The position numbers and the translations under genes were made by a program. 64,000 nucleotides of DNA from an uncultured Bacteroidales bacterium (lineage in GTDB: Bacteria; Bacteroidota; Bacteroidia; Bacteroidales; UBA10428): the NCBI GenBank assembly GCA_963752195.1, contig CAVVXI010000003.1, positions 282,338-346,337 on the forward strand, written 5' to 3'. A model generated the notes under the pieces. It was not told where the DNA came from. It did no database searches and worked only from the letters and a program-made list of their open reading frames with translations. Positions 1 through 64,000 of the stretch are shown here, piece by piece; positions within the stretch are counted from its first letter, which is position 1, and every line of letters starts with the position of its first letter.

Positions 1-1948
1 AAAGAGGTTGCGGGAGATATTTACAGAACTGGAATTCAGAACTTTCATTGCTGTTCTTAACGATGCCCGGGCTAATCCGGTACAGGGAAACCTTTTTGAT
101 GTGGGCACATCGGCCGCTCAACCCCTTGAGGAAACCCATCTTCTTGCTGCAACTGTTCCACATAAATACCACCTCGTTCAGGAATCACAGGAATTGGATG
201 AGCTGGTAAAAATGCTTCTTCAGCAGGAAGCCTTTTGTTTTGATTCGGAGACAACAGGGATACTGGCAAGGGACGCCCAAATAGTCGGACTGTCTTTTTG
301 CTTTCAGGATCATGAAGCCTATTATATTCCTTTCAGTGCCGATCAAAACGAGGCTACCGGCAAACTGGAAAAGCTGAAACCTGTTTTTGCCAATCCCTCC
401 ATTAAAAAAATCGGGCAAAATCTGAAATATGATATTGAGATCCTGATGAATTACCAGGTTACCCTTGAGGGTGAGCTGTTTGATACAATGATAGCACACT
501 ATCTGATTCAGCCTGATCTCAGCCACAATATGAATTACCTCGCGGAAGTCTACCTTAATTATAAACCGATTTCGATTGAGGAACTGATCGGAAAAAAGGG
601 GAGCGGACAAATAAATATGCGTGATGTTGAAATCCCGCTGATTAAAGAATATGCTGCGGAAGATGCGGACATCACCTGGCAATTGTATCCCATTTTGGAA
701 AAGGAACTCGACAGGATGGGCCTGTTGCCCCTGGCAGAATCAATAGAGATGCCCCTGGTTAAAGTCCTCGCAGAATTGGAATATGCCGGTTTTAAAATCA
801 GTGTGGATAACCTGAAAAACTATGCAGCCCTGTTGAAAGAGGATATACATACCTGTGAAGGGATTATCTATGAAATGGCCGGTATATCCTTTAATATTAA
901 TTCTCCCAGGCAACTGGGTGAAATTTTGTTCGAAAGAATGAAAATTTCTGAGGGCGCTCAAAAAACCAAGACAAAACAATACTCAACCGGCGAGGAGGTC
1001 CTCACAAAATTGACGGATAAGCACCCGATCATATCTAAAATTTTGGATTACAGGGCTATGCAAAAACTGTTGAACACCTATGTTGAGGCTCTTCCCGGAT
1101 TGATCGATCCCAAAACAAGCAAAATCCATACCTCCTTTGAACAGGCCTGGGTGAGTACAGGGAGATTAAGTTCCAAAAATCCCAATCTGCAGAATATACC
1201 GATCCGTTACGAACGCGGCAAGGAGATACGAAAGGCCTTTATTCCCACGGATGACCAGCATATCCTGCTATCCGCCGACTATTCACAGATTGAGCTCCGG
1301 CTGATGGCACACTTAAGCGGGGATGCCAATATGATCCTTGCATTCCGCAACCAGGAAGACATTCATACCGCTACAGCGGCTAAGATCTTCAAGGTGGAAG
1401 AAAAAGAGGTGACTTCCTCCATGCGTTCGAGGGCTAAAACGGCCAATTTTGGAATAATTTACGGGATATCGGCTTTCGGATTATCCCAGCGGTTGAATAT
1501 TTCAAGGGGCGAAGCGGCAGATCTCATTAAGGGCTATTTTGAAAGTTACCCGATGGTGAGGGAGTACATGGAAAATGCCATTCATATGGCCAAGGAAAAA
1601 GGATATGTGGAAACCCTTTTGGGCAGAAGAAGGTTTTTACCCGATATCGTTTCTGCCAATGCCATTGTAAGGGGCGTGGCAGAGCGAAATGCCATAAACG
1701 CCCCCATACAGGGGTCCGCAGCCGATGTCATTAAACAGGCGATGGTCAATATCCAGAAACGGTTACGCCGGTACAGGCATTCCCAAATGATTTTGCAGGT
1801 GCATGATGAGTTGATTTTCGATATCCTGGAGAGCGAACTCGGCGAAATCAGGGATATCGTCCGCTACGAAATGGAAAACGCGCTAAAGCTGACCGTTCCT
1901 TTGGTGGTGGATATCGGTTCCGGGAATAACTGGCTGGAAGCGCATTGA
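1..1948 (+). CDS. polA: DNA polymerase I (5'-truncated by window edge; 3'-5' exonuclease and polymerase domains)
   Basis: Exo motifs FDSETT, NLKYD, YAAEDAD; PolA motifs TGRLSSKNPNLQNIP, ADYSQIELR, RSRAKTANFGIIYG, QVHDEL. Frame is open to the window start. Confidence 0.97.
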   Translation, partial: KRLREIFTELEFRTFIAVLNDARANPVQGNLFDVGTSAAQPLEETHLLAATVPHKYHLVQESQELDELVKMLLQQEAFCFDSETTGILARDAQIVGLSFCFQDHEAYYIPFSADQNEATGKLEKLKPVFANPSIKKIGQNLKYDIEILMNYQVTLEGELFDTMIAHYLIQPDLSHNMNYLAEVYLNYKPISIEELIGKKGSGQINMRDVEIPLIKEYAAEDADITWQLYPILEKELDRMGLLPLAESIEMPLVKVLAELEYAGFKISVDNLKNYAALLKEDIHTCEGIIYEMAGISFNINSPRQLGEILFERMKISEGAQKTKTKQYSTGEEVLTKLTDKHPIISKILDYRAMQKLLNTYVEALPGLIDPKTSKIHTSFEQAWVSTGRLSSKNPNLQNIPIRYERGKEIRKAFIPTDDQHILLSADYSQIELRLMAHLSGDANMILAFRNQEDIHTATAAKIFKVEEKEVTSSMRSRAKTANFGIIYGISAFGLSQRLNISRGEAADLIKGYFESYPMVREYMENAIHMAKEKGYVETLLGRRRFLPDIVSANAIVRGVAERNAINAPIQGSAADVIKQAMVNIQKRLRRYRHSQMILQVHDELIFDILESELGEIRDIVRYEMENALKLTVPLVVDIGSGNNWLEAH

Positions 1949-1961
1949 TTTACGGATTAGG

Positions 1962-4784
1962 TCAGGCAAACCATTTCAGGAATATATTGCGAATCGTATC
2001 GGACTTAACGGGTTTCACAATATAATCGTTCATTCCGGATGAAATGGCCTTTTGTTTGCTTTTGCTGCTGGCCGTTGCCGTCATGGCAACAACAGGCATC
2101 TGGTAACCCATTCCCCTTATGTCCACCGTTGCCTGGATACCATCGCGTTCGGGCATGATCAGATCCATAAATACGATGTCGTATTCCTTTTGTTTGATTT
2201 TTTCCACTACCTCAATTCCATTCCGGGCTATATCTATTTTATAACCAAGGTGCCCGAATATGGTTTGAGCCACACGGATGTTAATCTCATTGTCTTCGGC
2301 TACCAGCACGGACAGGTCGGTCCTTAATGTTCTCACCGGGGCACGGTTGGATTTTTCAAGAGCCGGAAATGAATCATGAAAGCACGATAGAATTTCTTCC
2401 TGTTCGAAGGGCTCCTGGATATAAAAATCAACACCATTTCGCCTCGATTGAAGGTAATTTTCAACCTTATGATTCGAACTCAGCATAAATACAAGATACA
2501 ATTCAGTGAGTTTGTCTTCTTTCAGCTTTTTTGTGAGCTGCAGGCCATTCATGCCGGGTTCATCCATGATAAACAGCGCATGATACGGATTTCCCTGATC
2601 CGTTAATTTTTTCTTCAGGTCAGCCTCTTTTTCAGAACTGTATTCAAAGGTTTCTGTCTGCATGCCTTCCTGTTCAAAAAGCCGGAGAAGCCGTTGCTTA
2701 TTCTGAAGGGTTTGGGTAACAATAAGCACCTTCAACTGGGAAAATTGCAATATTTTTTCGGTGGAGAGGGCTTTTACAAGCTTTTCATTTGAATATACCT
2801 CAATTGTAAAACTGAATTTTGAACCGGGATAGTTCGAACTGGTGGAAATAGACGACGGGCTCTCTGCCCAAATCTCCCCATGCATAAGATTGACAAGTTG
2901 CTTTGAAATGGTTGTGCCAAGTCCAGAACCGCCATATTTCCGCGAGGTGGACTCTTCTGCCTGTGTAAAGGAATTAAAAATGGTTTCAATCTTATTATTC
3001 GGAATCCCGACTCCTGAATCTTCAACATAAAAGAGAAGGGTAAGATTGCTGTTATATTCTTCTTCCAGTTTAATTCCCACAACAATCTGACCTTCATGGG
3101 TGAATTTTACAGCGTTGCTGATCAGATTGGATAATACCTGTCTCAGCCGGAACGGATCGCCGATTATGTTCTCAGGAACATCGGGATTGATATTCGTAAC
3201 GAGAGAAATCCCTTTTTCTTCAATTACGGGCTTGAAAAGATCGACAGACAATCGAACCTCCTCTCTCAGTTTGAAAGGAATTTCCTCCAGTTGCATTTTA
3301 CCGGCTTCAATTTTAGAAAAATCGAGAATGTCATCGATAAGATTAAGCAGCAGATCAGCCGACCGTTTAACAATTTGCAGGTACTCTTTCTGCTCTGTAT
3401 TGAGGTTTTCCTGTTCCATCGCTTCGGTCATGCCAATTATACCATTCATGGGTGTTCTGATTTCATGGCTCATCTTGGCTAGAAATTCTGACTTGGCCGT
3501 ATTGGCTGCAGCCTCATATTTGCGTGCCTTTTCTATGGGGGTTATATCCGAAAACACACTCACAATATATTCCTGGTCATCCAGGTTGAACGGAAGATCT
3601 TTCTTGTAGACGGCAACTTCTTCTCCCTCATGACGGTAAAGCACAAATTGATTTGAATCAAAAGCCGTATCAGAACCCGGATCATAATAATCACGGGATA
3701 ACATAAAACGATCGGTAAGATTTTTTCCTGCCAGGGATTCATCTCCTTTAATCAACAACATTTCTTTGGCAGTCTGATTGACCAGCCGGGCATTCTGAGC
3801 CTGGTCAAGCACCAGGATGCCTACGGGCAGTTTATCAAAAATTGATTGTAAATGAGATAGTTTCCCGCCTTTTCGACCCGTTCCTGCCAGGGAGTTCCCG
3901 CCCGAACGGAAAATGAGCAACAGCAGGTAAATCAATACTGCGGCATTTAACAGAGATACAAGCAGTACACGGGTAAAAAGCAGGGAAAAAATAAAACGGC
4001 GATGCATTGAAAAAAAGAGCCCCATCCTGTGATTGAATGCATGAAAAGGAATAAAAACGGAATATATTTCAACGTTCTTGTTGTTTATCTGTACTTCATG
4101 TTTAATGAAATCATTCGTTTCAGTAAGAATATCTTTCTGTATGACAGGTAATTGTTTATACTCCAGGTTTTGCTGGCTGTTGGCATACAATACGCTTCCA
4201 TTTTCCTCCACAACCCACTGAAAAAAATGAACGTCATGATAGTATTCATTCAGCACAAAGGCCAGGTATCTGGGAAAATCAAAGGTAAAGACCAGATTCG
4301 CAGCCAGCGATTTTCCCTGGAATACGGGGAATGTATACAGGTATTCGTTTTCCGTTTTCTGCATAACGGAATTTGATTGGAGTGCGGTTTGCTTTTGCGT
4401 AAGATAAGGGTCGATCAACAATACATTCTTTTTATTATAGGAAAGATTTAATACGTGTTGATTACCATCCTGTATTACAATATTTTTAATTAAATTACGA
4501 TAGGTATAGAACAGGCGTTCCAAATCAAGAAGTCCTGCCTGTTTACTGTCCTCCGAACCGAAATCCAGATTCATCAGGGAATTGGAAAACAAAAGGGCGT
4601 TCACGTCATTTTCGAATTTTGCCAGGGTACGTTCCATTTTATCAGCGGCCGAAACAGCCTGACCGTTTAAGATGCTCCGTTGAAATGCAATTTGTTTCCT
4701 GTAATCAGAAATGTTCAGGAAGAGCGAAAAAACAATCGTGGCAAATACGAGGGAAGCCAGAAAGGAGCGAGATTTCTTCATCAC
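1962..4784 (-). CDS. Membrane-bound hybrid sensor histidine kinase/response regulator
   Basis: Two TM segments, PAS-like region, HisKA KSEFLAKMSHEIRTPMNG, HATPase NLISNAVKFT/DSGVGI/GSGLG, C-terminal REC (AEDN...FMDLIMP...KP). Confidence 0.93.
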   Translation of the reverse strand: MMKKSRSFLASLVFATIVFSLFLNISDYRKQIAFQRSILNGQAVSAADKMERTLAKFENDVNALLFSNSLMNLDFGSEDSKQAGLLDLERLFYTYRNLIKNIVIQDGNQHVLNLSYNKKNVLLIDPYLTQKQTALQSNSVMQKTENEYLYTFPVFQGKSLAANLVFTFDFPRYLAFVLNEYYHDVHFFQWVVEENGSVLYANSQQNLEYKQLPVIQKDILTETNDFIKHEVQINNKNVEIYSVFIPFHAFNHRMGLFFSMHRRFIFSLLFTRVLLVSLLNAAVLIYLLLLIFRSGGNSLAGTGRKGGKLSHLQSIFDKLPVGILVLDQAQNARLVNQTAKEMLLIKGDESLAGKNLTDRFMLSRDYYDPGSDTAFDSNQFVLYRHEGEEVAVYKKDLPFNLDDQEYIVSVFSDITPIEKARKYEAAANTAKSEFLAKMSHEIRTPMNGIIGMTEAMEQENLNTEQKEYLQIVKRSADLLLNLIDDILDFSKIEAGKMQLEEIPFKLREEVRLSVDLFKPVIEEKGISLVTNINPDVPENIIGDPFRLRQVLSNLISNAVKFTHEGQIVVGIKLEEEYNSNLTLLFYVEDSGVGIPNNKIETIFNSFTQAEESTSRKYGGSGLGTTISKQLVNLMHGEIWAESPSSISTSSNYPGSKFSFTIEVYSNEKLVKALSTEKILQFSQLKVLIVTQTLQNKQRLLRLFEQEGMQTETFEYSSEKEADLKKKLTDQGNPYHALFIMDEPGMNGLQLTKKLKEDKLTELYLVFMLSSNHKVENYLQSRRNGVDFYIQEPFEQEEILSCFHDSFPALEKSNRAPVRTLRTDLSVLVAEDNEINIRVAQTIFGHLGYKIDIARNGIEVVEKIKQKEYDIVFMDLIMPERDGIQATVDIRGMGYQMPVVAMTATASSKSKQKAISSGMNDYIVKPVKSDTIRNIFLKWFA

Positions 4785-4865
4785 TGGGATTTGAGTTTAT
4801 GACAAGTCAAAATAGGAAATAAATTCCAGATATTCATGACATATCAATCAATAATATCAACAGAT

Positions 4866-5792
4866 TCAGGCAATCCGGTATTTACCTTCCTCGCCGCTGG
4901 TTAATTTCACATAACTTCGGTAACGCGATTCATGCAAAACTCCCTTTCGGCAGGCATCAATTACTGCGCAACCGGGTTCATGCATGTGGGTGCAATTATA
5001 AAACCGGCAATTCGCGGAGAGGTTGAAAATATCCGTGAAATAGAGGCCGATTTCATTCCGGCTTATATCCATGACTCCAAAACCCCGGATTCCCGGGGTA
5101 TCAATAATATATCCCCCGAAGGGAAGTGAAAGCATTTCGGGATAGGTGGTTGTATGTTTGCCGGATAGGTGATATGCAGATATGGGGGAGGTTTTAAGGT
5201 TCAGGCCGGGACAAAGAAGATTGATCAGGCTGGTTTTTCCTACCCCGGAATTTCCGGCGAGGGCTGTATATTTTCCCTCCAGCAGGGGGACGAGTTCTTC
5301 TATATTCAAATCTTTTTCAACTGAAATTTCAATAACCCTGTATCCAGCGTATTCGTAAATGCCCCGGATTTCAGCGCTCCTGGCTTTCCTTTCCTCCTCG
5401 TACAGGTCGGTTTTATTGATGACCAGAAGGGAGGGTATCCGGTAGGCTTCCGCGGATACCAAAAAACGGTCAACAAATTCCAGCGGTGTTTCGGGCGATT
5501 CAAGTGTTATCATAAGCAATACCTGGTCAATATTGGCCGCCATGATCTGGGTCTCTTTTGAAAGGTTGGTTGCCCGGCGGATAATATAATTTTTCCGGTC
5601 CAGGATCTTTGTTATAATTCCAGCCTGGGTGACCGCCTTTTCATAAATCACATTGTCGCCAACAGCAATTGGATTGGTGGTTTTAATCCCACGCATCCTG
5701 AAATTGCCTTTCAGCCGGCAATTAAGGAGTTCATTGTCGCCTTTTACCGTGTGCCAGCTTCCTGTTGTTTTAATAACAATACCTTTGTTCAC
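4866..5792 (-). CDS. rsgA: Ribosome small subunit-dependent GTPase A
   Basis: OB fold; circularly permuted GTPase NKTD, GNSGVGKT, GKHTTT, DTPG; Zn finger CRFYNCTHMHEPGC. Confidence 0.96.
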   Translation of the reverse strand: MNKGIVIKTTGSWHTVKGDNELLNCRLKGNFRMRGIKTTNPIAVGDNVIYEKAVTQAGIITKILDRKNYIIRRATNLSKETQIMAANIDQVLLMITLESPETPLEFVDRFLVSAEAYRIPSLLVINKTDLYEEERKARSAEIRGIYEYAGYRVIEISVEKDLNIEELVPLLEGKYTALAGNSGVGKTSLINLLCPGLNLKTSPISAYHLSGKHTTTYPEMLSLPFGGYIIDTPGIRGFGVMDISRNEIGLYFTDIFNLSANCRFYNCTHMHEPGCAVIDACRKGVLHESRYRSYVKLTSGEEGKYRIA

Positions 5793-5810
5793 TTGATCAC
5801 TTGAAAAGTG

Positions 5811-5818
5811 TATTTTTG
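5811..5818 (+). promoter_or_regulatory. Bacteroidota sigma-A -7 element (TATTTTTG)
   Basis: Matches TAnnTTTG in the divergent rsgA/SRPBCC intergenic region. Confidence 0.55.
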
Positions 5819-5870
5819 CTGACGTAAAAGTAGCTAAGATTTATATATTTAATCATTCTGTGAAGACCAT

Positions 5871-6248
5871 ATGAAAACCATTAAACAAAAGCACATCATT
5901 TCTGCAATGCCGGAAGAGGTATATGCCGCCCTTACGAACCCATTTACTATTGAACTTTGGAGCGGCTATCCTGCGGTGATGGAAACTGGCGAGGGCTTTG
6001 AATTTTCAATTTTTGACGGCGACATCATGGGAAGGAATATCAGGCTGGTAGAAAACGAGCTCATTGTGCAAGAGTGGTATTTCGGCGAGCGGGAAGAAAA
6101 ATCCATTGTTACAATCGTCATTGCAGCACATCCGCTGGGAACAAAGGTTAATATCGAACAGACAGAGGTCCCGGATGAGGACCTGCTGGAATTGGAAGAA
6201 GGCTGGCGAACGTATTATTGGGGAGCAATCAAGGAGTTTTTTAAGTAA
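5871..6248 (+). CDS. SRPBCC/AHSA1 (activator of Hsp90 ATPase-like) domain protein
   Basis: PEEVYAALT...FSIFDGDIMG...IVQEW...EEGWRTYYW pattern, 125 aa. Confidence 0.85.
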   Translation: MKTIKQKHIISAMPEEVYAALTNPFTIELWSGYPAVMETGEGFEFSIFDGDIMGRNIRLVENELIVQEWYFGEREEKSIVTIVIAAHPLGTKVNIEQTEVPDEDLLELEEGWRTYYWGAIKEFFK

Positions 6249-6304
6249 ATGCCGGAGGCTGTTAGGCTGCAGGCTGGATCGATTATTATCACCTTTTGCC
6301 ACAC

Positions 6305-6446
6305 ACCAATTACCGATTACTGATTACCGAACACCGAACACCGATTACCGATTACCGATTACCGAACACCGATTACCGAACACCGATTACCGAACACCGA
6401 TTACCGATTACCGAACACCGAACACCGAACACCGAACACCGAACAC
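6305..6446 (+). repeat. Heptamer tandem array, 20 units of ACCGATT/ACCGAAC
   Basis: Read directly: 20 x 7 bp (6305-6444) plus AC, abutting the ATG at 6447. Confidence 0.97.
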
Positions 6447-7700
6447 ATGGAAAAACAACTAACCCGCAAGGATATCGACCTGATGGCCCCCGTGGGATCA
6501 TTCGAATCGCTTATGGCAGCGATCCAGGGGAATGCGGATTCCGTATATTTCGGACTGGGAAAGCTCAACATGAGATCCAGATCTTCAGCCAACTTTTCGG
6601 CAGGCGACCTGCAGAAAATTATGCGCATATGCCGGCAGTTTCAAAAGAAAGCTTACCTGACGCTTAATATTGTGGTTTACGACAGGGAACTCGATGAAAT
6701 GAAAAGAGCCGTTGATCTTGCACTTGAAAACGGGATCAGTGCCGTCATCGCAGCCGATCAGGCAACAATTCAGTATGCCCACAGGCAGGGAATGGAGGTA
6801 CACCTGTCTACCCAGGTTAATATAAGCAATGCGGAAGCCCTGCGCTTTTATTCCGGCTTTGCGGAGGTGGCCGTCCTGGCGAGAGAATTGAATCTTGACC
6901 AGGTCGCGGGGATCGCGCGGCAAATTGAATCCGAAAAAATTACAGGTCCTTCCGGTAATTTAATGAGAGTGGAGCTTTTTGCCCATGGCGCCCTGTGCAT
7001 GTCTGTTTCGGGCAAATGCTATCTTAGCCTGCACCAGCATAATCATTCCGCTAACCGGGGCGACTGCCTGCAGGATTGCCGCAGGAGTTACATTGTAACG
7101 GAAAAGGAAAGCGGGAGTGAACTGGAGATTGATAATGAATTCATCCTTTCTCCCAAGGATCTGTGTACCATTCATTTCATCAATAAAATTCTGGACGCCG
7201 GGGTAAGGGTGTTGAAAATTGAAGGCAGGGCCCGGTCACCCGAATATGTCAAGGTAGTTACCTCGGTATATGATGATGCCCTGAACAGCTACTTCGATGG
7301 CAGCTATAACGCCGAAAAAATACGCCTGTGGCAAAAACGGCTGTCCACTGTCTTTAACAGGGGATTCTGGGACGGGTATTACCTGGGACAAAAGCTTGGG
7401 GAATGGAATGACGTTTATGGATCAAGGGCCACTTTTACAAAAACATACGTGGCAAAAAGCCTGAATTATTTTGCCAAAGCGGGAATCGGGGAGTTCTTAT
7501 GCGAATCGGGATCACTGAGTGTGGGCGACCGCATTCTGATCATTGGCCCTTCCACAGGTGTTGTTGAACAGGATATCCGGGAATTGCGTGTTGATCTGAA
7601 TCCTTGCCGGGATACGCAGGCCGGTGAGAAATTTTCAATGCCGGTTGACCGAAAGGTTCGCCGTGCGGACAAGCTTTATAAGCTAATTCCCAACAGGTAA
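6447..7700 (+). CDS. Peptidase U32 family protein (TrhP/PrtC-like, probable Fe-S RNA hydroxylase)
   Basis: LMAPVGS, ADSVYFG, HLSTQ, ELFAHGALCMSVSGKC, NRGDCLQDCR, LSPKDLC, KIEGR. Confidence 0.9.
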   Translation: MEKQLTRKDIDLMAPVGSFESLMAAIQGNADSVYFGLGKLNMRSRSSANFSAGDLQKIMRICRQFQKKAYLTLNIVVYDRELDEMKRAVDLALENGISAVIAADQATIQYAHRQGMEVHLSTQVNISNAEALRFYSGFAEVAVLARELNLDQVAGIARQIESEKITGPSGNLMRVELFAHGALCMSVSGKCYLSLHQHNHSANRGDCLQDCRRSYIVTEKESGSELEIDNEFILSPKDLCTIHFINKILDAGVRVLKIEGRARSPEYVKVVTSVYDDALNSYFDGSYNAEKIRLWQKRLSTVFNRGFWDGYYLGQKLGEWNDVYGSRATFTKTYVAKSLNYFAKAGIGEFLCESGSLSVGDRILIIGPSTGVVEQDIRELRVDLNPCRDTQAGEKFSMPVDRKVRRADKLYKLIPNR

Positions 7701-7776
7701 CAATAATTCATTTCCCGGTGTAAGAATATTTTTTGTACATTCATCCTGCATACGGTCACAAATCCCTCTCCTCATT

Positions 7777-10700
7777 ATGAAACCAATTTTTTCTTTTCGT
7801 CGGGTCTTCCGCTCTCTTTTCGTTTTCCTGATGATTATCTCTGCGATTCAATGTAAAAAAAACAGATCGCCCGTTGTTAACCCTGCCTTTACGGAAAAAA
7901 TCGCTGCCTTTACCAGCGGTGTAATATCCTCCGAATCAACCATCCAGGTCGTTCTTGCAAATGATTATCCCGGGCAGATCACCCGGAATACTCCGGTGGA
8001 CAAATCGGTTTTTAAATTTGATCCGTTTCTTGCCGGTCAGGCAGTGTGGCTCGACAACCGGACCCTTGAATTCCGGCCCGAGAAACCTCTCGTTTCCGGG
8101 GAAACCTATTCCGTCAAATTTTACTTGTCAAAGCTGATGAAGGTTCCACGGAATATAAGCGTGCTTGAATTTGATTTTTCTGTTGTCAGGCAGGCATTTT
8201 CAGTGGAGTTTGAAGGCTACCAGACTTCCCGGGAAGATGACCTGGTGTGGAATACGTTGAAAGGGGTTGTCAATTCTGCCGACTTTATCGATGACAGGGT
8301 GCTGGCTTCTTGTTTTAGTGCAAATCAAGGTAAAGAAAAGCTTAAAATAAAATGGGATAACTCAATAGATCGCAGGACTTTTAATTTTGTAATCGATAGT
8401 GTAAAAAGAACGGAACAGCCTGAAAAGGTGAATATTTCCTGGGATGCAACAACCCAGGTAAAAGGAGTGAAAGGGGAAAGTCAATTTGAAATGCCTGCCC
8501 TGGGGGATTTCAAAATAATGGATATAAGGGTTATACAGCAACCGGAACAATACATCCGGGTGACATTCAGCGACCCGATACGGAAAAAACAGAATTTTGA
8601 TGGTCTCGTATCCCTGGGGAAAGGCATCAGCCTGAATTTTACTATTGAGGGAAATATACTCAATGCCTATCCGGAATCACGCCAGAGCGGAGATGATAAC
8701 TTAACCCTGCAGGAAGGAATCATTAATATACTCGGTTATCCACTGAAAAATTCCTTAACTGAAATAATTACATTCGAACTGGCCAAACCCCAGGTAAGGC
8801 TTATAGGACACGGTGTCATTCTGCCCTCTTCAAAGGGCTTGATTTTCCCTTTTGAAGCGGTTAATCTGAATGCGGTGGATGTAAAAATCATTAAGATCTT
8901 CGAAAACAATGTCGGTTACTTTTTACAGGTCAACAAACTGGATGGCAGCAACCAGTTGAAACGTGCCGGCCGGATGGTACATAAACAAACGGTGCTTTTG
9001 AGCCACGAACCCGTGGATCTGGGCAAATGGAACCGTTTTTACCTTGATCTCGGAAAATTGATTCAGCCTGATCCGGGATCCATCTACAGGATCGAAATCA
9101 GTTACCGCCGTTCGTATTCGCTGTATTATTGTGAGGGCGCACAGCAAGAAAAGGCAGAAAACGTCATTCCCGAGGAGAGTGAGGATGAAATGGACCAGGA
9201 AGTGTCGTATTGGGATTCATACCAGGATTATTATTCCGAATACGATGATGGGGAATACTATGGGGGAGATTATGATTACAATGAACGCGATAATCCGTGT
9301 TCATCTTCTTATTATAATCAAAGCCGATGGGTGGCAAGGAACATCCTGGCATCCGACCTGGGAATTATAGCCAAAACCGATGAAGAGTCCCTGTTTTGCG
9401 CCATAACGAGCCTGGTCAGTACCGAACCCATCGGAAATGTGAGTGTGACTGTTCTGAACTATCAGCAGCAACCCATTGCAAAAGGGGTGACCGACAAGGA
9501 TGGTTTTGTTTATTTTCCGCTGAAAAAGGACAAACCTTTTTTAATAATCGCACAAAGTGATAAACAGAGAGGGTATTTACGGGTTGATGACGGTTCATCT
9601 TTATCCCTTGGTGCCTTTGATGTATCGGGCGATGCGGTAAAAAAGGGACTTAAGGGTTTCATATACGGAGAACGGGGAGTATGGCGCCCCGGAGATACCC
9701 TGTTCATGACTTTCATTCTGGAAGACAGGCAAAAATTATTGCCTGAGTCCCATCCCGTGATTTTCGAATTGTACAATCCGCAGGGACAGTTATACAGCAG
9801 GCATGTAAAATCCGCAGGTATTAACGGATTTTATTCGATGGCATTGTCAACGGGTGAGGATGTCCCCACGGGGAACTGGAATCTAAAGGTAAAAGCAGGG
9901 GGAGCTGCATTTGAAAAAATTCTGAAAATAGAGACAGTTAAGCCCAACCGCCTGAAAATTAACCTTGCTTTTCCGGTCACCCGGCTTTCAGAACGCACAA
10001 AGGATGTCACCGGTGACCTGACAGTTATGTGGCTGCAGGGTTCAGCTGCCCGTAACATGAATGTTAAAATCGGCGTTTTAATGTCAAAGGAACCTACTTC
10101 CTTTGCCCGGTATGATTCCTACGTCTTCGCCGATAATTCAAAAAACTTTTCCCCGGCTGAGGAAACTTTGTTCGAGGGAACGACGGATGAAAACGGGAAG
10201 GCATCTGTTCCTGCGCATTTCGGGTCTGAGCATTCTGCCCCCGGCTTGTTACGGGCTAATTTTACGGTCCGTGTTTTTGAAAAAGGCGGCGATTTCAGCA
10301 TTGATCGTTTCAATATGGTTTATTCTCCCTACAGCTCTTATGTTGGAATAAAAACACCGGAGGGGGACAAGCGGGGTTTGCTTTTAACGGATACCACCCA
10401 TTGGGTGGATGTGGTAACCGTGGATGAAGACGGAAAACCCTTATCCCGCAATGGGTTGGAAGTTACAATGTATAAGCTGGAATGGCATAACTGGTGGGAT
10501 TTTGACGGAGAACAGCTTGCTTCCTACATGGGCAACACGTATAATGCACCGATAATAAAAAAGAGTCTTTCCACGATCAATGGCAAGGGCCGTTTCAGTT
10601 TCAGGATCGACAGGCCGGAATGGGGACAGTTCTATTTGCGGGTTTCGGACCCCGTCAGCGGGCATTCCACGGGAAAGATTGTGAATATTGACTGGCCGGG

Positions 10701-13356
10701 GTGGGCGGGCCGACCGCTGCGCGATAACCCTGAAGCTGCCAGTATGCTGTCTTTCAATTCCGATAAGAAGAAATATTCGGTGGGCGACGAAGCGGAACTC
10801 ATTGTTCCCACTGGCGGAGAAGGGCGTTTACTGCTGAGTATTGAATCCGGTTCGCGCATCATCAGCCGGAAATGGATTCCTGCACAGGCAAAAGAAACAA
10901 AAATAAAATTCACCGTTACGGCAGATATGGCTCCCAATGTATATGCTTATGTAACCCTTGTGCAGCCACATGCAAATGTTATTAACGATATGCCGATGCG
11001 TTTGTATGGTGTTATTCCCATAATGGTGGAGGATCCAGAAACGCATCTTCAACCGGTTTTAAAAATGCCGGACGAACTGGAACCCCTGCAAAAGTTTACC
11101 ATACAGGTCAGCGAAAAGGACCGGAAGCAGATGACCTATACAGTGGCCATCGTGGAAGAGGGACTGCTTGATCTTACCCGCTACAAAACACCGGATCCCT
11201 GGAGCCGCTTTTATGCCCGGGAAGCGCTCGGAGTTAAAACCTGGGATCTTTATGATATGGTCATAGGGGCGTTTGGCGGAAAACTGAGCAGCATCATCGG
11301 AATTGGCGGTGACAATGACTTGGTAACAAAGGAATCGGCAGGCAAGGCAAACCGCTTTAAACCGGTGGTTACCTTCCTGGGACCTTTTACACTTGGCACG
11401 GGAAAAACAAATAAACACAACATAAACTTACCCAATTATATAGGCTCTGTAAAAATTATGATCGTGGCAGGACAGGACGGGGCATACGGATTGTCTGAAA
11501 AAGCGGTGCCGGTGAAAAAACCCCTGATGGCACTGGCTACACTCCCGCGGGTGATGGGCCCCGGGGAATCGGTTATTTTGCCTGTAACGGTTTTTGCGAT
11601 GGATAAAAACATAAAAGAGGTGCAGGTGCAGATCAAAACAAACGATTTTTTCATGCCGGGCGAGGTACGGGTGAAAAAATTGTCTTTTCCGCAACAGGGA
11701 GACCAGATCACTTATTTTGACCTGAAAACAGCCTCAAAACTTGGCATTGCCAGGGTAAAGGTAATCGCTACATCAGGGAAGCTGGTTTCAGAGTATGACG
11801 TAGAAATGGATGTAAGGGCTTCCAATCCGCCCATAACCACTTACATAAACGGGGGTGCGGAACCCGGAAAAAACTGGGAATCCGATTTTACATTGCCGGG
11901 GATGGAAGGAACAAATTCGGCGGTATTGGAAGTTTCTGCCATTTTACCCATGGACGCAACCCGAAGATTGAAATTCCTGATCCGGTATCCCTATGGATGC
12001 ATTGAACAAACCACTTCGACTGCCTTTGCCCAGCTGTATCTCGATGAAGTTATGGAGCTCGGCGATAAATTTAAATCTTCCATTGATGAACACATAAAAT
12101 ACGGGATCAAGCGGATCAGTTCATTTCAGCTGTCGGACGGAAGCTTCAGCTACTGGCCGGGAAGCTATTATTTTGACAGCTGGGGGACCTCTTATGCAGG
12201 CCACTTCCTGATCGAAGCGGAAGCCCGGGGATATGTCCTTCCGCCCGGTTTAAAAACGGCATGGATTAAAGCACAGAGACAAATTGCCCGGCATTGGAGA
12301 CCTTCTCCGGCAAAGGATTTGTATATTCAGGATGACCTTGAACAGGCTTACCGGTTATTTACGCTGGCGCTTGCCGGGGCTGCCGAAACCGGGGCAATGA
12401 ACAAACTCAGGGAGATGAAGGGCATCAGCATACAGGCCCGCTGGAGATTAGCCGCAGCCTATGCACTGGCAGGCCAGCTGCAGGTGGCCAAGGATCTTAT
12501 AGCCCGCGAAACGACGGATGTCCCTGCCTATAAGGGCACTTATTCAAGCTATGGTTCAGCCGAGCGGGATTGGGCTATGATCCTCGAAACCCTTGTATTG
12601 TTAAATGACCGCTCCAGGGGCATGCCGGTTGCCCGCAAGATATCGGATATGCTTTCCGCCAGTCATTGGATGAGTACACAAACGACGGCCTACTCAATGC
12701 TTGCTCTTGCGAAATTCAGCAAGGGTATTGCAACCAAAAAAATGGCCTTTTCCTATACCCTGGGAAATGGAAAGGCAGTACAGATCAATACATCCAAACC
12801 TTCAATCCAGATTCCGCTCACCCTTCCAAAAAAATCAGCTACCGGTCGCATCCGGGTGGAAAATAACAATCCCGGGTTGCTGTTTACCCGTGTTGTAATG
12901 GAGGGAACCCCGGAAAGAGGGAACGAAGAGGAATTCAATAACCAGATCAGCCTGGATGTTTCTTATTTTACCACGGGTGGAGATCCTCTGGATGTGAACT
13001 CCTTAGAGCAGGGAACCGACTTTTATGTTTCTGTGACTGTATATAATTCAGGAGATTTCTCACAGCGCCAGCTGGCTTTGACGCAGATTTTTCCCCCGGG
13101 ATGGGAAATCAGCAACGCGCGCATGTCGGAAGCGAATGTGCCGGGTCAAACCGATTATACATACCAGGACATCCGCGATGACAGGGTAAATACATTCTTT
13201 GACCTCCCCCGGGGTCAGCGGAAAACATTTAAAGTGTTGCTTAACGCAGCTTATGCCGGTAATTTTTATCTCCCGGGCGTATATTGCCAGGCGATGTATG
13301 ACAATACGGTCTCCGCACTCAAAAAAGGCAGGGAGGTACAGGTTGTCACTCCCTAA
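7777..13356 (+). CDS. Bacterial alpha-2-macroglobulin (probable lipoprotein)
   Basis: 1859 aa; hydrophobic signal ending IQC; ERGVWRPGD MG2 motif; thioester motif PYGCIEQ; C-terminal DIRDDRV...AMYD. Confidence 0.93.
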   Translation: MKPIFSFRRVFRSLFVFLMIISAIQCKKNRSPVVNPAFTEKIAAFTSGVISSESTIQVVLANDYPGQITRNTPVDKSVFKFDPFLAGQAVWLDNRTLEFRPEKPLVSGETYSVKFYLSKLMKVPRNISVLEFDFSVVRQAFSVEFEGYQTSREDDLVWNTLKGVVNSADFIDDRVLASCFSANQGKEKLKIKWDNSIDRRTFNFVIDSVKRTEQPEKVNISWDATTQVKGVKGESQFEMPALGDFKIMDIRVIQQPEQYIRVTFSDPIRKKQNFDGLVSLGKGISLNFTIEGNILNAYPESRQSGDDNLTLQEGIINILGYPLKNSLTEIITFELAKPQVRLIGHGVILPSSKGLIFPFEAVNLNAVDVKIIKIFENNVGYFLQVNKLDGSNQLKRAGRMVHKQTVLLSHEPVDLGKWNRFYLDLGKLIQPDPGSIYRIEISYRRSYSLYYCEGAQQEKAENVIPEESEDEMDQEVSYWDSYQDYYSEYDDGEYYGGDYDYNERDNPCSSSYYNQSRWVARNILASDLGIIAKTDEESLFCAITSLVSTEPIGNVSVTVLNYQQQPIAKGVTDKDGFVYFPLKKDKPFLIIAQSDKQRGYLRVDDGSSLSLGAFDVSGDAVKKGLKGFIYGERGVWRPGDTLFMTFILEDRQKLLPESHPVIFELYNPQGQLYSRHVKSAGINGFYSMALSTGEDVPTGNWNLKVKAGGAAFEKILKIETVKPNRLKINLAFPVTRLSERTKDVTGDLTVMWLQGSAARNMNVKIGVLMSKEPTSFARYDSYVFADNSKNFSPAEETLFEGTTDENGKASVPAHFGSEHSAPGLLRANFTVRVFEKGGDFSIDRFNMVYSPYSSYVGIKTPEGDKRGLLLTDTTHWVDVVTVDEDGKPLSRNGLEVTMYKLEWHNWWDFDGEQLASYMGNTYNAPIIKKSLSTINGKGRFSFRIDRPEWGQFYLRVSDPVSGHSTGKIVNIDWPGWAGRPLRDNPEAASMLSFNSDKKKYSVGDEAELIVPTGGEGRLLLSIESGSRIISRKWIPAQAKETKIKFTVTADMAPNVYAYVTLVQPHANVINDMPMRLYGVIPIMVEDPETHLQPVLKMPDELEPLQKFTIQVSEKDRKQMTYTVAIVEEGLLDLTRYKTPDPWSRFYAREALGVKTWDLYDMVIGAFGGKLSSIIGIGGDNDLVTKESAGKANRFKPVVTFLGPFTLGTGKTNKHNINLPNYIGSVKIMIVAGQDGAYGLSEKAVPVKKPLMALATLPRVMGPGESVILPVTVFAMDKNIKEVQVQIKTNDFFMPGEVRVKKLSFPQQGDQITYFDLKTASKLGIARVKVIATSGKLVSEYDVEMDVRASNPPITTYINGGAEPGKNWESDFTLPGMEGTNSAVLEVSAILPMDATRRLKFLIRYPYGCIEQTTSTAFAQLYLDEVMELGDKFKSSIDEHIKYGIKRISSFQLSDGSFSYWPGSYYFDSWGTSYAGHFLIEAEARGYVLPPGLKTAWIKAQRQIARHWRPSPAKDLYIQDDLEQAYRLFTLALAGAAETGAMNKLREMKGISIQARWRLAAAYALAGQLQVAKDLIARETTDVPAYKGTYSSYGSAERDWAMILETLVLLNDRSRGMPVARKISDMLSASHWMSTQTTAYSMLALAKFSKGIATKKMAFSYTLGNGKAVQINTSKPSIQIPLTLPKKSATGRIRVENNNPGLLFTRVVMEGTPERGNEEEFNNQISLDVSYFTTGGDPLDVNSLEQGTDFYVSVTVYNSGDFSQRQLALTQIFPPGWEISNARMSEANVPGQTDYTYQDIRDDRVNTFFDLPRGQRKTFKVLLNAAYAGNFYLPGVYCQAMYDNTVSALKKGREVQVVTP

Positions 13357-14428
13357 ACTTTACGACCATTTCCATAAACTGGTCAAAAAGAAATTCGGTA
13401 TCTGTAGGACCACTTGAAGCTTCAGGATGAAACTGGGTAGAAAAGAAGGGTTTATGCTTATGTTTCATCCCTTCATTGGTTTGGTCGTTCAGGTTAATGA
13501 ATAGGGGTTCCCAGTCAGCTGGAAGGGTAGAACTGTCAATGGCAAAACCATGGTTTTGTGAAGTAATGTACGCCTTGTTTGAATCCACAAGCAACACCGG
13601 CTGATTATGGCTTCTGTGGCCGTATTTCAGCTTGTAGGTATTGGCTCCCGCAGCCAGGCCCAGCAATTGGTTTCCCAGGCAAATCCCGTAAATCGGGACT
13701 TCCTGTAACAGTGCCTTCCGGAGATTTTTTATCGTAACATCACATTGCTTGGGATCACCCGGCCCATTGGAAATAAAAAGCCCGTCATATTGTTCGGTTG
13801 AAAAATCATAATCCCATGGAACGAGAATTACGGTTGCATCACGCATAAGAAGGTTCCGGATTATGTTGTACTTCACCCCGCAGTCCACAAGAACGATCCG
13901 GTATTTTCCATTGCCATAAATCTTTTTTTCCTTAATACTCACTTCTTCCACAAGATTGACCTGGTTGGGATCGAATAAGGGCACATCCTGGTTGCCGATG
14001 ATAATTTTTCCCAGCATGGTCCCTTCTTCACGCAATATTTTTGTCAGTTCGCGGGTATCTATACCATACAATGCGGGTATTTCAAATTCTTTCAGCCAGT
14101 CGCCCAGGCTTTTCTCAGCATTCCAGTGGCTGTATTCGCTTGTATATCCGGAAACAATCAGTCCGGAAATATGCATGGCGTAAGATTCAAAGAATTTGTG
14201 CATCCCGTCATGAATATGATTATCCGGCACACCATAATTTCCAATGATCGGATAGGTCAGGGTCAGTATCTGTCCCCTGTAGGAAGGGTCTGTCATGCTT
14301 TCGGGATAACCGGTCATGGCAGTGTTAAAAACTACCTCACCCGACACGGATTTATCAAAACCAAATGAATATCCCCTGAATTCTTTTCCGTCCTCCAGTA
14401 CTAACCTGCTGTCAATTCCTTTTTCCAT
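13346..14428 (-). CDS. carA: Carbamoyl-phosphate synthase small subunit
   Basis: GEVVFNTAMTGY, TDPSYRGQ, SNGPGDP, GICLGNQ, QNHGF, QFHPE. Confidence 0.97.
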   Translation of the reverse strand: MEKGIDSRLVLEDGKEFRGYSFGFDKSVSGEVVFNTAMTGYPESMTDPSYRGQILTLTYPIIGNYGVPDNHIHDGMHKFFESYAMHISGLIVSGYTSEYSHWNAEKSLGDWLKEFEIPALYGIDTRELTKILREEGTMLGKIIIGNQDVPLFDPNQVNLVEEVSIKEKKIYGNGKYRIVLVDCGVKYNIIRNLLMRDATVILVPWDYDFSTEQYDGLFISNGPGDPKQCDVTIKNLRKALLQEVPIYGICLGNQLLGLAAGANTYKLKYGHRSHNQPVLLVDSNKAYITSQNHGFAIDSSTLPADWEPLFINLNDQTNEGMKHKHKPFFSTQFHPEASSGPTDTEFLFDQFMEMVVKFRE

Positions 14429-14430
14429 TC

Positions 14431-15918
14431 TTATTTATTTGCGGTTTTATTCTTCATCATAGCCTGAATGATTTCTTCCACCTGTTCCGGTCCGATCCGT
14501 TTCGCGACGATCTTCTTATTTTCATCCAGGATAAAGATCTGGGGCGTTGAAATGATATCGTATTTCAGCTTAAAATCATACGAATAAGGATTCCAGGCAT
14601 TTTTCCAATCGTATAATCCATGTTCGTTGACGAAGTTAACCCACTTTACCTTGCCTTCTTCTCCAAACAGGGTGCTGATGGCCAATACTTCCACGCCCAT
14701 GTTTTTAAGCGTTTTTTCATAAATGGCGTACAATTCGGGAACCGCTTTTTTGCAATGACCGCAATCGGCTTCCCAGAAAAGCAGCACAAGGTATTTGGCT
14801 TTAATTTCATCCAGCGTACTTTTTGTCCCCACATGCGGATATCGACGCAAACTTGTATCTTTCAGGGCATTTTTAAAATGGTCGGCAGGGACAATCATTA
14901 GTTCAACTTCGGGTGCTGTTTTCCCGATTAAAAGGGGACGTGTTTTATCAACACGGTCCTTCAGATCGGCCATGAATTTTGCATCACTCCACCAGGATTC
15001 AGTCATGTAATATTTATCGGCAATATATACCTGGATTGCATCCATGCCCATAATATTGCTTTTTCCATAATAATTGAAAAGGGTAATGAGCATAAACCGG
15101 AACAGGTTGGAATCCGCCCGGGATTTCTGAATCAGAAAATCGATCGGCCTGTAGAGGGAATCCGGTATTTGTGGGACCACCTTGGTAATGTATGTCATTA
15201 CTTTATCTTCATACAAAGGGGTTCGAAGCAGCCTGGGATCAGAAATATCGAAATTATCAAAATAGTGGTTTCGATAGTAATAATACTGCCAGGTGGAATC
15301 CTTAATATTTCCCTTTTCATCCCGTGGCGCATCGGGAACAACCACGTCAAGTGTTGCTTTCAGAAAATCGGAAACAAAAAGTCCGGGACGTTCGCCGCAT
15401 ATTTTATCAACATGGGCAATCCGATCCTCATTTGTTTTTTTCAGTTCCTCCGTGAGCAGTTCACGGGCCCGGGGATCTTTTTCCGCCTTCAGTTTTGTTG
15501 TAATTGAATCCGCATGTTTACGCAGGTTGACCATGTATTTTTGAAAGTCGAGGAACACCTGGTTCTCATCGGATCCTTTCACTACCATTGATTTTATAAA
15601 ATCGGCCGTATCTACTTCAATGCTGAATTCCTGGTCTTTTCCCATGATAAGTTCAAAATATTTGGTATTGGGCAGGTAAACCAGGTACATGCCTTCAGGT
15701 AAATGGTGATTTCCGGTAAACTGGCCTGTCCCTTTATTATTCAGCTGTATTGTATCGTCCGGGTACATTGATTTGTTCAGATAGTGCCCGAGAATGATGT
15801 TTGTATCATGCAAACCATTGACCTTGATGTGGATCTCGTAACCGGCAGCGAAAGAAGAAAGGGAATAGAAAAGCAGGAACAGAAGAAGTAAATAAAAATA
15901 ATTGCCTTTGCGAATCAT
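14431..15918 (-). CDS. Exported thioredoxin-like (TlpA/AhpC-TSA, DUF4369/DUF5106-type) protein
   Basis: Signal peptide; C-terminal FWEADCGHC CxxC motif and cis-Pro YDIISTP. Confidence 0.8.
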   Translation of the reverse strand: MIRKGNYFYLLLLFLLFYSLSSFAAGYEIHIKVNGLHDTNIILGHYLNKSMYPDDTIQLNNKGTGQFTGNHHLPEGMYLVYLPNTKYFELIMGKDQEFSIEVDTADFIKSMVVKGSDENQVFLDFQKYMVNLRKHADSITTKLKAEKDPRARELLTEELKKTNEDRIAHVDKICGERPGLFVSDFLKATLDVVVPDAPRDEKGNIKDSTWQYYYYRNHYFDNFDISDPRLLRTPLYEDKVMTYITKVVPQIPDSLYRPIDFLIQKSRADSNLFRFMLITLFNYYGKSNIMGMDAIQVYIADKYYMTESWWSDAKFMADLKDRVDKTRPLLIGKTAPEVELMIVPADHFKNALKDTSLRRYPHVGTKSTLDEIKAKYLVLLFWEADCGHCKKAVPELYAIYEKTLKNMGVEVLAISTLFGEEGKVKWVNFVNEHGLYDWKNAWNPYSYDFKLKYDIISTPQIFILDENKKIVAKRIGPEQVEEIIQAMMKNKTANK

Positions 15919-16047
15919 GTTATATAAATTTTACCAGAGGGTTTAAATATTCGAACCGCCAAAATTAGTGATTAATTCCATAAGTTGGTTTCCCGCCTGT
16001 CATGCTTATTTTCTATATTTGGGCAAAATACTAAAAGCACCTGTCCC

Positions 16048-17022
16048 ATGCTTACCCTGAAAGAATGTCAGGAACTTATCCATATACATCTTAAAAAGAT
16101 CAGCCTTCCGCGGTCTCCGTCAAATTTATACGAACCCATTCGCTATATGTTGGAACCTGTGGGGAAAAGAATCAGGCCTGCCATGGTACTGTTGGGCTGC
16201 AATGTATTTTCCGATGAAACAGGGCAGGCTGTTCCTGCTGCCCTGGCCGTTGAGGTTTTTCACAATTTTACCCTCATGCATGACGATATTATGGATAAGG
16301 CCTTGTTGCGAAGAAACAGGCATGCGGTGCATGTGAAGTGGACTCCCAACATTGCACTTCTTTCGGGCGATGCAATGGTAATTAAGGCATACGAATTGCT
16401 GGCGCAGCTGGATACTCCTTTTTTCCCGCAGGTGTTTTCCCTGTTCAATGAAACAGCACTCAAGGTATGTGAGGGACAACAATATGACATGGATTTTGAG
16501 AGCCTCACGGATATTTCCGAGGAGGATTACCTTCATATGGTGGAACTCAAAACGGCCGTTTTGCTCGCCGCCGCCCTTAAAATCGGTGCCATTACAGGAG
16601 GGGCCGATAGTTTGGAGGCGGATCTTCTGTATGAATTCGGCAGAAACATCGGCATTGCTTTCCAGTTGCAGGATGACTTTCTTGATGTTTATGCCAACCC
16701 TCTGACGTTTGGCAAAGAAATGGGCAATGACATTGTTTCCAATAAGAAAACGCTACTGTTGATTCTGGCCCTGAAACTTGCAACAGGCTCTTTAAGGGAG
16801 AAATTGTTATACTGGCTGCAGGCTGAAGATTTTGACAAATCCGAGAAGGTCAGACAGATTCGCATCATTTATGATCAGTTGCATATCGGAGAATTAAGCA
16901 GGGAAAGAGCAAAAACATATCATGAGAAGGCTCTTGCCATGCTCGGAAAACTTTCCTGCACCCCGGACCGGATCATTGAATTAAGAGCCTTTTCCGACAT
17001 GCTCATGGACCGGAATAAATAA
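16048..17022 (+). CDS. Polyprenyl diphosphate synthase (IspA/GGPP synthase family)
   Basis: GKRIRP, FARM HDDIMD..RR, GQQYD, KTA, SARM FQLQDDFLD. ATG 16048 preferred over TTG 15985. Confidence 0.92.
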   Translation: MLTLKECQELIHIHLKKISLPRSPSNLYEPIRYMLEPVGKRIRPAMVLLGCNVFSDETGQAVPAALAVEVFHNFTLMHDDIMDKALLRRNRHAVHVKWTPNIALLSGDAMVIKAYELLAQLDTPFFPQVFSLFNETALKVCEGQQYDMDFESLTDISEEDYLHMVELKTAVLLAAALKIGAITGGADSLEADLLYEFGRNIGIAFQLQDDFLDVYANPLTFGKEMGNDIVSNKKTLLLILALKLATGSLREKLLYWLQAEDFDKSEKVRQIRIIYDQLHIGELSRERAKTYHEKALAMLGKLSCTPDRIIELRAFSDMLMDRNK

Positions 17023-17044
17023 ACGGTACATACTGGAAAAAGAA

Positions 17045-17101
17045 AGGCGTAGTGGAAAACTACGCCTGGCAATGAGAATGGGCGTAATTTGCAACTACGC
17101 C
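17045..17101. terminator. Two related hairpins between convergent genes (REP-like / bidirectional terminator)
   Basis: AGGCGTAGT-GGAAA-ACTACGCCT (17045-17067) and GGCGTAATTTGCAACTACGCC (17081-17101). Confidence 0.6.
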
Positions 17102-17109
17102 GGATTTAA

Positions 17110-20100
17110 TTATTGCGGTTTTACTTTTTGCATATATATCCCGTACTGCCTTGTTGAAATGGAATCCAGCTCAGTGCTCAGCTGTGTCTGGTTGTAATTC
17201 CGGGTTGACATTTGCATATTTTGCAGGATCTGAAAGTTATAGATAATCTGGTCGTTCACACTTGAAATGAACGACGGCTTCTGATCGAGATAATACGTGA
17301 GCTTACCGTTGCATTTTTCAGTGAGCGTCTTAACGAGTGCATTTGCCTTGTCGAACTGGTTGCACTGGTAATAGGCATTGGCAAGCTGAATGATTGTATG
17401 GTCATACGGGATCTTGCTGTCGGGCATTAATTCAATGCAGCGGTCAAGTACCCGGTTTGCCCTGGCAGTGTCCCCTTTTTGGATCAGCTGCGTTGCCAGT
17501 TGTATAAATCGGATCCTCATCCGTACGATCGAAGTCGTTCGAACATGAAAATCATCAAGGTATACATCCGGATCATCCATATTCCCGTAACTGAATTTGT
17601 TCATGAGATTATCATAGAGCTTTTCGGTATCAATCCGTCCGGCCTCGTAACGTCCGTTGCTGTGAGTGAAAATCGGGACAAGCCTGTAGGCAAATCCTTC
17701 CAGCTGCATGTAATCTTCCAGTCCCAGGGTACCTTCATGACCCAGGGAAGCATAATATACCGGACGTTTCCAGTTATTATGCGCCAGGATATCGAGCACT
17801 GCCAGTTCACTTTTGCCCATGCTGTTCCGGGAAAATTTCCATTCAACCGCCTTAACGATTTTATCACGGTCTTCCGGCCTGACAGTTCCGTTGGCCAGTA
17901 CCAGGGCAGAATCGACCGGCATGCTGAAATTCCGGGTGGGGACAAAATTGAATTTCTCTCCGGAGGAAGAGGAAATCTTTGCCTCGGGCAGATCGCTTAA
18001 CACAAAATCAAGGATGTCTTTAATCGGGGATGTTATTTTTGTACGCTCCTGAACAAACAGATAATCACGGGTGCCATTCCTGTACTGGTTTGTATTCATC
18101 GTTACCGGCAAGGGTTCCGATTCATAAGCCTTGCGCTTCATTTGATCGATGTACCAGTCCATATTCAGCAGCATCAGGTTAACGACCCTCACATCCGTGC
18201 GGATCCCTTCCACTTCCTGGGCATACCATAACGGAAATGTATCGTTGTCGCCGTTGGTGAACAGGATGGCATCCGGGGCACAGGTATTCAGGTAATCCGC
18301 AGCAATGTCACGGGCCGTATATCTACCCGAACTGTCATGGTCATCCCAGTTCTGGCTCGCCATTATTCCGGGGACCAGTGCAAGACAAACCACGGTAAGA
18401 CCAACAGCCATATATCCTTTTCTCAGCTTTTCGCCCAGGGAATCAAACAGGGCCAGAACCCCAAGGCCAATCCACACTGCAAACGCATAAAAGGAACCTG
18501 CATAGGCGTAATCCCTTTCACGGGGTTGCAGGGGAGTCTGGTTGAGATAAACCACAATGGCAATTCCGGTAAGCAAAAAAAGGAGCATCACTACCCAGAA
18601 ATTCCGTATATCCCGCTGAAAATGAAATACCAGTCCAAAAAGACCCAGCAGCAGGGGCAGGAAAAAATAGGTATTCCTTGATTTTGCATGGGCATCTTCG
18701 GGCGGGAGGAACCTTTCAGAACCTATGAGCGCCTGGTCAATCGGCCGGATGCCGCTGATCCAGTTACCGCTCAGCGGATCTCCCATTCCCTGGATGTCAT
18801 TCTGGCGCCCAACAAAATTCCACATGAAATACCGGAAATACATGTGTCCAAGCTGATAGGTAAAAAAGAACAAAAGGTTATTTGAAAATCCCGGTGCACT
18901 TTTGGGACTGGAATGATCGTATACAACTTTCCCGTTCTCATCATGGACGATATTTCCCTGTGCATCCTGGCGGGGCTGATACAGCCTGCTTTCCTTCAAA
19001 TGGCCCCAGTCGATATAGGCATTTACATGGTCATTGTCGGAACTGTACATGCGGGGGAATATTGTGGTGTACTTCGGATCGAATTTATAGGAGAGTTTGT
19101 GGTTGGTGACTTTATATTTGCCATCCAGTTTCGAATAGGTACTTTTTCCTTCTTCAATACCCACCGGACGTGCATTAAAATATTGACCATAGACCAGCGG
19201 CCTGTCGCCATATTGTTCCCGGTTCAGATAATACTGGAGGGAAAATACGTTGTCGGGATTATTCTCATCCAGGGGCGGGTTGGCTGAAGAACGGATGACA
19301 ATCATCGCATAACACGAGTAACCGATCAGAATTACTGTGAATGCCAGGAGGATGGTGTTAAAGGTGTAATTTTTCCGTTGATAAGTTTTCCATAGGCCAT
19401 AACAAAGTCCGCCTACCAGGAGGATACAGTAGATAAGCACCCCCGAATTATAGGGCATTCCAAAACCGTTTACAAAAATAAGTTCAAAGCGGCTGGCAAG
19501 CCATACAACGCCGGGTATTACAATGTACATGATGGATGCAAGCAGCAGGAGCGAAATGGTAAGAGCGGCAATCACACCACGGGTGGTCGCTTTGAATTTG
19601 CGGAAATAGTAAATCATTCCTATGGCAGGAATCGCAAGCAGGTTCAAAAGATGCACACCAATGGAGAGTCCCATGAGATAAGCAATCAGGATCAGCCAGC
19701 GGTTTGAATATTTTTCATCGGCTTCATTTTCCCATTTAAGCATGGCCCAGAAAACAACGGCTGTAAACAGGGAAGAGCTGGCGTATACTTCGCCCTCAAC
19801 CGCTGAAAACCAGAACGAGTCCGTAAAGGTATAAGCCAGGGCGCCCACAGCACCGCTTCCGATTACAATAAAAAGATCGGTGAATGAAGGCAGGGAGGTA
19901 CGGTTCTGCACAAGTTTCATGGCCAGGTGAACAATCGTCCAGTACAGGAACATGACCGTCAATGCACTGGCCAGGGCCGAGGAGGAATTGACCATTAATG
20001 CCACTTTGTCGTGATGCGTTCCCGCAAACAACGAGAAGGTGCGTGCCAGGATCATGAACAGGGGAGCTCCGGGGGGGTGGCCCACCTGCAGTTTAAAGGC

Positions 20101-20226
20101 ACTTGAAATAAATTCGCCACAATCCCAGAGACTTACTGTTGGTTCGGTCGTAAGCAGATAAACCAGGGCGGAAATGGCAAAGATGACCCAACCAAGGATG
20201 ATGTTAATGCGTCTGAAATTCTTCAT
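17110..20226 (-). CDS. DUF2723 / TMEM260-like GT-C membrane glycosyltransferase
   Basis: WDCGEF...HPPGAP, FWFSAVEGEVYA, GVHLLNLL, PRERDY, GDNDTFPLWY; many TM helices; TPR-like C-terminus. Confidence 0.88.
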   Translation of the reverse strand: MKNFRRINIILGWVIFAISALVYLLTTEPTVSLWDCGEFISSAFKLQVGHPPGAPLFMILARTFSLFAGTHHDKVALMVNSSSALASALTVMFLYWTIVHLAMKLVQNRTSLPSFTDLFIVIGSGAVGALAYTFTDSFWFSAVEGEVYASSSLFTAVVFWAMLKWENEADEKYSNRWLILIAYLMGLSIGVHLLNLLAIPAIGMIYYFRKFKATTRGVIAALTISLLLLASIMYIVIPGVVWLASRFELIFVNGFGMPYNSGVLIYCILLVGGLCYGLWKTYQRKNYTFNTILLAFTVILIGYSCYAMIVIRSSANPPLDENNPDNVFSLQYYLNREQYGDRPLVYGQYFNARPVGIEEGKSTYSKLDGKYKVTNHKLSYKFDPKYTTIFPRMYSSDNDHVNAYIDWGHLKESRLYQPRQDAQGNIVHDENGKVVYDHSSPKSAPGFSNNLLFFFTYQLGHMYFRYFMWNFVGRQNDIQGMGDPLSGNWISGIRPIDQALIGSERFLPPEDAHAKSRNTYFFLPLLLGLFGLVFHFQRDIRNFWVVMLLFLLTGIAIVVYLNQTPLQPRERDYAYAGSFYAFAVWIGLGVLALFDSLGEKLRKGYMAVGLTVVCLALVPGIMASQNWDDHDSSGRYTARDIAADYLNTCAPDAILFTNGDNDTFPLWYAQEVEGIRTDVRVVNLMLLNMDWYIDQMKRKAYESEPLPVTMNTNQYRNGTRDYLFVQERTKITSPIKDILDFVLSDLPEAKISSSSGEKFNFVPTRNFSMPVDSALVLANGTVRPEDRDKIVKAVEWKFSRNSMGKSELAVLDILAHNNWKRPVYYASLGHEGTLGLEDYMQLEGFAYRLVPIFTHSNGRYEAGRIDTEKLYDNLMNKFSYGNMDDPDVYLDDFHVRTTSIVRMRIRFIQLATQLIQKGDTARANRVLDRCIELMPDSKIPYDHTIIQLANAYYQCNQFDKANALVKTLTEKCNGKLTYYLDQKPSFISSVNDQIIYNFQILQNMQMSTRNYNQTQLSTELDSISTRQYGIYMQKVKPQ

Positions 20227-20359
20227 TCCAAAAGATTTAGTTATTTAGCGTGTTTTATTAAATTTCAGTGCGGAAATAAAAATCCAAATGTATGCGCAAA
20301 TCATTACATTATATTTGTTCGGATCAAAATACGTAAAAATAAACGAATACAGGATAATC

Positions 20360-20695
20360 ATGAATAGAAAAAAAAGCGGGGGGATCGTTTATTCAACCAA
20401 TCCGGAATTCAAATTCACGGAAGAAACCGCATCTCCTGTCACCCTGCCGGCAGGGCAGCAGCTATTGTATATCTGGCTTGATTCAAAAGCCAGGAAAGGC
20501 AAGACTGTAACACTCATCAAGGGATTCAAAGGTGCAGAGCCCGATCTTGAAAGTCTGGCAAGGAAAATAAAATCGCAATGCGGAACCGGCGGTTCCGTAA
20601 AAGAGGGAGAAATTATTATCCAGGGTGATTTCAGGGAGAAAATAATCCAGTTTCTGACCAAAGAAGGCTATAAAACAAAAAAAGCAGGGGGATGA
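20360..20695 (+). CDS. yciH: Translation initiation factor SUI1/YciH
   Basis: GIVYSTNP, RKGKTVTLIKG, CGTGGSVKEGEIIIQGD. Confidence 0.9.
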   Translation: MNRKKSGGIVYSTNPEFKFTEETASPVTLPAGQQLLYIWLDSKARKGKTVTLIKGFKGAEPDLESLARKIKSQCGTGGSVKEGEIIIQGDFREKIIQFLTKEGYKTKKAGG

Positions 20696-23064
20696 AAACC
20701 CGGTTTACAGGCTGGCTCAGGAGCAGGAAATACTTCCTTTTGACCCTCGCAGTCCTCGTGTCGTTTTATCTCCGGCTCCTGCACGGCCCACTTTTTCATG
20801 ATCCGCTTTCAACGGTAATATACGACAGGAATGGCGAACTTCTGGGTGCCCGGGTTGCCTCCGACGGGCAATGGCGGTTTTCGGGAAATTCACGGGTACC
20901 GGAGAAAGTAAAGAAAACGACCCTCGCTTTTGAGGACCGCTTTTTTTATTATCATCCGGGATTTAATCCCTATTCGATCGGCAGGGCCCTGGTTTTAAAC
21001 CTGAAGCGCCATAGGATCGTCAGCGGCGGAAGTACAATTACGATGCAGACAATCAGGCTGGCGCGCAAAGGCAGGCCAAGATCGGTGTATGAAAAAGGGG
21101 TGGAGCTTTTGCTGGCGACCCGGCTTGAACTGAAGAAAAGCAAAGACGAAATACTGGCTCTGTATACGGCAAATGCTCCTTATGGCGGAAATGTCATCGG
21201 GATCGAAGCTGCCGCCTGGAAATATTATGGCACCGACAGCAAAAACCTGTCCTGGGCTGAAGCGGCATCACTGGCTGTTCTGCCCAACGCACCCTCCCTG
21301 ATTAACCCGGGAAAAAACAGGGAACGCCTGCTTATAAAAAGGAACCTCCTTTTAAAGCGGGTATTTGCATTGGGGTGGATGGATGAAACTACGTATCATC
21401 TGGCATTGACGGAACCCATCCCGGATAAACCGGTGGCTATGCCCCAAAGGGCAACCCATTTACTTTGCCGGCTGGGGGCATTAAGTCCCCGGGCTTATAT
21501 TACAACCCTTGACGGAAAACTTCAGGATCGGGCTGCTGCGATAGTAGAAAAGCATCATAAAATATTACAATATAATCAAATAAACAACGCTGCTGTACTG
21601 ATAGTTGAAGTTGAAACAGGGAATATACTCGCCTATGTGGGGAATGTTTCAGCCCATGGTCATGAAAACAACGGGACCGATGTAGACATCATCCGTTCTC
21701 CACGGAGTACGGGAAGCATTCTTAAGCCGGCCCTGTATGCGGCCATGCTGGATGATGGTAAAATTCTGCCGAACAGCCTCCTGGCGGATATTCCGATCAA
21801 TCTCTCCGGGTTTGCTCCCCGGAATTTCAACGGCCAGTATGAAGGGGCTGTCCCTGCAAGCCAGGCCTTATCCCGCTCCCTGAATATACCGGCGGTTGAG
21901 ATGCTCCGGGATTATGGCACGGACCGTTTCCAGCGGCTGTTGAAAAATATGGGAATCACTACCCTCACTCATACGGCCGAACACTATGGTCTGTCGTTGA
22001 TCCTGGGAGGGGCGGAAGGTAACCTCGAAGAACTGACCAATCTTTATGCTTCTTTTTCGAGGGTACTCAATCATTATGCGATGAGCGGATTATACTATCC
22101 GGGCGATTTCAGACCGCTGAACCTTGTCAGAGGGAAGATGCCGCCGCCAGGGAAGGGAAGGGAAGAACCCGTGAGGGTGAGCGCAGGGGCCCTGTGGTTT
22201 ACCTATGCCGCCATGAATGAGGTCAATCGTCCCGGCGAAGAATCGGGATGGAAATATTTCGGATCGGCACCCAAAATTGCCTGGAAGACCGGAACAAGTT
22301 TTGGCTACCGCGACGGATGGGCCATTGGAACATCACCCCGCTATGTGGCTGGCGTTTGGATTGGAAATGCCGATGGGGAGGGTCGCCCGGGCCTGACCGG
22401 TATTTCGGTTGCGGCACCCGTATTGTTCGAGCTATTTGGTATTTTGCCTGAGTCAGGCTGGTTTAAGGAGCCCGTGGATGAGCTGGTACCGGCGATTGTT
22501 TGCCGCCAGAGTGGTTTCCTGGCAGGGCCCAATTGCAGCAACGGCGACTCTGTTTTGATTCCCCTGCCGGGATTGCATGCGCCTGTTTGCCCTTTCCACC
22601 GGATGATCCAATTGTCGGCCGACCGGAAATTCAGGGTAAACCGTGACTGCATGGAGGGGGAAAATATGGTACCGTCATCCTGGTTTGTTCTTCCCGCTGT
22701 TCAGGAATGGTATTTTCATAAAATTCATCCCGAATACAGGTTACTGCCGCCCTATAATCCGGGTTGCCGGCCTGACAATGCAGGATACATGGATCTCATC
22801 TATCCGCGTGAAAATTCCGGCATATTTATTCCGGTGGAATTGGGCGGAAAGCCGGGAAGAGTCGTTTTTGAAGCCGTTCACCGGAATGAAAATGCAACGA
22901 TCTACTGGCATCTGGACGGCAGATTTCTTTCGTGCACACATTCCCCGCACCAGGTTGAAATTTTGCCCTCCCCCGGCAAACATACACTGGTGCTGATTGA
23001 TGGGAACGGGGAAGAACTGATCCGCCATTTTAAAATACTGAGCAAGGACGACGATCGGAACTAA
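20692..23064 (+). CDS. pbpC: Penicillin-binding protein 1C
   Basis: Transglycosylase EDRFFYYHPG, GGSTITMQ; transpeptidase SILK, SLN, KTGTS; C-terminal BiPBP_C-like domain. Confidence 0.93.
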   Translation: MKTRFTGWLRSRKYFLLTLAVLVSFYLRLLHGPLFHDPLSTVIYDRNGELLGARVASDGQWRFSGNSRVPEKVKKTTLAFEDRFFYYHPGFNPYSIGRALVLNLKRHRIVSGGSTITMQTIRLARKGRPRSVYEKGVELLLATRLELKKSKDEILALYTANAPYGGNVIGIEAAAWKYYGTDSKNLSWAEAASLAVLPNAPSLINPGKNRERLLIKRNLLLKRVFALGWMDETTYHLALTEPIPDKPVAMPQRATHLLCRLGALSPRAYITTLDGKLQDRAAAIVEKHHKILQYNQINNAAVLIVEVETGNILAYVGNVSAHGHENNGTDVDIIRSPRSTGSILKPALYAAMLDDGKILPNSLLADIPINLSGFAPRNFNGQYEGAVPASQALSRSLNIPAVEMLRDYGTDRFQRLLKNMGITTLTHTAEHYGLSLILGGAEGNLEELTNLYASFSRVLNHYAMSGLYYPGDFRPLNLVRGKMPPPGKGREEPVRVSAGALWFTYAAMNEVNRPGEESGWKYFGSAPKIAWKTGTSFGYRDGWAIGTSPRYVAGVWIGNADGEGRPGLTGISVAAPVLFELFGILPESGWFKEPVDELVPAIVCRQSGFLAGPNCSNGDSVLIPLPGLHAPVCPFHRMIQLSADRKFRVNRDCMEGENMVPSSWFVLPAVQEWYFHKIHPEYRLLPPYNPGCRPDNAGYMDLIYPRENSGIFIPVELGGKPGRVVFEAVHRNENATIYWHLDGRFLSCTHSPHQVEILPSPGKHTLVLIDGNGEELIRHFKILSKDDDRN

Positions 23065-23597
23065 GCGCTGATAAATCTCCAGGCATGGCTGATCCAGGGC
23101 TCGCCGGCGTAACTGATGCCTACCCGCGGCTTTTGAAGGATTACGGGTTTTTCCTTGCTGTCCCCAATCCAGATTCTCCCGGAAGTTACAAGGTCGGTTC
23201 CCTGGAAAGATCTGTCAATATCAAGACGGCGGGTGAGAACCCCCGGGCCGGGTAAGTCTTTCAATCCCCTGACCAGGATTGCCTGGGGACTTCCGGCCGG
23301 ACCGGTGACAATATTCAGCATCCAGTAAATGCCATAAATAAGATAGATATACAGAAAACCGGCGTCGCCGTACATGATGCTGTTGCGTTTGGTTATGCCG
23401 AAACGGGCATGCGAGGCCTTGTCTTCTTCTCCACGGTAAGCTTCCACTTCTGTAATAACATGGGATTCAAAAACGCCGGAGCGGGAGATGACCAGTTTTT
23501 TTCCAAGCAGGTCGGGTGCTACAACCAGTACATCCCTGCTATAAAAATCGCGGTTTAATCTTGATGCCGTATAATTTTCCGAAGACAAACCTTTCAA
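23061..23597 (-). CDS. DNA-3-methyladenine glycosylase (MPG/AAG family)
   Basis: ITEVEAYRGEEDKASHA, YIYLIYG, GPG, PRVGI...WRF. Confidence 0.9.
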   Translation of the reverse strand: MKGLSSENYTASRLNRDFYSRDVLVVAPDLLGKKLVISRSGVFESHVITEVEAYRGEEDKASHARFGITKRNSIMYGDAGFLYIYLIYGIYWMLNIVTGPAGSPQAILVRGLKDLPGPGVLTRRLDIDRSFQGTDLVTSGRIWIGDSKEKPVILQKPRVGISYAGEPWISHAWRFISA

Positions 23598-23606
23598 TCA
23601 ACAAAT

Positions 23607-24659
23607 TTACAAAATAAGCATAGCATCCCCATAGGTACCGAAGTGGTATTTTTCCTTGATGGCCACCTTGTACGATTCGAAAAGCAGCTCGTAGCCGGCA
23701 AAGGCAGAAACCATCATCAACAGGGTAGATAAGGGAAGATGAAAATTGGAAATCATCCGGGTAGGAACACTGAATTCATAGGGAGGGAAAATGAATTTGT
23801 TCGTCCATCCGTCAAACGGTTTTAAGTGACCTGCCGTGGAAACGGAACTTTCAAGCGTGCGCAAAACAGTTGTGCCAACCGCACAAACATGTTTGCGTGC
23901 ATCCTTGGCTTCGTTCACAATGTTAACGGCTTCTTCGTTAATAATGATCCTCTCGGAATCCATCTTATGCTTGGTAAGATCCTCCACGTCTACCGTGCGG
24001 AAATTGCCAAGGCCTACATGCAGTGTAATTTCGGCAAAATGAGTACCTTTAATTTCAAGCCTTTTCAGTAATTCCCGGCTGAAATGAAGTCCTGCCGTAG
24101 GAGCGGCAACAGCTCCTTCATGCTTGGCAAAAATAGTCTGGTAGCGGTCACGGTCTTCCGGTTGAACAGCTCTTTTAATGAATTTGGGAAGCGGCGTTTC
24201 TCCCAGTTTAAATAAGGTTTTCTTAAATTCGTCGTAATCACCATCGAACAAAAACCGGAGCGTTCGTCCCCTGGAGGTAGTATTGTCTATTACTTCGGCA
24301 ACGAGCGTTTCCTCGTCGTCTCCGAAATACAGCTTATTTCCGATTCTTATTTTACGGGCGGGATCCACAAGTACATCCCACAGGCGCTGTTCCCGGTTGA
24401 GTTCACGAAGCAGAAATACCTCTATCTCCGCACCCGTTTTTTCCTTGTTTCCATATAAACGTGCAGGAAAAACCTTGGTATTGTTCACCACCATTACATC
24501 ACCTACCTCAAAATAATCAATAATTTCCCTGAAAATTTTATGCTCAATCACCCCGGTTTTGCGGTCTACTACCATTAATTTCGATTCGTCCCGCTTGTCA
24601 GCCGGGTACTTGGCGATCAGATCTTCCGGCAGGTTGTATTTATATTGAGATAGTTTCAT
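23607..24659 (-). CDS. queA: S-adenosylmethionine:tRNA ribosyltransferase-isomerase
   Basis: [44 protein letters not shown]. Confidence 0.96.
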
Positions 24660-24716
24660 GGATAAAATTGGAGATTATAATATAAACCAAATATATACGC
24701 AAAGCGGGCAAAAAAG

Positions 24717-25421
24717 TTACAAAAGAACTAAATTTCTTTCGAATTCTTCTATTTTCATAGCATTTTTTAACAAAAAATTACCGATGGCAGTTCGTACAAG
24801 CCCTGACAGGTAGGCTCCCGAGCCAAGGGACGTGCCAATGTCGCGGGCGAGGGAACGTATATAAGTTCCCTTGCTGCAAACCACCCGAAATTCAATAACC
24901 GGAAGTTCAAAACGGGTCAGTTCAATGGAACGGATCTCGATTTCTTTCATGGGAAGATCGACACTTTCACCTTTGCGGGCAAGCGTATAGGCTCTTTTTC
25001 CGTTTACAAAACGGGCCGAATAGTCGGGGGGTTGTTGCATTCTTTTTCCCGGGAGGCCGCTGATCACCTGCTCCACATCGGAGAGCGTTATATGCTCTGT
25101 AGGATAGGTAAAGTCCACATCCGTTTCAAGATCAAAGGAAGGAGTAGTGGCACCCAGGGTAATCGCAGCCCTGTATTCTTTGAATTCTGCCTGGTATTTA
25201 TCAATATTCCGGGTTTCTTTGCCCGTACAAACGATCATCAGTCCCGATGCAAGCGGATCGAGGGTTCCGGCATGGCCAACCTTCAGTTTTTTAAGGCCGA
25301 GGCGGTTCTTTAATACGCCTTTAATTTTATTAACCAGGTCAAAGGATGTCCAGTATAAAGGCTTATCAAACAGCAGTATTTTACCGAGTGCAAATTCCTC
25401 AGCCAGTGCAGAATTTTCCAT
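24717..25421 (-). CDS. truB: tRNA pseudouridine(55) synthase
   Basis: DKP, KVGHAGTLDPLASG, CSKGTYIRSL. Confidence 0.96.
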   Translation of the reverse strand: MENSALAEEFALGKILLFDKPLYWTSFDLVNKIKGVLKNRLGLKKLKVGHAGTLDPLASGLMIVCTGKETRNIDKYQAEFKEYRAAITLGATTPSFDLETDVDFTYPTEHITLSDVEQVISGLPGKRMQQPPDYSARFVNGKRAYTLARKGESVDLPMKEIEIRSIELTRFELPVIEFRVVCSKGTYIRSLARDIGTSLGSGAYLSGLVRTAIGNFLLKNAMKIEEFERNLVLL

Positions 25422-25462
25422 TATACTCCTGTTCGCAGATTAGGGTTCAATTGGCGTATAAA

Positions 25463-25729
25463 TTATTGTTTAGCAGGAGATTTCGGTTTTTTCATGATGG
25501 CCCAGATTTCAAATGCAAATCCGGCGACCACCACCACGGGGGCGAGCGTTATCCGCCTGAAGCTGAAAAGTTCCTTTGCATTGAAGACCGCCGGATCAGG
25601 AGACTTTCCGCCCATCATCAGCAGGAAGCCGATGATGATCACGACAAATCCGATGATCAGGTAAATGTAATTTTCCTTTGCCAGCGCAAATCCGGAATCC
25701 GGTATTATTTCTTCGGGTTTCTTAGCCAT
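25463..25729 (-). CDS. DUF3098 small membrane protein
   Basis: ENY...two TM helices, FSFRRITLAP; position downstream of ftsX. Confidence 0.85.
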   Translation of the reverse strand: MAKKPEEIIPDSGFALAKENYIYLIIGFVVIIIGFLLMMGGKSPDPAVFNAKELFSFRRITLAPVVVVAGFAFEIWAIMKKPKSPAKQ

Positions 25730-25742
25730 ATCTGTGATTTAA

Positions 25743-26615
25743 TTAGGTGTACAAATTGTCCGTTTTCATCTTCAGGTACTTATTTACCGAAAGCCAGGTG
25801 GAAAACCAGGCCAGTATAACACCGGTAATCAGCATGATGGAAAATATAATTCCCAGGATACGGTAATCCTGGAAACTGAATAATCCCTGCAATTGTTTTT
25901 CCACCAGAAAAAGCGTGGCAATTAAAAGCAAAATCGCAATGCAGGCACCGATAATTCCCTGGGTGATGCCTTTCAGCACAAAGGGTCGCCGGATCAGGTA
26001 ATATTTTGCCCCCACCAGTTGCATGGTGCGGATGATAAATCGTTTGGAATAAACCGAGAGCCGGATTGTATTGTTGATCAGTGTAAGCGCGATCAGCGTA
26101 AGCAGCCCGCCCAGGATAAGGATACCAATACTGATCTTCCTTACATTCAGATTCACCGCGTAAATGAGATCTTTCTGGTATGCCACGTCGGCTACCTGCG
26201 GGTAAGTCCGGAATTCCTTTTCTATAACAGCAAAGCTGTCGGGATTTGCATAATTCGCATGGAGCTTTACGTCAATAGACGAGGGAAGGGGATTGTATCC
26301 CAGAAAATCAACAAAGTCTTCTCCCATCTCTTTCTGGAAATCCTCGGCGGCCTTCTCCCGGGTAATATACCGGGTTTCTTTGACATATTTTTTTGAGTCG
26401 AGCAGTTTCTGCAGGGAAAATACCTCCACCTCACGGATATCATCATTCAGGTAAATCGATATTCCCACATTTTCCTTTACGTAATCGGAAAGCTTTTTTG
26501 TATTCAGAAGAAGCATTCCCACGAGGCCCACCATAAAAAGTACCAGTGCAATACTCACTACCGAAGTAAGATACGATGCAGTTAAACGCCGGCGTATTGT
26601 ATTGTCTTTTGCCAT
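25743..26615 (-). CDS. ftsX: Cell division permease FtsX
   Basis: Four TM helices, LGYNPLP, INNTIRLSVYSKRFIIRTMQLVGA. ATG 26615 preferred. Confidence 0.92.
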   Translation of the reverse strand: MAKDNTIRRRLTASYLTSVVSIALVLFMVGLVGMLLLNTKKLSDYVKENVGISIYLNDDIREVEVFSLQKLLDSKKYVKETRYITREKAAEDFQKEMGEDFVDFLGYNPLPSSIDVKLHANYANPDSFAVIEKEFRTYPQVADVAYQKDLIYAVNLNVRKISIGILILGGLLTLIALTLINNTIRLSVYSKRFIIRTMQLVGAKYYLIRRPFVLKGITQGIIGACIAILLLIATLFLVEKQLQGLFSFQDYRILGIIFSIMLITGVILAWFSTWLSVNKYLKMKTDNLYT

Positions 26616-26650
26616 TACCCTGATTTGAACGTGCAAAGATACTCTTTTTA

Positions 26651-27670
26651 TTATTCAGCAAAGTCTAACCAGCCATGTACATCGGCTTCATCTCCGTACT
26701 GGATCGAAATCAGTTTGTTGTATAATTTTGTGGAAACCGGGCCTGGCTTGCCGTCACAGCAATATTCATAAATCCTGTTTGTATCGGGATCTACAATTTT
26801 ACGGATTGGTGTGATTACAGCTGCCGTTCCGCAGGCACCCACCTCTTCAAAGGACGACAACTCTTCAATTTCCACCGGCCTGCATTCCACCTTCATCCCC
26901 AGGTCAAGGCTTAATTGCTGCAGGCTCATGTTTGTAATGGACGGCAGGATGGATTGGGAGGAAGGAGTTATATAGGTATTGTCGCGGATTCCGAAAAAGT
27001 TTGCAGGGCCGGCTTCATCCACATACTTTTTCTCTTTTGGATCGAGGTACAGGGTGGTGGAAAATCCTTTATCATGAGCCTGTTCGAGGGAGTCAAGACT
27101 GGCGGCATAATTGCCACCGACCTTATACCTCCCAGTACCCAGGGGTGCGGCACGGTCGCTGCCACGGCAAACCATCAGGTCAACCGGTTTGAATCCTTCC
27201 TTAAAATAAGGACCTACCGGCGTTACAAACACCACGAAAAGGAATTCCTTTGCCGGTTTAACGCCAACTTCGGCACCGCTTCCAATCAACAGGGGACGAA
27301 TATACAGGGATGCGCCGGTTCCATAGGGCGGAACAAATTTTTCATTTAGTTTCACCGCGGTCAGAACAGCTTTCCTGAACAGTTCGGGAGGTACCACGGC
27401 CATTTTTATGCCTTTGGCTGAATTTTCAAGCCTCCGGGCATTTTCATCCAGGCGGAAAACCCGGATGCGGTTGTCCTTCCCACGGAATGCCTTGAGCCCT
27501 TCAAAGGCTTCCTGTCCGTAATGCAGGCAGGTTGCCGCCATATGCATGTGAATATATTCCGAGGAGGAGATCTCCAGTTCGCCCCACTTGTCTTCCCTGA
27601 AATGGCAACGCGTATTGTAATCCGTCTTAACATATCCAAAAGACAAGTTTTTCCAGTCGTAGGTTTCCAT
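26651..27670 (-). CDS. ilvE: Branched-chain amino acid aminotransferase
   Basis: LHYGQEAFEGLKA, LYIRP, PLP Lys in YKVGGNYA, ILPSIT, CGTAAVITP. Start may extend to 27724. Confidence 0.93.
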   Translation of the reverse strand: METYDWKNLSFGYVKTDYNTRCHFREDKWGELEISSSEYIHMHMAATCLHYGQEAFEGLKAFRGKDNRIRVFRLDENARRLENSAKGIKMAVVPPELFRKAVLTAVKLNEKFVPPYGTGASLYIRPLLIGSGAEVGVKPAKEFLFVVFVTPVGPYFKEGFKPVDLMVCRGSDRAAPLGTGRYKVGGNYAASLDSLEQAHDKGFSTTLYLDPKEKKYVDEAGPANFFGIRDNTYITPSSQSILPSITNMSLQQLSLDLGMKVECRPVEIEELSSFEEVGACGTAAVITPIRKIVDPDTNRIYEYCCDGKPGPVSTKLYNKLISIQYGDEADVHGWLDFAE

Positions 27671-27821
27671 GATTTCCTGTTTCAATTCGGTTTCAAAAAT
27701 AACCATTTCAGCGGTATCCGGCATGATTAAAAGTCATTAATTCATAAATTTCCGCCAATTTTATCTGTTATTCAAAATAAAGAAATAATTTTATAGTTTA
27801 TTGTTTAATAATACCATAAGC

Positions 27822-28658
27822 ATGGAACATGATAAGAATTTGATTATGGTTACATGGGACTTTACTGAAAAGTCTGTGTATGCCCTTGAACATGCTGTAC
27901 AGATGGCTTCCATTTTACAGGGTGAAATTTCGGTTGTCCATATTGTAAAAAAGGAATCCGAAATCCGGGATGCCCAAAAACGGATTGCGGAAGAAGTCAA
28001 AATGAAATTCCCGGATTCCTCCCTGAAATTCAATTACATAGTCCGTACCGGGAACATCTTTCATACAATCGGCGAGATCGCAACGGAAACAAACGCCCTC
28101 CTTGTGATCATGGGAACACATGGCATAGTGGGCATGCAAAAATTTCTCGGAAGCTGGGCTTTAAAAGTTATTGCAAGCTGCCGGGCCCCTTTCATCGTAG
28201 TGCAGGATTCCCCCCGGGGAGAAGCGCTTAAAAACATTGTTCTGCCGGTGAATTTCAAAAAGGAGACGAAGGAATGTGTGGCCTGGACTCATTTTTTCTC
28301 TAAAAAATTCGGCACACGCTTTCACTTATTCAGGGCGAAATATACAGACAGCAACTTTCGGAAAGGACTGGAATCAAATGTCTTTTTTATATCAAAATAT
28401 TTTGGAAGCAAAGGGATCCATTTTGAATCCCAGGGAAGCGTGGGTGAAGCGGATTTCGGAAAAGAAACAATTCAGTATGCCAAGAATGTCAGCGCCGATG
28501 CCATCCTTGTCATGACCACACGGGATATCGGCTTTACCGATTATGTGCTGGGCCCGCAGGAACAATACATGATTGCCAACAACGAGAAAATTCCGGTCAT
28601 CTGCATTAACCCACGGCCTGCCAAAGTGGGGGGCGGTTTCAGTGCAAGCGGCGGATAA
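27822..28658 (+). CDS. Universal stress protein (tandem UspA domains)
   Basis: VTWDFTEKS..AL..A, VIMGTHG, second domain IVLPVNF...IPVICINP. Confidence 0.88.
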   Translation: MEHDKNLIMVTWDFTEKSVYALEHAVQMASILQGEISVVHIVKKESEIRDAQKRIAEEVKMKFPDSSLKFNYIVRTGNIFHTIGEIATETNALLVIMGTHGIVGMQKFLGSWALKVIASCRAPFIVVQDSPRGEALKNIVLPVNFKKETKECVAWTHFFSKKFGTRFHLFRAKYTDSNFRKGLESNVFFISKYFGSKGIHFESQGSVGEADFGKETIQYAKNVSADAILVMTTRDIGFTDYVLGPQEQYMIANNEKIPVICINPRPAKVGGGFSASGG

Positions 28659-28673
28659 CCTGTAACGGGTGTG

Positions 28674-28772
28674 ACGCAAAAAAAGATCGTTAAGCTCTGT
28701 ATTCTCACAAAAGCAAAGCACCTTAAATTATAAACTTTGCAAACTTTGCGAATTCCTCCGCGATCTTTGCGT
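28674..28772. repeat. ~99-bp imperfect palindrome (MITE/REP-like)
   Basis: ACGCAAA(AAAA)GATCG at left end versus CGATCTTTGCGT at right end; internal GCAAAG/CTTTGC pairs. Confidence 0.5.
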
Positions 28773-28822
28773 TTTATCTGTTATGTATTCCCTGTAAAGC
28801 TTTTTACTCCCAAAATATTTTA

Positions 28823-28849
28823 CCGCAGATTCCGCGAATTTCGCAAATT
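28823..28849 (+). repeat. Degenerate 9-mer tandem repeat x3
   Basis: CCGCAGATT CCGCGAATT TCGCAAATT. Confidence 0.55.
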
Positions 28850-28913
28850 GATGTTCGCTTTGCCTGCTTTACCTGTTCAATAAGTAGCCAGTAAAAAAAT
28901 GAAATTGAAAAAG

Positions 28914-29504
28914 ATGGATACGAATAAGCTGGTATTTGCTACAAATAACAATCATAAACTTCAAGAAATCCGACAACTGGTCGGGAATCATATTGAACTT
29001 CTGAACCTGTCGGATATCGGATTCGCCGGGGATATTCCGGAAGAAGCCGACACGATTGAGGGCAATGCGGCTCAAAAGGCGTGGTTTATTTACAATAAAT
29101 ATGCGGTGAATTGCTTTGCGGATGACACCGGACTTGAAATAGAAGCCCTCCGTGGCGAACCCGGCGTTTATTCGGCCCGGTATGCGGGAATCAATTGTAC
29201 ATTCGAGGATAACATGAATAAGGTATTGGCTGCCATGCATGGAAAAGACAACCGGAAGGCCCGCTTCAGAACTGTAATTGCCCTGATCGAAAACGGAAAA
29301 TTAACTACCTTTCCGGGAGAAATCAGCGGAACGATAACCCGAGAAAAACAGGGTGTTAAAGGGTTCGGTTATGACCCTGTTTTTCTGCCCGACGGATTTG
29401 ACAGAACCTTTGCTGAAATGGACCTGTCAGAAAAAAATCGAATTTCACACAGGGCGGTGGCAGTTCAGAAACTGGTGGATTATCTCAAAAGCCGTTACAA
29501 ATGA
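28914..29504 (+). CDS. rdgB: Non-canonical purine NTP pyrophosphatase (HAM1 family)
   Basis: FATNNNHK, ADDTGL, PGVYSARYAG, GFGYDPVF, SHR. Start 28899 or 28914. Confidence 0.95.
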   Translation: MDTNKLVFATNNNHKLQEIRQLVGNHIELLNLSDIGFAGDIPEEADTIEGNAAQKAWFIYNKYAVNCFADDTGLEIEALRGEPGVYSARYAGINCTFEDNMNKVLAAMHGKDNRKARFRTVIALIENGKLTTFPGEISGTITREKQGVKGFGYDPVFLPDGFDRTFAEMDLSEKNRISHRAVAVQKLVDYLKSRYK

Positions 29505-31849
29505 AGCATCCTATGCACCTTCGCTTTTGCGGGCCCGCGCACTTCCCGTTCGCACTATGTCCACTGACGTTCCTCTTTGTCATTGCTTTGCTCGGTGCTT
29601 CATTGCCGGTTAATGCCCAGATACCGAACGGCGCCTGGCGCGACCATCTTCCGTACAACGAAGGAAAACGCCTGGCGGAAGGCGGTAACAAGATCTTTTG
29701 TTCAACTTCAGCCGGAGGTTTGTTTTCTTTTAATGTTCAGGACAACAGCATCGATAAATACTCCAAAATCAATGGCCTGTCGGATGCGGATATTACAAAC
29801 ATCGCTTTTAATCCCGGAAATGAGATGCTTGTCATTGGATACAGCAACGGGAATCTTGACCTTATGAAAAAGGACAGCATTTTTAATATACCCGACATAA
29901 AAAGGAAGATTATTGTGGGGGACAAATCAATTAACAGCTGTTTCTTCCGTGAAAATTTTGCCTATATGGCCTGCGGGTTCGGTGTCGTACTCCTCGATAT
30001 GGCAAAGCATGAGATCAAGGATACCTATATGTTTGGAGAAGGGGGCACCCAGATTAGTGTAAACGATATTACCTTTGATGGCCAATTTTTATTTGCCGCC
30101 ACCGAAGAAGGCATTTACAAAGCCGATATCAACAATCCAAACCTGGTGGATTACAATGCATGGCAAAAGCTGCAGGCATTGCCCGCCAAAAACGCTTCCT
30201 ATCCCTTCCTCGCCTGGCATGGAAACAGGTTGTTTACCGTTTATCACAACCCGGTAACGAAACACGATGACATTTTGGTTTTAGGGGAGTCGACCTGGCA
30301 ATTATGGGAAAACAGCAAAGCGGAATATTACGCGTTTATCGGGGAACAGTCTGGGAAACTCGTTGTTTGTGCAGACCAGCATATAAGCCTGTATGACCAG
30401 GATGACAATCTTATCAGGGATGTCCCGGGCCAGCGTCCGCGGCATGCAATCGTGGATTCAAAAAACGGCCTGTGGTATGCCGATCCGGTTGGCGGACTCG
30501 CCCGGGTGAATGATAACGGGGAAAGCGGAATGATATATCCCAATGGTCCGGCTTTTCGCACTGCAGGGGATATGGATTCTAAATCAGGAGAATTATGGGT
30601 GGGCGCCGGTACCGAGGCCACCAAGTTTTCGGGCTATGGCGCTTATGAATTTAAGGATGAGACCTGGAAAAGCTATTACAGGGTAACAACTCCCGAAATG
30701 GAGGGGTTTTGGAATGTCTCGGAAATTGCAGTCGATCCGACAGATTTCACTCACGTAGTAGGCGGATCAAACGGCTATGGTATAATTGATTTTAAGGACG
30801 GGGCCTTTTTAAGCATTACGGATGAAACAAACAGCATCCTAAAACCGGTGGAGGGATACGGACATGCTTATGTTAACGTTACCGGCGTTGATATAGATGC
30901 GGAAGGGGATCTCTGGGTCTGCACCAATTTCAGCTATGAGCCCGTTTATCGCAGAAAAGCGAACGGCGAATGGGAATCCATTAAATTGCAATACAAGAAC
31001 TTTGGCGTGGGAACCCGCGTAAATGGCATTCTGGCTACTTCAGCCGGACAGGTATGGCTGCTGGTCCAAAATGATGGAATTCTCGTGTTTTCCGCTGACC
31101 GGGAGAATTCCGTTCAGGAGCGCTTTTTTTCTGTTGTCAACCAGGAAGGGGATCTGCTTGACAGGGTTTATTCCCTGGCGGAAGATAAAGATGGAAATAT
31201 CTGGGTAGGAACCAATTTGGGGCCTGTGGAATATTCCAACCCTTCACAGATTTTTGATGACGCAAGCGTATCCGGATATCAACCGTTAATACCGCGGAAT
31301 GATAATTCGGGACTCGCGGATTTATTGCTCTCTACAGAAAAGATCAATGACATCGTCGTGGACGGAGCAAATCAAAAATGGATTGCCACGGAGAAATCCG
31401 GGGTTTTTCTTGAATCACCGGATGGGCTGAAGGAAATTCATCATTTTACTACCGAGAACAGCCCTTTATTTTCCGATAATGTGCTCGCCATGGCTGTAAA
31501 AGAGGAAAACGGAGAAGTTTTCTTTGGAACGGACAAAGGCATCATCTCTTTTAAAGGGCAAGCTACAGAAGGAGGAGATGATTTCGGCAAAGTGTATGTT
31601 TACCCGAATCCGGTAAGGGAAAATTATGAAGGGGATGTTACGGTTACCGGACTTGCCCGGGATGTGAATGTTAAAATTACCGACATCAGCGGTAATCTCG
31701 TATACGAGACAAAGGCGCTGGGCGGCCAGGCTATCTGGAACGGTAGAAATTTCAACGGGGAAAGAGTCCACACCGGAGTCTATCTTGTCTTTTGTACCAA
31801 TGACGACGGATCAAAAACCCATGTAACCAAACTGTTGTTCATCCATTAG
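29501..31849 (+). CDS. porZ: T9SS PorZ-like beta-propeller protein with C-terminal T9SS sorting domain
   Basis: Signal peptide ending VNA-Q, WRDHLPY, propeller repeats, DGANQKWIAT, CTD VYVYPNPVR...KLLFIH; directly upstream of recO. Confidence 0.82.
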   Translation: MKHPMHLRFCGPAHFPFALCPLTFLFVIALLGASLPVNAQIPNGAWRDHLPYNEGKRLAEGGNKIFCSTSAGGLFSFNVQDNSIDKYSKINGLSDADITNIAFNPGNEMLVIGYSNGNLDLMKKDSIFNIPDIKRKIIVGDKSINSCFFRENFAYMACGFGVVLLDMAKHEIKDTYMFGEGGTQISVNDITFDGQFLFAATEEGIYKADINNPNLVDYNAWQKLQALPAKNASYPFLAWHGNRLFTVYHNPVTKHDDILVLGESTWQLWENSKAEYYAFIGEQSGKLVVCADQHISLYDQDDNLIRDVPGQRPRHAIVDSKNGLWYADPVGGLARVNDNGESGMIYPNGPAFRTAGDMDSKSGELWVGAGTEATKFSGYGAYEFKDETWKSYYRVTTPEMEGFWNVSEIAVDPTDFTHVVGGSNGYGIIDFKDGAFLSITDETNSILKPVEGYGHAYVNVTGVDIDAEGDLWVCTNFSYEPVYRRKANGEWESIKLQYKNFGVGTRVNGILATSAGQVWLLVQNDGILVFSADRENSVQERFFSVVNQEGDLLDRVYSLAEDKDGNIWVGTNLGPVEYSNPSQIFDDASVSGYQPLIPRNDNSGLADLLLSTEKINDIVVDGANQKWIATEKSGVFLESPDGLKEIHHFTTENSPLFSDNVLAMAVKEENGEVFFGTDKGIISFKGQATEGGDDFGKVYVYPNPVRENYEGDVTVTGLARDVNVKITDISGNLVYETKALGGQAIWNGRNFNGERVHTGVYLVFCTNDDGSKTHVTKLLFIH

Positions 31850-31856
31850 GCTGATC

Positions 31857-32561
31857 ATGCTGATCAAAACCCGCGCTATCGTTCTCCATCATGTTAAATA
31901 TGGTGAGTCAAGCCTGATTGTTACATTATACACCGAAAGAAATGGGCGGATGACCTGCATTGTCAGCGGCATCCGTTCAAAAAAAACTCACCTCTCCCTT
32001 CCTTTTTTCCAGCCCCTTACCCTTCTGGAGGCCGAAATTTATTATAAATCAAACCGGGAGATCCACCGTTTAAAAGAATTGTCGTGCCCGTTCCATTACA
32101 CATCGATCCCCTTTTCAATCACGAAAAGCACGATTACCCTGTTCCTTGCGGAAATATTGTGGCTTACGCTCCGCGAAGAAGAAGCCAACGACAGGCTGTT
32201 TGACTTTCTTTTTCATGCCTTTCAACTGCTGGATTCAAAGGATGAAGGGATCGCGAATTTTCACCTGCTCTTTTTAATCCATTATTCGCGTTACCTGGGA
32301 ATATTTCCGGCCGACCTGGAATCGGAGACCGATATAAGCCGGTTCAGGGACTTGAAAATTTTCAGGAACCTGCCCGGAGATACCGGAAATATTTTTCTTG
32401 TTATGTTGAAAACATCCATGGCACAGGCTGAAAAACTGAACCTTAACAAAGCAAGCCGCTTAATTTTGCTGGATGCCCTTGTAAAATACTATGAAGAGCA
32501 CCTGGAGGGCATGGGTAAAATAAAATCGGTGAATGTATTAAAAGAAATATTTAGCGATTAG
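31857..32561 (+). CDS. recO: DNA repair protein RecO
   Basis: TRAIVLHHVKYGESSLIVTLYT, FQPLTLL, NFHLLFL...YLG. Confidence 0.92.
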   Translation: MLIKTRAIVLHHVKYGESSLIVTLYTERNGRMTCIVSGIRSKKTHLSLPFFQPLTLLEAEIYYKSNREIHRLKELSCPFHYTSIPFSITKSTITLFLAEILWLTLREEEANDRLFDFLFHAFQLLDSKDEGIANFHLLFLIHYSRYLGIFPADLESETDISRFRDLKIFRNLPGDTGNIFLVMLKTSMAQAEKLNLNKASRLILLDALVKYYEEHLEGMGKIKSVNVLKEIFSD

Positions 32562-32609
32562 CCGTTAAATGGCCTTACTTTGCACCATCAAAAAAACCCG
32601 GATCCAAAA

Positions 32610-33671
32610 ATGAAAAAAGGGCGGACCAAATACAGCAAAAAAGCCGGACTTCCTCCTGGAAGCCTCGTATATACCGGTTCACGGAAAGCTTCCTCGACTA
32701 CAATGGAAATGCTGATCTATGATGAAGCGGAATGTGACAGAAAATCGGTCAATTCAATGTCGGGCATGTTGAAAAACCTCAACAAGGATAAGATAAATCT
32801 TTTGATTTTAAGTAATATATCAGATGTCACCTTAATTGAAGAATTAGGTAAATATTTTCAAATTCATCCGCTGTTGCTGGAAGATGTTCTGAATACTTCC
32901 CATCTGCCAAAAGCGGAAGCATCCGGGGACCAGTTGTTGCTTACCCTGAAGCTCTTCGTCTTTAACAGCAATGGGGAACTGGAATACCAGCATGTGAGCT
33001 TTATCCTGGGGGAATATTACGTTCTTGTATTAAAAGATTTTGAAAACAACGTGTTTTCGGATCTCGAGACCCGGATACAGAATGCCAAAAGCCATGCGCG
33101 TCATAAAACCGTGGATTACCTATTCTATCTCTTAATTGATACTTTAGTTGACTCTTACTATAAAATTATAGATGAGGTTTATAACCGTATTGATAAGATG
33201 GAAGATAAATTGCTCGGGGTTCCCCGTATCAATTATATAAAGGACATTTACGCGATCCGGCAGACCATGAGTGACATGAGGAGCGTGATATATCCCGTGA
33301 GGGAATCCCTGCTGAACCTGGTTCAGGGGGATTATCCGCTTTTAACTCCGGATACAATCAGTTATCTGCACGATGTGAAGGACCATATCAACCACATCGT
33401 CCAGATGTATGAGTCTGGCCGGGATACCCTGTCGGACCTGATCGAGCTGAATAACGCCAATATTAATAACCGGCTGAACGGCAGCATGAATCTGCTGACA
33501 GTCATCACCACCCTTTTTATACCGCTTACGCTGATAGCCGGAATATATGGGATGAATTTCCGATTTATGCCGGAACTGCACTGGAAATTTGGTTATCCGT
33601 TTGCCGGGGCACTGATGGTGATCACTGCCGGAGTTATGTATTTCATAATGAAAAGAAAAAAAATGTTATAG
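32610..33671 (+). CDS. corA: Magnesium/cobalt transporter CorA
   Basis: KAGLPPGSLVYTG, IHPLLLED, signature GIYGMNF..MPEL, two C-terminal TM helices. Confidence 0.95.
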   Translation: MKKGRTKYSKKAGLPPGSLVYTGSRKASSTTMEMLIYDEAECDRKSVNSMSGMLKNLNKDKINLLILSNISDVTLIEELGKYFQIHPLLLEDVLNTSHLPKAEASGDQLLLTLKLFVFNSNGELEYQHVSFILGEYYVLVLKDFENNVFSDLETRIQNAKSHARHKTVDYLFYLLIDTLVDSYYKIIDEVYNRIDKMEDKLLGVPRINYIKDIYAIRQTMSDMRSVIYPVRESLLNLVQGDYPLLTPDTISYLHDVKDHINHIVQMYESGRDTLSDLIELNNANINNRLNGSMNLLTVITTLFIPLTLIAGIYGMNFRFMPELHWKFGYPFAGALMVITAGVMYFIMKRKKML

Positions 33672-33674
33672 CCC

Positions 33675-34304
33675 ATGGAAGAAGGAACAAGATATGCCTG
33701 GCTTGATATGGCAAAGCGCATGCAGGCGCTGGCACAATCCGGACTTGAATACTCGGATAACAAATACGACAGGGACCGGTATCAGCAAATGAGAGAGCTG
33801 AGCCTGGAGATCATGCATGATTTTACGGGACTGAAAATGGACAGGCTGGTTGGTGTTTTTGCCTCGGAACAGGGATACCAGACCCCAAAAGTGGACGTCC
33901 GTGGAGTTGTTTTCAGGGGTGACCAGATACTGATGGTACGTGAAACCATCGACGGGAACTGGTCCCTTCCGGGTGGATGGGCCGATGTTGGCCTTACCCC
34001 GTCTGAAGTGGCTGTTAAAGAAGTCCGGGAGGAATCCGGCCTTGAAGTGGTTCCTGAAAGATTGCTGGCTGTCCTTGATAAAAAAAGGCATAACCATCCT
34101 CCGGACCTGTTCCATATTTATAAGATCTTTATTTTATGCCGGGAGACCGGGGGAGAGCTTAAAGGCGGAATGGAAACCAGTGAAACCGGTTTTTTTGGAC
34201 CCGACGAATTCCCTCCGCTTTCCGTTCCAAGGATTTCAACGGAACAGATCCGGCTGATGTATGAATTTAAAAACGATCCGCTGAAGCCCGCTGCGTTTGA
34301 TTAA
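33675..34304 (+). CDS. Nudix hydrolase with Nudix_N domain (ADP-ribose pyrophosphatase-like)
   Basis: AQSGLEY..YDRDRY, GYQTPKVDVR, Nudix box GGWADVGLTPSEVAVKEVREESGL. Confidence 0.92.
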   Translation: MEEGTRYAWLDMAKRMQALAQSGLEYSDNKYDRDRYQQMRELSLEIMHDFTGLKMDRLVGVFASEQGYQTPKVDVRGVVFRGDQILMVRETIDGNWSLPGGWADVGLTPSEVAVKEVREESGLEVVPERLLAVLDKKRHNHPPDLFHIYKIFILCRETGGELKGGMETSETGFFGPDEFPPLSVPRISTEQIRLMYEFKNDPLKPAAFD

Positions 34305-37300
34305 TACTCGTTCCAGCTTTTAATTGCAATTTCTTCGAGCGGTAATTTACACACGGCCATCAGAAAAGCGCTGGCAAGCCGTCCGTTTGTAATCAGCGGA
34401 ATATTGAAGTCAATGGCACTGCGGCGGATCAGGTAGTCATTGCTCAGTTCGGTCTTCGACAGGTCCTTCGGAATGTTGATCACCAGGTCGATCATCTTGT
34501 TCCGCAAATAATCGAGCGTATTGGGTTTCTTGTCCTCATCGGGCCAGTGAAGCATGGTGGCCGTAACGCCGTTCATTTCGAGGAACTGGGCTGTGCCCCG
34601 GGTGGCAAAAAGATTATATCCCTTTTCCGCAAGCAATTTGCAGCTGTTGACAAGTTCAACTTTTGACCGCATTGGCCCGGTTGATAACAGGATGTTTTTC
34701 TTTGGATAAGAGTATCCGACGGAAAGCATTGATTTAAGAATTGCCTCATAAAAATTTTCACCGATGCATCCCACTTCACCGGTGGAGGCCATATCCACTC
34801 CGAGAATCGGATCGGCTTTCTGCAACCGTGAAAAGGAAAACTGGGGAGCCTTTACGCCGATACAATCGAGATCAAATGCCGATTTGTTCGGTTTTTCAAC
34901 CGGAATTCCAAGGATCACATGGGTGGCAAGTTCAATGAGGTTGACTTTCAGTACTTTTGAAACAAAAGGAAAGCTGCGTGAAGCACGGAGGTTGCACTCG
35001 ATAACCTTAATGTCATTGTCCTTGGCCAGGAACTGAATATTGTACGGCCCGGTTATATTGAGTGCCCGGGCGATCTGCCGCGATATGCGCTTGATGCGGC
35101 GCATGGTTTCAAAGTATATCTTTTGGGCCGGGAAAACGATGGTCGCATCCCCGGAATGGACACCGGCAAATTCCACGTGTTCACTGATGGCATAAGCGAT
35201 CAGTTCTCCTTCGCGGGCCACCGCATCAATTTCAATTTCCTTGGCCTGTTCAATAAATTCCGAAACCACCACAGGGTATTGTTTTGATACCTTGGCTGCC
35301 AGGGTGAGATAATGTTCCATCTCATCCCGGTTGGAAACCACATTCATGGCTGCCCCCGACAATACATACGATGGCCGGATAAGCACAGGGAAACCCACTT
35401 CATCCACAAAGTCGTGGATTTCACGAATGCTGGTCAGTTCCTTCCAGCGGGGCTGGTCGATTTTCAGATCGTCGCAGAGCTGCGAAAATTTATGCCGGTT
35501 TTCTGCATTGTCAATGGATTGGGATGAGGTACCCAGGATATTTACTTTCTGGCCGTCGAGCCGCATAGCCAGGTTATTGGGTATCTGGCCCCCCATGGAA
35601 AGAATTACGCCATGCGGATTTTCCAGTTCAATGATATCCATGACACGCTCAAAAGACAGCTCATCAAAGTACAGCCTGTCGCAAACATCGTAATCCGTGC
35701 TTACCGTTTCCGGATTGTAATTGATCATTACCGAGCGGTATCCTGCATTGTTAATGGCATACAGCGCATTTACGCTGCACCAGTCGAATTCCACGCTGCT
35801 CCCGATGCGATAAGCCCCGGAACCCAGGACAATGACCGATTTATGGTCCCCCAGGTATTTGACATCATTCGAAGAACCGCTGTAGGTAAGGTATAAATAG
35901 TTTGTCTGGGCAGGATACTCGGCTGCCAGGGTGTCAATTTGCTTTACAAAAGGCAGGATGCCCAGTTTTTTGCGGTGTTCGCGCACTTCGAGCAGTCCGT
36001 CTTCCATGTATTCGTTCCCGTTCTTGAAAATGGAACGGGCAATCTGAAAATCTGAAAATCCGGCTACTTTGGCCCTCTGTAAGAGCCTGAACGGAATTTC
36101 TTCCAGGGTACTGAACTGGTCCAGTTCATTTTTAAGGTTGAAAATTCCCTGGAGCTTATACAGGAACCAGGGATCAATGCGGGTGAGAGCATGAATTTTT
36201 TCGACGGAATATCCCTTGGAAAAGGCATCGGCAATAACGAAAATACGCATGTCTGTTGGTTCTGACAATTCCTTCTCCGTATCTTCAAATTCAAGATCCC
36301 GGTTGCCGACGAAGCCGTGCATTCCCTGGCCGATCATTCGCAGCCCCTTCTGGATGGCTTCTTCAAAAGAACGTCCGATGGCCATTACCTCGCCCACACT
36401 TTTCATGCTGCTGCCGATCAGCTTTGAAACGCCGATAAATTTATTCAGGTCCCAGCGCGGAATCTTGCACACAATATAATCCAGGGCCGGTTCAAAAAAG
36501 GCCGAGGTGGTTTTTGTAATTGAATTCTTTATTTCGTGCAGGCCATAACCGACTGCCAGTTTTGCCGCCACAAAAGCCAGGGGGTATCCCGTAGCTTTGG
36601 AGGCCAGGGCACTGGAGCGTGAAAGCCGGGCATTGACCTCGATCACCCTGTAATCTTCCGAACACGGATCAAGCGCGTATTGTATGTTGCATTCCCCAAC
36701 GATACCGATATGCCTTATGATCTTGATGGCCAGCTGGCGGAGGGAATGGTATTCCGAATTGGTCAGCGTTTGTGACGGAGCCACTACGATGCTTTCACCG
36801 GTATGGATGCCAAGAGGGTCAAGATTTTCCATGTTGCATACGGTGATGCAATTGTCATGGCAATCGCGCACTACTTCATATTCTACTTCTTTCCATCCCT
36901 TCAGCGATTTCTCAACCAGGATCTGCGGCGCATAGGAAAAGGCCTTTTCCGACATTTTCAGCAATTCGGCATCGTTGCTGCAAAAACCACTTCCCTGTCC
37001 GCCCAGCGTATAAGCAGCCCGGATAATGACCGGGTAGCCAAGTTCGTTGGCTGCCTTCACCGCATCGTCCATATTGGTTACCGCAAAGCTCTGGATCGTT
37101 TTTACATTGATTTCATCCAGTTTTTTGATGAAAAGATCCCGGTCTTCCGTATCCATGATGGCCTGAACAGGAGTTCCCAATACCCTTATGTTGTGCTTTT
37201 CAAGAATGCCCGCCCGAAAAAGTGCGATGCCGCAATTCAGGGCCGTTTGGCCACCGAAGGCAAGCAATATGCCATCGGGCTTTTCTTTTTCAATAACCTG

Positions 37301-37519
37301 CTCTACAAAATACGGGGTCACCGGCAGAAAATAAATAATATCGGCGATCCCTTCGGAAGTCTGCACCGTGGCAATGTTGGGATTGATCAGTACTGTTTGT
37401 ATGTTTTCTTCCCGAAGCGCCTTTAATGCCTGTGAGCCCGAATAATCAAATTCTCCTGCTTCGCCGATCTTAAGTGCGCCGGATCCGAGTACAATGACCT
37501 TTCTGATTGATTTGTCCAT
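34301..37519 (-). CDS. carB: Carbamoyl-phosphate synthase large subunit
   Basis: GSGALKIGEAGEFDYSGSQA, two ATP-grasp domains, C-terminal MGS domain. Confidence 0.97.
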   Translation of the reverse strand: MDKSIRKVIVLGSGALKIGEAGEFDYSGSQALKALREENIQTVLINPNIATVQTSEGIADIIYFLPVTPYFVEQVIEKEKPDGILLAFGGQTALNCGIALFRAGILEKHNIRVLGTPVQAIMDTEDRDLFIKKLDEINVKTIQSFAVTNMDDAVKAANELGYPVIIRAAYTLGGQGSGFCSNDAELLKMSEKAFSYAPQILVEKSLKGWKEVEYEVVRDCHDNCITVCNMENLDPLGIHTGESIVVAPSQTLTNSEYHSLRQLAIKIIRHIGIVGECNIQYALDPCSEDYRVIEVNARLSRSSALASKATGYPLAFVAAKLAVGYGLHEIKNSITKTTSAFFEPALDYIVCKIPRWDLNKFIGVSKLIGSSMKSVGEVMAIGRSFEEAIQKGLRMIGQGMHGFVGNRDLEFEDTEKELSEPTDMRIFVIADAFSKGYSVEKIHALTRIDPWFLYKLQGIFNLKNELDQFSTLEEIPFRLLQRAKVAGFSDFQIARSIFKNGNEYMEDGLLEVREHRKKLGILPFVKQIDTLAAEYPAQTNYLYLTYSGSSNDVKYLGDHKSVIVLGSGAYRIGSSVEFDWCSVNALYAINNAGYRSVMINYNPETVSTDYDVCDRLYFDELSFERVMDIIELENPHGVILSMGGQIPNNLAMRLDGQKVNILGTSSQSIDNAENRHKFSQLCDDLKIDQPRWKELTSIREIHDFVDEVGFPVLIRPSYVLSGAAMNVVSNRDEMEHYLTLAAKVSKQYPVVVSEFIEQAKEIEIDAVAREGELIAYAISEHVEFAGVHSGDATIVFPAQKIYFETMRRIKRISRQIARALNITGPYNIQFLAKDNDIKVIECNLRASRSFPFVSKVLKVNLIELATHVILGIPVEKPNKSAFDLDCIGVKAPQFSFSRLQKADPILGVDMASTGEVGCIGENFYEAILKSMLSVGYSYPKKNILLSTGPMRSKVELVNSCKLLAEKGYNLFATRGTAQFLEMNGVTATMLHWPDEDKKPNTLDYLRNKMIDLVINIPKDLSKTELSNDYLIRRSAIDFNIPLITNGRLASAFLMAVCKLPLEEIAIKSWNEY

Positions 37520-37561
37520 AGTTTGCCGCAGCCCCGATAAAAATTAGTCCTATATTTGGCC

Positions 37562-37569
37562 CAAAAGTA
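37562..37569 (-). promoter_or_regulatory. Putative carB promoter -7 element (TACTTTTG on minus strand)
   Basis: TAnnTTTG about 45 bp upstream of the carB start. Confidence 0.55.
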
Positions 37570-37588
37570 CAAATATTTTTAAATTCAC

Positions 37589-37645
37589 CTTGCATAATTA
37601 TAAAACATTGTATAAATTTGCATCGTCAATGAATAACTATTCAAC
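37589..37645. promoter_or_regulatory. ARG boxes overlapping the argR promoter
   Basis: Cores TGCAT-AATT-ATAAA (37591-37604), TGTAT-AAAT-TTGCA (37609-37622), TGAAT-AACT-ATTCA (37630-37643). The last two 18-mers are 3 bp apart. -7 element TAAATTTG at 37613-37620. Confidence 0.82.
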
Positions 37646-38122
37646 ATGGGAAACAGAACAGAACGATTACTGGCCATCAGGAATATAATTTCCTCCCAGA
37701 AAGTATCGAGTCAGGAAGAGCTTCTCGACCTTCTTGAGAAGAAGGGATTGAATTATACCCAGGCAACGCTTTCCCGGGACCTGAAATTTTTAAAAGTGAA
37801 TAAAATTTCAGATCATGAGAAGGGCTACATTTATGAACTGCCCGATCAACATCATATACCGGGCCATGAGCTTGCTGAAAGCTATGCTGCACAAGGTTTT
37901 GTATCTATCCAGTTTGCAAACAGGCTGGGTGTTATCAAGACACTTCCGGGGTATGCCCCGAGCATTGCATCCCTCATTGACAAAGTGAATCCTTTTGAAA
38001 TTATCGGGACCCTTGCCGGGGATGATACCATTCTGATCATTCCCCATGACAATGTCACGGAAAAGGATGTTATCAATACACTGATCATAATTGTTCCGGA
38101 ATTAAAAGATAAATTAAAGTAA
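37646..38122 (+). CDS. argR: Arginine repressor
   Basis: [33 protein letters not shown]. Confidence 0.96.
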
Positions 38123-38123
38123 G

Positions 38124-39362
38124 ATGGATAACAAAAGGGTAATACTGGCATACAGCGGCGGACTGGATACTTCGGTGATTTTAAAATGGCTGATCGATAA
38201 GGGCTATGAAGTGATCGCTTATGTTGCCAACGTGGGCCAGGACGATGATTTTGAAGAAGTGGAAAGGAAAGCATTGAAAATCGGGGCCTCGCGGGTATAT
38301 ATCCAGGATCTCAGGAGAGAATTTGTAACCGATTATATTTTTCCGGCCCTTAAAGCCAATGCCTTGTATGAAGGCCGTTACCTGCTGGGAACCTCCCTGG
38401 CCAGGCCGGTCATTGCAAAATACCAGATAAAGATTGCGGCCGAGGAGAAAGCATCGCTGGTGTCGCATGGCGCTACCGGGAAAGGAAATGACCAGGTTCG
38501 TTTTGAATTGTCATACTATGCGCTGAATCCCGAAATAAAGGTCCTGGCTCCCTGGAAAACAGAGGAATTTCTTGACCAGTTCAAGGGCAGGACGGATATG
38601 CTGAATTATGCTACCAAACACAATATTCCGGTAAAGGCAACCGTAAAAAAACCATACAGCGAGGACGACAACCTCATGCACATCAGCCATGAAGCCGGTA
38701 TTCTCGAGGATCCTGCCTATCAGCCGGAAAAGGAAATGTTTACAAAGATTGTTCCGCCACAGCTTGCCCCCGACAAGGAAGTTCACCTTGAAATTCACTT
38801 TAAGGACGGCATTCCGATCCGGGTTGTCAATAAGGAAAGCGGGATTGATATTACCGATCCGCTTGATTTGTTCATTTACCTGAATAAGGTAGGGGGAGAG
38901 AACGGGGTGGGTATGCTCGATATGGTCGAGAACCGTTTTGTCGGGATCAAATCAAGGGGCGTATATGAAACACCGGCCGGCACGATCCTCCTGCATGCGC
39001 ATATGGATATTGAAGGGATTGCCATGGACCGGGAGGTAATGCGCCTGAGGAACATGCTGTCCCCTGTTTTTGCTGAAATCGTATACAACGGTTTCTGGTT
39101 CAGTCCCGAAATGGAATTCCTGCGCGCGGCAATTGACAAAAGCCAGGAGCTCATTGACGGTACCGTATGGCTTACCCTGTATAAAGGCAACATAATTATT
39201 GACGGACGCGAATCTCCCAGCTCATTGTACAACAAGGAACTTTCAAGTATGGATATCGCGGGGGGATTTGATCAGAAGGACAGCGCCGGTTTTATTAAGA
39301 TCAATGCCATCAGGCTCATGGCGCACCATGCCATAACAAAGAGGCAGGGAAAAACCACCTGA
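38124..39362 (+). CDS. argG: Argininosuccinate synthase
   Basis: [40 protein letters not shown]. Confidence 0.97.
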
Positions 39363-39433
39363 AGCAACCTGCAGTCTATTTTCAATTTTCGTTTGCTTCG
39401 GGATGATTGTTCCGGAAACACTATTTTTTTGTC

Positions 39434-40771
39434 ATGAAACTCTGGGAAAAAGGAATACAAACAGACAGGCTGATTGAGCAATTCACGGTCGGAAAAGACC
39501 GGGATCTTGATCTCCTGCTCGCCCGGTACGATGTGATCGGATCGCTGGCCCATGTTGTCATGCTCCGGAGTATAGGCCTTCTGAATGAGGATGAATTGAG
39601 CGCCCTGCGAACAGGGTTGCTTGAAATATACAGTTCCATTGAGAACGGGGACTTTACAATCAGCGACAAGGTGGAGGATGTTCATTCGCAGGTCGAACTG
39701 CTTCTTACACAGAAACTGGGAGATACAGGGAAAAAGATACATACCGCCCGCTCAAGGAATGACCAGGTGTTGCTCGATATTAAACTCTTTATCCGCGAAG
39801 AAATTAACCAGGTCGTAAACCGCGTGGAACATTTGTCGCGCGTGCTCCTGTCCCAAAGCGAAAAATACAAGGCGATACTCATTCCCGGTTTTACGCATCT
39901 CCAGGTCGCTATGCCTTCCTCCTTCGGCCTCTGGTTCGGTGCCTATGCCGAATGCCTGGCCGAGGATCTGCTGGCAATGTTTGCGGCTTACAGGATTGCA
40001 GACCTTAATCCGCTGGGTTCGGGAGCCGGATACGGATCTTCATTTCCCATTGACCGGCAGCTGACAACCAGCCTGCTGGGGTTTGAAAACATGCATTACA
40101 ATGTTGTCAATGCCCAGATGAGCCGCGGACGCACGGAGCGGATGACATCCTTCGGACTTTCCGCATTGGCAGGCACTTTATCCCGGCTGGCCGGGGATGT
40201 TTGCCTGTTTGCAAGCCAGAATTTCGGATTGCTGCAGCTTCCGGACGAATTCACCACCGGTTCAAGCATCATGCCGCACAAAAAAAATCCGGATGTATTT
40301 GAGCTGATCAGGGCAAAATGCAATAAGATACAAGCCCTGCCCGGTGAAATTGAACATATTTATATCAACCTTCCTTCGGGCTATTTCAGGGATATGCAGA
40401 TAATCAAGGAATCGTTCCTGCCCGTATTTTCCGGGATGAACGCCTGCCTTTCCATGGCTGCCTATGCCCTTGAAAAGATAATTCCCCTGGAAAACACCCT
40501 GAAGGACGACCGGTATAAGTATATTTTTTCGGTGGAGGAGGTGAACAGGCTGGTAATGCAGGGGACTCCTTTTCGCGATGCCTACAAAGAGGTAGCGGCT
40601 CAAATTGCGGAGGGTTCCTATGCCGGTGATTCCCGGCCAGCGCACACGCATGAAGGATCCATTGGAAATTTATGCAATAACAGCATTGCGCTGAAAATTG
40701 AAAAGGCAGTTGAACAGTTTCATTTTGAACGAAAAGACAGGGCCATTGAAAAATTGCTAAGGGGAATATGA
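39434..40771 (+). CDS. argH: Argininosuccinate lyase
   Basis: MKLWEKG, HTARSRNDQ, GFTHLQ, GSSIMPHKKNPD. Confidence 0.96.
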   Translation: MKLWEKGIQTDRLIEQFTVGKDRDLDLLLARYDVIGSLAHVVMLRSIGLLNEDELSALRTGLLEIYSSIENGDFTISDKVEDVHSQVELLLTQKLGDTGKKIHTARSRNDQVLLDIKLFIREEINQVVNRVEHLSRVLLSQSEKYKAILIPGFTHLQVAMPSSFGLWFGAYAECLAEDLLAMFAAYRIADLNPLGSGAGYGSSFPIDRQLTTSLLGFENMHYNVVNAQMSRGRTERMTSFGLSALAGTLSRLAGDVCLFASQNFGLLQLPDEFTTGSSIMPHKKNPDVFELIRAKCNKIQALPGEIEHIYINLPSGYFRDMQIIKESFLPVFSGMNACLSMAAYALEKIIPLENTLKDDRYKYIFSVEEVNRLVMQGTPFRDAYKEVAAQIAEGSYAGDSRPAHTHEGSIGNLCNNSIALKIEKAVEQFHFERKDRAIEKLLRGI

Positions 40772-41442
40772 AGAAGCAGACGATTATAGTGAGAATTGAG
40801 ATTTCCACGCTCCTCGGCGGGGAAGGGAAAATTAACAGGCGGAAAATGGACAGGCTTGCCATGGTGCTGACGAATCTGCATAACAGCGGAAAGCATGTCA
40901 TGGTGGTTTCTTCCGGGGCTATTGTATTGGGAAATGAAAAACTCAAACTTCAGACCGGCCCGGCCAATCTGCTGGAAATGCAGGCGGCGGCCTCCGTGGG
41001 ACAGGCGGAACTGATCCGGTGGTACCAGCATTCGTTTGATGAATATAACCAGATCATTGCGCAGGTATTGCTCACCAGCGATATCATGCTTTATCCCCAG
41101 CGGGTTGTAAATACAAGAAATACATTTAACCGGTTGCTCGATATGAGCATCATTCCCATCATCAATGAAAATGATTCCGTTTCAACCGCGGATATCGAAT
41201 TTGACGATAATTATCCTCTTGCACTGATGGTGGCGGAAATTGCAAAAGCCGGTTTCATTATCATCAAGATGGAAATCGACAACAAGTACCTCATTGTTCT
41301 GCGCGGGAAAAGACCTGCCCTCCTTGTGGATGGAGAAACAGAACTCCAGGAAAAACTTGAATCTTTTTGCCAGGTTATGATCCCGGATGACAACATGGAG
41401 GCAGATCCGTTTCCTGCTTCCATTGGAGAAATATTTTTTTAA
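40768..41442 (+). CDS. Glutamate 5-kinase-like protein with degenerate catalytic motifs (ProB paralog)
   Basis: VSSGAI, AASVGQAEL, AQVLLT, IPIINEND align with the adjacent ProB. KIGTSS is RIEIST, GDND is DDNY, and SDIDGLY and TGGMxTK are absent. Confidence 0.85.
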   Translation: MKKQTIIVRIEISTLLGGEGKINRRKMDRLAMVLTNLHNSGKHVMVVSSGAIVLGNEKLKLQTGPANLLEMQAAASVGQAELIRWYQHSFDEYNQIIAQVLLTSDIMLYPQRVVNTRNTFNRLLDMSIIPIINENDSVSTADIEFDDNYPLALMVAEIAKAGFIIIKMEIDNKYLIVLRGKRPALLVDGETELQEKLESFCQVMIPDDNMEADPFPASIGEIFF

Positions 41443-41474
41443 CAGGTACAAGGATGAGAAGAAAGGATTGGATT

Positions 41475-42293
41475 ATGGATTACCGGGATGTACTTAAAAA
41501 CAAGCACCGCATCGTCGTCAAGATAGGGACATCATCCCTTTCTTACCCGAATGGCCGGATGAATTTCCAGAGCATTGAAAAACTGGCTTATGTTTTGAGC
41601 GCTATTCGCGGGAATGGCACCGAGGTTATGCTGGTAACCTCCGGCGCCATCGGGGTAGGAGCCGGAAGGCTTGGACTTACCGAACGACCGGGCGAGCTGG
41701 ATAAAAAGCAGGCCCTTGCAGCCGTGGGTCAGGCGGAACTGATGAAGATATACCAGAAATTTTTTGAGGAATATAACCAGACGGTGGCCCAGGTGCTCCT
41801 GACCAAGGATGTGGTGACAATTGACACAAGAAATCAGAATGCCAAAAGAACACTGATCAAACTGCTCGAAATGAAGATCATTCCTATTATCAATGAAAAT
41901 GATACCATTGCGACAAACGAAATTGAATTTGGCGACAACGACACCCTTTCCGCCATTGTAGCCTCCCTGGTTGAGGCAGATCTGCTGGTTATCCTTTCGG
42001 ATATCGACGGTTTGTATTCCGCCGATCCGAAAACGGAAGAATCAGCCGAAATAATCCATTCGGTGCTTGAAATAACCCCGGAACTCGAACAGCTGGCCAC
42101 CGGGGCCGGTTCATCCTTTAGCACAGGAGGCATGGTCACAAAGATATCGGCTGCGAAAATATGCCTGAAAGACGGCATTGATTGCATCATCACAAGCGGT
42201 TCAGACCCGGCCATTATTTTTGACATACTCCAGGGGAAAGAAGTAGGGACCCATTTTGTTGCACAAAACGCAAATATGATCGATCATGCATGA
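41475..42293 (+). CDS. proB: Glutamate 5-kinase (no PUA domain)
   Basis: VVKIGTSSL, TSGA, NEND, FGDNDTLS, SDIDGLY, TGGMVTK. Start 41454 or 41475. Confidence 0.95.
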   Translation: MDYRDVLKNKHRIVVKIGTSSLSYPNGRMNFQSIEKLAYVLSAIRGNGTEVMLVTSGAIGVGAGRLGLTERPGELDKKQALAAVGQAELMKIYQKFFEEYNQTVAQVLLTKDVVTIDTRNQNAKRTLIKLLEMKIIPIINENDTIATNEIEFGDNDTLSAIVASLVEADLLVILSDIDGLYSADPKTEESAEIIHSVLEITPELEQLATGAGSSFSTGGMVTKISAAKICLKDGIDCIITSGSDPAIIFDILQGKEVGTHFVAQNANMIDHA

Positions 42294-43545
42294 TTTAAAA
42301 GAACAACTGGTTCAAAAAGCGATCCGCGTAAAAAAAGCTTCGCGTGAACTGGCAAAGCAGAATACGGGAGTTAAAAACAGGGCCCTTGAGATCATTGCAG
42401 GGGAAATTGAGGCAAACCGGGAAAGAATAAAGGAAGAAAATCGCAAAGATATTGAATCCGGCAAAAGCAAAGGATTGTCGGATTCTTTCATCGACCGCCT
42501 CACCCTCGACGATAAGCGGATTGACGGGATGATCCGCATACTGCAGGAGGTGATTCACCTCCATGACCCGGTGGGGGAAATTTATGATATGAATACAATG
42601 CCCAACGGGCTCAGGGTTGGATTGATGCGCGTGCCTATCGGAGTCATCGGGATTATTTTCGAATCGCGCCCCAACGTTTGCATAGAAGTGGCCTCTCTGA
42701 CAATCAAATCAGGAAACGGGGTCATCCTGCGCGGAGGCTCTGATGCGAAACATTCAAACCTTCTGCTCTGCAACCTTATCCGGTCGGGACTTAAAAAGGC
42801 AGCACTGCCTGAAGATTGCGTAGCCGTTGTGGAAGACACTTCTCATGAATCGGTTGTGGACCTGGTGAAACTGAAGGAATATATTGATGTGATCATACCC
42901 CGCGGTGGCCTGAAACTGATCCGGCTGGTGGAAGAAAACTCGCTGATCCCGGTAATCCGGCATGACCTTGGCATCTGCCATACCTATGTGGATGAATTTG
43001 CCGAAATAGGCATGGCCCGTACCATCTGTTACAATGCCAAGGTGCAAAGGCCGGGTGTTTGCAATGCCATGGAAACGCTGCTGGTTCATTCCGAAATTGC
43101 CGGTTCATTTCTGCCCTTGATGAAATCGGATTATGACAAGGCGGGGGTTACCTTAAAAGGATGTGAAAAGACCCTGAAACTATTGCCGGGCATAGAGGCA
43201 GCCACAAAAGAAGACTGGAGCACAGAATACCTCGATCTTGTGTTGTCGGTAAAAATCGTTGACAACATTGATGAAGCAATTGAACACATCAACACATTCA
43301 GCTCCCATCATTCGGATTCGATCGTAACGGATAGTTATTCCAACGGCATGAAATTTATCTCGGAGGTGGATTCTGCTGCCTGCTTTATCAATGCTTCCAC
43401 GCGTTTCAATGACGGGTATGAATTCGGGCTGGGGGCAGAAATGGGAATCAGCAATCAGAAATTGCACGTGCGGGGACCCATGGGGCTGAAAGAATTAACG
43501 GCTCCCAAGTATATTGTCTTTGGAAACGGGCAGGTGAGGAACTAG
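42286..43545 (+). CDS. proA: Glutamate-5-semialdehyde dehydrogenase
   Basis: PIGVIGIIFESRPNV, IPRGG, CNAMETLLVH, NASTRFNDG, HVRGPMGL. Confidence 0.96.
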   Translation: MHDLKEQLVQKAIRVKKASRELAKQNTGVKNRALEIIAGEIEANRERIKEENRKDIESGKSKGLSDSFIDRLTLDDKRIDGMIRILQEVIHLHDPVGEIYDMNTMPNGLRVGLMRVPIGVIGIIFESRPNVCIEVASLTIKSGNGVILRGGSDAKHSNLLLCNLIRSGLKKAALPEDCVAVVEDTSHESVVDLVKLKEYIDVIIPRGGLKLIRLVEENSLIPVIRHDLGICHTYVDEFAEIGMARTICYNAKVQRPGVCNAMETLLVHSEIAGSFLPLMKSDYDKAGVTLKGCEKTLKLLPGIEAATKEDWSTEYLDLVLSVKIVDNIDEAIEHINTFSSHHSDSIVTDSYSNGMKFISEVDSAACFINASTRFNDGYEFGLGAEMGISNQKLHVRGPMGLKELTAPKYIVFGNGQVRN

Positions 43546-43677
43546 TTGGAACAGACCCTTCAAGTGGTCGCAGACCCTTGAAGTGGTCGGATGAGAATGA
43601 AATGAACAATGAATAATGAACAATGAAAAACGACCCCGAAGCGGTCAGATCTCAATAACCGTGGGTGCAACCCGCTG

Positions 43678-43818
43678 AGTGAAAAATTAAAAGATAAAAA
43701 CTAAAAATGGAAAACAATTTGAAGATTTGAAAATGTGTTTAATGGGATAAAATCGTACAGACAAGGCATTGCCTTGTCTTTACAATTCAAATTTCCAGAA
43801 ATGCAAAACTGCAAAACT
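43678..43818 (+). repeat. Dispersed 102-bp element, copy A, with a 39-bp insertion
   Basis: Matches the reverse complement of 54687-54788 except one substitution and the insertion 43754-43792. Confidence 0.92.
43754..43788. mobile_element. REP-like palindrome inserted with a 4-bp AAAT duplication
   Basis: GTA-C-AGACAAGGCA-T-TGCCTTGTCT-T-TAC hairpin; AAAT at 43750-43753 and 43789-43792; absent from copy B. Confidence 0.7.
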
Positions 43819-43933
43819 TCTACTGCACGACTGCACGACTGCACGACTGCCTTTAGATTTGAATCATACAGCACATTAGCCCATTAGCCCATTAGCACAT
43901 TAGCCCATTAAAATAAACAAATCAATAAATCCC

Positions 43934-45283
43934 ATGCAACTGAACGAATTTATGCAAAGACTTGAAGAGCTGACCGTCAGTGCTTCACAAATTGACAAAG
44001 GACTTTTTGAGACCTATAATGTCAAGCGCGGTTTGAGGAATCAGGACGGCTCGGGCGTTCTGGTAGGACTGACCAATATCGGGGATGTGATCGGTTATGA
44101 TAAAAAGGACGGGACAGTGGTTCCCCGGGAAGGCAAACTTTTTTACAGGGGTGTGGATGTGGAAGATCTTGTGCATGGCTTTCAAACCGATAAAAGACAT
44201 GGTTTTGACGAAACGGTTTACCTGTTGCTCACGGGAAAATTACCCAACAAAACGGATCTCGATTTATTCTCCTCTTACCTTGCCGGGCACAGGGACCTTC
44301 CCAACAGCTTTGTTAACCTTATCCTTTCGTTCAGGGGAAAGAACATCATGAATATGCTGGCCCGCTCCATCCTGGCCATGTATACACAGGATGACGAGGC
44401 GGAGAATTATTCACATGTGAATCTCCTGAAACAGTCGTTGAATTTCATTGCCAAATTTCCGGTGATTGCCGCGTACGTTTATTTCGGATTCCGCCATACC
44501 TATCAGCGAAAATCATTGATTTTCAGGCACCCCGACCCCTCTCTCAGTACGGCCGAGAATTTTCTGTATATGCTCAAAGGGGAAAAATACGACAGACTGG
44601 AAGCCGATATTCTCGACCTGGCCCTTGTGCTGCATGCGGAACATGGAGGAGGAAACAATTCGACATTTGCCACAAGGGTTATCAGTTCGGCAGGAACGGA
44701 TACCTATTCGGCAGTTTCCGCCGGGCTTGGTTCATTAAAAGGCTATTTGCACGGTGGTGCCAACCTGCAGGTAGAGGAAATGATGAAAGACATCAAGAAA
44801 CATGTGAAAGATTGGTCAGATAAAAAAGAATTGCGGGCTTACATGCAGAAGATACTGAAAGGAGAGGCCGGAGACGGATCCGGAAAACTTTACGGAATTG
44901 GTCATGCCATTTATACACTTTCGGATCCCAGGGCTATCCTGCTGAAGGACAAGGCAAGGGAACTGGCCGGAACCAAGGGTAAACTGGATGAATATAAATT
45001 GTATGAATCCGTTGAGGAATTGGCGCAGGAAGCTTTCGCAAGCTTTAAGGAAGGAAGCAGCAAGGTGATCAGCGCCAATGTGGACTTTTATTCTGGTTTT
45101 GTATATAAATGCATTGACATACCGCAGGAGCTGTTCACCCCTATTTTTGCCGTGGCCCGCATGGCCGGATGGTGTGCCCACCGGTTGGAGGAAGTAACCT
45201 TCACTTCACGAAGGATCATACGCCCGGCCTATAAGAATGTATTTGGAAAAATTCCCTATGAGTTGCTGGGGGAAAGAAATTAA
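43934..45283 (+). CDS. gltA: Citrate synthase
   Basis: KRGLRN.DG.GVLVGLT, HAEHGGGNNSTF, LHGGAN, GIGHAIY..SDPR, ANVDFYSG, RIIRPAY. Confidence 0.92.
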   Translation: MQLNEFMQRLEELTVSASQIDKGLFETYNVKRGLRNQDGSGVLVGLTNIGDVIGYDKKDGTVVPREGKLFYRGVDVEDLVHGFQTDKRHGFDETVYLLLTGKLPNKTDLDLFSSYLAGHRDLPNSFVNLILSFRGKNIMNMLARSILAMYTQDDEAENYSHVNLLKQSLNFIAKFPVIAAYVYFGFRHTYQRKSLIFRHPDPSLSTAENFLYMLKGEKYDRLEADILDLALVLHAEHGGGNNSTFATRVISSAGTDTYSAVSAGLGSLKGYLHGGANLQVEEMMKDIKKHVKDWSDKKELRAYMQKILKGEAGDGSGKLYGIGHAIYTLSDPRAILLKDKARELAGTKGKLDEYKLYESVEELAQEAFASFKEGSSKVISANVDFYSGFVYKCIDIPQELFTPIFAVARMAGWCAHRLEEVTFTSRRIIRPAYKNVFGKIPYELLGERN

Positions 45284-45342
45284 ATTTCTTAAATCACCCT
45301 GTTAAAAAAGGGACTAAGTTTTTTGAATAAATGCAAATTTAT

Positions 45343-45350
45343 TATCTTTG
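45343..45350 (+). promoter_or_regulatory. Putative gltBD promoter -7 element (TATCTTTG)
   Basis: TAnnTTTG with an upstream TTTG at 45322-45325. Confidence 0.65.
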
Positions 45351-45450
45351 CCTGCAAGAAAATGATGAAATATGATTTTGCAGCATAAATACGATAATAA
45401 ATTTAATAAAACTCAACCTTGTTGAGGGTGGAACAATTGTGGAATAACAC

Positions 45451-45486
45451 AAGCCATTCTCGACTCGCGAGAATGGCTTTTTTTTT
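45451..45486 (+). terminator. Intrinsic terminator in the gltB 5' leader (candidate attenuator)
   Basis: 12-bp perfect stem AAGCCATTCTCG/CGAGAATGGCTT, loop ACTCG, T-run to 45486, 30 bp before the gltB ATG. Confidence 0.85.
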
Positions 45487-45515
45487 GAAATGGAATCTTA
45501 ACGGAGACAAAAAAT

Positions 45516-48500
45516 ATGACAAGCAAAGGATTGCCTAAAAAGCAGGGACTTTACGACCCGGCTGAGGAAAAAGATAGTTGTGGGATCGGATTTGTAGCCC
45601 AGATAAAGGGAATTAAATCGCATGACATTATCCATCGGGGGCTTGAAGTACTTGAGAACATGTCGCACAGGGGCGCCGAAAGTGCGGACAATGTTACCGG
45701 GGATGGCGCCGGTATTCTGATCCAGGTGCCGCACAAACTGATCCTGGCCAAGGGCATCAAGGTTCCGGAAGAGGGAAGATATGCCACAGGTCTCGTCTTT
45801 CTCCCCCAGGGTGCAAAAGAGCGCGCAGCATGTGAAAGGATTCTCATCGATGCCCTGGTTGCCGAGGGACTTGATGTAATTGATATAATCGATGTAATCG
45901 TGGATAATTCCATTCTTGGGGAAATTTCCCGAAGTTCGGAACCCTTTATCCGGCAGATTTTTGTTACAGGCGATTATGAACAGGAGGAGCTTGAACGGAA
46001 GGTATATATTGCCCGCAAGGTTGCTGAAAACCAGGTCAGGCAATCGTCTGTTAAGGACAGGGAATCGTTTTATCTTCCCAGTCTGTCCTCAAAAGTTTTG
46101 ATTTATAAGGGAATGTTTACCTCCCACCAGTTGCGCCTGTATTTTAACGACCTGCGCGACAGCCGGCTCGAAAGTGCAATTGCCCTTATCCATTCGAGAT
46201 TCAGCACCAATACTTTCCCCACCTGGGATCTTGCCCAGCCCTTCCGCCTGCTGGGTCATAACGGGGAGATCAATACAATCAAGGGCAACCGCATGTGGAT
46301 GAGTGCCAGGGAATCCCTGATGAAATCCGGACTTTTCGGGGAGGACCTGAAAAAGATCTTTCCTGTAATTGAACCGGATAAAAGTGACTCGGCCTCCCTT
46401 GACAACGTACTTGAATTTCTTGTGCTCACGGGGAAGTCGCTTCCCCATGCGCTAAGCATGCTGATCCCCGAATCATGGAATGACAAAAACCCGATTCCGG
46501 AAAGCCTCAAAGCATTTTACGAATATCATTCCACCATCATGGAGCCCTGGGATGGACCCGCTTCCATCGTATTCAGCGATGGAAGGTTCATCGGCGGCAC
46601 TCTCGACAGGAATGGCCTTCGCCCCTCGCGGTATGTCATTACCAAAAATGATATGATCGTGATGGGTTCGGAAGTGGGTGTCCAGGTTTTTCCCCCGGAG
46701 CAGATCAAGGAAAAAGGACGCTTGCGTCCCGGAAAAATCCTGCTCGTCGATACCCGGTTTGGCATTATAGTGCCCGACGATGAGGTAAAGCGCCAGTTAA
46801 CCGGGAGAAATCCCTATTCAAACTGGTTGAAGGAAAACCGGATCGATCTTATGGATATCGAAGTGAAACAGCGTATACCTACTTCCCTGGGCGAAGAATA
46901 TGACAATTACCTCAAGGTTTTCGGATATACAAAGGAGGATTTTGAATTTCTGATTAAACCGATGGCCATCGAAGGCCAGGAACCGGTAAGTTCCATGGGA
47001 AATGATACCCCCCTGGCGGTTATGTCGGATATGCCTCAACGGCTTTTCAACTATTTCCGGCAGCATTTTGCCCAGGTGACGAATCCACCCATTGACCCCA
47101 TACGGGAAGGACTGGTAATGTCGCTTACCAATTACATCGGCGCTGTATCCCGGAATCTGCTCATGGAATCTTCCGCTCAGTGCAAACTGATCAAATTCAG
47201 GAGCCCCATTGTTACAAATACGGATCTTGGCAAGATAAAGAATCTCGATCAGGCGCAATTTTCACACGGCATAATCCCGATGTTTTTTCCGGCCGTTTCC
47301 GGTAATCCGGGAAAGGCGCTTGAAACAGCAATCACTGAAATGTGCCGCAAAGCCGAAGAATCGGTGGACAAGGGACACAATTTTATTATCCTCAGCGACC
47401 GTGGAATTTCCCGCGACAGGGTTCCCATTCCGTCACTCCTTGCCGTGTCGGCTATCCATCATCACCTCATCAATACAAAGAAAAGGATGCAGGTGGGACT
47501 GATTGTTGAAACGGCAGAGCCAAGGGAAGTGAATCATTTTGCCCTGCTTTTTGCCTATGGAGCCAGCGTGGTGAATCCTTACGGGGCCTTTGCCATTATT
47601 GAGAATCTGTGTGAATCAGGGGAAATAAAGGAGAGCTACGTCTCCGCACGCGAACATTTTATCAAGTCGATCGACAAGGGACTGCTCAAGGTGATGTCGA
47701 AAATGGGCATTTCAACCCTGAGAAGTTATCATGGTGCACAAATTTTTGAAGCCATAGGAATATCAAAGGATGTGACAGAACGTTATTTTAGCGGCACCGA
47801 TTCAAGGATCGGCGGAATCGGCCATGATGAAATTGCCCGTGAAGCACTGATCATGCATAATGCTGCTTATTATCCCGATATACAGAATGGAAATGTTTTT
47901 GCCACACAGGGAACATACCACTACCGGAAGAACGGGGAGCAGCATGCATGGAATCCGGAAACAATTGGCCTGCTGCAATGGTCTACCCGTACCGAAGATT
48001 ACGAAAAGTTCAAGGAATTCAGCGCCCTGGCAAACCAGGAAAACCGGAAGCCTCTTTTTCTCAGGGGCTGTATTAACCTGAAAACGGGCAACCCGGTGCC
48101 TATCGAAGAAGTGGAACCCGAAGAAGCCATCCTGAAACGGTTTATTACCGGGGCTATGTCATATGGATCCATCAGCAAGGAAGCCCATGAGGCCCTCGCG
48201 ATTGCCATGAATTCAATCGGAGGAAGAAGCAATACAGGGGAAGGCGGGGAAGATGCTGAAAGGTTTAAAACCCGGCCTGACGGCACCAGCGCACGCAGTG
48301 CAATTAAACAGGTCGCCTCCGGCCGGTTCGGCGTAAATACAAATTACCTGATCAACGCAGATGAGATCCAGATCAAAATTGCGCAGGGAGCTAAACCGGG
48401 CGAGGGAGGCCAGCTGCCGGGACATAAAATCGACAAGATCATTGCCAAATTGCGGCATTCCACAACCGGCATCACACTGATATCCCCCCCTCCGCATCAC

Positions 48501-50060
48501 GATATTTATTCCATCGAAGATCTGGCCCAGCTGATCTTCGACCTGAAATGCACAAACCCGAGGGCGCGGATCAATGTAAAACTGGTATCGGAAAAAGGCG
48601 TCGGAACAATCGCTGCAGGAGTTGCCAAGGCACACGCCGACAGCATAACGATCAGCGGGTGTGAAGGCGGCACCGGAGCCAGTCCGGCCAGTTCGATTAA
48701 ATATGCCGGTCTTCCCATGGAACTCGGCATCTCGGAAGTTCAGCAAACCCTTGTGATCAATAACCTGCGCGACCGGGTTGTGCTGCAAACGGACGGGCAG
48801 CTGAAGACGGGACGTGACGTGGTTTATGCGGGACTGCTGGGAGCCGAGGAGTTCGGTTTTGCCACCGCCTCGCTGATTACCCTGGGTTGCATCATGATGC
48901 GTAAATGCCACCTGAATACCTGTCCCGTTGGCGTGGCCACCCAGAATCCGGAACTCCGGAAGCGTTTTATTGGCAAGTCGCAGTACCTCGTTACCTACTT
49001 CAGGTTCATTGCCAGGGAGGTTCGGGAATTGATGGCCGAAATGGGCTTCCGGAAATTTGAAGACCTCGTGGGTCGTGTCGACCTCATCGAACAGCGAACG
49101 GATATTGACCACTGGAAGGCCTCCAAACTTGACCTGTCACAAATCCTGTACAGGCCGAAAGAAGCTTCCAAATTCGCAAACCATTGCACCTGTCTTCAAA
49201 AACATAAGATTGAAGATGTGATGGACCATGAACTGATTAAATTGGCCAACAAAGCCATCAAAAACCGGGAGAAAGTATGGATTTCCCGCAAAATCACGAA
49301 TACCGACAGAACCACAGGGGCAATGTTATCGGGTGAAATTACCCGTACACACGGAGAAGCCGGACTTCCCGACGGAACCCTGATCTGCAAATTCAAAGGA
49401 TCTGCCGGCCAGTCATTCGGGGCATTCCTTTCCCGGGGGGTCCATTTTGAACTCGAAGGGGACTCAAACGATTACCTGGGGAAAGGACTTTCCGGAGGAC
49501 GGATCGTGGTTGTCCCGCCCAGGGGTTCCACTTTCAAACCCGAAGAAAACATTATTGTGGGCAATACATTATTGTATGGGGCCACATTGGGGGAAGCCTA
49601 TATCCGGGGGGTAGCCGGTGAGCGGTTTGCCGTACGAAACAGCGGTGCCGTGGCTGTGGTTGAAGGAGTCGGGGACCATTGCTGCGAATACATGACAGGC
49701 GGCCGGGTGGTTGTGCTGGGCAAAACCGGTCGTAATTTCGCCGCAGGAATGAGCGGAGGCATTGCTTATGTGCTGAATGTCAAAGGCAATTTCGACTATT
49801 TCTGCAACACGGGCATGGTTGAATTAAGTGCTGTAGGTGATCATGATGATTTACTTGAATTACAAAAACTTATCAATAATCATTATTTATATACCCGCAG
49901 CGAACTGGCGGAAAGTATCCTTGTAAAATGGGATGAATACCTGCCGAAATTCGTAAAAGTCATTCCGCTGGAGTACAAAAAGGTGCTGGAAGAACAAAAG
50001 CTCAGCCAGCTGATAGAGAAGATCCAGAAGACAGAGGACGAACCTCATTTTCATTACTAA
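45516..50060 (+). CDS. gltB: Glutamate synthase large subunit
   Basis: CGIGF Ntn Cys, HSRFSTNT, HNGEINT, KIAQGAKPGEGGQLPG, CIMMRKCHLNTC, GXGXG domain. Confidence 0.98.
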   Translation: MTSKGLPKKQGLYDPAEEKDSCGIGFVAQIKGIKSHDIIHRGLEVLENMSHRGAESADNVTGDGAGILIQVPHKLILAKGIKVPEEGRYATGLVFLPQGAKERAACERILIDALVAEGLDVIDIIDVIVDNSILGEISRSSEPFIRQIFVTGDYEQEELERKVYIARKVAENQVRQSSVKDRESFYLPSLSSKVLIYKGMFTSHQLRLYFNDLRDSRLESAIALIHSRFSTNTFPTWDLAQPFRLLGHNGEINTIKGNRMWMSARESLMKSGLFGEDLKKIFPVIEPDKSDSASLDNVLEFLVLTGKSLPHALSMLIPESWNDKNPIPESLKAFYEYHSTIMEPWDGPASIVFSDGRFIGGTLDRNGLRPSRYVITKNDMIVMGSEVGVQVFPPEQIKEKGRLRPGKILLVDTRFGIIVPDDEVKRQLTGRNPYSNWLKENRIDLMDIEVKQRIPTSLGEEYDNYLKVFGYTKEDFEFLIKPMAIEGQEPVSSMGNDTPLAVMSDMPQRLFNYFRQHFAQVTNPPIDPIREGLVMSLTNYIGAVSRNLLMESSAQCKLIKFRSPIVTNTDLGKIKNLDQAQFSHGIIPMFFPAVSGNPGKALETAITEMCRKAEESVDKGHNFIILSDRGISRDRVPIPSLLAVSAIHHHLINTKKRMQVGLIVETAEPREVNHFALLFAYGASVVNPYGAFAIIENLCESGEIKESYVSAREHFIKSIDKGLLKVMSKMGISTLRSYHGAQIFEAIGISKDVTERYFSGTDSRIGGIGHDEIAREALIMHNAAYYPDIQNGNVFATQGTYHYRKNGEQHAWNPETIGLLQWSTRTEDYEKFKEFSALANQENRKPLFLRGCINLKTGNPVPIEEVEPEEAILKRFITGAMSYGSISKEAHEALAIAMNSIGGRSNTGEGGEDAERFKTRPDGTSARSAIKQVASGRFGVNTNYLINADEIQIKIAQGAKPGEGGQLPGHKIDKIIAKLRHSTTGITLISPPPHHDIYSIEDLAQLIFDLKCTNPRARINVKLVSEKGVGTIAAGVAKAHADSITISGCEGGTGASPASSIKYAGLPMELGISEVQQTLVINNLRDRVVLQTDGQLKTGRDVVYAGLLGAEEFGFATASLITLGCIMMRKCHLNTCPVGVATQNPELRKRFIGKSQYLVTYFRFIAREVRELMAEMGFRKFEDLVGRVDLIEQRTDIDHWKASKLDLSQILYRPKEASKFANHCTCLQKHKIEDVMDHELIKLANKAIKNREKVWISRKITNTDRTTGAMLSGEITRTHGEAGLPDGTLICKFKGSAGQSFGAFLSRGVHFELEGDSNDYLGKGLSGGRIVVVPPRGSTFKPEENIIVGNTLLYGATLGEAYIRGVAGERFAVRNSGAVAVVEGVGDHCCEYMTGGRVVVLGKTGRNFAAGMSGGIAYVLNVKGNFDYFCNTGMVELSAVGDHDDLLELQKLINNHYLYTRSELAESILVKWDEYLPKFVKVIPLEYKKVLEEQKLSQLIEKIQKTEDEPHFHY

Positions 50061-50089
50061 TTTTTTGATAATTTTTCAGACAATATACA

Positions 50090-51514
50090 ATGGGAAACCC
50101 AAAGGGATTTTTACTGGTACCACGTAAAACAGCCGGATACAGGCCGCTGAATGAACGTGTTTATGATTTTGGTGAAGTGGAACAGACCCTGAACGAACAG
50201 GACCGGCAGGACCAGGCGGCACGATGCATGGATTGCGGGGTTCCTTTCTGTCAGTGGGGCTGCCCGGTGATGAATAATATGCCCGAATGGCAGGATGCCA
50301 TATACCGGGGTGACTGGAAGAATGCCATCGACCTGCTGCACGTTACCAATAATTTTCCGGAATTTACAGGGCGCATTTGTCCGGCTCCCTGTGAACATGC
50401 CTGTACGCTCAATATTCAGAACGATCCGGTTACTATCCGTGAAAACGAGGCGGCGGCCGCAGAAAAAGGTTTTGAAATGGGGTTTATCCTTCCCCATCCG
50501 CCCCCGGTGCGGACCGGATTGAAGGTTGCCGTCATCGGTTCCGGACCTTCGGGCCTTGCCTGTGCTGACCTGCTCAACAAATGGGGGCACCATGTTACTG
50601 TTTTTGAAAAGGATGATGCCATCGGAGGCTTGCTGCGCTATGGTATTCCCGATTTCAAGCTGAACAAGAAGGTCATTGACCGCAGGCTGGCAATCCTGCT
50701 GGAGGAAGGGATCGATTTTCGCACGAATGCATTCGTAGGGAAAGATATTGCCGGTTCAGAAGTGCTTGCCGGGTACGATGCCGTATGCCTGACCATTGGA
50801 GCCATGAAACCGCGGGCGCTGGCAACGGAAGGAGCCGATCTGAAAGGCATCCATTTTGCCATGGATTTTCTTACCCAGCAGAACAAGGCAAACCGGGGTA
50901 TGAAGATTCCCGACGAAGAAAGAATACTGGCTACGGATAAAAATGTAATAATTATCGGCGGGGGTGACACCGGTTCCGACTGCGTGGGGACCTCTATCCG
51001 ACAAGGTGCACGGAGCATCATGCAGATCGAGATACTTCCCAAACCTCCCGAAACACGCAACCCGAATAATCCATGGCCTTTCTGGGCAAATACTCTCCGG
51101 TCGTCGAGTTCCCATGAAGAGGGCTGCGAACGCCGCTGGAGCATGTCGACAAAACGTGTTCTGGGTGAAAACGGAGAGGTGAAAAAACTTGAACTGGTGG
51201 AAGTGGAATGGGTAAATGATAACGGAAAAACCACGATGGTTGAAAAGCCGGGTTCTGCCCGCGTTATCGGCGCCGACCTTGTTTTGCTTGCCATGGGATT
51301 TGTCCATTGCACACACGAGGGAATTGCCGAAGAATTCGGACTTGATTTCGATGCAAGGGGGAATATCAAAGTGGATAAAAATTTCAGGACCAGCCGGGAT
51401 AAGGTTTTTGCAGCCGGCGACGCCGCCATTGGGGCAAGCCTTGTTGTAAGGGCCATATTCCAGGGACGGAATCTGGCGCGGTCGGTGGATAATTACCTGC
51501 GGAAAAACAAGTAG
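50090..51514 (+). CDS. gltD: Glutamate synthase small subunit
   Basis: RCMDCGVPFC, GRICPAPCE, GSGPSG, GGGDTGSDC. Confidence 0.97.
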   Translation: MGNPKGFLLVPRKTAGYRPLNERVYDFGEVEQTLNEQDRQDQAARCMDCGVPFCQWGCPVMNNMPEWQDAIYRGDWKNAIDLLHVTNNFPEFTGRICPAPCEHACTLNIQNDPVTIRENEAAAAEKGFEMGFILPHPPPVRTGLKVAVIGSGPSGLACADLLNKWGHHVTVFEKDDAIGGLLRYGIPDFKLNKKVIDRRLAILLEEGIDFRTNAFVGKDIAGSEVLAGYDAVCLTIGAMKPRALATEGADLKGIHFAMDFLTQQNKANRGMKIPDEERILATDKNVIIIGGGDTGSDCVGTSIRQGARSIMQIEILPKPPETRNPNNPWPFWANTLRSSSSHEEGCERRWSMSTKRVLGENGEVKKLELVEVEWVNDNGKTTMVEKPGSARVIGADLVLLAMGFVHCTHEGIAEEFGLDFDARGNIKVDKNFRTSRDKVFAAGDAAIGASLVVRAIFQGRNLARSVDNYLRKNK

Positions 51515-51525
51515 GCCACCTCTCC

Positions 51526-52434
51526 ATGTCAACCTCCATGAGAGGCATAGTATATGCCATTATTACCGCGATCTTATGGGGGACCCTTGCCATTGTGCTG
51601 AAAGTATCCCTGTCCGGCCTCACGCCGGCGGATATTACCTGGTTTCGTTTCGTCATGGCCTTTGCCCTTCTGCTTGTGTATTATTATTACCGCAAGCCGG
51701 CCTATCTGCGCATTCTGAAACGTCCTCCCGGTTTGCTCATCATCGCCACATTATGCCTGGCATTGAACTACTTTGGCTTCATACAGGGGCTGCAGTTTAC
51801 CGCGCCCAGTGTGGCCCAGATCTTCATTCAGCTGGGACCGGTTATTCTGGCCATTTCCGGCTTTGTCTTTTTCCACGAAAAAATTTCGACCCGGCAAATT
51901 GCCGGACTTTTCATTGTCGTTGCCGGGCTCACCGTGTATTACAGGGAACAAACCCACCTCCTTTCTTCCTCCGGGCCGAACTGGTCAGCCGGAGTTGTCT
52001 GGATACTTGTCGCAGCCGTATCCTGGGCGGCTTATTCAATCCTGCTGAAAGTGCTGGTTTTAAAATATCCGCCAATGCAGCTGAATCTGGTCATTTTTGG
52101 ATTGCCGGCGCTGCTTTATCTCCCGTTTGTGCATTTCAGCCACTTTCTGGGCCTGGGCATCATTGGCTGGTGCCTCCTTCTGTTCCTCGGAATGAATACC
52201 CTTATCGCCTACGGGCTGCTTTCCCTTGCCATCCAATACACCGAGGCAAACAAGGTAAGTGTGATCCTCATTCTGAACCCAATCCTGACTTTTGTGCTTA
52301 TGGCCATAATCAGCCATACCGGCGCACGGTGGATCACCCATGAATACTTTACTCCGCTTACCCTTGCTGGTGCCGTAATCGTTCTTGCCGGTGCGATGCT
52401 TACCATTTTCAGAAGAAATATTCAAGGTAGGTAA
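51526..52434 (+). CDS. DMT/EamA family transporter
   Basis: About 10 TM helices in two EamA repeats (ILWG, WFRF, EKIS). Confidence 0.9.
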   Translation: MSTSMRGIVYAIITAILWGTLAIVLKVSLSGLTPADITWFRFVMAFALLLVYYYYRKPAYLRILKRPPGLLIIATLCLALNYFGFIQGLQFTAPSVAQIFIQLGPVILAISGFVFFHEKISTRQIAGLFIVVAGLTVYYREQTHLLSSSGPNWSAGVVWILVAAVSWAAYSILLKVLVLKYPPMQLNLVIFGLPALLYLPFVHFSHFLGLGIIGWCLLLFLGMNTLIAYGLLSLAIQYTEANKVSVILILNPILTFVLMAIISHTGARWITHEYFTPLTLAGAVIVLAGAMLTIFRRNIQGR

Positions 52435-52474
52435 CTTTATTCCTATATTTGCCTGTAATTCAATCTCCCCTGGC

Positions 52475-54007
52475 ATGCCTTTGCTTACTTCAATTATTAA
52501 CTGGCTGAATGTTAAACGTGTACACCAGCTTGACCTGATCCGGAAATATCCTGCCGAAGTTCAGGAAGAAACGTTTGCAAAGTTAATTTCCAGGGCTGCC
52601 GAAACAGAATGGGGACAAACCTATCACTACGACACGATAAATTCAATAGCGGATTTTCAGCAACGGGTGCCGGTTCAAAGTTATGAAGAGGTAAAACCCT
52701 ATATCAACAGGCTTCGGCAGGGGGAACAAAACCTTCTTTGGCCGGGAGAAATTAAGTGGTTTGCCAAATCTTCGGGCACAACCAATGATAAAAGCAAGTT
52801 TGTGCCGGTAAGCAGAGAATCTCTCGAGGAATGCCACTTCAAGGGAGGCAAGGATGCGCTCGCCATTTATTGCCAGTACAATCCCGAAACGAGGATCTTT
52901 TCCGGCAAGGGTCTGACCCTGGGAGGGAGCCATAAAATTGATAATTACAACACCCAGTCCTACTATGGGGACCTTTCTGCAATCCTGATTGAAAATCTGC
53001 CCTTCTGGACGGATTTTATCCGCACGCCCAGTCATGACGTAGCGCTCCTGGAAAAGTTCGAAGAAAAACTGGAACGCATAACGCGGGAATCCATCCATGA
53101 AAATGTGACGTCCATTGCCGGGGTTCCATCGTGGAATCTGGTGATGCTCAAGCATATCCTGAAAACTACAGGCGCATCATCGGTTCTGGATATCTGGCCC
53201 AACCTGGAATTGTTCATTCATGGCGGGGTAAGCTTTATCCCCTATCGCGAGCAGTTCCGGTCACTGATCCCTTCGGAAAACATGCATTACCTGGAAGCCT
53301 ACAATGCCTCCGAAGGCTTTTTTGCCATCCAGGATGATCCTTCCACCAGCGATATGCTGCTAATGCTTGATTATGGCATATTTTATGAGTTTATCCCGGT
53401 AGAAGAGGTGGGTAAATCAAATCCGGCAGTACATACGGTTCAGGAGGTGGAAAAGGACAGGAATTATGCCCTTGTCATTTCAACCAACTCCGGTTTATGG
53501 AGATATCTTATCGGGGATACGATCCGGTTCACCTCGCTGAATCCGCATAAGATCGTTATCACCGGCCGGACAAGGCATTTTATCAATGTGTTCGGGGAGG
53601 AAGTGATCGTTGACAATGCGGACAAGGCGTTACGGATTGCCTGCGATAAGACGGACGCTGAAATCTCGGACTATACGGCTGCCCCTGTTTATATGAGTGC
53701 AGAAAAACAGGGGGCCCATGAGTGGCTGATTGAATTCAGCACACCGCCGTCGGAACTTGATTATTTTGCAACCCTGCTGGATCATGCGCTTATGTCAATC
53801 AATTCGGATTACGAAGCCAAGAGGTACCGCAACCTGACGCTCGATAAGCCCGTTGTACACCAGGCCGAAACTGGGACTTTCTACCAGTGGTTGCAAAAAA
53901 AAGGCAAACTGGGAGGACAGAATAAGGTGCCCCGTTTGTCGAACGAAAGAAAATACCTGGAAGATCTGCTTGAAATCGACAGCAAATTAAGAACTGTCAA
54001 AAAATAG
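52475..54007 (+). CDS. GH3 family acyl-acid amido synthetase-like protein
   Basis: AKSSGTT, YNASEG, RYLIGD, GQNKVPRL. ATG 52475 preferred. Confidence 0.9.
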   Translation: MPLLTSIINWLNVKRVHQLDLIRKYPAEVQEETFAKLISRAAETEWGQTYHYDTINSIADFQQRVPVQSYEEVKPYINRLRQGEQNLLWPGEIKWFAKSSGTTNDKSKFVPVSRESLEECHFKGGKDALAIYCQYNPETRIFSGKGLTLGGSHKIDNYNTQSYYGDLSAILIENLPFWTDFIRTPSHDVALLEKFEEKLERITRESIHENVTSIAGVPSWNLVMLKHILKTTGASSVLDIWPNLELFIHGGVSFIPYREQFRSLIPSENMHYLEAYNASEGFFAIQDDPSTSDMLLMLDYGIFYEFIPVEEVGKSNPAVHTVQEVEKDRNYALVISTNSGLWRYLIGDTIRFTSLNPHKIVITGRTRHFINVFGEEVIVDNADKALRIACDKTDAEISDYTAAPVYMSAEKQGAHEWLIEFSTPPSELDYFATLLDHALMSINSDYEAKRYRNLTLDKPVVHQAETGTFYQWLQKKGKLGGQNKVPRLSNERKYLEDLLEIDSKLRTVKK

Positions 54008-54035
54008 GTTAATTTTATCGAATAATCTCCGTTTT

Positions 54036-54656
54036 ATGAGTATGCACATTGCGATTGCCGGCAATATTGGTTCAGGTAAAACCACTCTTACAAGTCTTCT
54101 CTCTAAAAATTTTGGGTGGGATGCCCATTTCGAAGATGTGGATGACAATCCTTACCTCAACGATTTTTATAATGACATGCAACGTTGGTCCTTTAACCTG
54201 CAGATCTATTTTCTGAATACAAGGTTTAACCAGATACTTTCTTTCCGCCGTTCGGGAAAAACATTGGTTCAGGACAGGACCATCTATGAAGACGCCTATA
54301 TTTTTGCTCCCAACCTCCATGCCATGGGACTGATGTCAACCCGCGATTTTGAAAATTATTTCACGTTGTTCAATATGCTGAACTCGCTGATACAACCGCC
54401 TGACCTGGTCGTATACCTGAGGGCCACGGTTCCGGCTCTTGTAAGGCAGATACAGAAAAGAGGGAGAAAATACGAAGACAATATCCGGCTGGATTATCTG
54501 AAAAGGCTCAATGAACGGTATGAGGCCTGGATTGAATCCTACAAGCTCGGAAAAATGCTTATCGTGGATGTAGATACCTACAATTTCATCGATAAGCCGG
54601 AAGACCTGAATGTGGTGATCGACAAGGTGAATGCCTCCATTCACGGGCTGTTTTAA
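54036..54656 (+). CDS. Deoxynucleoside kinase (dAK/dGK family)
   Basis: GNIGSGKTT, QIYFL, QDRTIYED, RGRKYE. Confidence 0.93.
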   Translation: MSMHIAIAGNIGSGKTTLTSLLSKNFGWDAHFEDVDDNPYLNDFYNDMQRWSFNLQIYFLNTRFNQILSFRRSGKTLVQDRTIYEDAYIFAPNLHAMGLMSTRDFENYFTLFNMLNSLIQPPDLVVYLRATVPALVRQIQKRGRKYEDNIRLDYLKRLNERYEAWIESYKLGKMLIVDVDTYNFIDKPEDLNVVIDKVNASIHGLF

Positions 54657-54686
54657 ATCTTTGTTCTGCAGTTCTTGCAGTTTTGC

Positions 54687-54788
54687 AGTTTTGCAGTTTT
54701 GCATTTCTGGAAATTTTATCCCATTAAACACATTTTCAAATCTTCAAATTGTTTTCCATTTTTAGTTTTTATCTTTTAGTTTTTCACT
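54687..54788 (-). repeat. Dispersed 102-bp element, copy B (no insert), extended by further GCAAAACT-like units to about 54665
   Basis: Reverse complement of 43678-43818 minus the 39-bp insertion. Confidence 0.92.
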
Positions 54789-54791
54789 ATC

Positions 54792-54867
54792 ATTCATAAT
54801 TCATAATTCATAATTCATAATTCATAATTCATAATTCATAATTCATAATTCATAATTCATAATTCAT
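54792..54867. repeat. Perfect heptamer tandem array (ATTCATA)x10 plus a partial unit
   Basis: Read directly; overlaps the 3' end of the PfkB gene. Confidence 0.97.
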
Positions 54868-55830
54868 TAAGCCCCTGATATACTCCCAGGATGCAGCACT
54901 GATTTTCGCCCCGGCTTCCTCTATTACCTTCCCTGCCAGGAGAGCTCCCAGTTTTCCGCATTCCTCCGGGGACCTTCCCGTGGCCATTCCATAAAGATAG
55001 CCGGATGCATAGAGATCGCCCGCACCGGTGGTATCCAGACATTTGACCGGGATCACACCGGCCTCGTATTTTTTGCCCAGGTGACTGATCAGCGACCCTC
55101 TCTCCCCGATTTTTACAATGGCCGTGTCGCATAAGGCAGCAATGATTTCGAGCGCCTTATGGGGATCCTCCTCGCCGGTGAAGGCCCGTGCCTCTTCCTC
55201 ATTTGCAAAGACAACCTGGATGGAGCCCGGAATAATCTTTTTCAGAAAATCAAGGTTCGCTTCCACCACATTGTAACTTGCCAGGTCAAGTGAAACTGTC
55301 ATTCCATTGACCCCGGCATAATAAAGTGCCCTTTCAACCAGCTCATTATTCAAAACAAGGTAACCCTCTATATGCAAATGATCGTAACCGAGGAAAATGT
55401 CTTTGTTTAAAAGGCCGGCCGACAATTCAACGGCGGCTCCAAGATAGGTGGCCATGGTGCGCTCCCCGTCCCTGGATACAAGTGCCCGCGAACTGCCTGT
55501 GATCGAATCACTCGTGGTCAATAAGGGCATAATGCCCTGTTTTTTCATGTCTTCACGGAAAAAATCGCCCAGTTCATCTTGGCCTACCGTACCAATGAAG
55601 CCCGTCGGCAATCCGAGTCCGGCCAGTCCATGTATGGTATTGGCGGCAGAGCCGCCGGAGGACATATGCGTGCTGCAGTCATCGGTTGCTTCTTCTATCC
55701 GGATGGCGGTATCTGCATCAACCAGTTGCATGCTTCCGCGCGGAAGCGAAAAATTTTGAAGCACCTCATCATTTTTCAGGAAGATGATGACATCCACAAG
55801 GGCGTTTCCGATCCCCAGTACTTTTTTCAT
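54850..55830 (-). CDS. PfkB family kinase (adenosine/inosine kinase-like)
   Basis: GIGNALVD, GGSAANT, DGERTM, FANEEEA, DTTGAGD. ATG 55830 preferred. Confidence 0.92.
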   Translation of the reverse strand: MKKVLGIGNALVDVIIFLKNDEVLQNFSLPRGSMQLVDADTAIRIEEATDDCSTHMSSGGSAANTIHGLAGLGLPTGFIGTVGQDELGDFFREDMKKQGIMPLLTTSDSITGSSRALVSRDGERTMATYLGAAVELSAGLLNKDIFLGYDHLHIEGYLVLNNELVERALYYAGVNGMTVSLDLASYNVVEANLDFLKKIIPGSIQVVFANEEEARAFTGEEDPHKALEIIAALCDTAIVKIGERGSLISHLGKKYEAGVIPVKCLDTTGAGDLYASGYLYGMATGRSPEECGKLGALLAGKVIEEAGAKISAASWEYIRGLMNYEL

Positions 55831-55891
55831 AAAAGGAAAATCATTTTGGTTTAAACTTTTCAAAGATAATTCGTTTTTGAACATCCCAGCC

Positions 55892-57010
55892 CTAACTCCA
55901 CACACCGGGAATATCAGCGCCACACTTGCCGCAAACACCGGGTTTATTGGGAAGAGCGGGAGCGGCAGAACTCTTCCTCGAAATAACAACGGAATGACAA
56001 TCCGGACAAAAAGTGGTTAACCCGGAATTATCGGGTGTTTTTGTATAGACATACCGGAGGCCTGATTTAAGTAATACATCACGTGCATGCACTAAACTTT
56101 CAACAGGTGTAGAACTTAAAGAAGCAAAACGGTAATAAGGAGTAAAGCGGTTAACATGGAAAGGAGTATCCTGGAACCCGTTATCCATAAGCCACTTTCC
56201 CATTTTCTCAAAAAGAGTCCAGTTGTCCGTCCACCCCGGAACCAGGAGGTGGGAAATTTCAAGCCATACGCCGCTGGCCCTGATTGTTTTAAGGGTTTCA
56301 AATACCGGTGCAATGGTACCTCCTGTCATTTTCATATAGGTAGTTTCATTAAATGCCTTTACATCGATAACAGCAGCACTTAACAGGGGGAGCAGTTTTT
56401 TAAGCGGTTCCGCATTGATATACCCGTTGGAGGTAACCAGGGTTTTTATTCCCTGCTGTTTGGCAAGAGTGGCTGTATCCAGCATGTATTCGTAATAAGC
56501 TACCGGCTCAGCGTATGTAAAGGAGAGGATCGCGGCCCTTTGATTTTTGCATCGGGCTATCACATCGGCAGGAAAAAGCTGCTTTTGGGGAACTTCAGGC
56601 GGACTTTTCTGGGATACTTCATACACGTTGCAATACTGGCATTGCAGGTTGCAACCCGCAGTGCCGATGGATAGCATATCACTTCCCGGGTGATAATGGT
56701 ACAAGGAACGGATCTCGGGTTTTTCTGTATTGACATAATAGGGATTGCCATACGAGCGGGTCAAAAGCTTTCCATTCTCAAATATCCGTGTTTTGCAGTC
56801 CCCCGGGCGGATTTCAGTCACCGTGCATTTGTTTGGACATAATTCACATTTTGCACCCTGCGGAATGACCTTATAGAATTGTGCTTCGCGGATGAATTTA
56901 TCCCTATCAATGCCCGGGGCCATCAGGGCGCTTCCCTGGCAAAAAGGCGAGCCGAGACCTGCCATTCCAAGGCCGGACAGACTATATCCAATAAATTTTC
57001 TCCGATCCAT
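55892..57010 (-). CDS. AmmeMemoRadiSam-type (AmrS / PflA-like) radical SAM enzyme with Tat-like N-terminus
   Basis: MDRRKFIG; CELCPNKC; CNLQCQYC; FTYAEP, SNGY, DVKAF; C-terminal CPDC...CGKC. Confidence 0.82.
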   Translation of the reverse strand: MDRRKFIGYSLSGLGMAGLGSPFCQGSALMAPGIDRDKFIREAQFYKVIPQGAKCELCPNKCTVTEIRPGDCKTRIFENGKLLTRSYGNPYYVNTEKPEIRSLYHYHPGSDMLSIGTAGCNLQCQYCNVYEVSQKSPPEVPQKQLFPADVIARCKNQRAAILSFTYAEPVAYYEYMLDTATLAKQQGIKTLVTSNGYINAEPLKKLLPLLSAAVIDVKAFNETTYMKMTGGTIAPVFETLKTIRASGVWLEISHLLVPGWTDNWTLFEKMGKWLMDNGFQDTPFHVNRFTPYYRFASLSSTPVESLVHARDVLLKSGLRYVYTKTPDNSGLTTFCPDCHSVVISRKSSAAPALPNKPGVCGKCGADIPGVWS

Positions 57011-57038
57011 AAGCTGACGGAAATGAGTATAAAACAAT

Positions 57039-57062
57039 AGGCCCCGCCAATCGGCGGGGCTT
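57039..57062 (-). terminator. Hairpin terminator downstream of tRNA-Asn
   Basis: AAGCCCCGCC-GATT-GGCGGGGCCT followed by ATTGTTTT on the minus strand. Confidence 0.7.
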
Positions 57063-57069
57063 ACTTGTC

Positions 57070-57146
57070 TGGCTCCTCAGCTTAGACTCGAACTAAGGAC
57101 CCTCTGGTTAACAGCCAGATGCTCTAACCAACTGAGCTACTGAGGA
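57070..57146 (-). tRNA. tRNA-Asn (GTT)
   Basis: TCCTCAG acceptor stem, D arm GCTCAGTTGGTTAGAGC, anticodon arm TCTGG-CTGTTAA-CCAGA, T loop GTTCGAG, encoded CCA; 77 nt. Confidence 0.97.
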
Positions 57147-57408
57147 ATTTTCAGGAGGCAAAAATAGGAGGAAAAGCTGAGATAAACAAGGGACCGGCTT
57201 ATTATTTTAAGGCCAAAAACATATAAATACCGATTATGGAGCGCGATTGATCCGGGATAAAAAATCTTTCATAGCTAACATTCAGATAAAGAACAATATA
57301 ACAATATATGGCAAGAGTTGCATAAAATTTACATTTGATAATTTCCATAAATAAGATAATTTGGCTTTTTCAAACGCAGGGTTGAGTTTTCGTCTTAATT
57401 ATAAACAT

Positions 57409-57873
57409 ATGGAAAAAGTAGTCATAAACAGTTTTGCGGAATTCGAAACTTTTGTTGGCAAGGGATTAGGCGTATCGGATTACCATACTATTACGCAAGA
57501 TCAAATAAATCTTTTTGCGGACGCTACTCTTGATCATCAATGGATACATACTCAACCTGAAAGGGCCCTGAAAGAGAGTCCCTACGGAACAACAATCGCT
57601 CACGGGTACTTAAGCCTTTCCATACTGCCCTACCTGTGGAGGCAGGTTGTAGAAGTGAATAATATAAAAATGCTTGTCAATTACGGCATTGAAAAACTCA
57701 GGTTTAACCAGCCTGTTCTTGTGAATAACGAAGTAAGGCTCGTTGCCAAACTCAGTTCGCTTGTCAATCTGAAAGGGATTACAAAGGCAGAGATTAAAGT
57801 ATTGCTTGAAATAAAAGGAAACAAGAAGCCGGCATTGGAGGGTTCCCTGTTGTTTCTTTATCATTTTATTTAG
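57409..57873 (+). CDS. MaoC family dehydratase
   Basis: FADATLDHQWIH, TIAHGYL, NYG..KLRF. Confidence 0.92.
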   Translation: MEKVVINSFAEFETFVGKGLGVSDYHTITQDQINLFADATLDHQWIHTQPERALKESPYGTTIAHGYLSLSILPYLWRQVVEVNNIKMLVNYGIEKLRFNQPVLVNNEVRLVAKLSSLVNLKGITKAEIKVLLEIKGNKKPALEGSLLFLYHFI

Positions 57874-57906
57874 CTTATATTCTAGAATGCCGCCGTTAGA
57901 TTGTAA

Positions 57907-59175
<1,269 letters not shown>

Positions 59176-59208
59176 CAAATTGCAGGTACCGACCGATTAT
59201 TTATCATC

Positions 59209-60009
59209 ATGAGTAAAGTCGTTTTCATTACGGGTATTTCTTCCGGATTCGGAAAATCGGTTTCATCGCTGCTTGTCAAAAAAGGGTATATTGTTTATGG
59301 TACGTGTCGGAAAGCCTGTGAAACAGAGCCTGGGGTGAACTCCCTGCAGATGGACGTGACCGATGAAACTGCAGTGCAAAAATGCATAGCCGGGGTATTG
59401 GAAAGAGAAGGAAAAATTGACATACTGATCAACAATGCCGGAATGCATACAGGCGGTCCCGCTGAAATGACCCCCGATAACCTGATCCGGCAACAGATCG
59501 AAACCAATTTCATGGGCGCCGTGCATACTGTAAAAGCGGTTCTTCCTTCCATGCGCCGGCGCATGGAAGGAACTATAATAAACATGGCTTCAATAGGAGG
59601 CATCATGGGACTTCCTTTCCAGGGATATTATTCAGCATCCAAATTTGCGCTGGAAGGATGGAGCGAGGCCCTCAGAATGGAAATCAGGCAATTTAACATT
59701 AAAATAATTATCATCGAACCCGGGGATTTCCATACCAGAAACACGATCAACCGGATCAATATTCATGTAGAGAACGGAGATTATGAGGATCAGTTTGGAA
59801 GAACGCTGACCATCATTGAACAGGATGAAAACAGGGGATGGCATCCCGATCTGCTGGCTGCAAAAATTGCAGCAATCCTTGAAAAGAAAAATCCGGCCGA
59901 ACGATACGTTATCGGGTCTGTTTCGCAAAAACTAGCCGTTGTCTTAAAGCACATGTTGCCGCAAAACTGGTTTTCTTCCATTTTGCGGGGACATTACGGC
60001 ATTAAATAA
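59209..60009 (+). CDS. SDR oxidoreductase, candidate 3-ketodihydrosphingosine reductase
   Basis: TGISSGFG, NNAG, YSASK, EPGDF; directly downstream of spt. SDR call is firm, substrate is inferred. Confidence 0.8.
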   Translation: MSKVVFITGISSGFGKSVSSLLVKKGYIVYGTCRKACETEPGVNSLQMDVTDETAVQKCIAGVLEREGKIDILINNAGMHTGGPAEMTPDNLIRQQIETNFMGAVHTVKAVLPSMRRRMEGTIINMASIGGIMGLPFQGYYSASKFALEGWSEALRMEIRQFNIKIIIIEPGDFHTRNTINRINIHVENGDYEDQFGRTLTIIEQDENRGWHPDLLAAKIAAILEKKNPAERYVIGSVSQKLAVVLKHMLPQNWFSSILRGHYGIK

Positions 60010-60616
60010 TCAGCTTCCCCTTAGCTTTTTGATCTCATTGAAATGATCAATTGTCATTTTTTCCCGTTCGAGCCGGGTCTTTTTCTTGTATTTTTCATAT
60101 TCATCCATCAGCTCATTCAGGTCCTTCTTTGTCCGCAGCGTAACGGACCTGTTCTGCCGGAATGTCAAATAACCGATCAGAAGCAGCGCGATAAGCACCG
60201 CTGTCAATGTCCACATGAATGTATTATAGGTCTTTTTGTTGATGTCAAGTCCGAGAACAGAAATGCTTTCCTTGGTCCGGGTCACCTCCTTCAGTTCCGC
60301 ATTAATGGATTCCTGCACAATTTTCAGGGAATCTATCCGGTGGTTAAGAACATTATTGCGCAAAATCAATGCATTGATCTTTCTTGTAGTTTTAGATAAG
60401 GTATCAATTGTATTCTTGCTGATTCTTTGAAACATATCCTCTCTAACTGCACGGAAATTTTCATATATCCGGGTATGTTCTTCAAGATATTTCAACTGTT
60501 CGGGGATAGGTTCCTGTTTGAATACGTCGGGCATATCATTCTGGCGAGTAAACACGGATACCAACGGCAAATACCATTGCCATAAGGAAGCTTAACCTGA
60601 GTAATGAATTATTCAT
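60010..60616 (-). pseudogene. Signal-peptide, coiled-coil, single-TM hypothetical protein with an apparent 1-bp frameshift near 60544
   Basis: ATG 60616 encodes MNNSLLRLSFLMAMVFAVGIRVYS; removing one base joins it to QNDMPDVF... of ORF 60010-60570. Confidence 0.6.
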
Positions 60617-60846
60617 TGTATAATGATTTGATTTATTCTGCAATAATGATTATTTAACGTTTAAAATTTATATTTATTTCAGTAAAAACATATGATGAAG
60701 AAATTGGTTTTATGGGTTGTGATTTTAATTAGCAAAATAAAGGTACAACATGTGGAGTTATTTATTGCAAGGAATAATTGTTAATGATCTTTGGCCTTCA
60801 ATTGTTGATTCCTTACCTTACTTAATAAATTACTAAACTGACAAAA

Positions 60847-61416
60847 ATGGGCTGGTTTAATTTTTTTTCTAAAAAGAACGGGGCCGAGGTGCATAGCGAT
60901 GGGAATGACAGCATTACCCACAATATGGATCCGGATGTTCCGAAGGAACTTTTTCCTGACGGAAATTTTAAGTTGCAGCAGGGTTCTCTCGCCGCCAATG
61001 GTCTTGGCAATGGAATGGAACAGATATATACTTTCCTGCAGGCGGATTACGAATCCAAGGGTTACAGCGATGCGCTGGTCAATCCCGATAACAGTTATAA
61101 AACGGATAATATCCGGTTGATGCAGCTTGATCTGAAGATATTGATTGATAAGACAAATACCTATTATGAAAACATCCTGTCCGAGCTGAATCTCCATATC
61201 GTCATCAGAACCAGGGCCGGATTGGTTGACCTGGTCCAGGAACTGGAAACCCGCAAGCTGCTGGTTGAAGACCACCAGAAAAAGCTCATCGAACTGAAAG
61301 AAAGCATGAATGATGACAATGGCATGTGCCAGCGGATCATTCTTTCCTATCAGCGGGGATTTATGAAAGGGTTGTCCGCACTTACACAATCGGGTATTCT
61401 GAACCGCAAAATCTGA
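60847..61416 (+). CDS. Hypothetical helical/coiled-coil protein
   Basis: 189-aa ORF; stop overlaps the next ATG (TGATG). Confidence 0.75.
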   Translation: MGWFNFFSKKNGAEVHSDGNDSITHNMDPDVPKELFPDGNFKLQQGSLAANGLGNGMEQIYTFLQADYESKGYSDALVNPDNSYKTDNIRLMQLDLKILIDKTNTYYENILSELNLHIVIRTRAGLVDLVQELETRKLLVEDHQKKLIELKESMNDDNGMCQRIILSYQRGFMKGLSALTQSGILNRKI

Positions 61417-62420
61417 TGAATATGAGAGATGTATGGCTCAAAATCGGCTGTTTCCTTACAGGTTATAACTACGTAATAATCAAAAACTCCAGCGAGGCAA
61501 GCGCCAAATCGGTGAAGAAATATTTGTCCGCTTTGCTGATTGTGTGCATAATATGGGGATTTATCGGGTACGTCTTTTCCCAGCGGTATATTCATGCCGG
61601 TCCCTGGGGTGCCGCACTGGTTTCTTTTGTGATGGTCGTCATTGTAATACAGATTGAAAGGCAGATCATTCTCACGACGGGCAAAAGCAACTGGGCGCTT
61701 TTTTTCCGGTCGCTGATCGCAGTGGTGATGGCGATTGTGGGCTCGGTGATCATTGATCAGATCATCTTTAAGGAAGATGTTGAAAAGTTAAAGATAAGCC
61801 GTATCCAGGAAGAGGTAAACAGCATCCTGCTGTCGAAAACGGCCATGCTTGACACAGAGATCAGGGCGCTGGATTCGCTGATCAATAAAAAAGAGGGTGA
61901 GAGGGCCGAGTTGATTGATGAAGTAACCCGCAGGCCTTTTGTTAAAGGGAGTACATCGGAAAGAAAAAGCCATATCATTAAGGTCACCGACAAAAGGGGC
62001 AATGCCCATGATTCCATAGTAACACGTACGGACCTTACGCTGACGGATGTGGCAAATCCCAAGGTTGCGTTTATATCCACCACCGATCAGCAGATTGCCG
62101 ACCTCCGGCTGCAAAAGGCGGATAAGCAAACGGCAAGAATTTCGATCCGCCAGGATCTTGAAAATGAACTTAAAGCAAGGACTGGCTTTCTGGATGAGTT
62201 GAAATTGCTGATCGCCATACTTACCTCCAATACAATTGCCCTCATTGTATGGATTCTTATCTTCATATTTTTCCTCGCCCTCGAATTGTTTGTTCTTGTC
62301 ATAAAATTCGGCGATGCGAAGAATGATTATGAAAAGACGATCATGCACCAGATGGATATGCGGATAAAAATGATCGAAGAGTTAGCCAGCCAGTATGATA
62401 AATCGATGATCAAAAACTAA
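61416..62420 (+). CDS. DUF4407-like membrane protein (TM helices plus long coiled coil)
   Basis: WLKIGCFLTGYN, IQIERQII, IIDQIIF..D, GFLDELK, ELFVL. Confidence 0.75.
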   Translation: MNMRDVWLKIGCFLTGYNYVIIKNSSEASAKSVKKYLSALLIVCIIWGFIGYVFSQRYIHAGPWGAALVSFVMVVIVIQIERQIILTTGKSNWALFFRSLIAVVMAIVGSVIIDQIIFKEDVEKLKISRIQEEVNSILLSKTAMLDTEIRALDSLINKKEGERAELIDEVTRRPFVKGSTSERKSHIIKVTDKRGNAHDSIVTRTDLTLTDVANPKVAFISTTDQQIADLRLQKADKQTARISIRQDLENELKARTGFLDELKLLIAILTSNTIALIVWILIFIFFLALELFVLVIKFGDAKNDYEKTIMHQMDMRIKMIEELASQYDKSMIKN

Positions 62421-62432
62421 CCCTTTGGCCAA

Positions 62433-63152
62433 TTGAAAACATGGACTACCAAAAGCGGTTACAGGATCATTCAGATCTTATCCGGTAGAAGCAACGTGTT
62501 TCTCCTGACGGATGGAAATATCAACTTTCTCATTGATACTTCAGTGGGCCGATTATGGAATAAATTGCAGAAGCGACTGGAAAAAGCCGGAATTACCCAT
62601 ATTGATTACCTGATTTTAACCCATGCCCATTTTGATCATGCTGCGAATGCAAACAGAATAAAAACAAAGTACGGGGCATCGGTCATTGTTCATAATAATG
62701 AAGCGGATTTTCTGGCAACTGGAAATACAATCGTTCCTCAGGGAACTACTTTTTTCACGCGCCATCTTATCAATCTGGCGGGCAAGCAATACTTCCGGAT
62801 GATGAGGTATGAACCCTGCCAGTCCGATATTCTGGCAGGGCATTTACCCGATTTAAAGGGAATGGGAATAGATGCCTGTATTATGCATACCCCGGGTCAT
62901 ACATCAGGTTCCGTAAGTGTTATCGTGGAAGATGAAATTGCCCTGGTGGGCGATGCGATGTTTGGCGTATTCAAAGGATCTGTTTTTCCTCCATACGCCG
63001 AAAATACGGAGCTGATGATCAGGAGCTGGGGAAAATTGCTGCAAACCGGGTGCAGGTTATTTATTCCTTCGCACGGTACAGCCAACAACCGGGCGCTTGT
63101 TGAAAAGGATTTTTGCAAAAGGGTACCTGACCTGATTCGTGATTTGGTTTAG
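62433..63152 (+). CDS. MBL-fold metallo-hydrolase
   Basis: THAHFDH, HTPGHTSGS, GDAM, PSHG. Confidence 0.92.
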   Translation: MKTWTTKSGYRIIQILSGRSNVFLLTDGNINFLIDTSVGRLWNKLQKRLEKAGITHIDYLILTHAHFDHAANANRIKTKYGASVIVHNNEADFLATGNTIVPQGTTFFTRHLINLAGKQYFRMMRYEPCQSDILAGHLPDLKGMGIDACIMHTPGHTSGSVSVIVEDEIALVGDAMFGVFKGSVFPPYAENTELMIRSWGKLLQTGCRLFIPSHGTANNRALVEKDFCKRVPDLIRDLV

Positions 63153-63228
63153 CGATGACCTCAGTTTACATCAAAAGTCAGTCTATTCGCAAAATTGAGC
63201 TTCTGCCAGGAGGGTTCATTTTTTGAAA

Positions 63229-64000
63229 TCAATCCGGCATTTGAATCACATTTCCCATTGTGACCACCTCAAAATTGCGGCCTGCAATTGATTTCAGCTC
63301 TCCCAGTTCCTCATCGTTCCAGCGTGGGTCCGGTGCCCCGGAAATATACCAGTTGGAACCGTTATCGGCTACAAACATGCCGTATTTTTTAAGCGCCCTT
63401 AAAATAACCTGTACGTGCGGTGAAAACCCCGATATGTCAAAGCCGGCTTTCAACCGGACCCGCATGCCCATTGGCGGATAATTGACATTACTGCTGTTGC
63501 TGGCGGCATGGGTCGCAGGATGTATAAATGCATTTCTGGAATTGGATACCGTAAAGCGAAGGGCGTGGCTGATCTCTCCTTTTTCTATCACTTCTTCGTA
63601 TCTGACCAGTCCGGGGAAAATAGGTAAACCCGCTGCATCAGCCGAGGTCCGGTAATCCGGCCGCAATTCATTTGAAGTCAAATCAAAAATGGCACCGGAT
63701 CCGGCCGTCCAACCATTCTTATTATGGACAGCATTGTACAATTCGTACAAAACCAGGTTCGCTGTGTCAATTATCAGAATATGCCGGTCGGAACCGCTCT
63801 CAATAAGCGCATCCGGCGGTATTGGATACGGGCCGGCATCACTCTCCGAATTATATTGAAAAGTGACCGGGACAAGCGATTGATTGTTTCCTACAACATT
63901 GAAGGGAATGCCGATCAATGCATTTTCCCAGACGGTGCCGAAGTCGGGATGAAGGTGGATATCATTCCCGATGGAGGCGATCAGGTTATCCGAATTGGGA
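63229..64000 (-). CDS. Hypothetical protein (5' end beyond the window)
   Basis: Frame is open to the window edge (PNSDNLIASIG...HPDFG); conserved-looking motifs ESDAGPYPIP, SDRH, SADAAGLP, HALRFT, YGMFVADNGS. Confidence 0.8.
   Translation of the reverse strand, partial: PNSDNLIASIGNDIHLHPDFGTVWENALIGIPFNVVGNNQSLVPVTFQYNSESDAGPYPIPPDALIESGSDRHILIIDTANLVLYELYNAVHNKNGWTAGSGAIFDLTSNELRPDYRTSADAAGLPIFPGLVRYEEVIEKGEISHALRFTVSNSRNAFIHPATHAASNSSNVNYPPMGMRVRLKAGFDISGFSPHVQVILRALKKYGMFVADNGSNWYISGAPDPRWNDEELGELKSIAGRNFEVVTMGNVIQMPD

Follow-up and report, generated by a model that had tools for sequence, protein, structure and literature searches.

The window, i.e., the whole stretch of 64,000 nucleotides that was analysed, derives from an uncultured Bacteroidales bacterium and holds a row of genes encoded on the forward strand in the order argR-argG-argH-proB'-proB-proA. 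Within this row, proB' (40768..41442) encodes a non-catalytic glutamate 5-kinase paralog of 224 residues, in which the N-lobe is intact and the ATP lobe truncated. The row starts with a gene for an ArgR-like arginine repressor (37646..38122), whose TIGR01529 argR_whole score of 125.7 bits lies just below the cut-off of 130.45, followed by argG, encoding argininosuccinate synthase (38124..39362; NF001770 543.2 bits and TIGR00032 475.6 bits, both above cut-off), and argH, encoding argininosuccinate lyase (39407..40771; Pfam Lyase_1, TIGR00838 312.4 bits at a cut-off of 279.5). Relatives of ArgH align from residue 7-11 of this reading frame onwards, and the true argH start probably locates near position 39437. 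Downstream of proB' lies proB (41475..42293), which encodes a canonical, PUA-less glutamate 5-kinase of 272 residues (model pLDDT 87.2). The open reading frame of proB opens at 41454; a start of the MDYRD type was found in 16 of 16 relatives examined, and translation of ProB most likely begins with MDYRD at 41475 and not at the first ATG. Next comes proA, encoding glutamate-5-semialdehyde dehydrogenase (42286..43545; NF001221 586.3 bits, TIGR00407 488.1 bits), the first 8 bases of which are shared with the end of proB. Promoter and terminator counts between positions 37300 and 44100 (14 vs 10.6 and 13 vs 8.1 in shuffles, respectively) were not above those of the shuffled sequences, whereby the promoter model used is ill-suited to Bacteroidota and says nothing on operon structure.

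The proB' reading frame is unbroken and its ATG overlaps the argH stop codon as ATGA, just as the original prediction had described it. The paralogy to the neighbouring ProB, likewise claimed, was confirmed; the alignment length of about 160 residues given for it was too short, as BLASTP aligns 199 residues without gaps (41% identity, 63% positives, E 2e-48), with the similarity fading past approximately residue 172. The family models agree in matching ProB' as a partial kinase: with Pfam AA_kinase (PF00696) a score of 50.5 bits was obtained (gathering threshold 24.9), covering profile positions 17-171 of 234 only, and with NCBIfam TIGR01027 (proB) a score of 162.7 bits, covering profile positions 1-169 of 363 and remaining below the equivalog cut-off of 186, which the neighbouring ProB exceeds with 325.4 bits. 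Both score and AAK fold place ProB' within the amino acid kinase superfamily, and of the features of a glutamate 5-kinase the Glu/Pro pocket residues are present, whereas the equivalog score, the phosphate loop, the GGMxTK motif together with the full C-lobe, and Asp150 are not. Judged by its sequence, ProB' cannot be classed as a glutamate 5-kinase, despite the database names of its homologs, which read 'glutamate 5-kinase' or 'hypothetical protein'. At E <= 1e-3, 973 database homologs were identified, the best 120 of which are 217-299 residues long, and the profile E-value of ProB' against solved glutamate 5-kinases amounts to approximately 5e-46.

Alignment to ProB and to the ProB' family upheld the motif exchanges that had been reported, namely RIEIST (residues 9-14; 40792..40809) in place of the K-x-G-T-S-S phosphate loop (KIGTSS in ProB), DDNY in place of GDND, and no counterpart of TGGMxTK, as well as the retention of SSGAI, VGQAEL, AQVLLT and IPIINEND. 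The SDIDGLY motif had been regarded as missing, but a degenerate relic (MEIDNKY) aligns at its position, whereby this relic is not conserved in the family. Among 42 family members, the position of E. coli K10 (ProB' residue 9) is occupied by Arg in 16, by Lys in 10 and otherwise by another residue; the position of E. coli G12 (ProB' residue 11) is a Glu in 33, and all 42 possess an acidic residue at position 11 or 12. The position of E. coli D150 is a Tyr throughout (42 of 42), and 35 of them carry E, D or N instead of the preceding Gly. The T169/D170 region of glutamate 5-kinase is changed or deleted, and the columns of the GGM/K217 helix are gaps in 98% of the ProB' sequences.

The amino-acid pocket, by contrast, is kept. 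According to a report on the E. coli glutamate kinase (10.1101/2024.09.19.614007), proline is bound via the residues N134 and D137 and via main-chain contacts of G51, A52 and I53, the latter three holding the alpha-carboxylate. In ProB', these correspond to the SSGAI segment (residues 48-52; 40909..40923) and to the segment NEND...DDNY (residues 133-149; 41164..41214), in which N133 and D136 stand for N134 and D137 of the pocket and Y149 stands for D150. Residues G50, N133, E134, N135, D136, N148, Y149 and P216 are invariant in 46 ProB' sequences, A51 and I52 occur in no fewer than 90% of these, and the ProB' alignment holds 25 invariant columns, the lineage-specific Y149 and P216 included. 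While the N-lobe elements show 0.8-1.09 of the conservation found in ProB, the phosphate loop (0.58), the hairpin (0.42) and the last helix (0.59) are relaxed. The divergent C-lobe remnant (residues 168-224; 41269..41442), which comprises this hairpin, a single helix and a tail that is modelled poorly and carries a conserved F-P motif (F215, P216), has a mean identity of 0.27-0.33. The selective loss that had been proposed for the single protein thus recurs across the family, as the 42 members keep the N-lobe and the amino-acid pocket and have lost the parts required for phosphoryl transfer and ATP binding. It is conceivable that the Glu conserved at position 11 just fills the pocket and thereby stabilises a ligand-free fold.

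In the predicted structure of ProB', the latter half of the ATP lobe seen in the ProB model is absent, whereby the ProB elements H219-232, E236-241, H247-252 and E259-261 are without counterpart and the ProB' model ends with one helix followed by a disordered tail. With Foldseek, only 164-169 columns align to glutamate 5-kinase structures at an rmsd of 1.8-2.5 Å, and VIA-align yielded Z-scores of 19-22 over 177-198 residues. The best structural matches are without exception glutamate 5-kinases and the GK domains of P5CS, followed by UMP kinases, ArgB (Z 12-13) and aspartate kinases.

Phylogenetic analysis revealed ProB' to be monophyletic. All 42 sequences group together with a support of 0.999 in FastTree, the SH-aLRT value of the clade is 97.2 (IQ-TREE -fast), and its UFBoot value is 98 with 16 of 16 ProB' sequences in a 45-sequence subset (IQ-TREE). 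The clade is always nested among the short ProBs of Bacteroidales, with its sister group differing between tree runs. ProB' evolves faster than ProB (root-to-tip 1.30 vs 0.49, FastTree) and does so under purifying selection: in the 9 of 14 pairs with estimable dS a dN/dS of 0.025-0.173 was obtained, these values being rough as dS mostly exceeds 0.8. Orthologs which carry the same substitutions and reside in the same synteny are numerous, and dN/dS (approximately 0.03-0.17) is not near 1, so that both of these refuting conditions named in the original prediction, the latter for a decaying duplicate, turned out in its favour. In having lost its catalytic residues while purifying selection persists, ProB' shows this hallmark of a pseudoenzyme. 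An undisrupted reading frame was seen at 20 of the 22 loci in a first set and at all 20 loci in a second. Frameshifted copies were found in three relatives (L005, L020 and L021); the same loci also have a disrupted argH or proA and come from low-contig assemblies of lowered completeness, so that assembly errors are indicated.

ProB' was found in 27 of 401 sampled Bacteroidales genomes, belonging to 13 families, and in none of approximately 293 genomes sampled elsewhere in the Bacteroidota. A pattern-led scan of genome contigs was left out of this distribution, as only about 5 of its 79 loci were ProB'-like, the hits being mostly canonical ProBs found via IPxxNEND. ProB' co-occurs exclusively with a short ProB: it is present in 27 of 43 genomes with a short ProB, in 0 of 96 genomes with a long, PUA-containing ProB and in 0 of 262 genomes without ProB, and 16 of the 43 short-ProB genomes do without it. 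The gene usually locates directly before proB-proA. In family f8 only the proB'-proB pair is linked, without argH or proA, and in the three genomes of family f39 proB' is unlinked from proB, lying 36 kb off or on another contig among unrelated neighbours. Pairwise distances in 28 genomes correlate between ProB' and ProB with r 0.906 (0.78 as a partial r controlling for ArgH) and between ProB' and ArgH with a partial r of just 0.13, a mirror-tree comparison that concerns paralogs of one fold in related genomes and is given without significance test. Comparison of ProBs with and without a ProB' neighbour yielded just 1 weakly discriminating column, and the longer proteins contained no fusion of ProB' with either ProB or ProA. 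For the putative hetero-oligomerisation with ProB, the central mechanistic idea of the original prediction, the indirect evidence is mixed: the exclusive co-occurrence with short ProB, the distances and the linked pair of family f8 speak for it, the unlinked gene of family f39, the uniformity of the ProBs and the lack of a fusion against it. The sole longer relative at E <= 1e-30 (P0271) joins the last 262 ArgH residues in frame to ProB' on one contig; it was rejected as a Rosetta-stone fusion and attributed to an indel or a gene-calling error where the two genes overlap (ATGA).

The genomes which possess ProB' share a further property. ArgB is encoded in 0 of 27 of them, as compared to 89 of 96 long-ProB genomes, and in the genome of the window no argB, argC or ArgJ was found above cut-off, while OAT (675.5 bits), OTC (430.9 bits) and proC (202.6 bits) are present. 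Of five ProB' genomes from five other families, all possess OAT and none possesses argC. As these genomes lack ArgB, ArgC and ArgJ and encode OAT and OTC, ProB-ProA probably feeds both proline and ornithine/arginine; hence, going by gene presence and absence, a shared ProB kinase probably supplies both end products. The idea of the original prediction that ProB' changes the feedback effector of ProB gains weight from this, as arginine apparently is made via ProB-ProA in genomes without ArgB and ArgC. There are, however, 12 sampled genomes with a short ProB which have neither argB nor ProB', and among five tested genomes of this type four encode OAT, the fifth being just 74% complete. Since such genomes mostly possess OAT, ProB' is dispensable for the presumed pathway.

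Taking these observations together, we give about an even chance to the explanation that ProB' is a non-catalytic, ligand-binding partner of ProB which retunes its feedback, possibly towards a basic amino acid. ProB' would have arisen as a tandem duplicate of a short, PUA-less Bacteroidales glutamate 5-kinase, retaining the N-lobe with its L-amino-acid pocket and shedding everything that serves ATP binding and phosphate transfer. It may bind an amino acid and may associate with the catalytic ProB via the retained N-lobe surfaces, an association that would alter the feedback behaviour of ProB. Such control would answer a specific need of these organisms: glutamate semialdehyde formed by ProB-ProA is probably directed to proline (via ProC) as well as to ornithine and arginine, and if the shared kinase were simply inhibited by proline, the arginine branch would be starved. 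A more specific form of this explanation assumes that the pocket binds L-ornithine or L-arginine and that the ProB'-ProB hetero-oligomer either imposes feedback by the arginine branch or relieves that by proline, thereby replacing the control point formerly provided by the arginine-inhibited ArgB. Here, the contacts to the alpha-groups are retained, whereas on the phosphate and gamma-carboxylate side the pocket has gained the acidic residue at position 11 or 12, another acidic or amide residue at 146-147 and the invariant Tyr, and the control exerted on ArgB in the lost acetylated pathway would have passed to ProB'. In this specific form the proposal is speculative and rather unlikely to be correct in all of its parts.

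Among the alternatives, a role of ProB' as a stand-alone amino-acid binder that does not touch ProB has to be taken seriously, albeit we consider it unlikely. ProB' would then act as a sensor or buffer on ArgR, ProA, OAT or another protein, or as a carrier of an intermediate such as glutamate semialdehyde. The conserved pocket is compatible with such a role, as are the unlinked proB' of family f39, the apparent lack of adaptation of ProB to ProB', and the invariant F-P motif within the otherwise variable tail, which resembles a docking motif for some partner. What speaks against it is the absence of ProB' from every long-ProB and every ProB-less genome sampled, the proB'-proB pair being the minimal conserved unit in family f8, and the distances of ProB' following ProB and not ArgH.

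It is more doubtful still that ProB' serves solely as a structural scaffold, either within the ProB oligomer or as a bridge between ProB and ProA that channels the labile glutamyl-5-phosphate, thus standing in for the PUA domain without any ligand sensing. The confinement of ProB' to genomes with a PUA-less ProB, the near-ProB conservation of its N-lobe helices and the usual gene position directly before proB-proA fit this idea, and the PUA domain of the E. coli enzyme is reported to be required for filament and bundle assembly (10.1101/2024.09.19.614007). A scaffold would nevertheless leave the invariant N133, D136, G50 and N148 and the newly acquired Tyr149 unexplained; moreover, 16 of the 43 short-ProB genomes manage without ProB', and the linkage to proA is absent in families f8 and f39.

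A remaining enzymatic activity, be it with an unusual phosphate donor, with the ATP lobe of a partner provided in trans or towards another glutamate or ornithine derivative, is very improbable: the intact substrate pocket and the Lys or Arg which 26 of 42 members carry at the position equivalent to K10 are outweighed by the change or deletion of the phosphate-loop Gly, D150, the T169/D170 region, GGM and K217, by the missing half of the nucleotide lobe, by the score below the equivalog cut-off and by the fact that the remaining C-lobe hairpin and helix are the least conserved parts of the protein. Finally, the view of ProB' as a duplicate on its way to a pseudogene or as a product of misannotation, for which its higher root-to-tip distance, the three frameshifted copies and the 16 short-ProB genomes without ProB' might be quoted, is hardly credible and already contradicted by the low dN/dS, the 25 invariant columns with Y149 and P216 among them, the intact frames in both sets of loci, the parallel damage of argH or proA in the less complete assemblies with frameshifts, and the 973 homologs, the best 120 of them with lengths of 217-299 residues.

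Glutamate 5-kinase itself (EC 2.7.2.11; structures 2J5T, 2J5V, 2W21 and 8ZPJ from E. coli, 4Q1T from B. thailandensis and 2AKO from C. jejuni) is the direct paralog of ProB'. Both share the superposable N-lobe and the residues which hold the alpha-amino and alpha-carboxylate groups, whereas ProB' is devoid of the catalytic Lys loop, of the GGMxTK/K217 helix and of the second half of the ATP lobe and carries a Tyr for Asp150 and an acidic residue for Gly12 or Thr13. The PUA domain of long ProB is described as a module without catalytic function which touches loop E135-N149 of the adjoining subunit and favours both feedback by proline and assembly (10.1101/2024.09.19.614007). The likeness of ProB', which is found just where ProB lacks a PUA domain, to this domain is one of functional analogy only, as the PUA domain is fused to the kinase and of unrelated fold, whereas ProB' is a separate polypeptide with a ligand pocket of its own, and 16 of 43 short-ProB genomes have neither of the two. 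A possible precedent for an AAK fold turned into an arginine-pathway regulator, as proposed here for ProB', is given by the AAK domain of NAGS (ArgA). This domain no longer acts as a kinase and functions in arginine binding and oligomerisation; it is fused to a GNAT domain, keeps both lobes and binds arginine at a site other than the old substrate pocket. ProB', which was compared with it via fold lists only, differs in being free-standing, truncated and derived from ProB rather than from ArgB.

The two glutamate kinase paralogs of B. subtilis, ProB and ProJ, are both full-length active kinases under different expression control; ProB', in contrast, is truncated and without catalytic residues. 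Duplicated bacterial glutamate kinase genes as such are mentioned, with reference to Brill et al. 2011, in PMC11061531. The same source, citing Hu et al. 1999, describes the gut isoform of mammalian P5CS as ornithine-inhibited and as serving ornithine and arginine synthesis via OAT (PMC11061531), a pathway logic that the ProB' genomes would share as judged from their gene content. In that case, the altered regulation stems from a two-residue splice variant within a fused enzyme, whereas in Bacteroidales the candidate regulator is a polypeptide of its own, the dead paralog. The literature searched yielded no description of a free-standing, catalytically dead paralog of glutamate 5-kinase.

Feedback inhibition of glutamate 5-kinase is textbook allostery and a target both in proline-production strains and in antibacterial work. 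The label 'glutamate 5-kinase' on ProB' entries in databases would mislead pathway reconstruction, and the gene content described, i.e., argR-argG-argH-proB-proA rows together with OAT and without ArgB, ArgC and ArgJ across a block of families, is useful for the prediction of auxotrophies in uncultured Bacteroidales. If ProB' regulates ProB, it would provide an amino-acid kinase regulator that occurs naturally as a separable module and would show how a branch point is rewired once a lineage drops the acetylated arginine route and one kinase comes to serve two end products.

The 224 open codons of ProB', a paralog of glutamate 5-kinase (G5K), lie at 40768-41442 of the forward strand, and the ATG overlaps the upstream TGA as ATGA. 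Directly upstream argH was identified (TIGR00838, 312.4 bits), with argG and an argR-like gene in front of it, while a canonical glutamate 5-kinase gene (proB) and then proA follow on the 3' side, whereby argR-argG-argH-proB'-proB-proA forms one same-strand row (window 37646-43545). The divergent flank of this row is carB, encoding the carbamoyl-phosphate synthase large subunit (window 34301-37519, reverse strand, 1531 bits), and downstream, within window 43934-50060 on the forward strand, a citrate synthase gene and a 1514-aa ORF are found, the latter of which was taken from its sequence to be a putative glutamate synthase large subunit. Row and flanks together assemble genes of glutamate, arginine and nitrogen metabolism. 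The true start of the neighbouring ProB is most likely 41475, judging from 16/16 relatives, which open with MDYRD; the first in-frame start (ATG 41454) is probably unreal. The same probably holds for the first in-frame argH start, TTG 39407 (versus 39437), as relatives align from approximately residue 7-11.

Pairwise alignment of ProB' with the neighbouring ProB is gapless over 199 residues with 41% identity (E 2e-48), the Pfam AA_kinase match is limited to profile positions 17-171 of 234, and ProB' reaches 162.7 bits with the proB equivalog model, whose cut-off is 186. The motif replacements and losses described in the original prediction were found to be correct, except that the place of SDIDGLY holds a degenerate relic, MEIDNKY. 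When positions conserved to at least 90% in the short, PUA-less ProBs of the order Bacteroidales are considered, those kept in the ProB' N-lobe include S/G50, G55, Q72, G78-Q79, Y86, Q99, L101, T119, L123, P130, N133-E134-N135-D136, I143 and N148, whereas all phosphate- or ATP-touching positions are changed or deleted. Precisely, in E. coli (Ec) numbering the phosphate-loop residue K10 is variable, G12 is replaced by Glu and S14 is changed, G147 became Glu, Asp or Asn and D150 became Tyr, and GGM at 212-214 is deleted together with the K217 helix. All 42 family members carry an acidic residue at position 11 or 12, Asp or Asn at 147, Asn148 and Tyr149. According to a cryo-EM preprint on the E. 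coli enzyme, D137 and N134 bind proline together with the G51, A52 and I53 backbone, and glutamate has the alpha-group contacts in common with it (10.1101/2024.09.19.614007); the contacts given there correspond to D136, N133, G50, A51 and I52 of ProB'. Element by element, conservation of the ProB' N-lobe amounts to 0.8-1.09 of the ProB level, but the former phosphate loop reaches only 0.58 of it, the last helix 0.59 and the hairpin 0.42.

The AlphaFold2 model of ProB' (pLDDT 86.7, pTM 0.86) consists of a complete N-lobe, followed by one strand, a hairpin, one helix and a tail of poor model quality. The ProB model (pLDDT 87.2) goes on with a Gly-rich loop, helix 219-232, strand 236-241, helix 247-252 and strand 259-261, and model comparison revealed no counterpart of these elements in ProB'. 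All top Foldseek matches of the ProB' model are G5Ks (164-169 columns, rmsd 1.8-2.5 Å), and VIA-align yielded Z scores of 19-22 over 177-198 residues. ProB' was classed as a pseudoenzyme of amino-acid-kinase descent.

In a large protein search with ProB', 973 of 1238 candidates had E <= 1e-3, and the top 120 are 217-299 aa long, 70-90% identical and named 'glutamate 5-kinase' or 'hypothetical protein' in Bacteroidales MAGs; a search of every protein gave 6996 matches at E <= 1e-3, of which 53 reached E <= 1e-30. Among 40 representatives examined, 18 bore the hallmarks of ProB' (x-x-N-Y, GGMxTK missing, approximately 220-250 aa), down to 35-40% identity. In the ESM Atlas, the cluster of ProB' itself comprises 259 members from Bacteroidota (score 0.97), and two more short AAK-only clusters (score 0.90), one of 192 aa with Pseudomonadota as its commonest phylum and one of 218 aa from Thermodesulfobacteriota, may represent further truncated amino-acid-kinase proteins.

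That ProB' might be a decaying duplicate, which the original prediction had named as its alternative, is contradicted by both conservation and selection. ProB' and ProB occur together in 23 of the 24 other genomes of the genus, the remaining one (81% complete) being without both, and the order argH-proB'-proB was found in 22/22 loci of the first set, with proA next in 20, while the other two stop at a contig edge. Nei-Gojobori dN/dS values, which are rough as dS mostly exceeds 0.8, were 0.025-0.173 for ProB' (9 of 14 pairs with estimable dS), 0.021-0.155 for ProB (8 of 14) and 0.037-0.25 for the divergent ProB' tail, residues 167-224 (8 of 12), none of them approaching 1. The alignment of 46 ProB' sequences contains 25 invariant columns. 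In three loci (L005, L020 and L021 from genomes G018, G001 and G024) proB' is frameshifted, which looks like assembly error and not gene decay, as argH or proA is broken there too and the assemblies consist of few contigs with reduced completeness. One 489-aa protein on a single contig (P0271), in which the last 262 ArgH residues are in-frame with a 93%-identical ProB', probably results from an indel or from faulty gene calling where the two genes overlap (ATGA).

Within the order, ProB' was identified in 27 of 401 sampled genomes from 13 families, the same 27 being recovered by two independent queries, namely a DNA pattern (NEND...NY, matching 49 genomes, 27 of them true by flanking codons) and a second, shorter ProB-like match per genome. 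It occurs in 27 of 43 genomes with the short ProB (whose open frames span 268-316 aa and share 51-100% identity with the ProB of the window) versus none of 96 with the long, PUA-bearing type (approximately 355-463 aa, 31-38% identical). A profile search of 301 genomes of the phylum, about 293 of them outside the order, matched a ProB' in the window's own genome only, at a threshold (E <= 1e-40) which a very divergent ProB' could escape. In trees built on 169 N-lobe columns ProB' is monophyletic (42/42 sequences, FastTree support 0.999, SH-aLRT 97.2; 16/16 at UFBoot 98 in a 45-sequence subset) and nests among the short ProBs of the order, never with outgroups, the exact sister differing between tree runs; since the split its evolutionary rate has been about 2.7-fold that of ProB. 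Where a short ProB has no ProB' beside it, the row reads argH-proB-proA, and in the trees such ProBs are scattered between the ones that do have this neighbour, which argues that linkage to argH is older than the duplication; ProB' was probably lost several times. The short ProBs of one family, f28 (L125, L126; G192, G051, G307, G408), were flagged for in-frame stops close to their N-terminal end and are sister to ProB' in IQ-TREE -fast (SH-aLRT 98.8) but not in FastTree; unlike every other short-ProB family sampled, these genomes have ArgB.

The window's own genome (99.4% complete, four contigs) lacks ArgB (best 35.8 bits versus a cut-off of 151.3), ArgC (50.3 versus 233.6) and any ArgJ over cut-off; as controls, Bacteroides thetaiotaomicron exceeded the ArgB cut-off and 13 of 14 control genomes, whose names are not in the output, passed for ArgC. 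Present are ornithine aminotransferase (OAT, C4:286767-287960, 675.5 bits versus 378.4), ornithine carbamoyltransferase (C4:918885-919856, 430.9 bits), ProC (C3:238723-239499, 202.6 bits), ArgG and ArgH. Among the 401 genomes, related ones not being independent observations, ArgB exceeds its cut-off in 0/27 with ProB' and short ProB, 4/16 with short ProB only (all one family), 89/96 with the long ProB and 21/262 without ProB, and OAT is present but ArgC absent in each of five ProB' genomes taken from as many other families. By gene content alone, ProB' bacteria seem to make ornithine and arginine from glutamate semialdehyde via ProB-ProA-OAT, whereby ProB-ProA seems to serve both proline and arginine, which would explain why proB-proA resides inside an arginine row behind argR. 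In the literature searched, largely without subscription journals, no dead or truncated paralog of G5K was found described, nor was, for Bacteroidales, such a row combined with an arginine route through OAT, and a term search of an evolutionary survey of ProB, ProA and P5CS (PMC11061531) gave neither 'Bacteroid' nor 'truncated'.

For a functional link to ProB it speaks that ProB' was never seen without a short ProB in the 401 genomes, that proB' and proB are the sole genes of the row still together in family f8, and that ProB' distances track those of ProB (r 0.906; partial r 0.78 given ArgH, versus 0.13 for ArgH itself; 28 genomes). Moreover, the partner ProB is devoid of the PUA domain, which, according to the E. 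coli preprint, promotes proline feedback and assembly (10.1101/2024.09.19.614007). The f8 pairs (L116, L117) lie between CvpA-like and radical SAM genes, with neither argH nor proA nearby. Against the link, no adaptation to a ProB' neighbour was seen in ProBs, no genuine ProB' fusion was found among longer proteins, 12 genomes with apparently the same pathway (OAT in 4/5 tested) manage without ProB', and family f39 keeps ProB' unlinked from proB, 36 kb off or on another contig (L119 at G314:C2:71800-76000, L121 and L123 versus L120, L122 and L124). The f39 ProB' adjoins a 265-aa ORF without annotation and the gene of a 7TM-HD receptor; in a fourth f39 genome (G414) short ProB and OAT are present and no ProB' was found.

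As to the ligand, the pocket changes put negative charge and a Tyr where gamma-carboxylate and phosphate used to sit, which argues against glutamate or glutamyl phosphate and, at the level of sequence, fits a basic side chain, though the same residues could equally fill the pocket themselves. A precedent for the logic, not for the mechanism, is the gut isoform of mammalian P5CS, which, according to the survey, likewise supplies ornithine synthesis through OAT and has ornithine as its inhibitor (PMC11061531). The best-supported reading is that ProB' is a pseudoenzyme with putative amino-acid binding, whereby an amino acid would bind to the retained pocket and ProB' would act on ProB.
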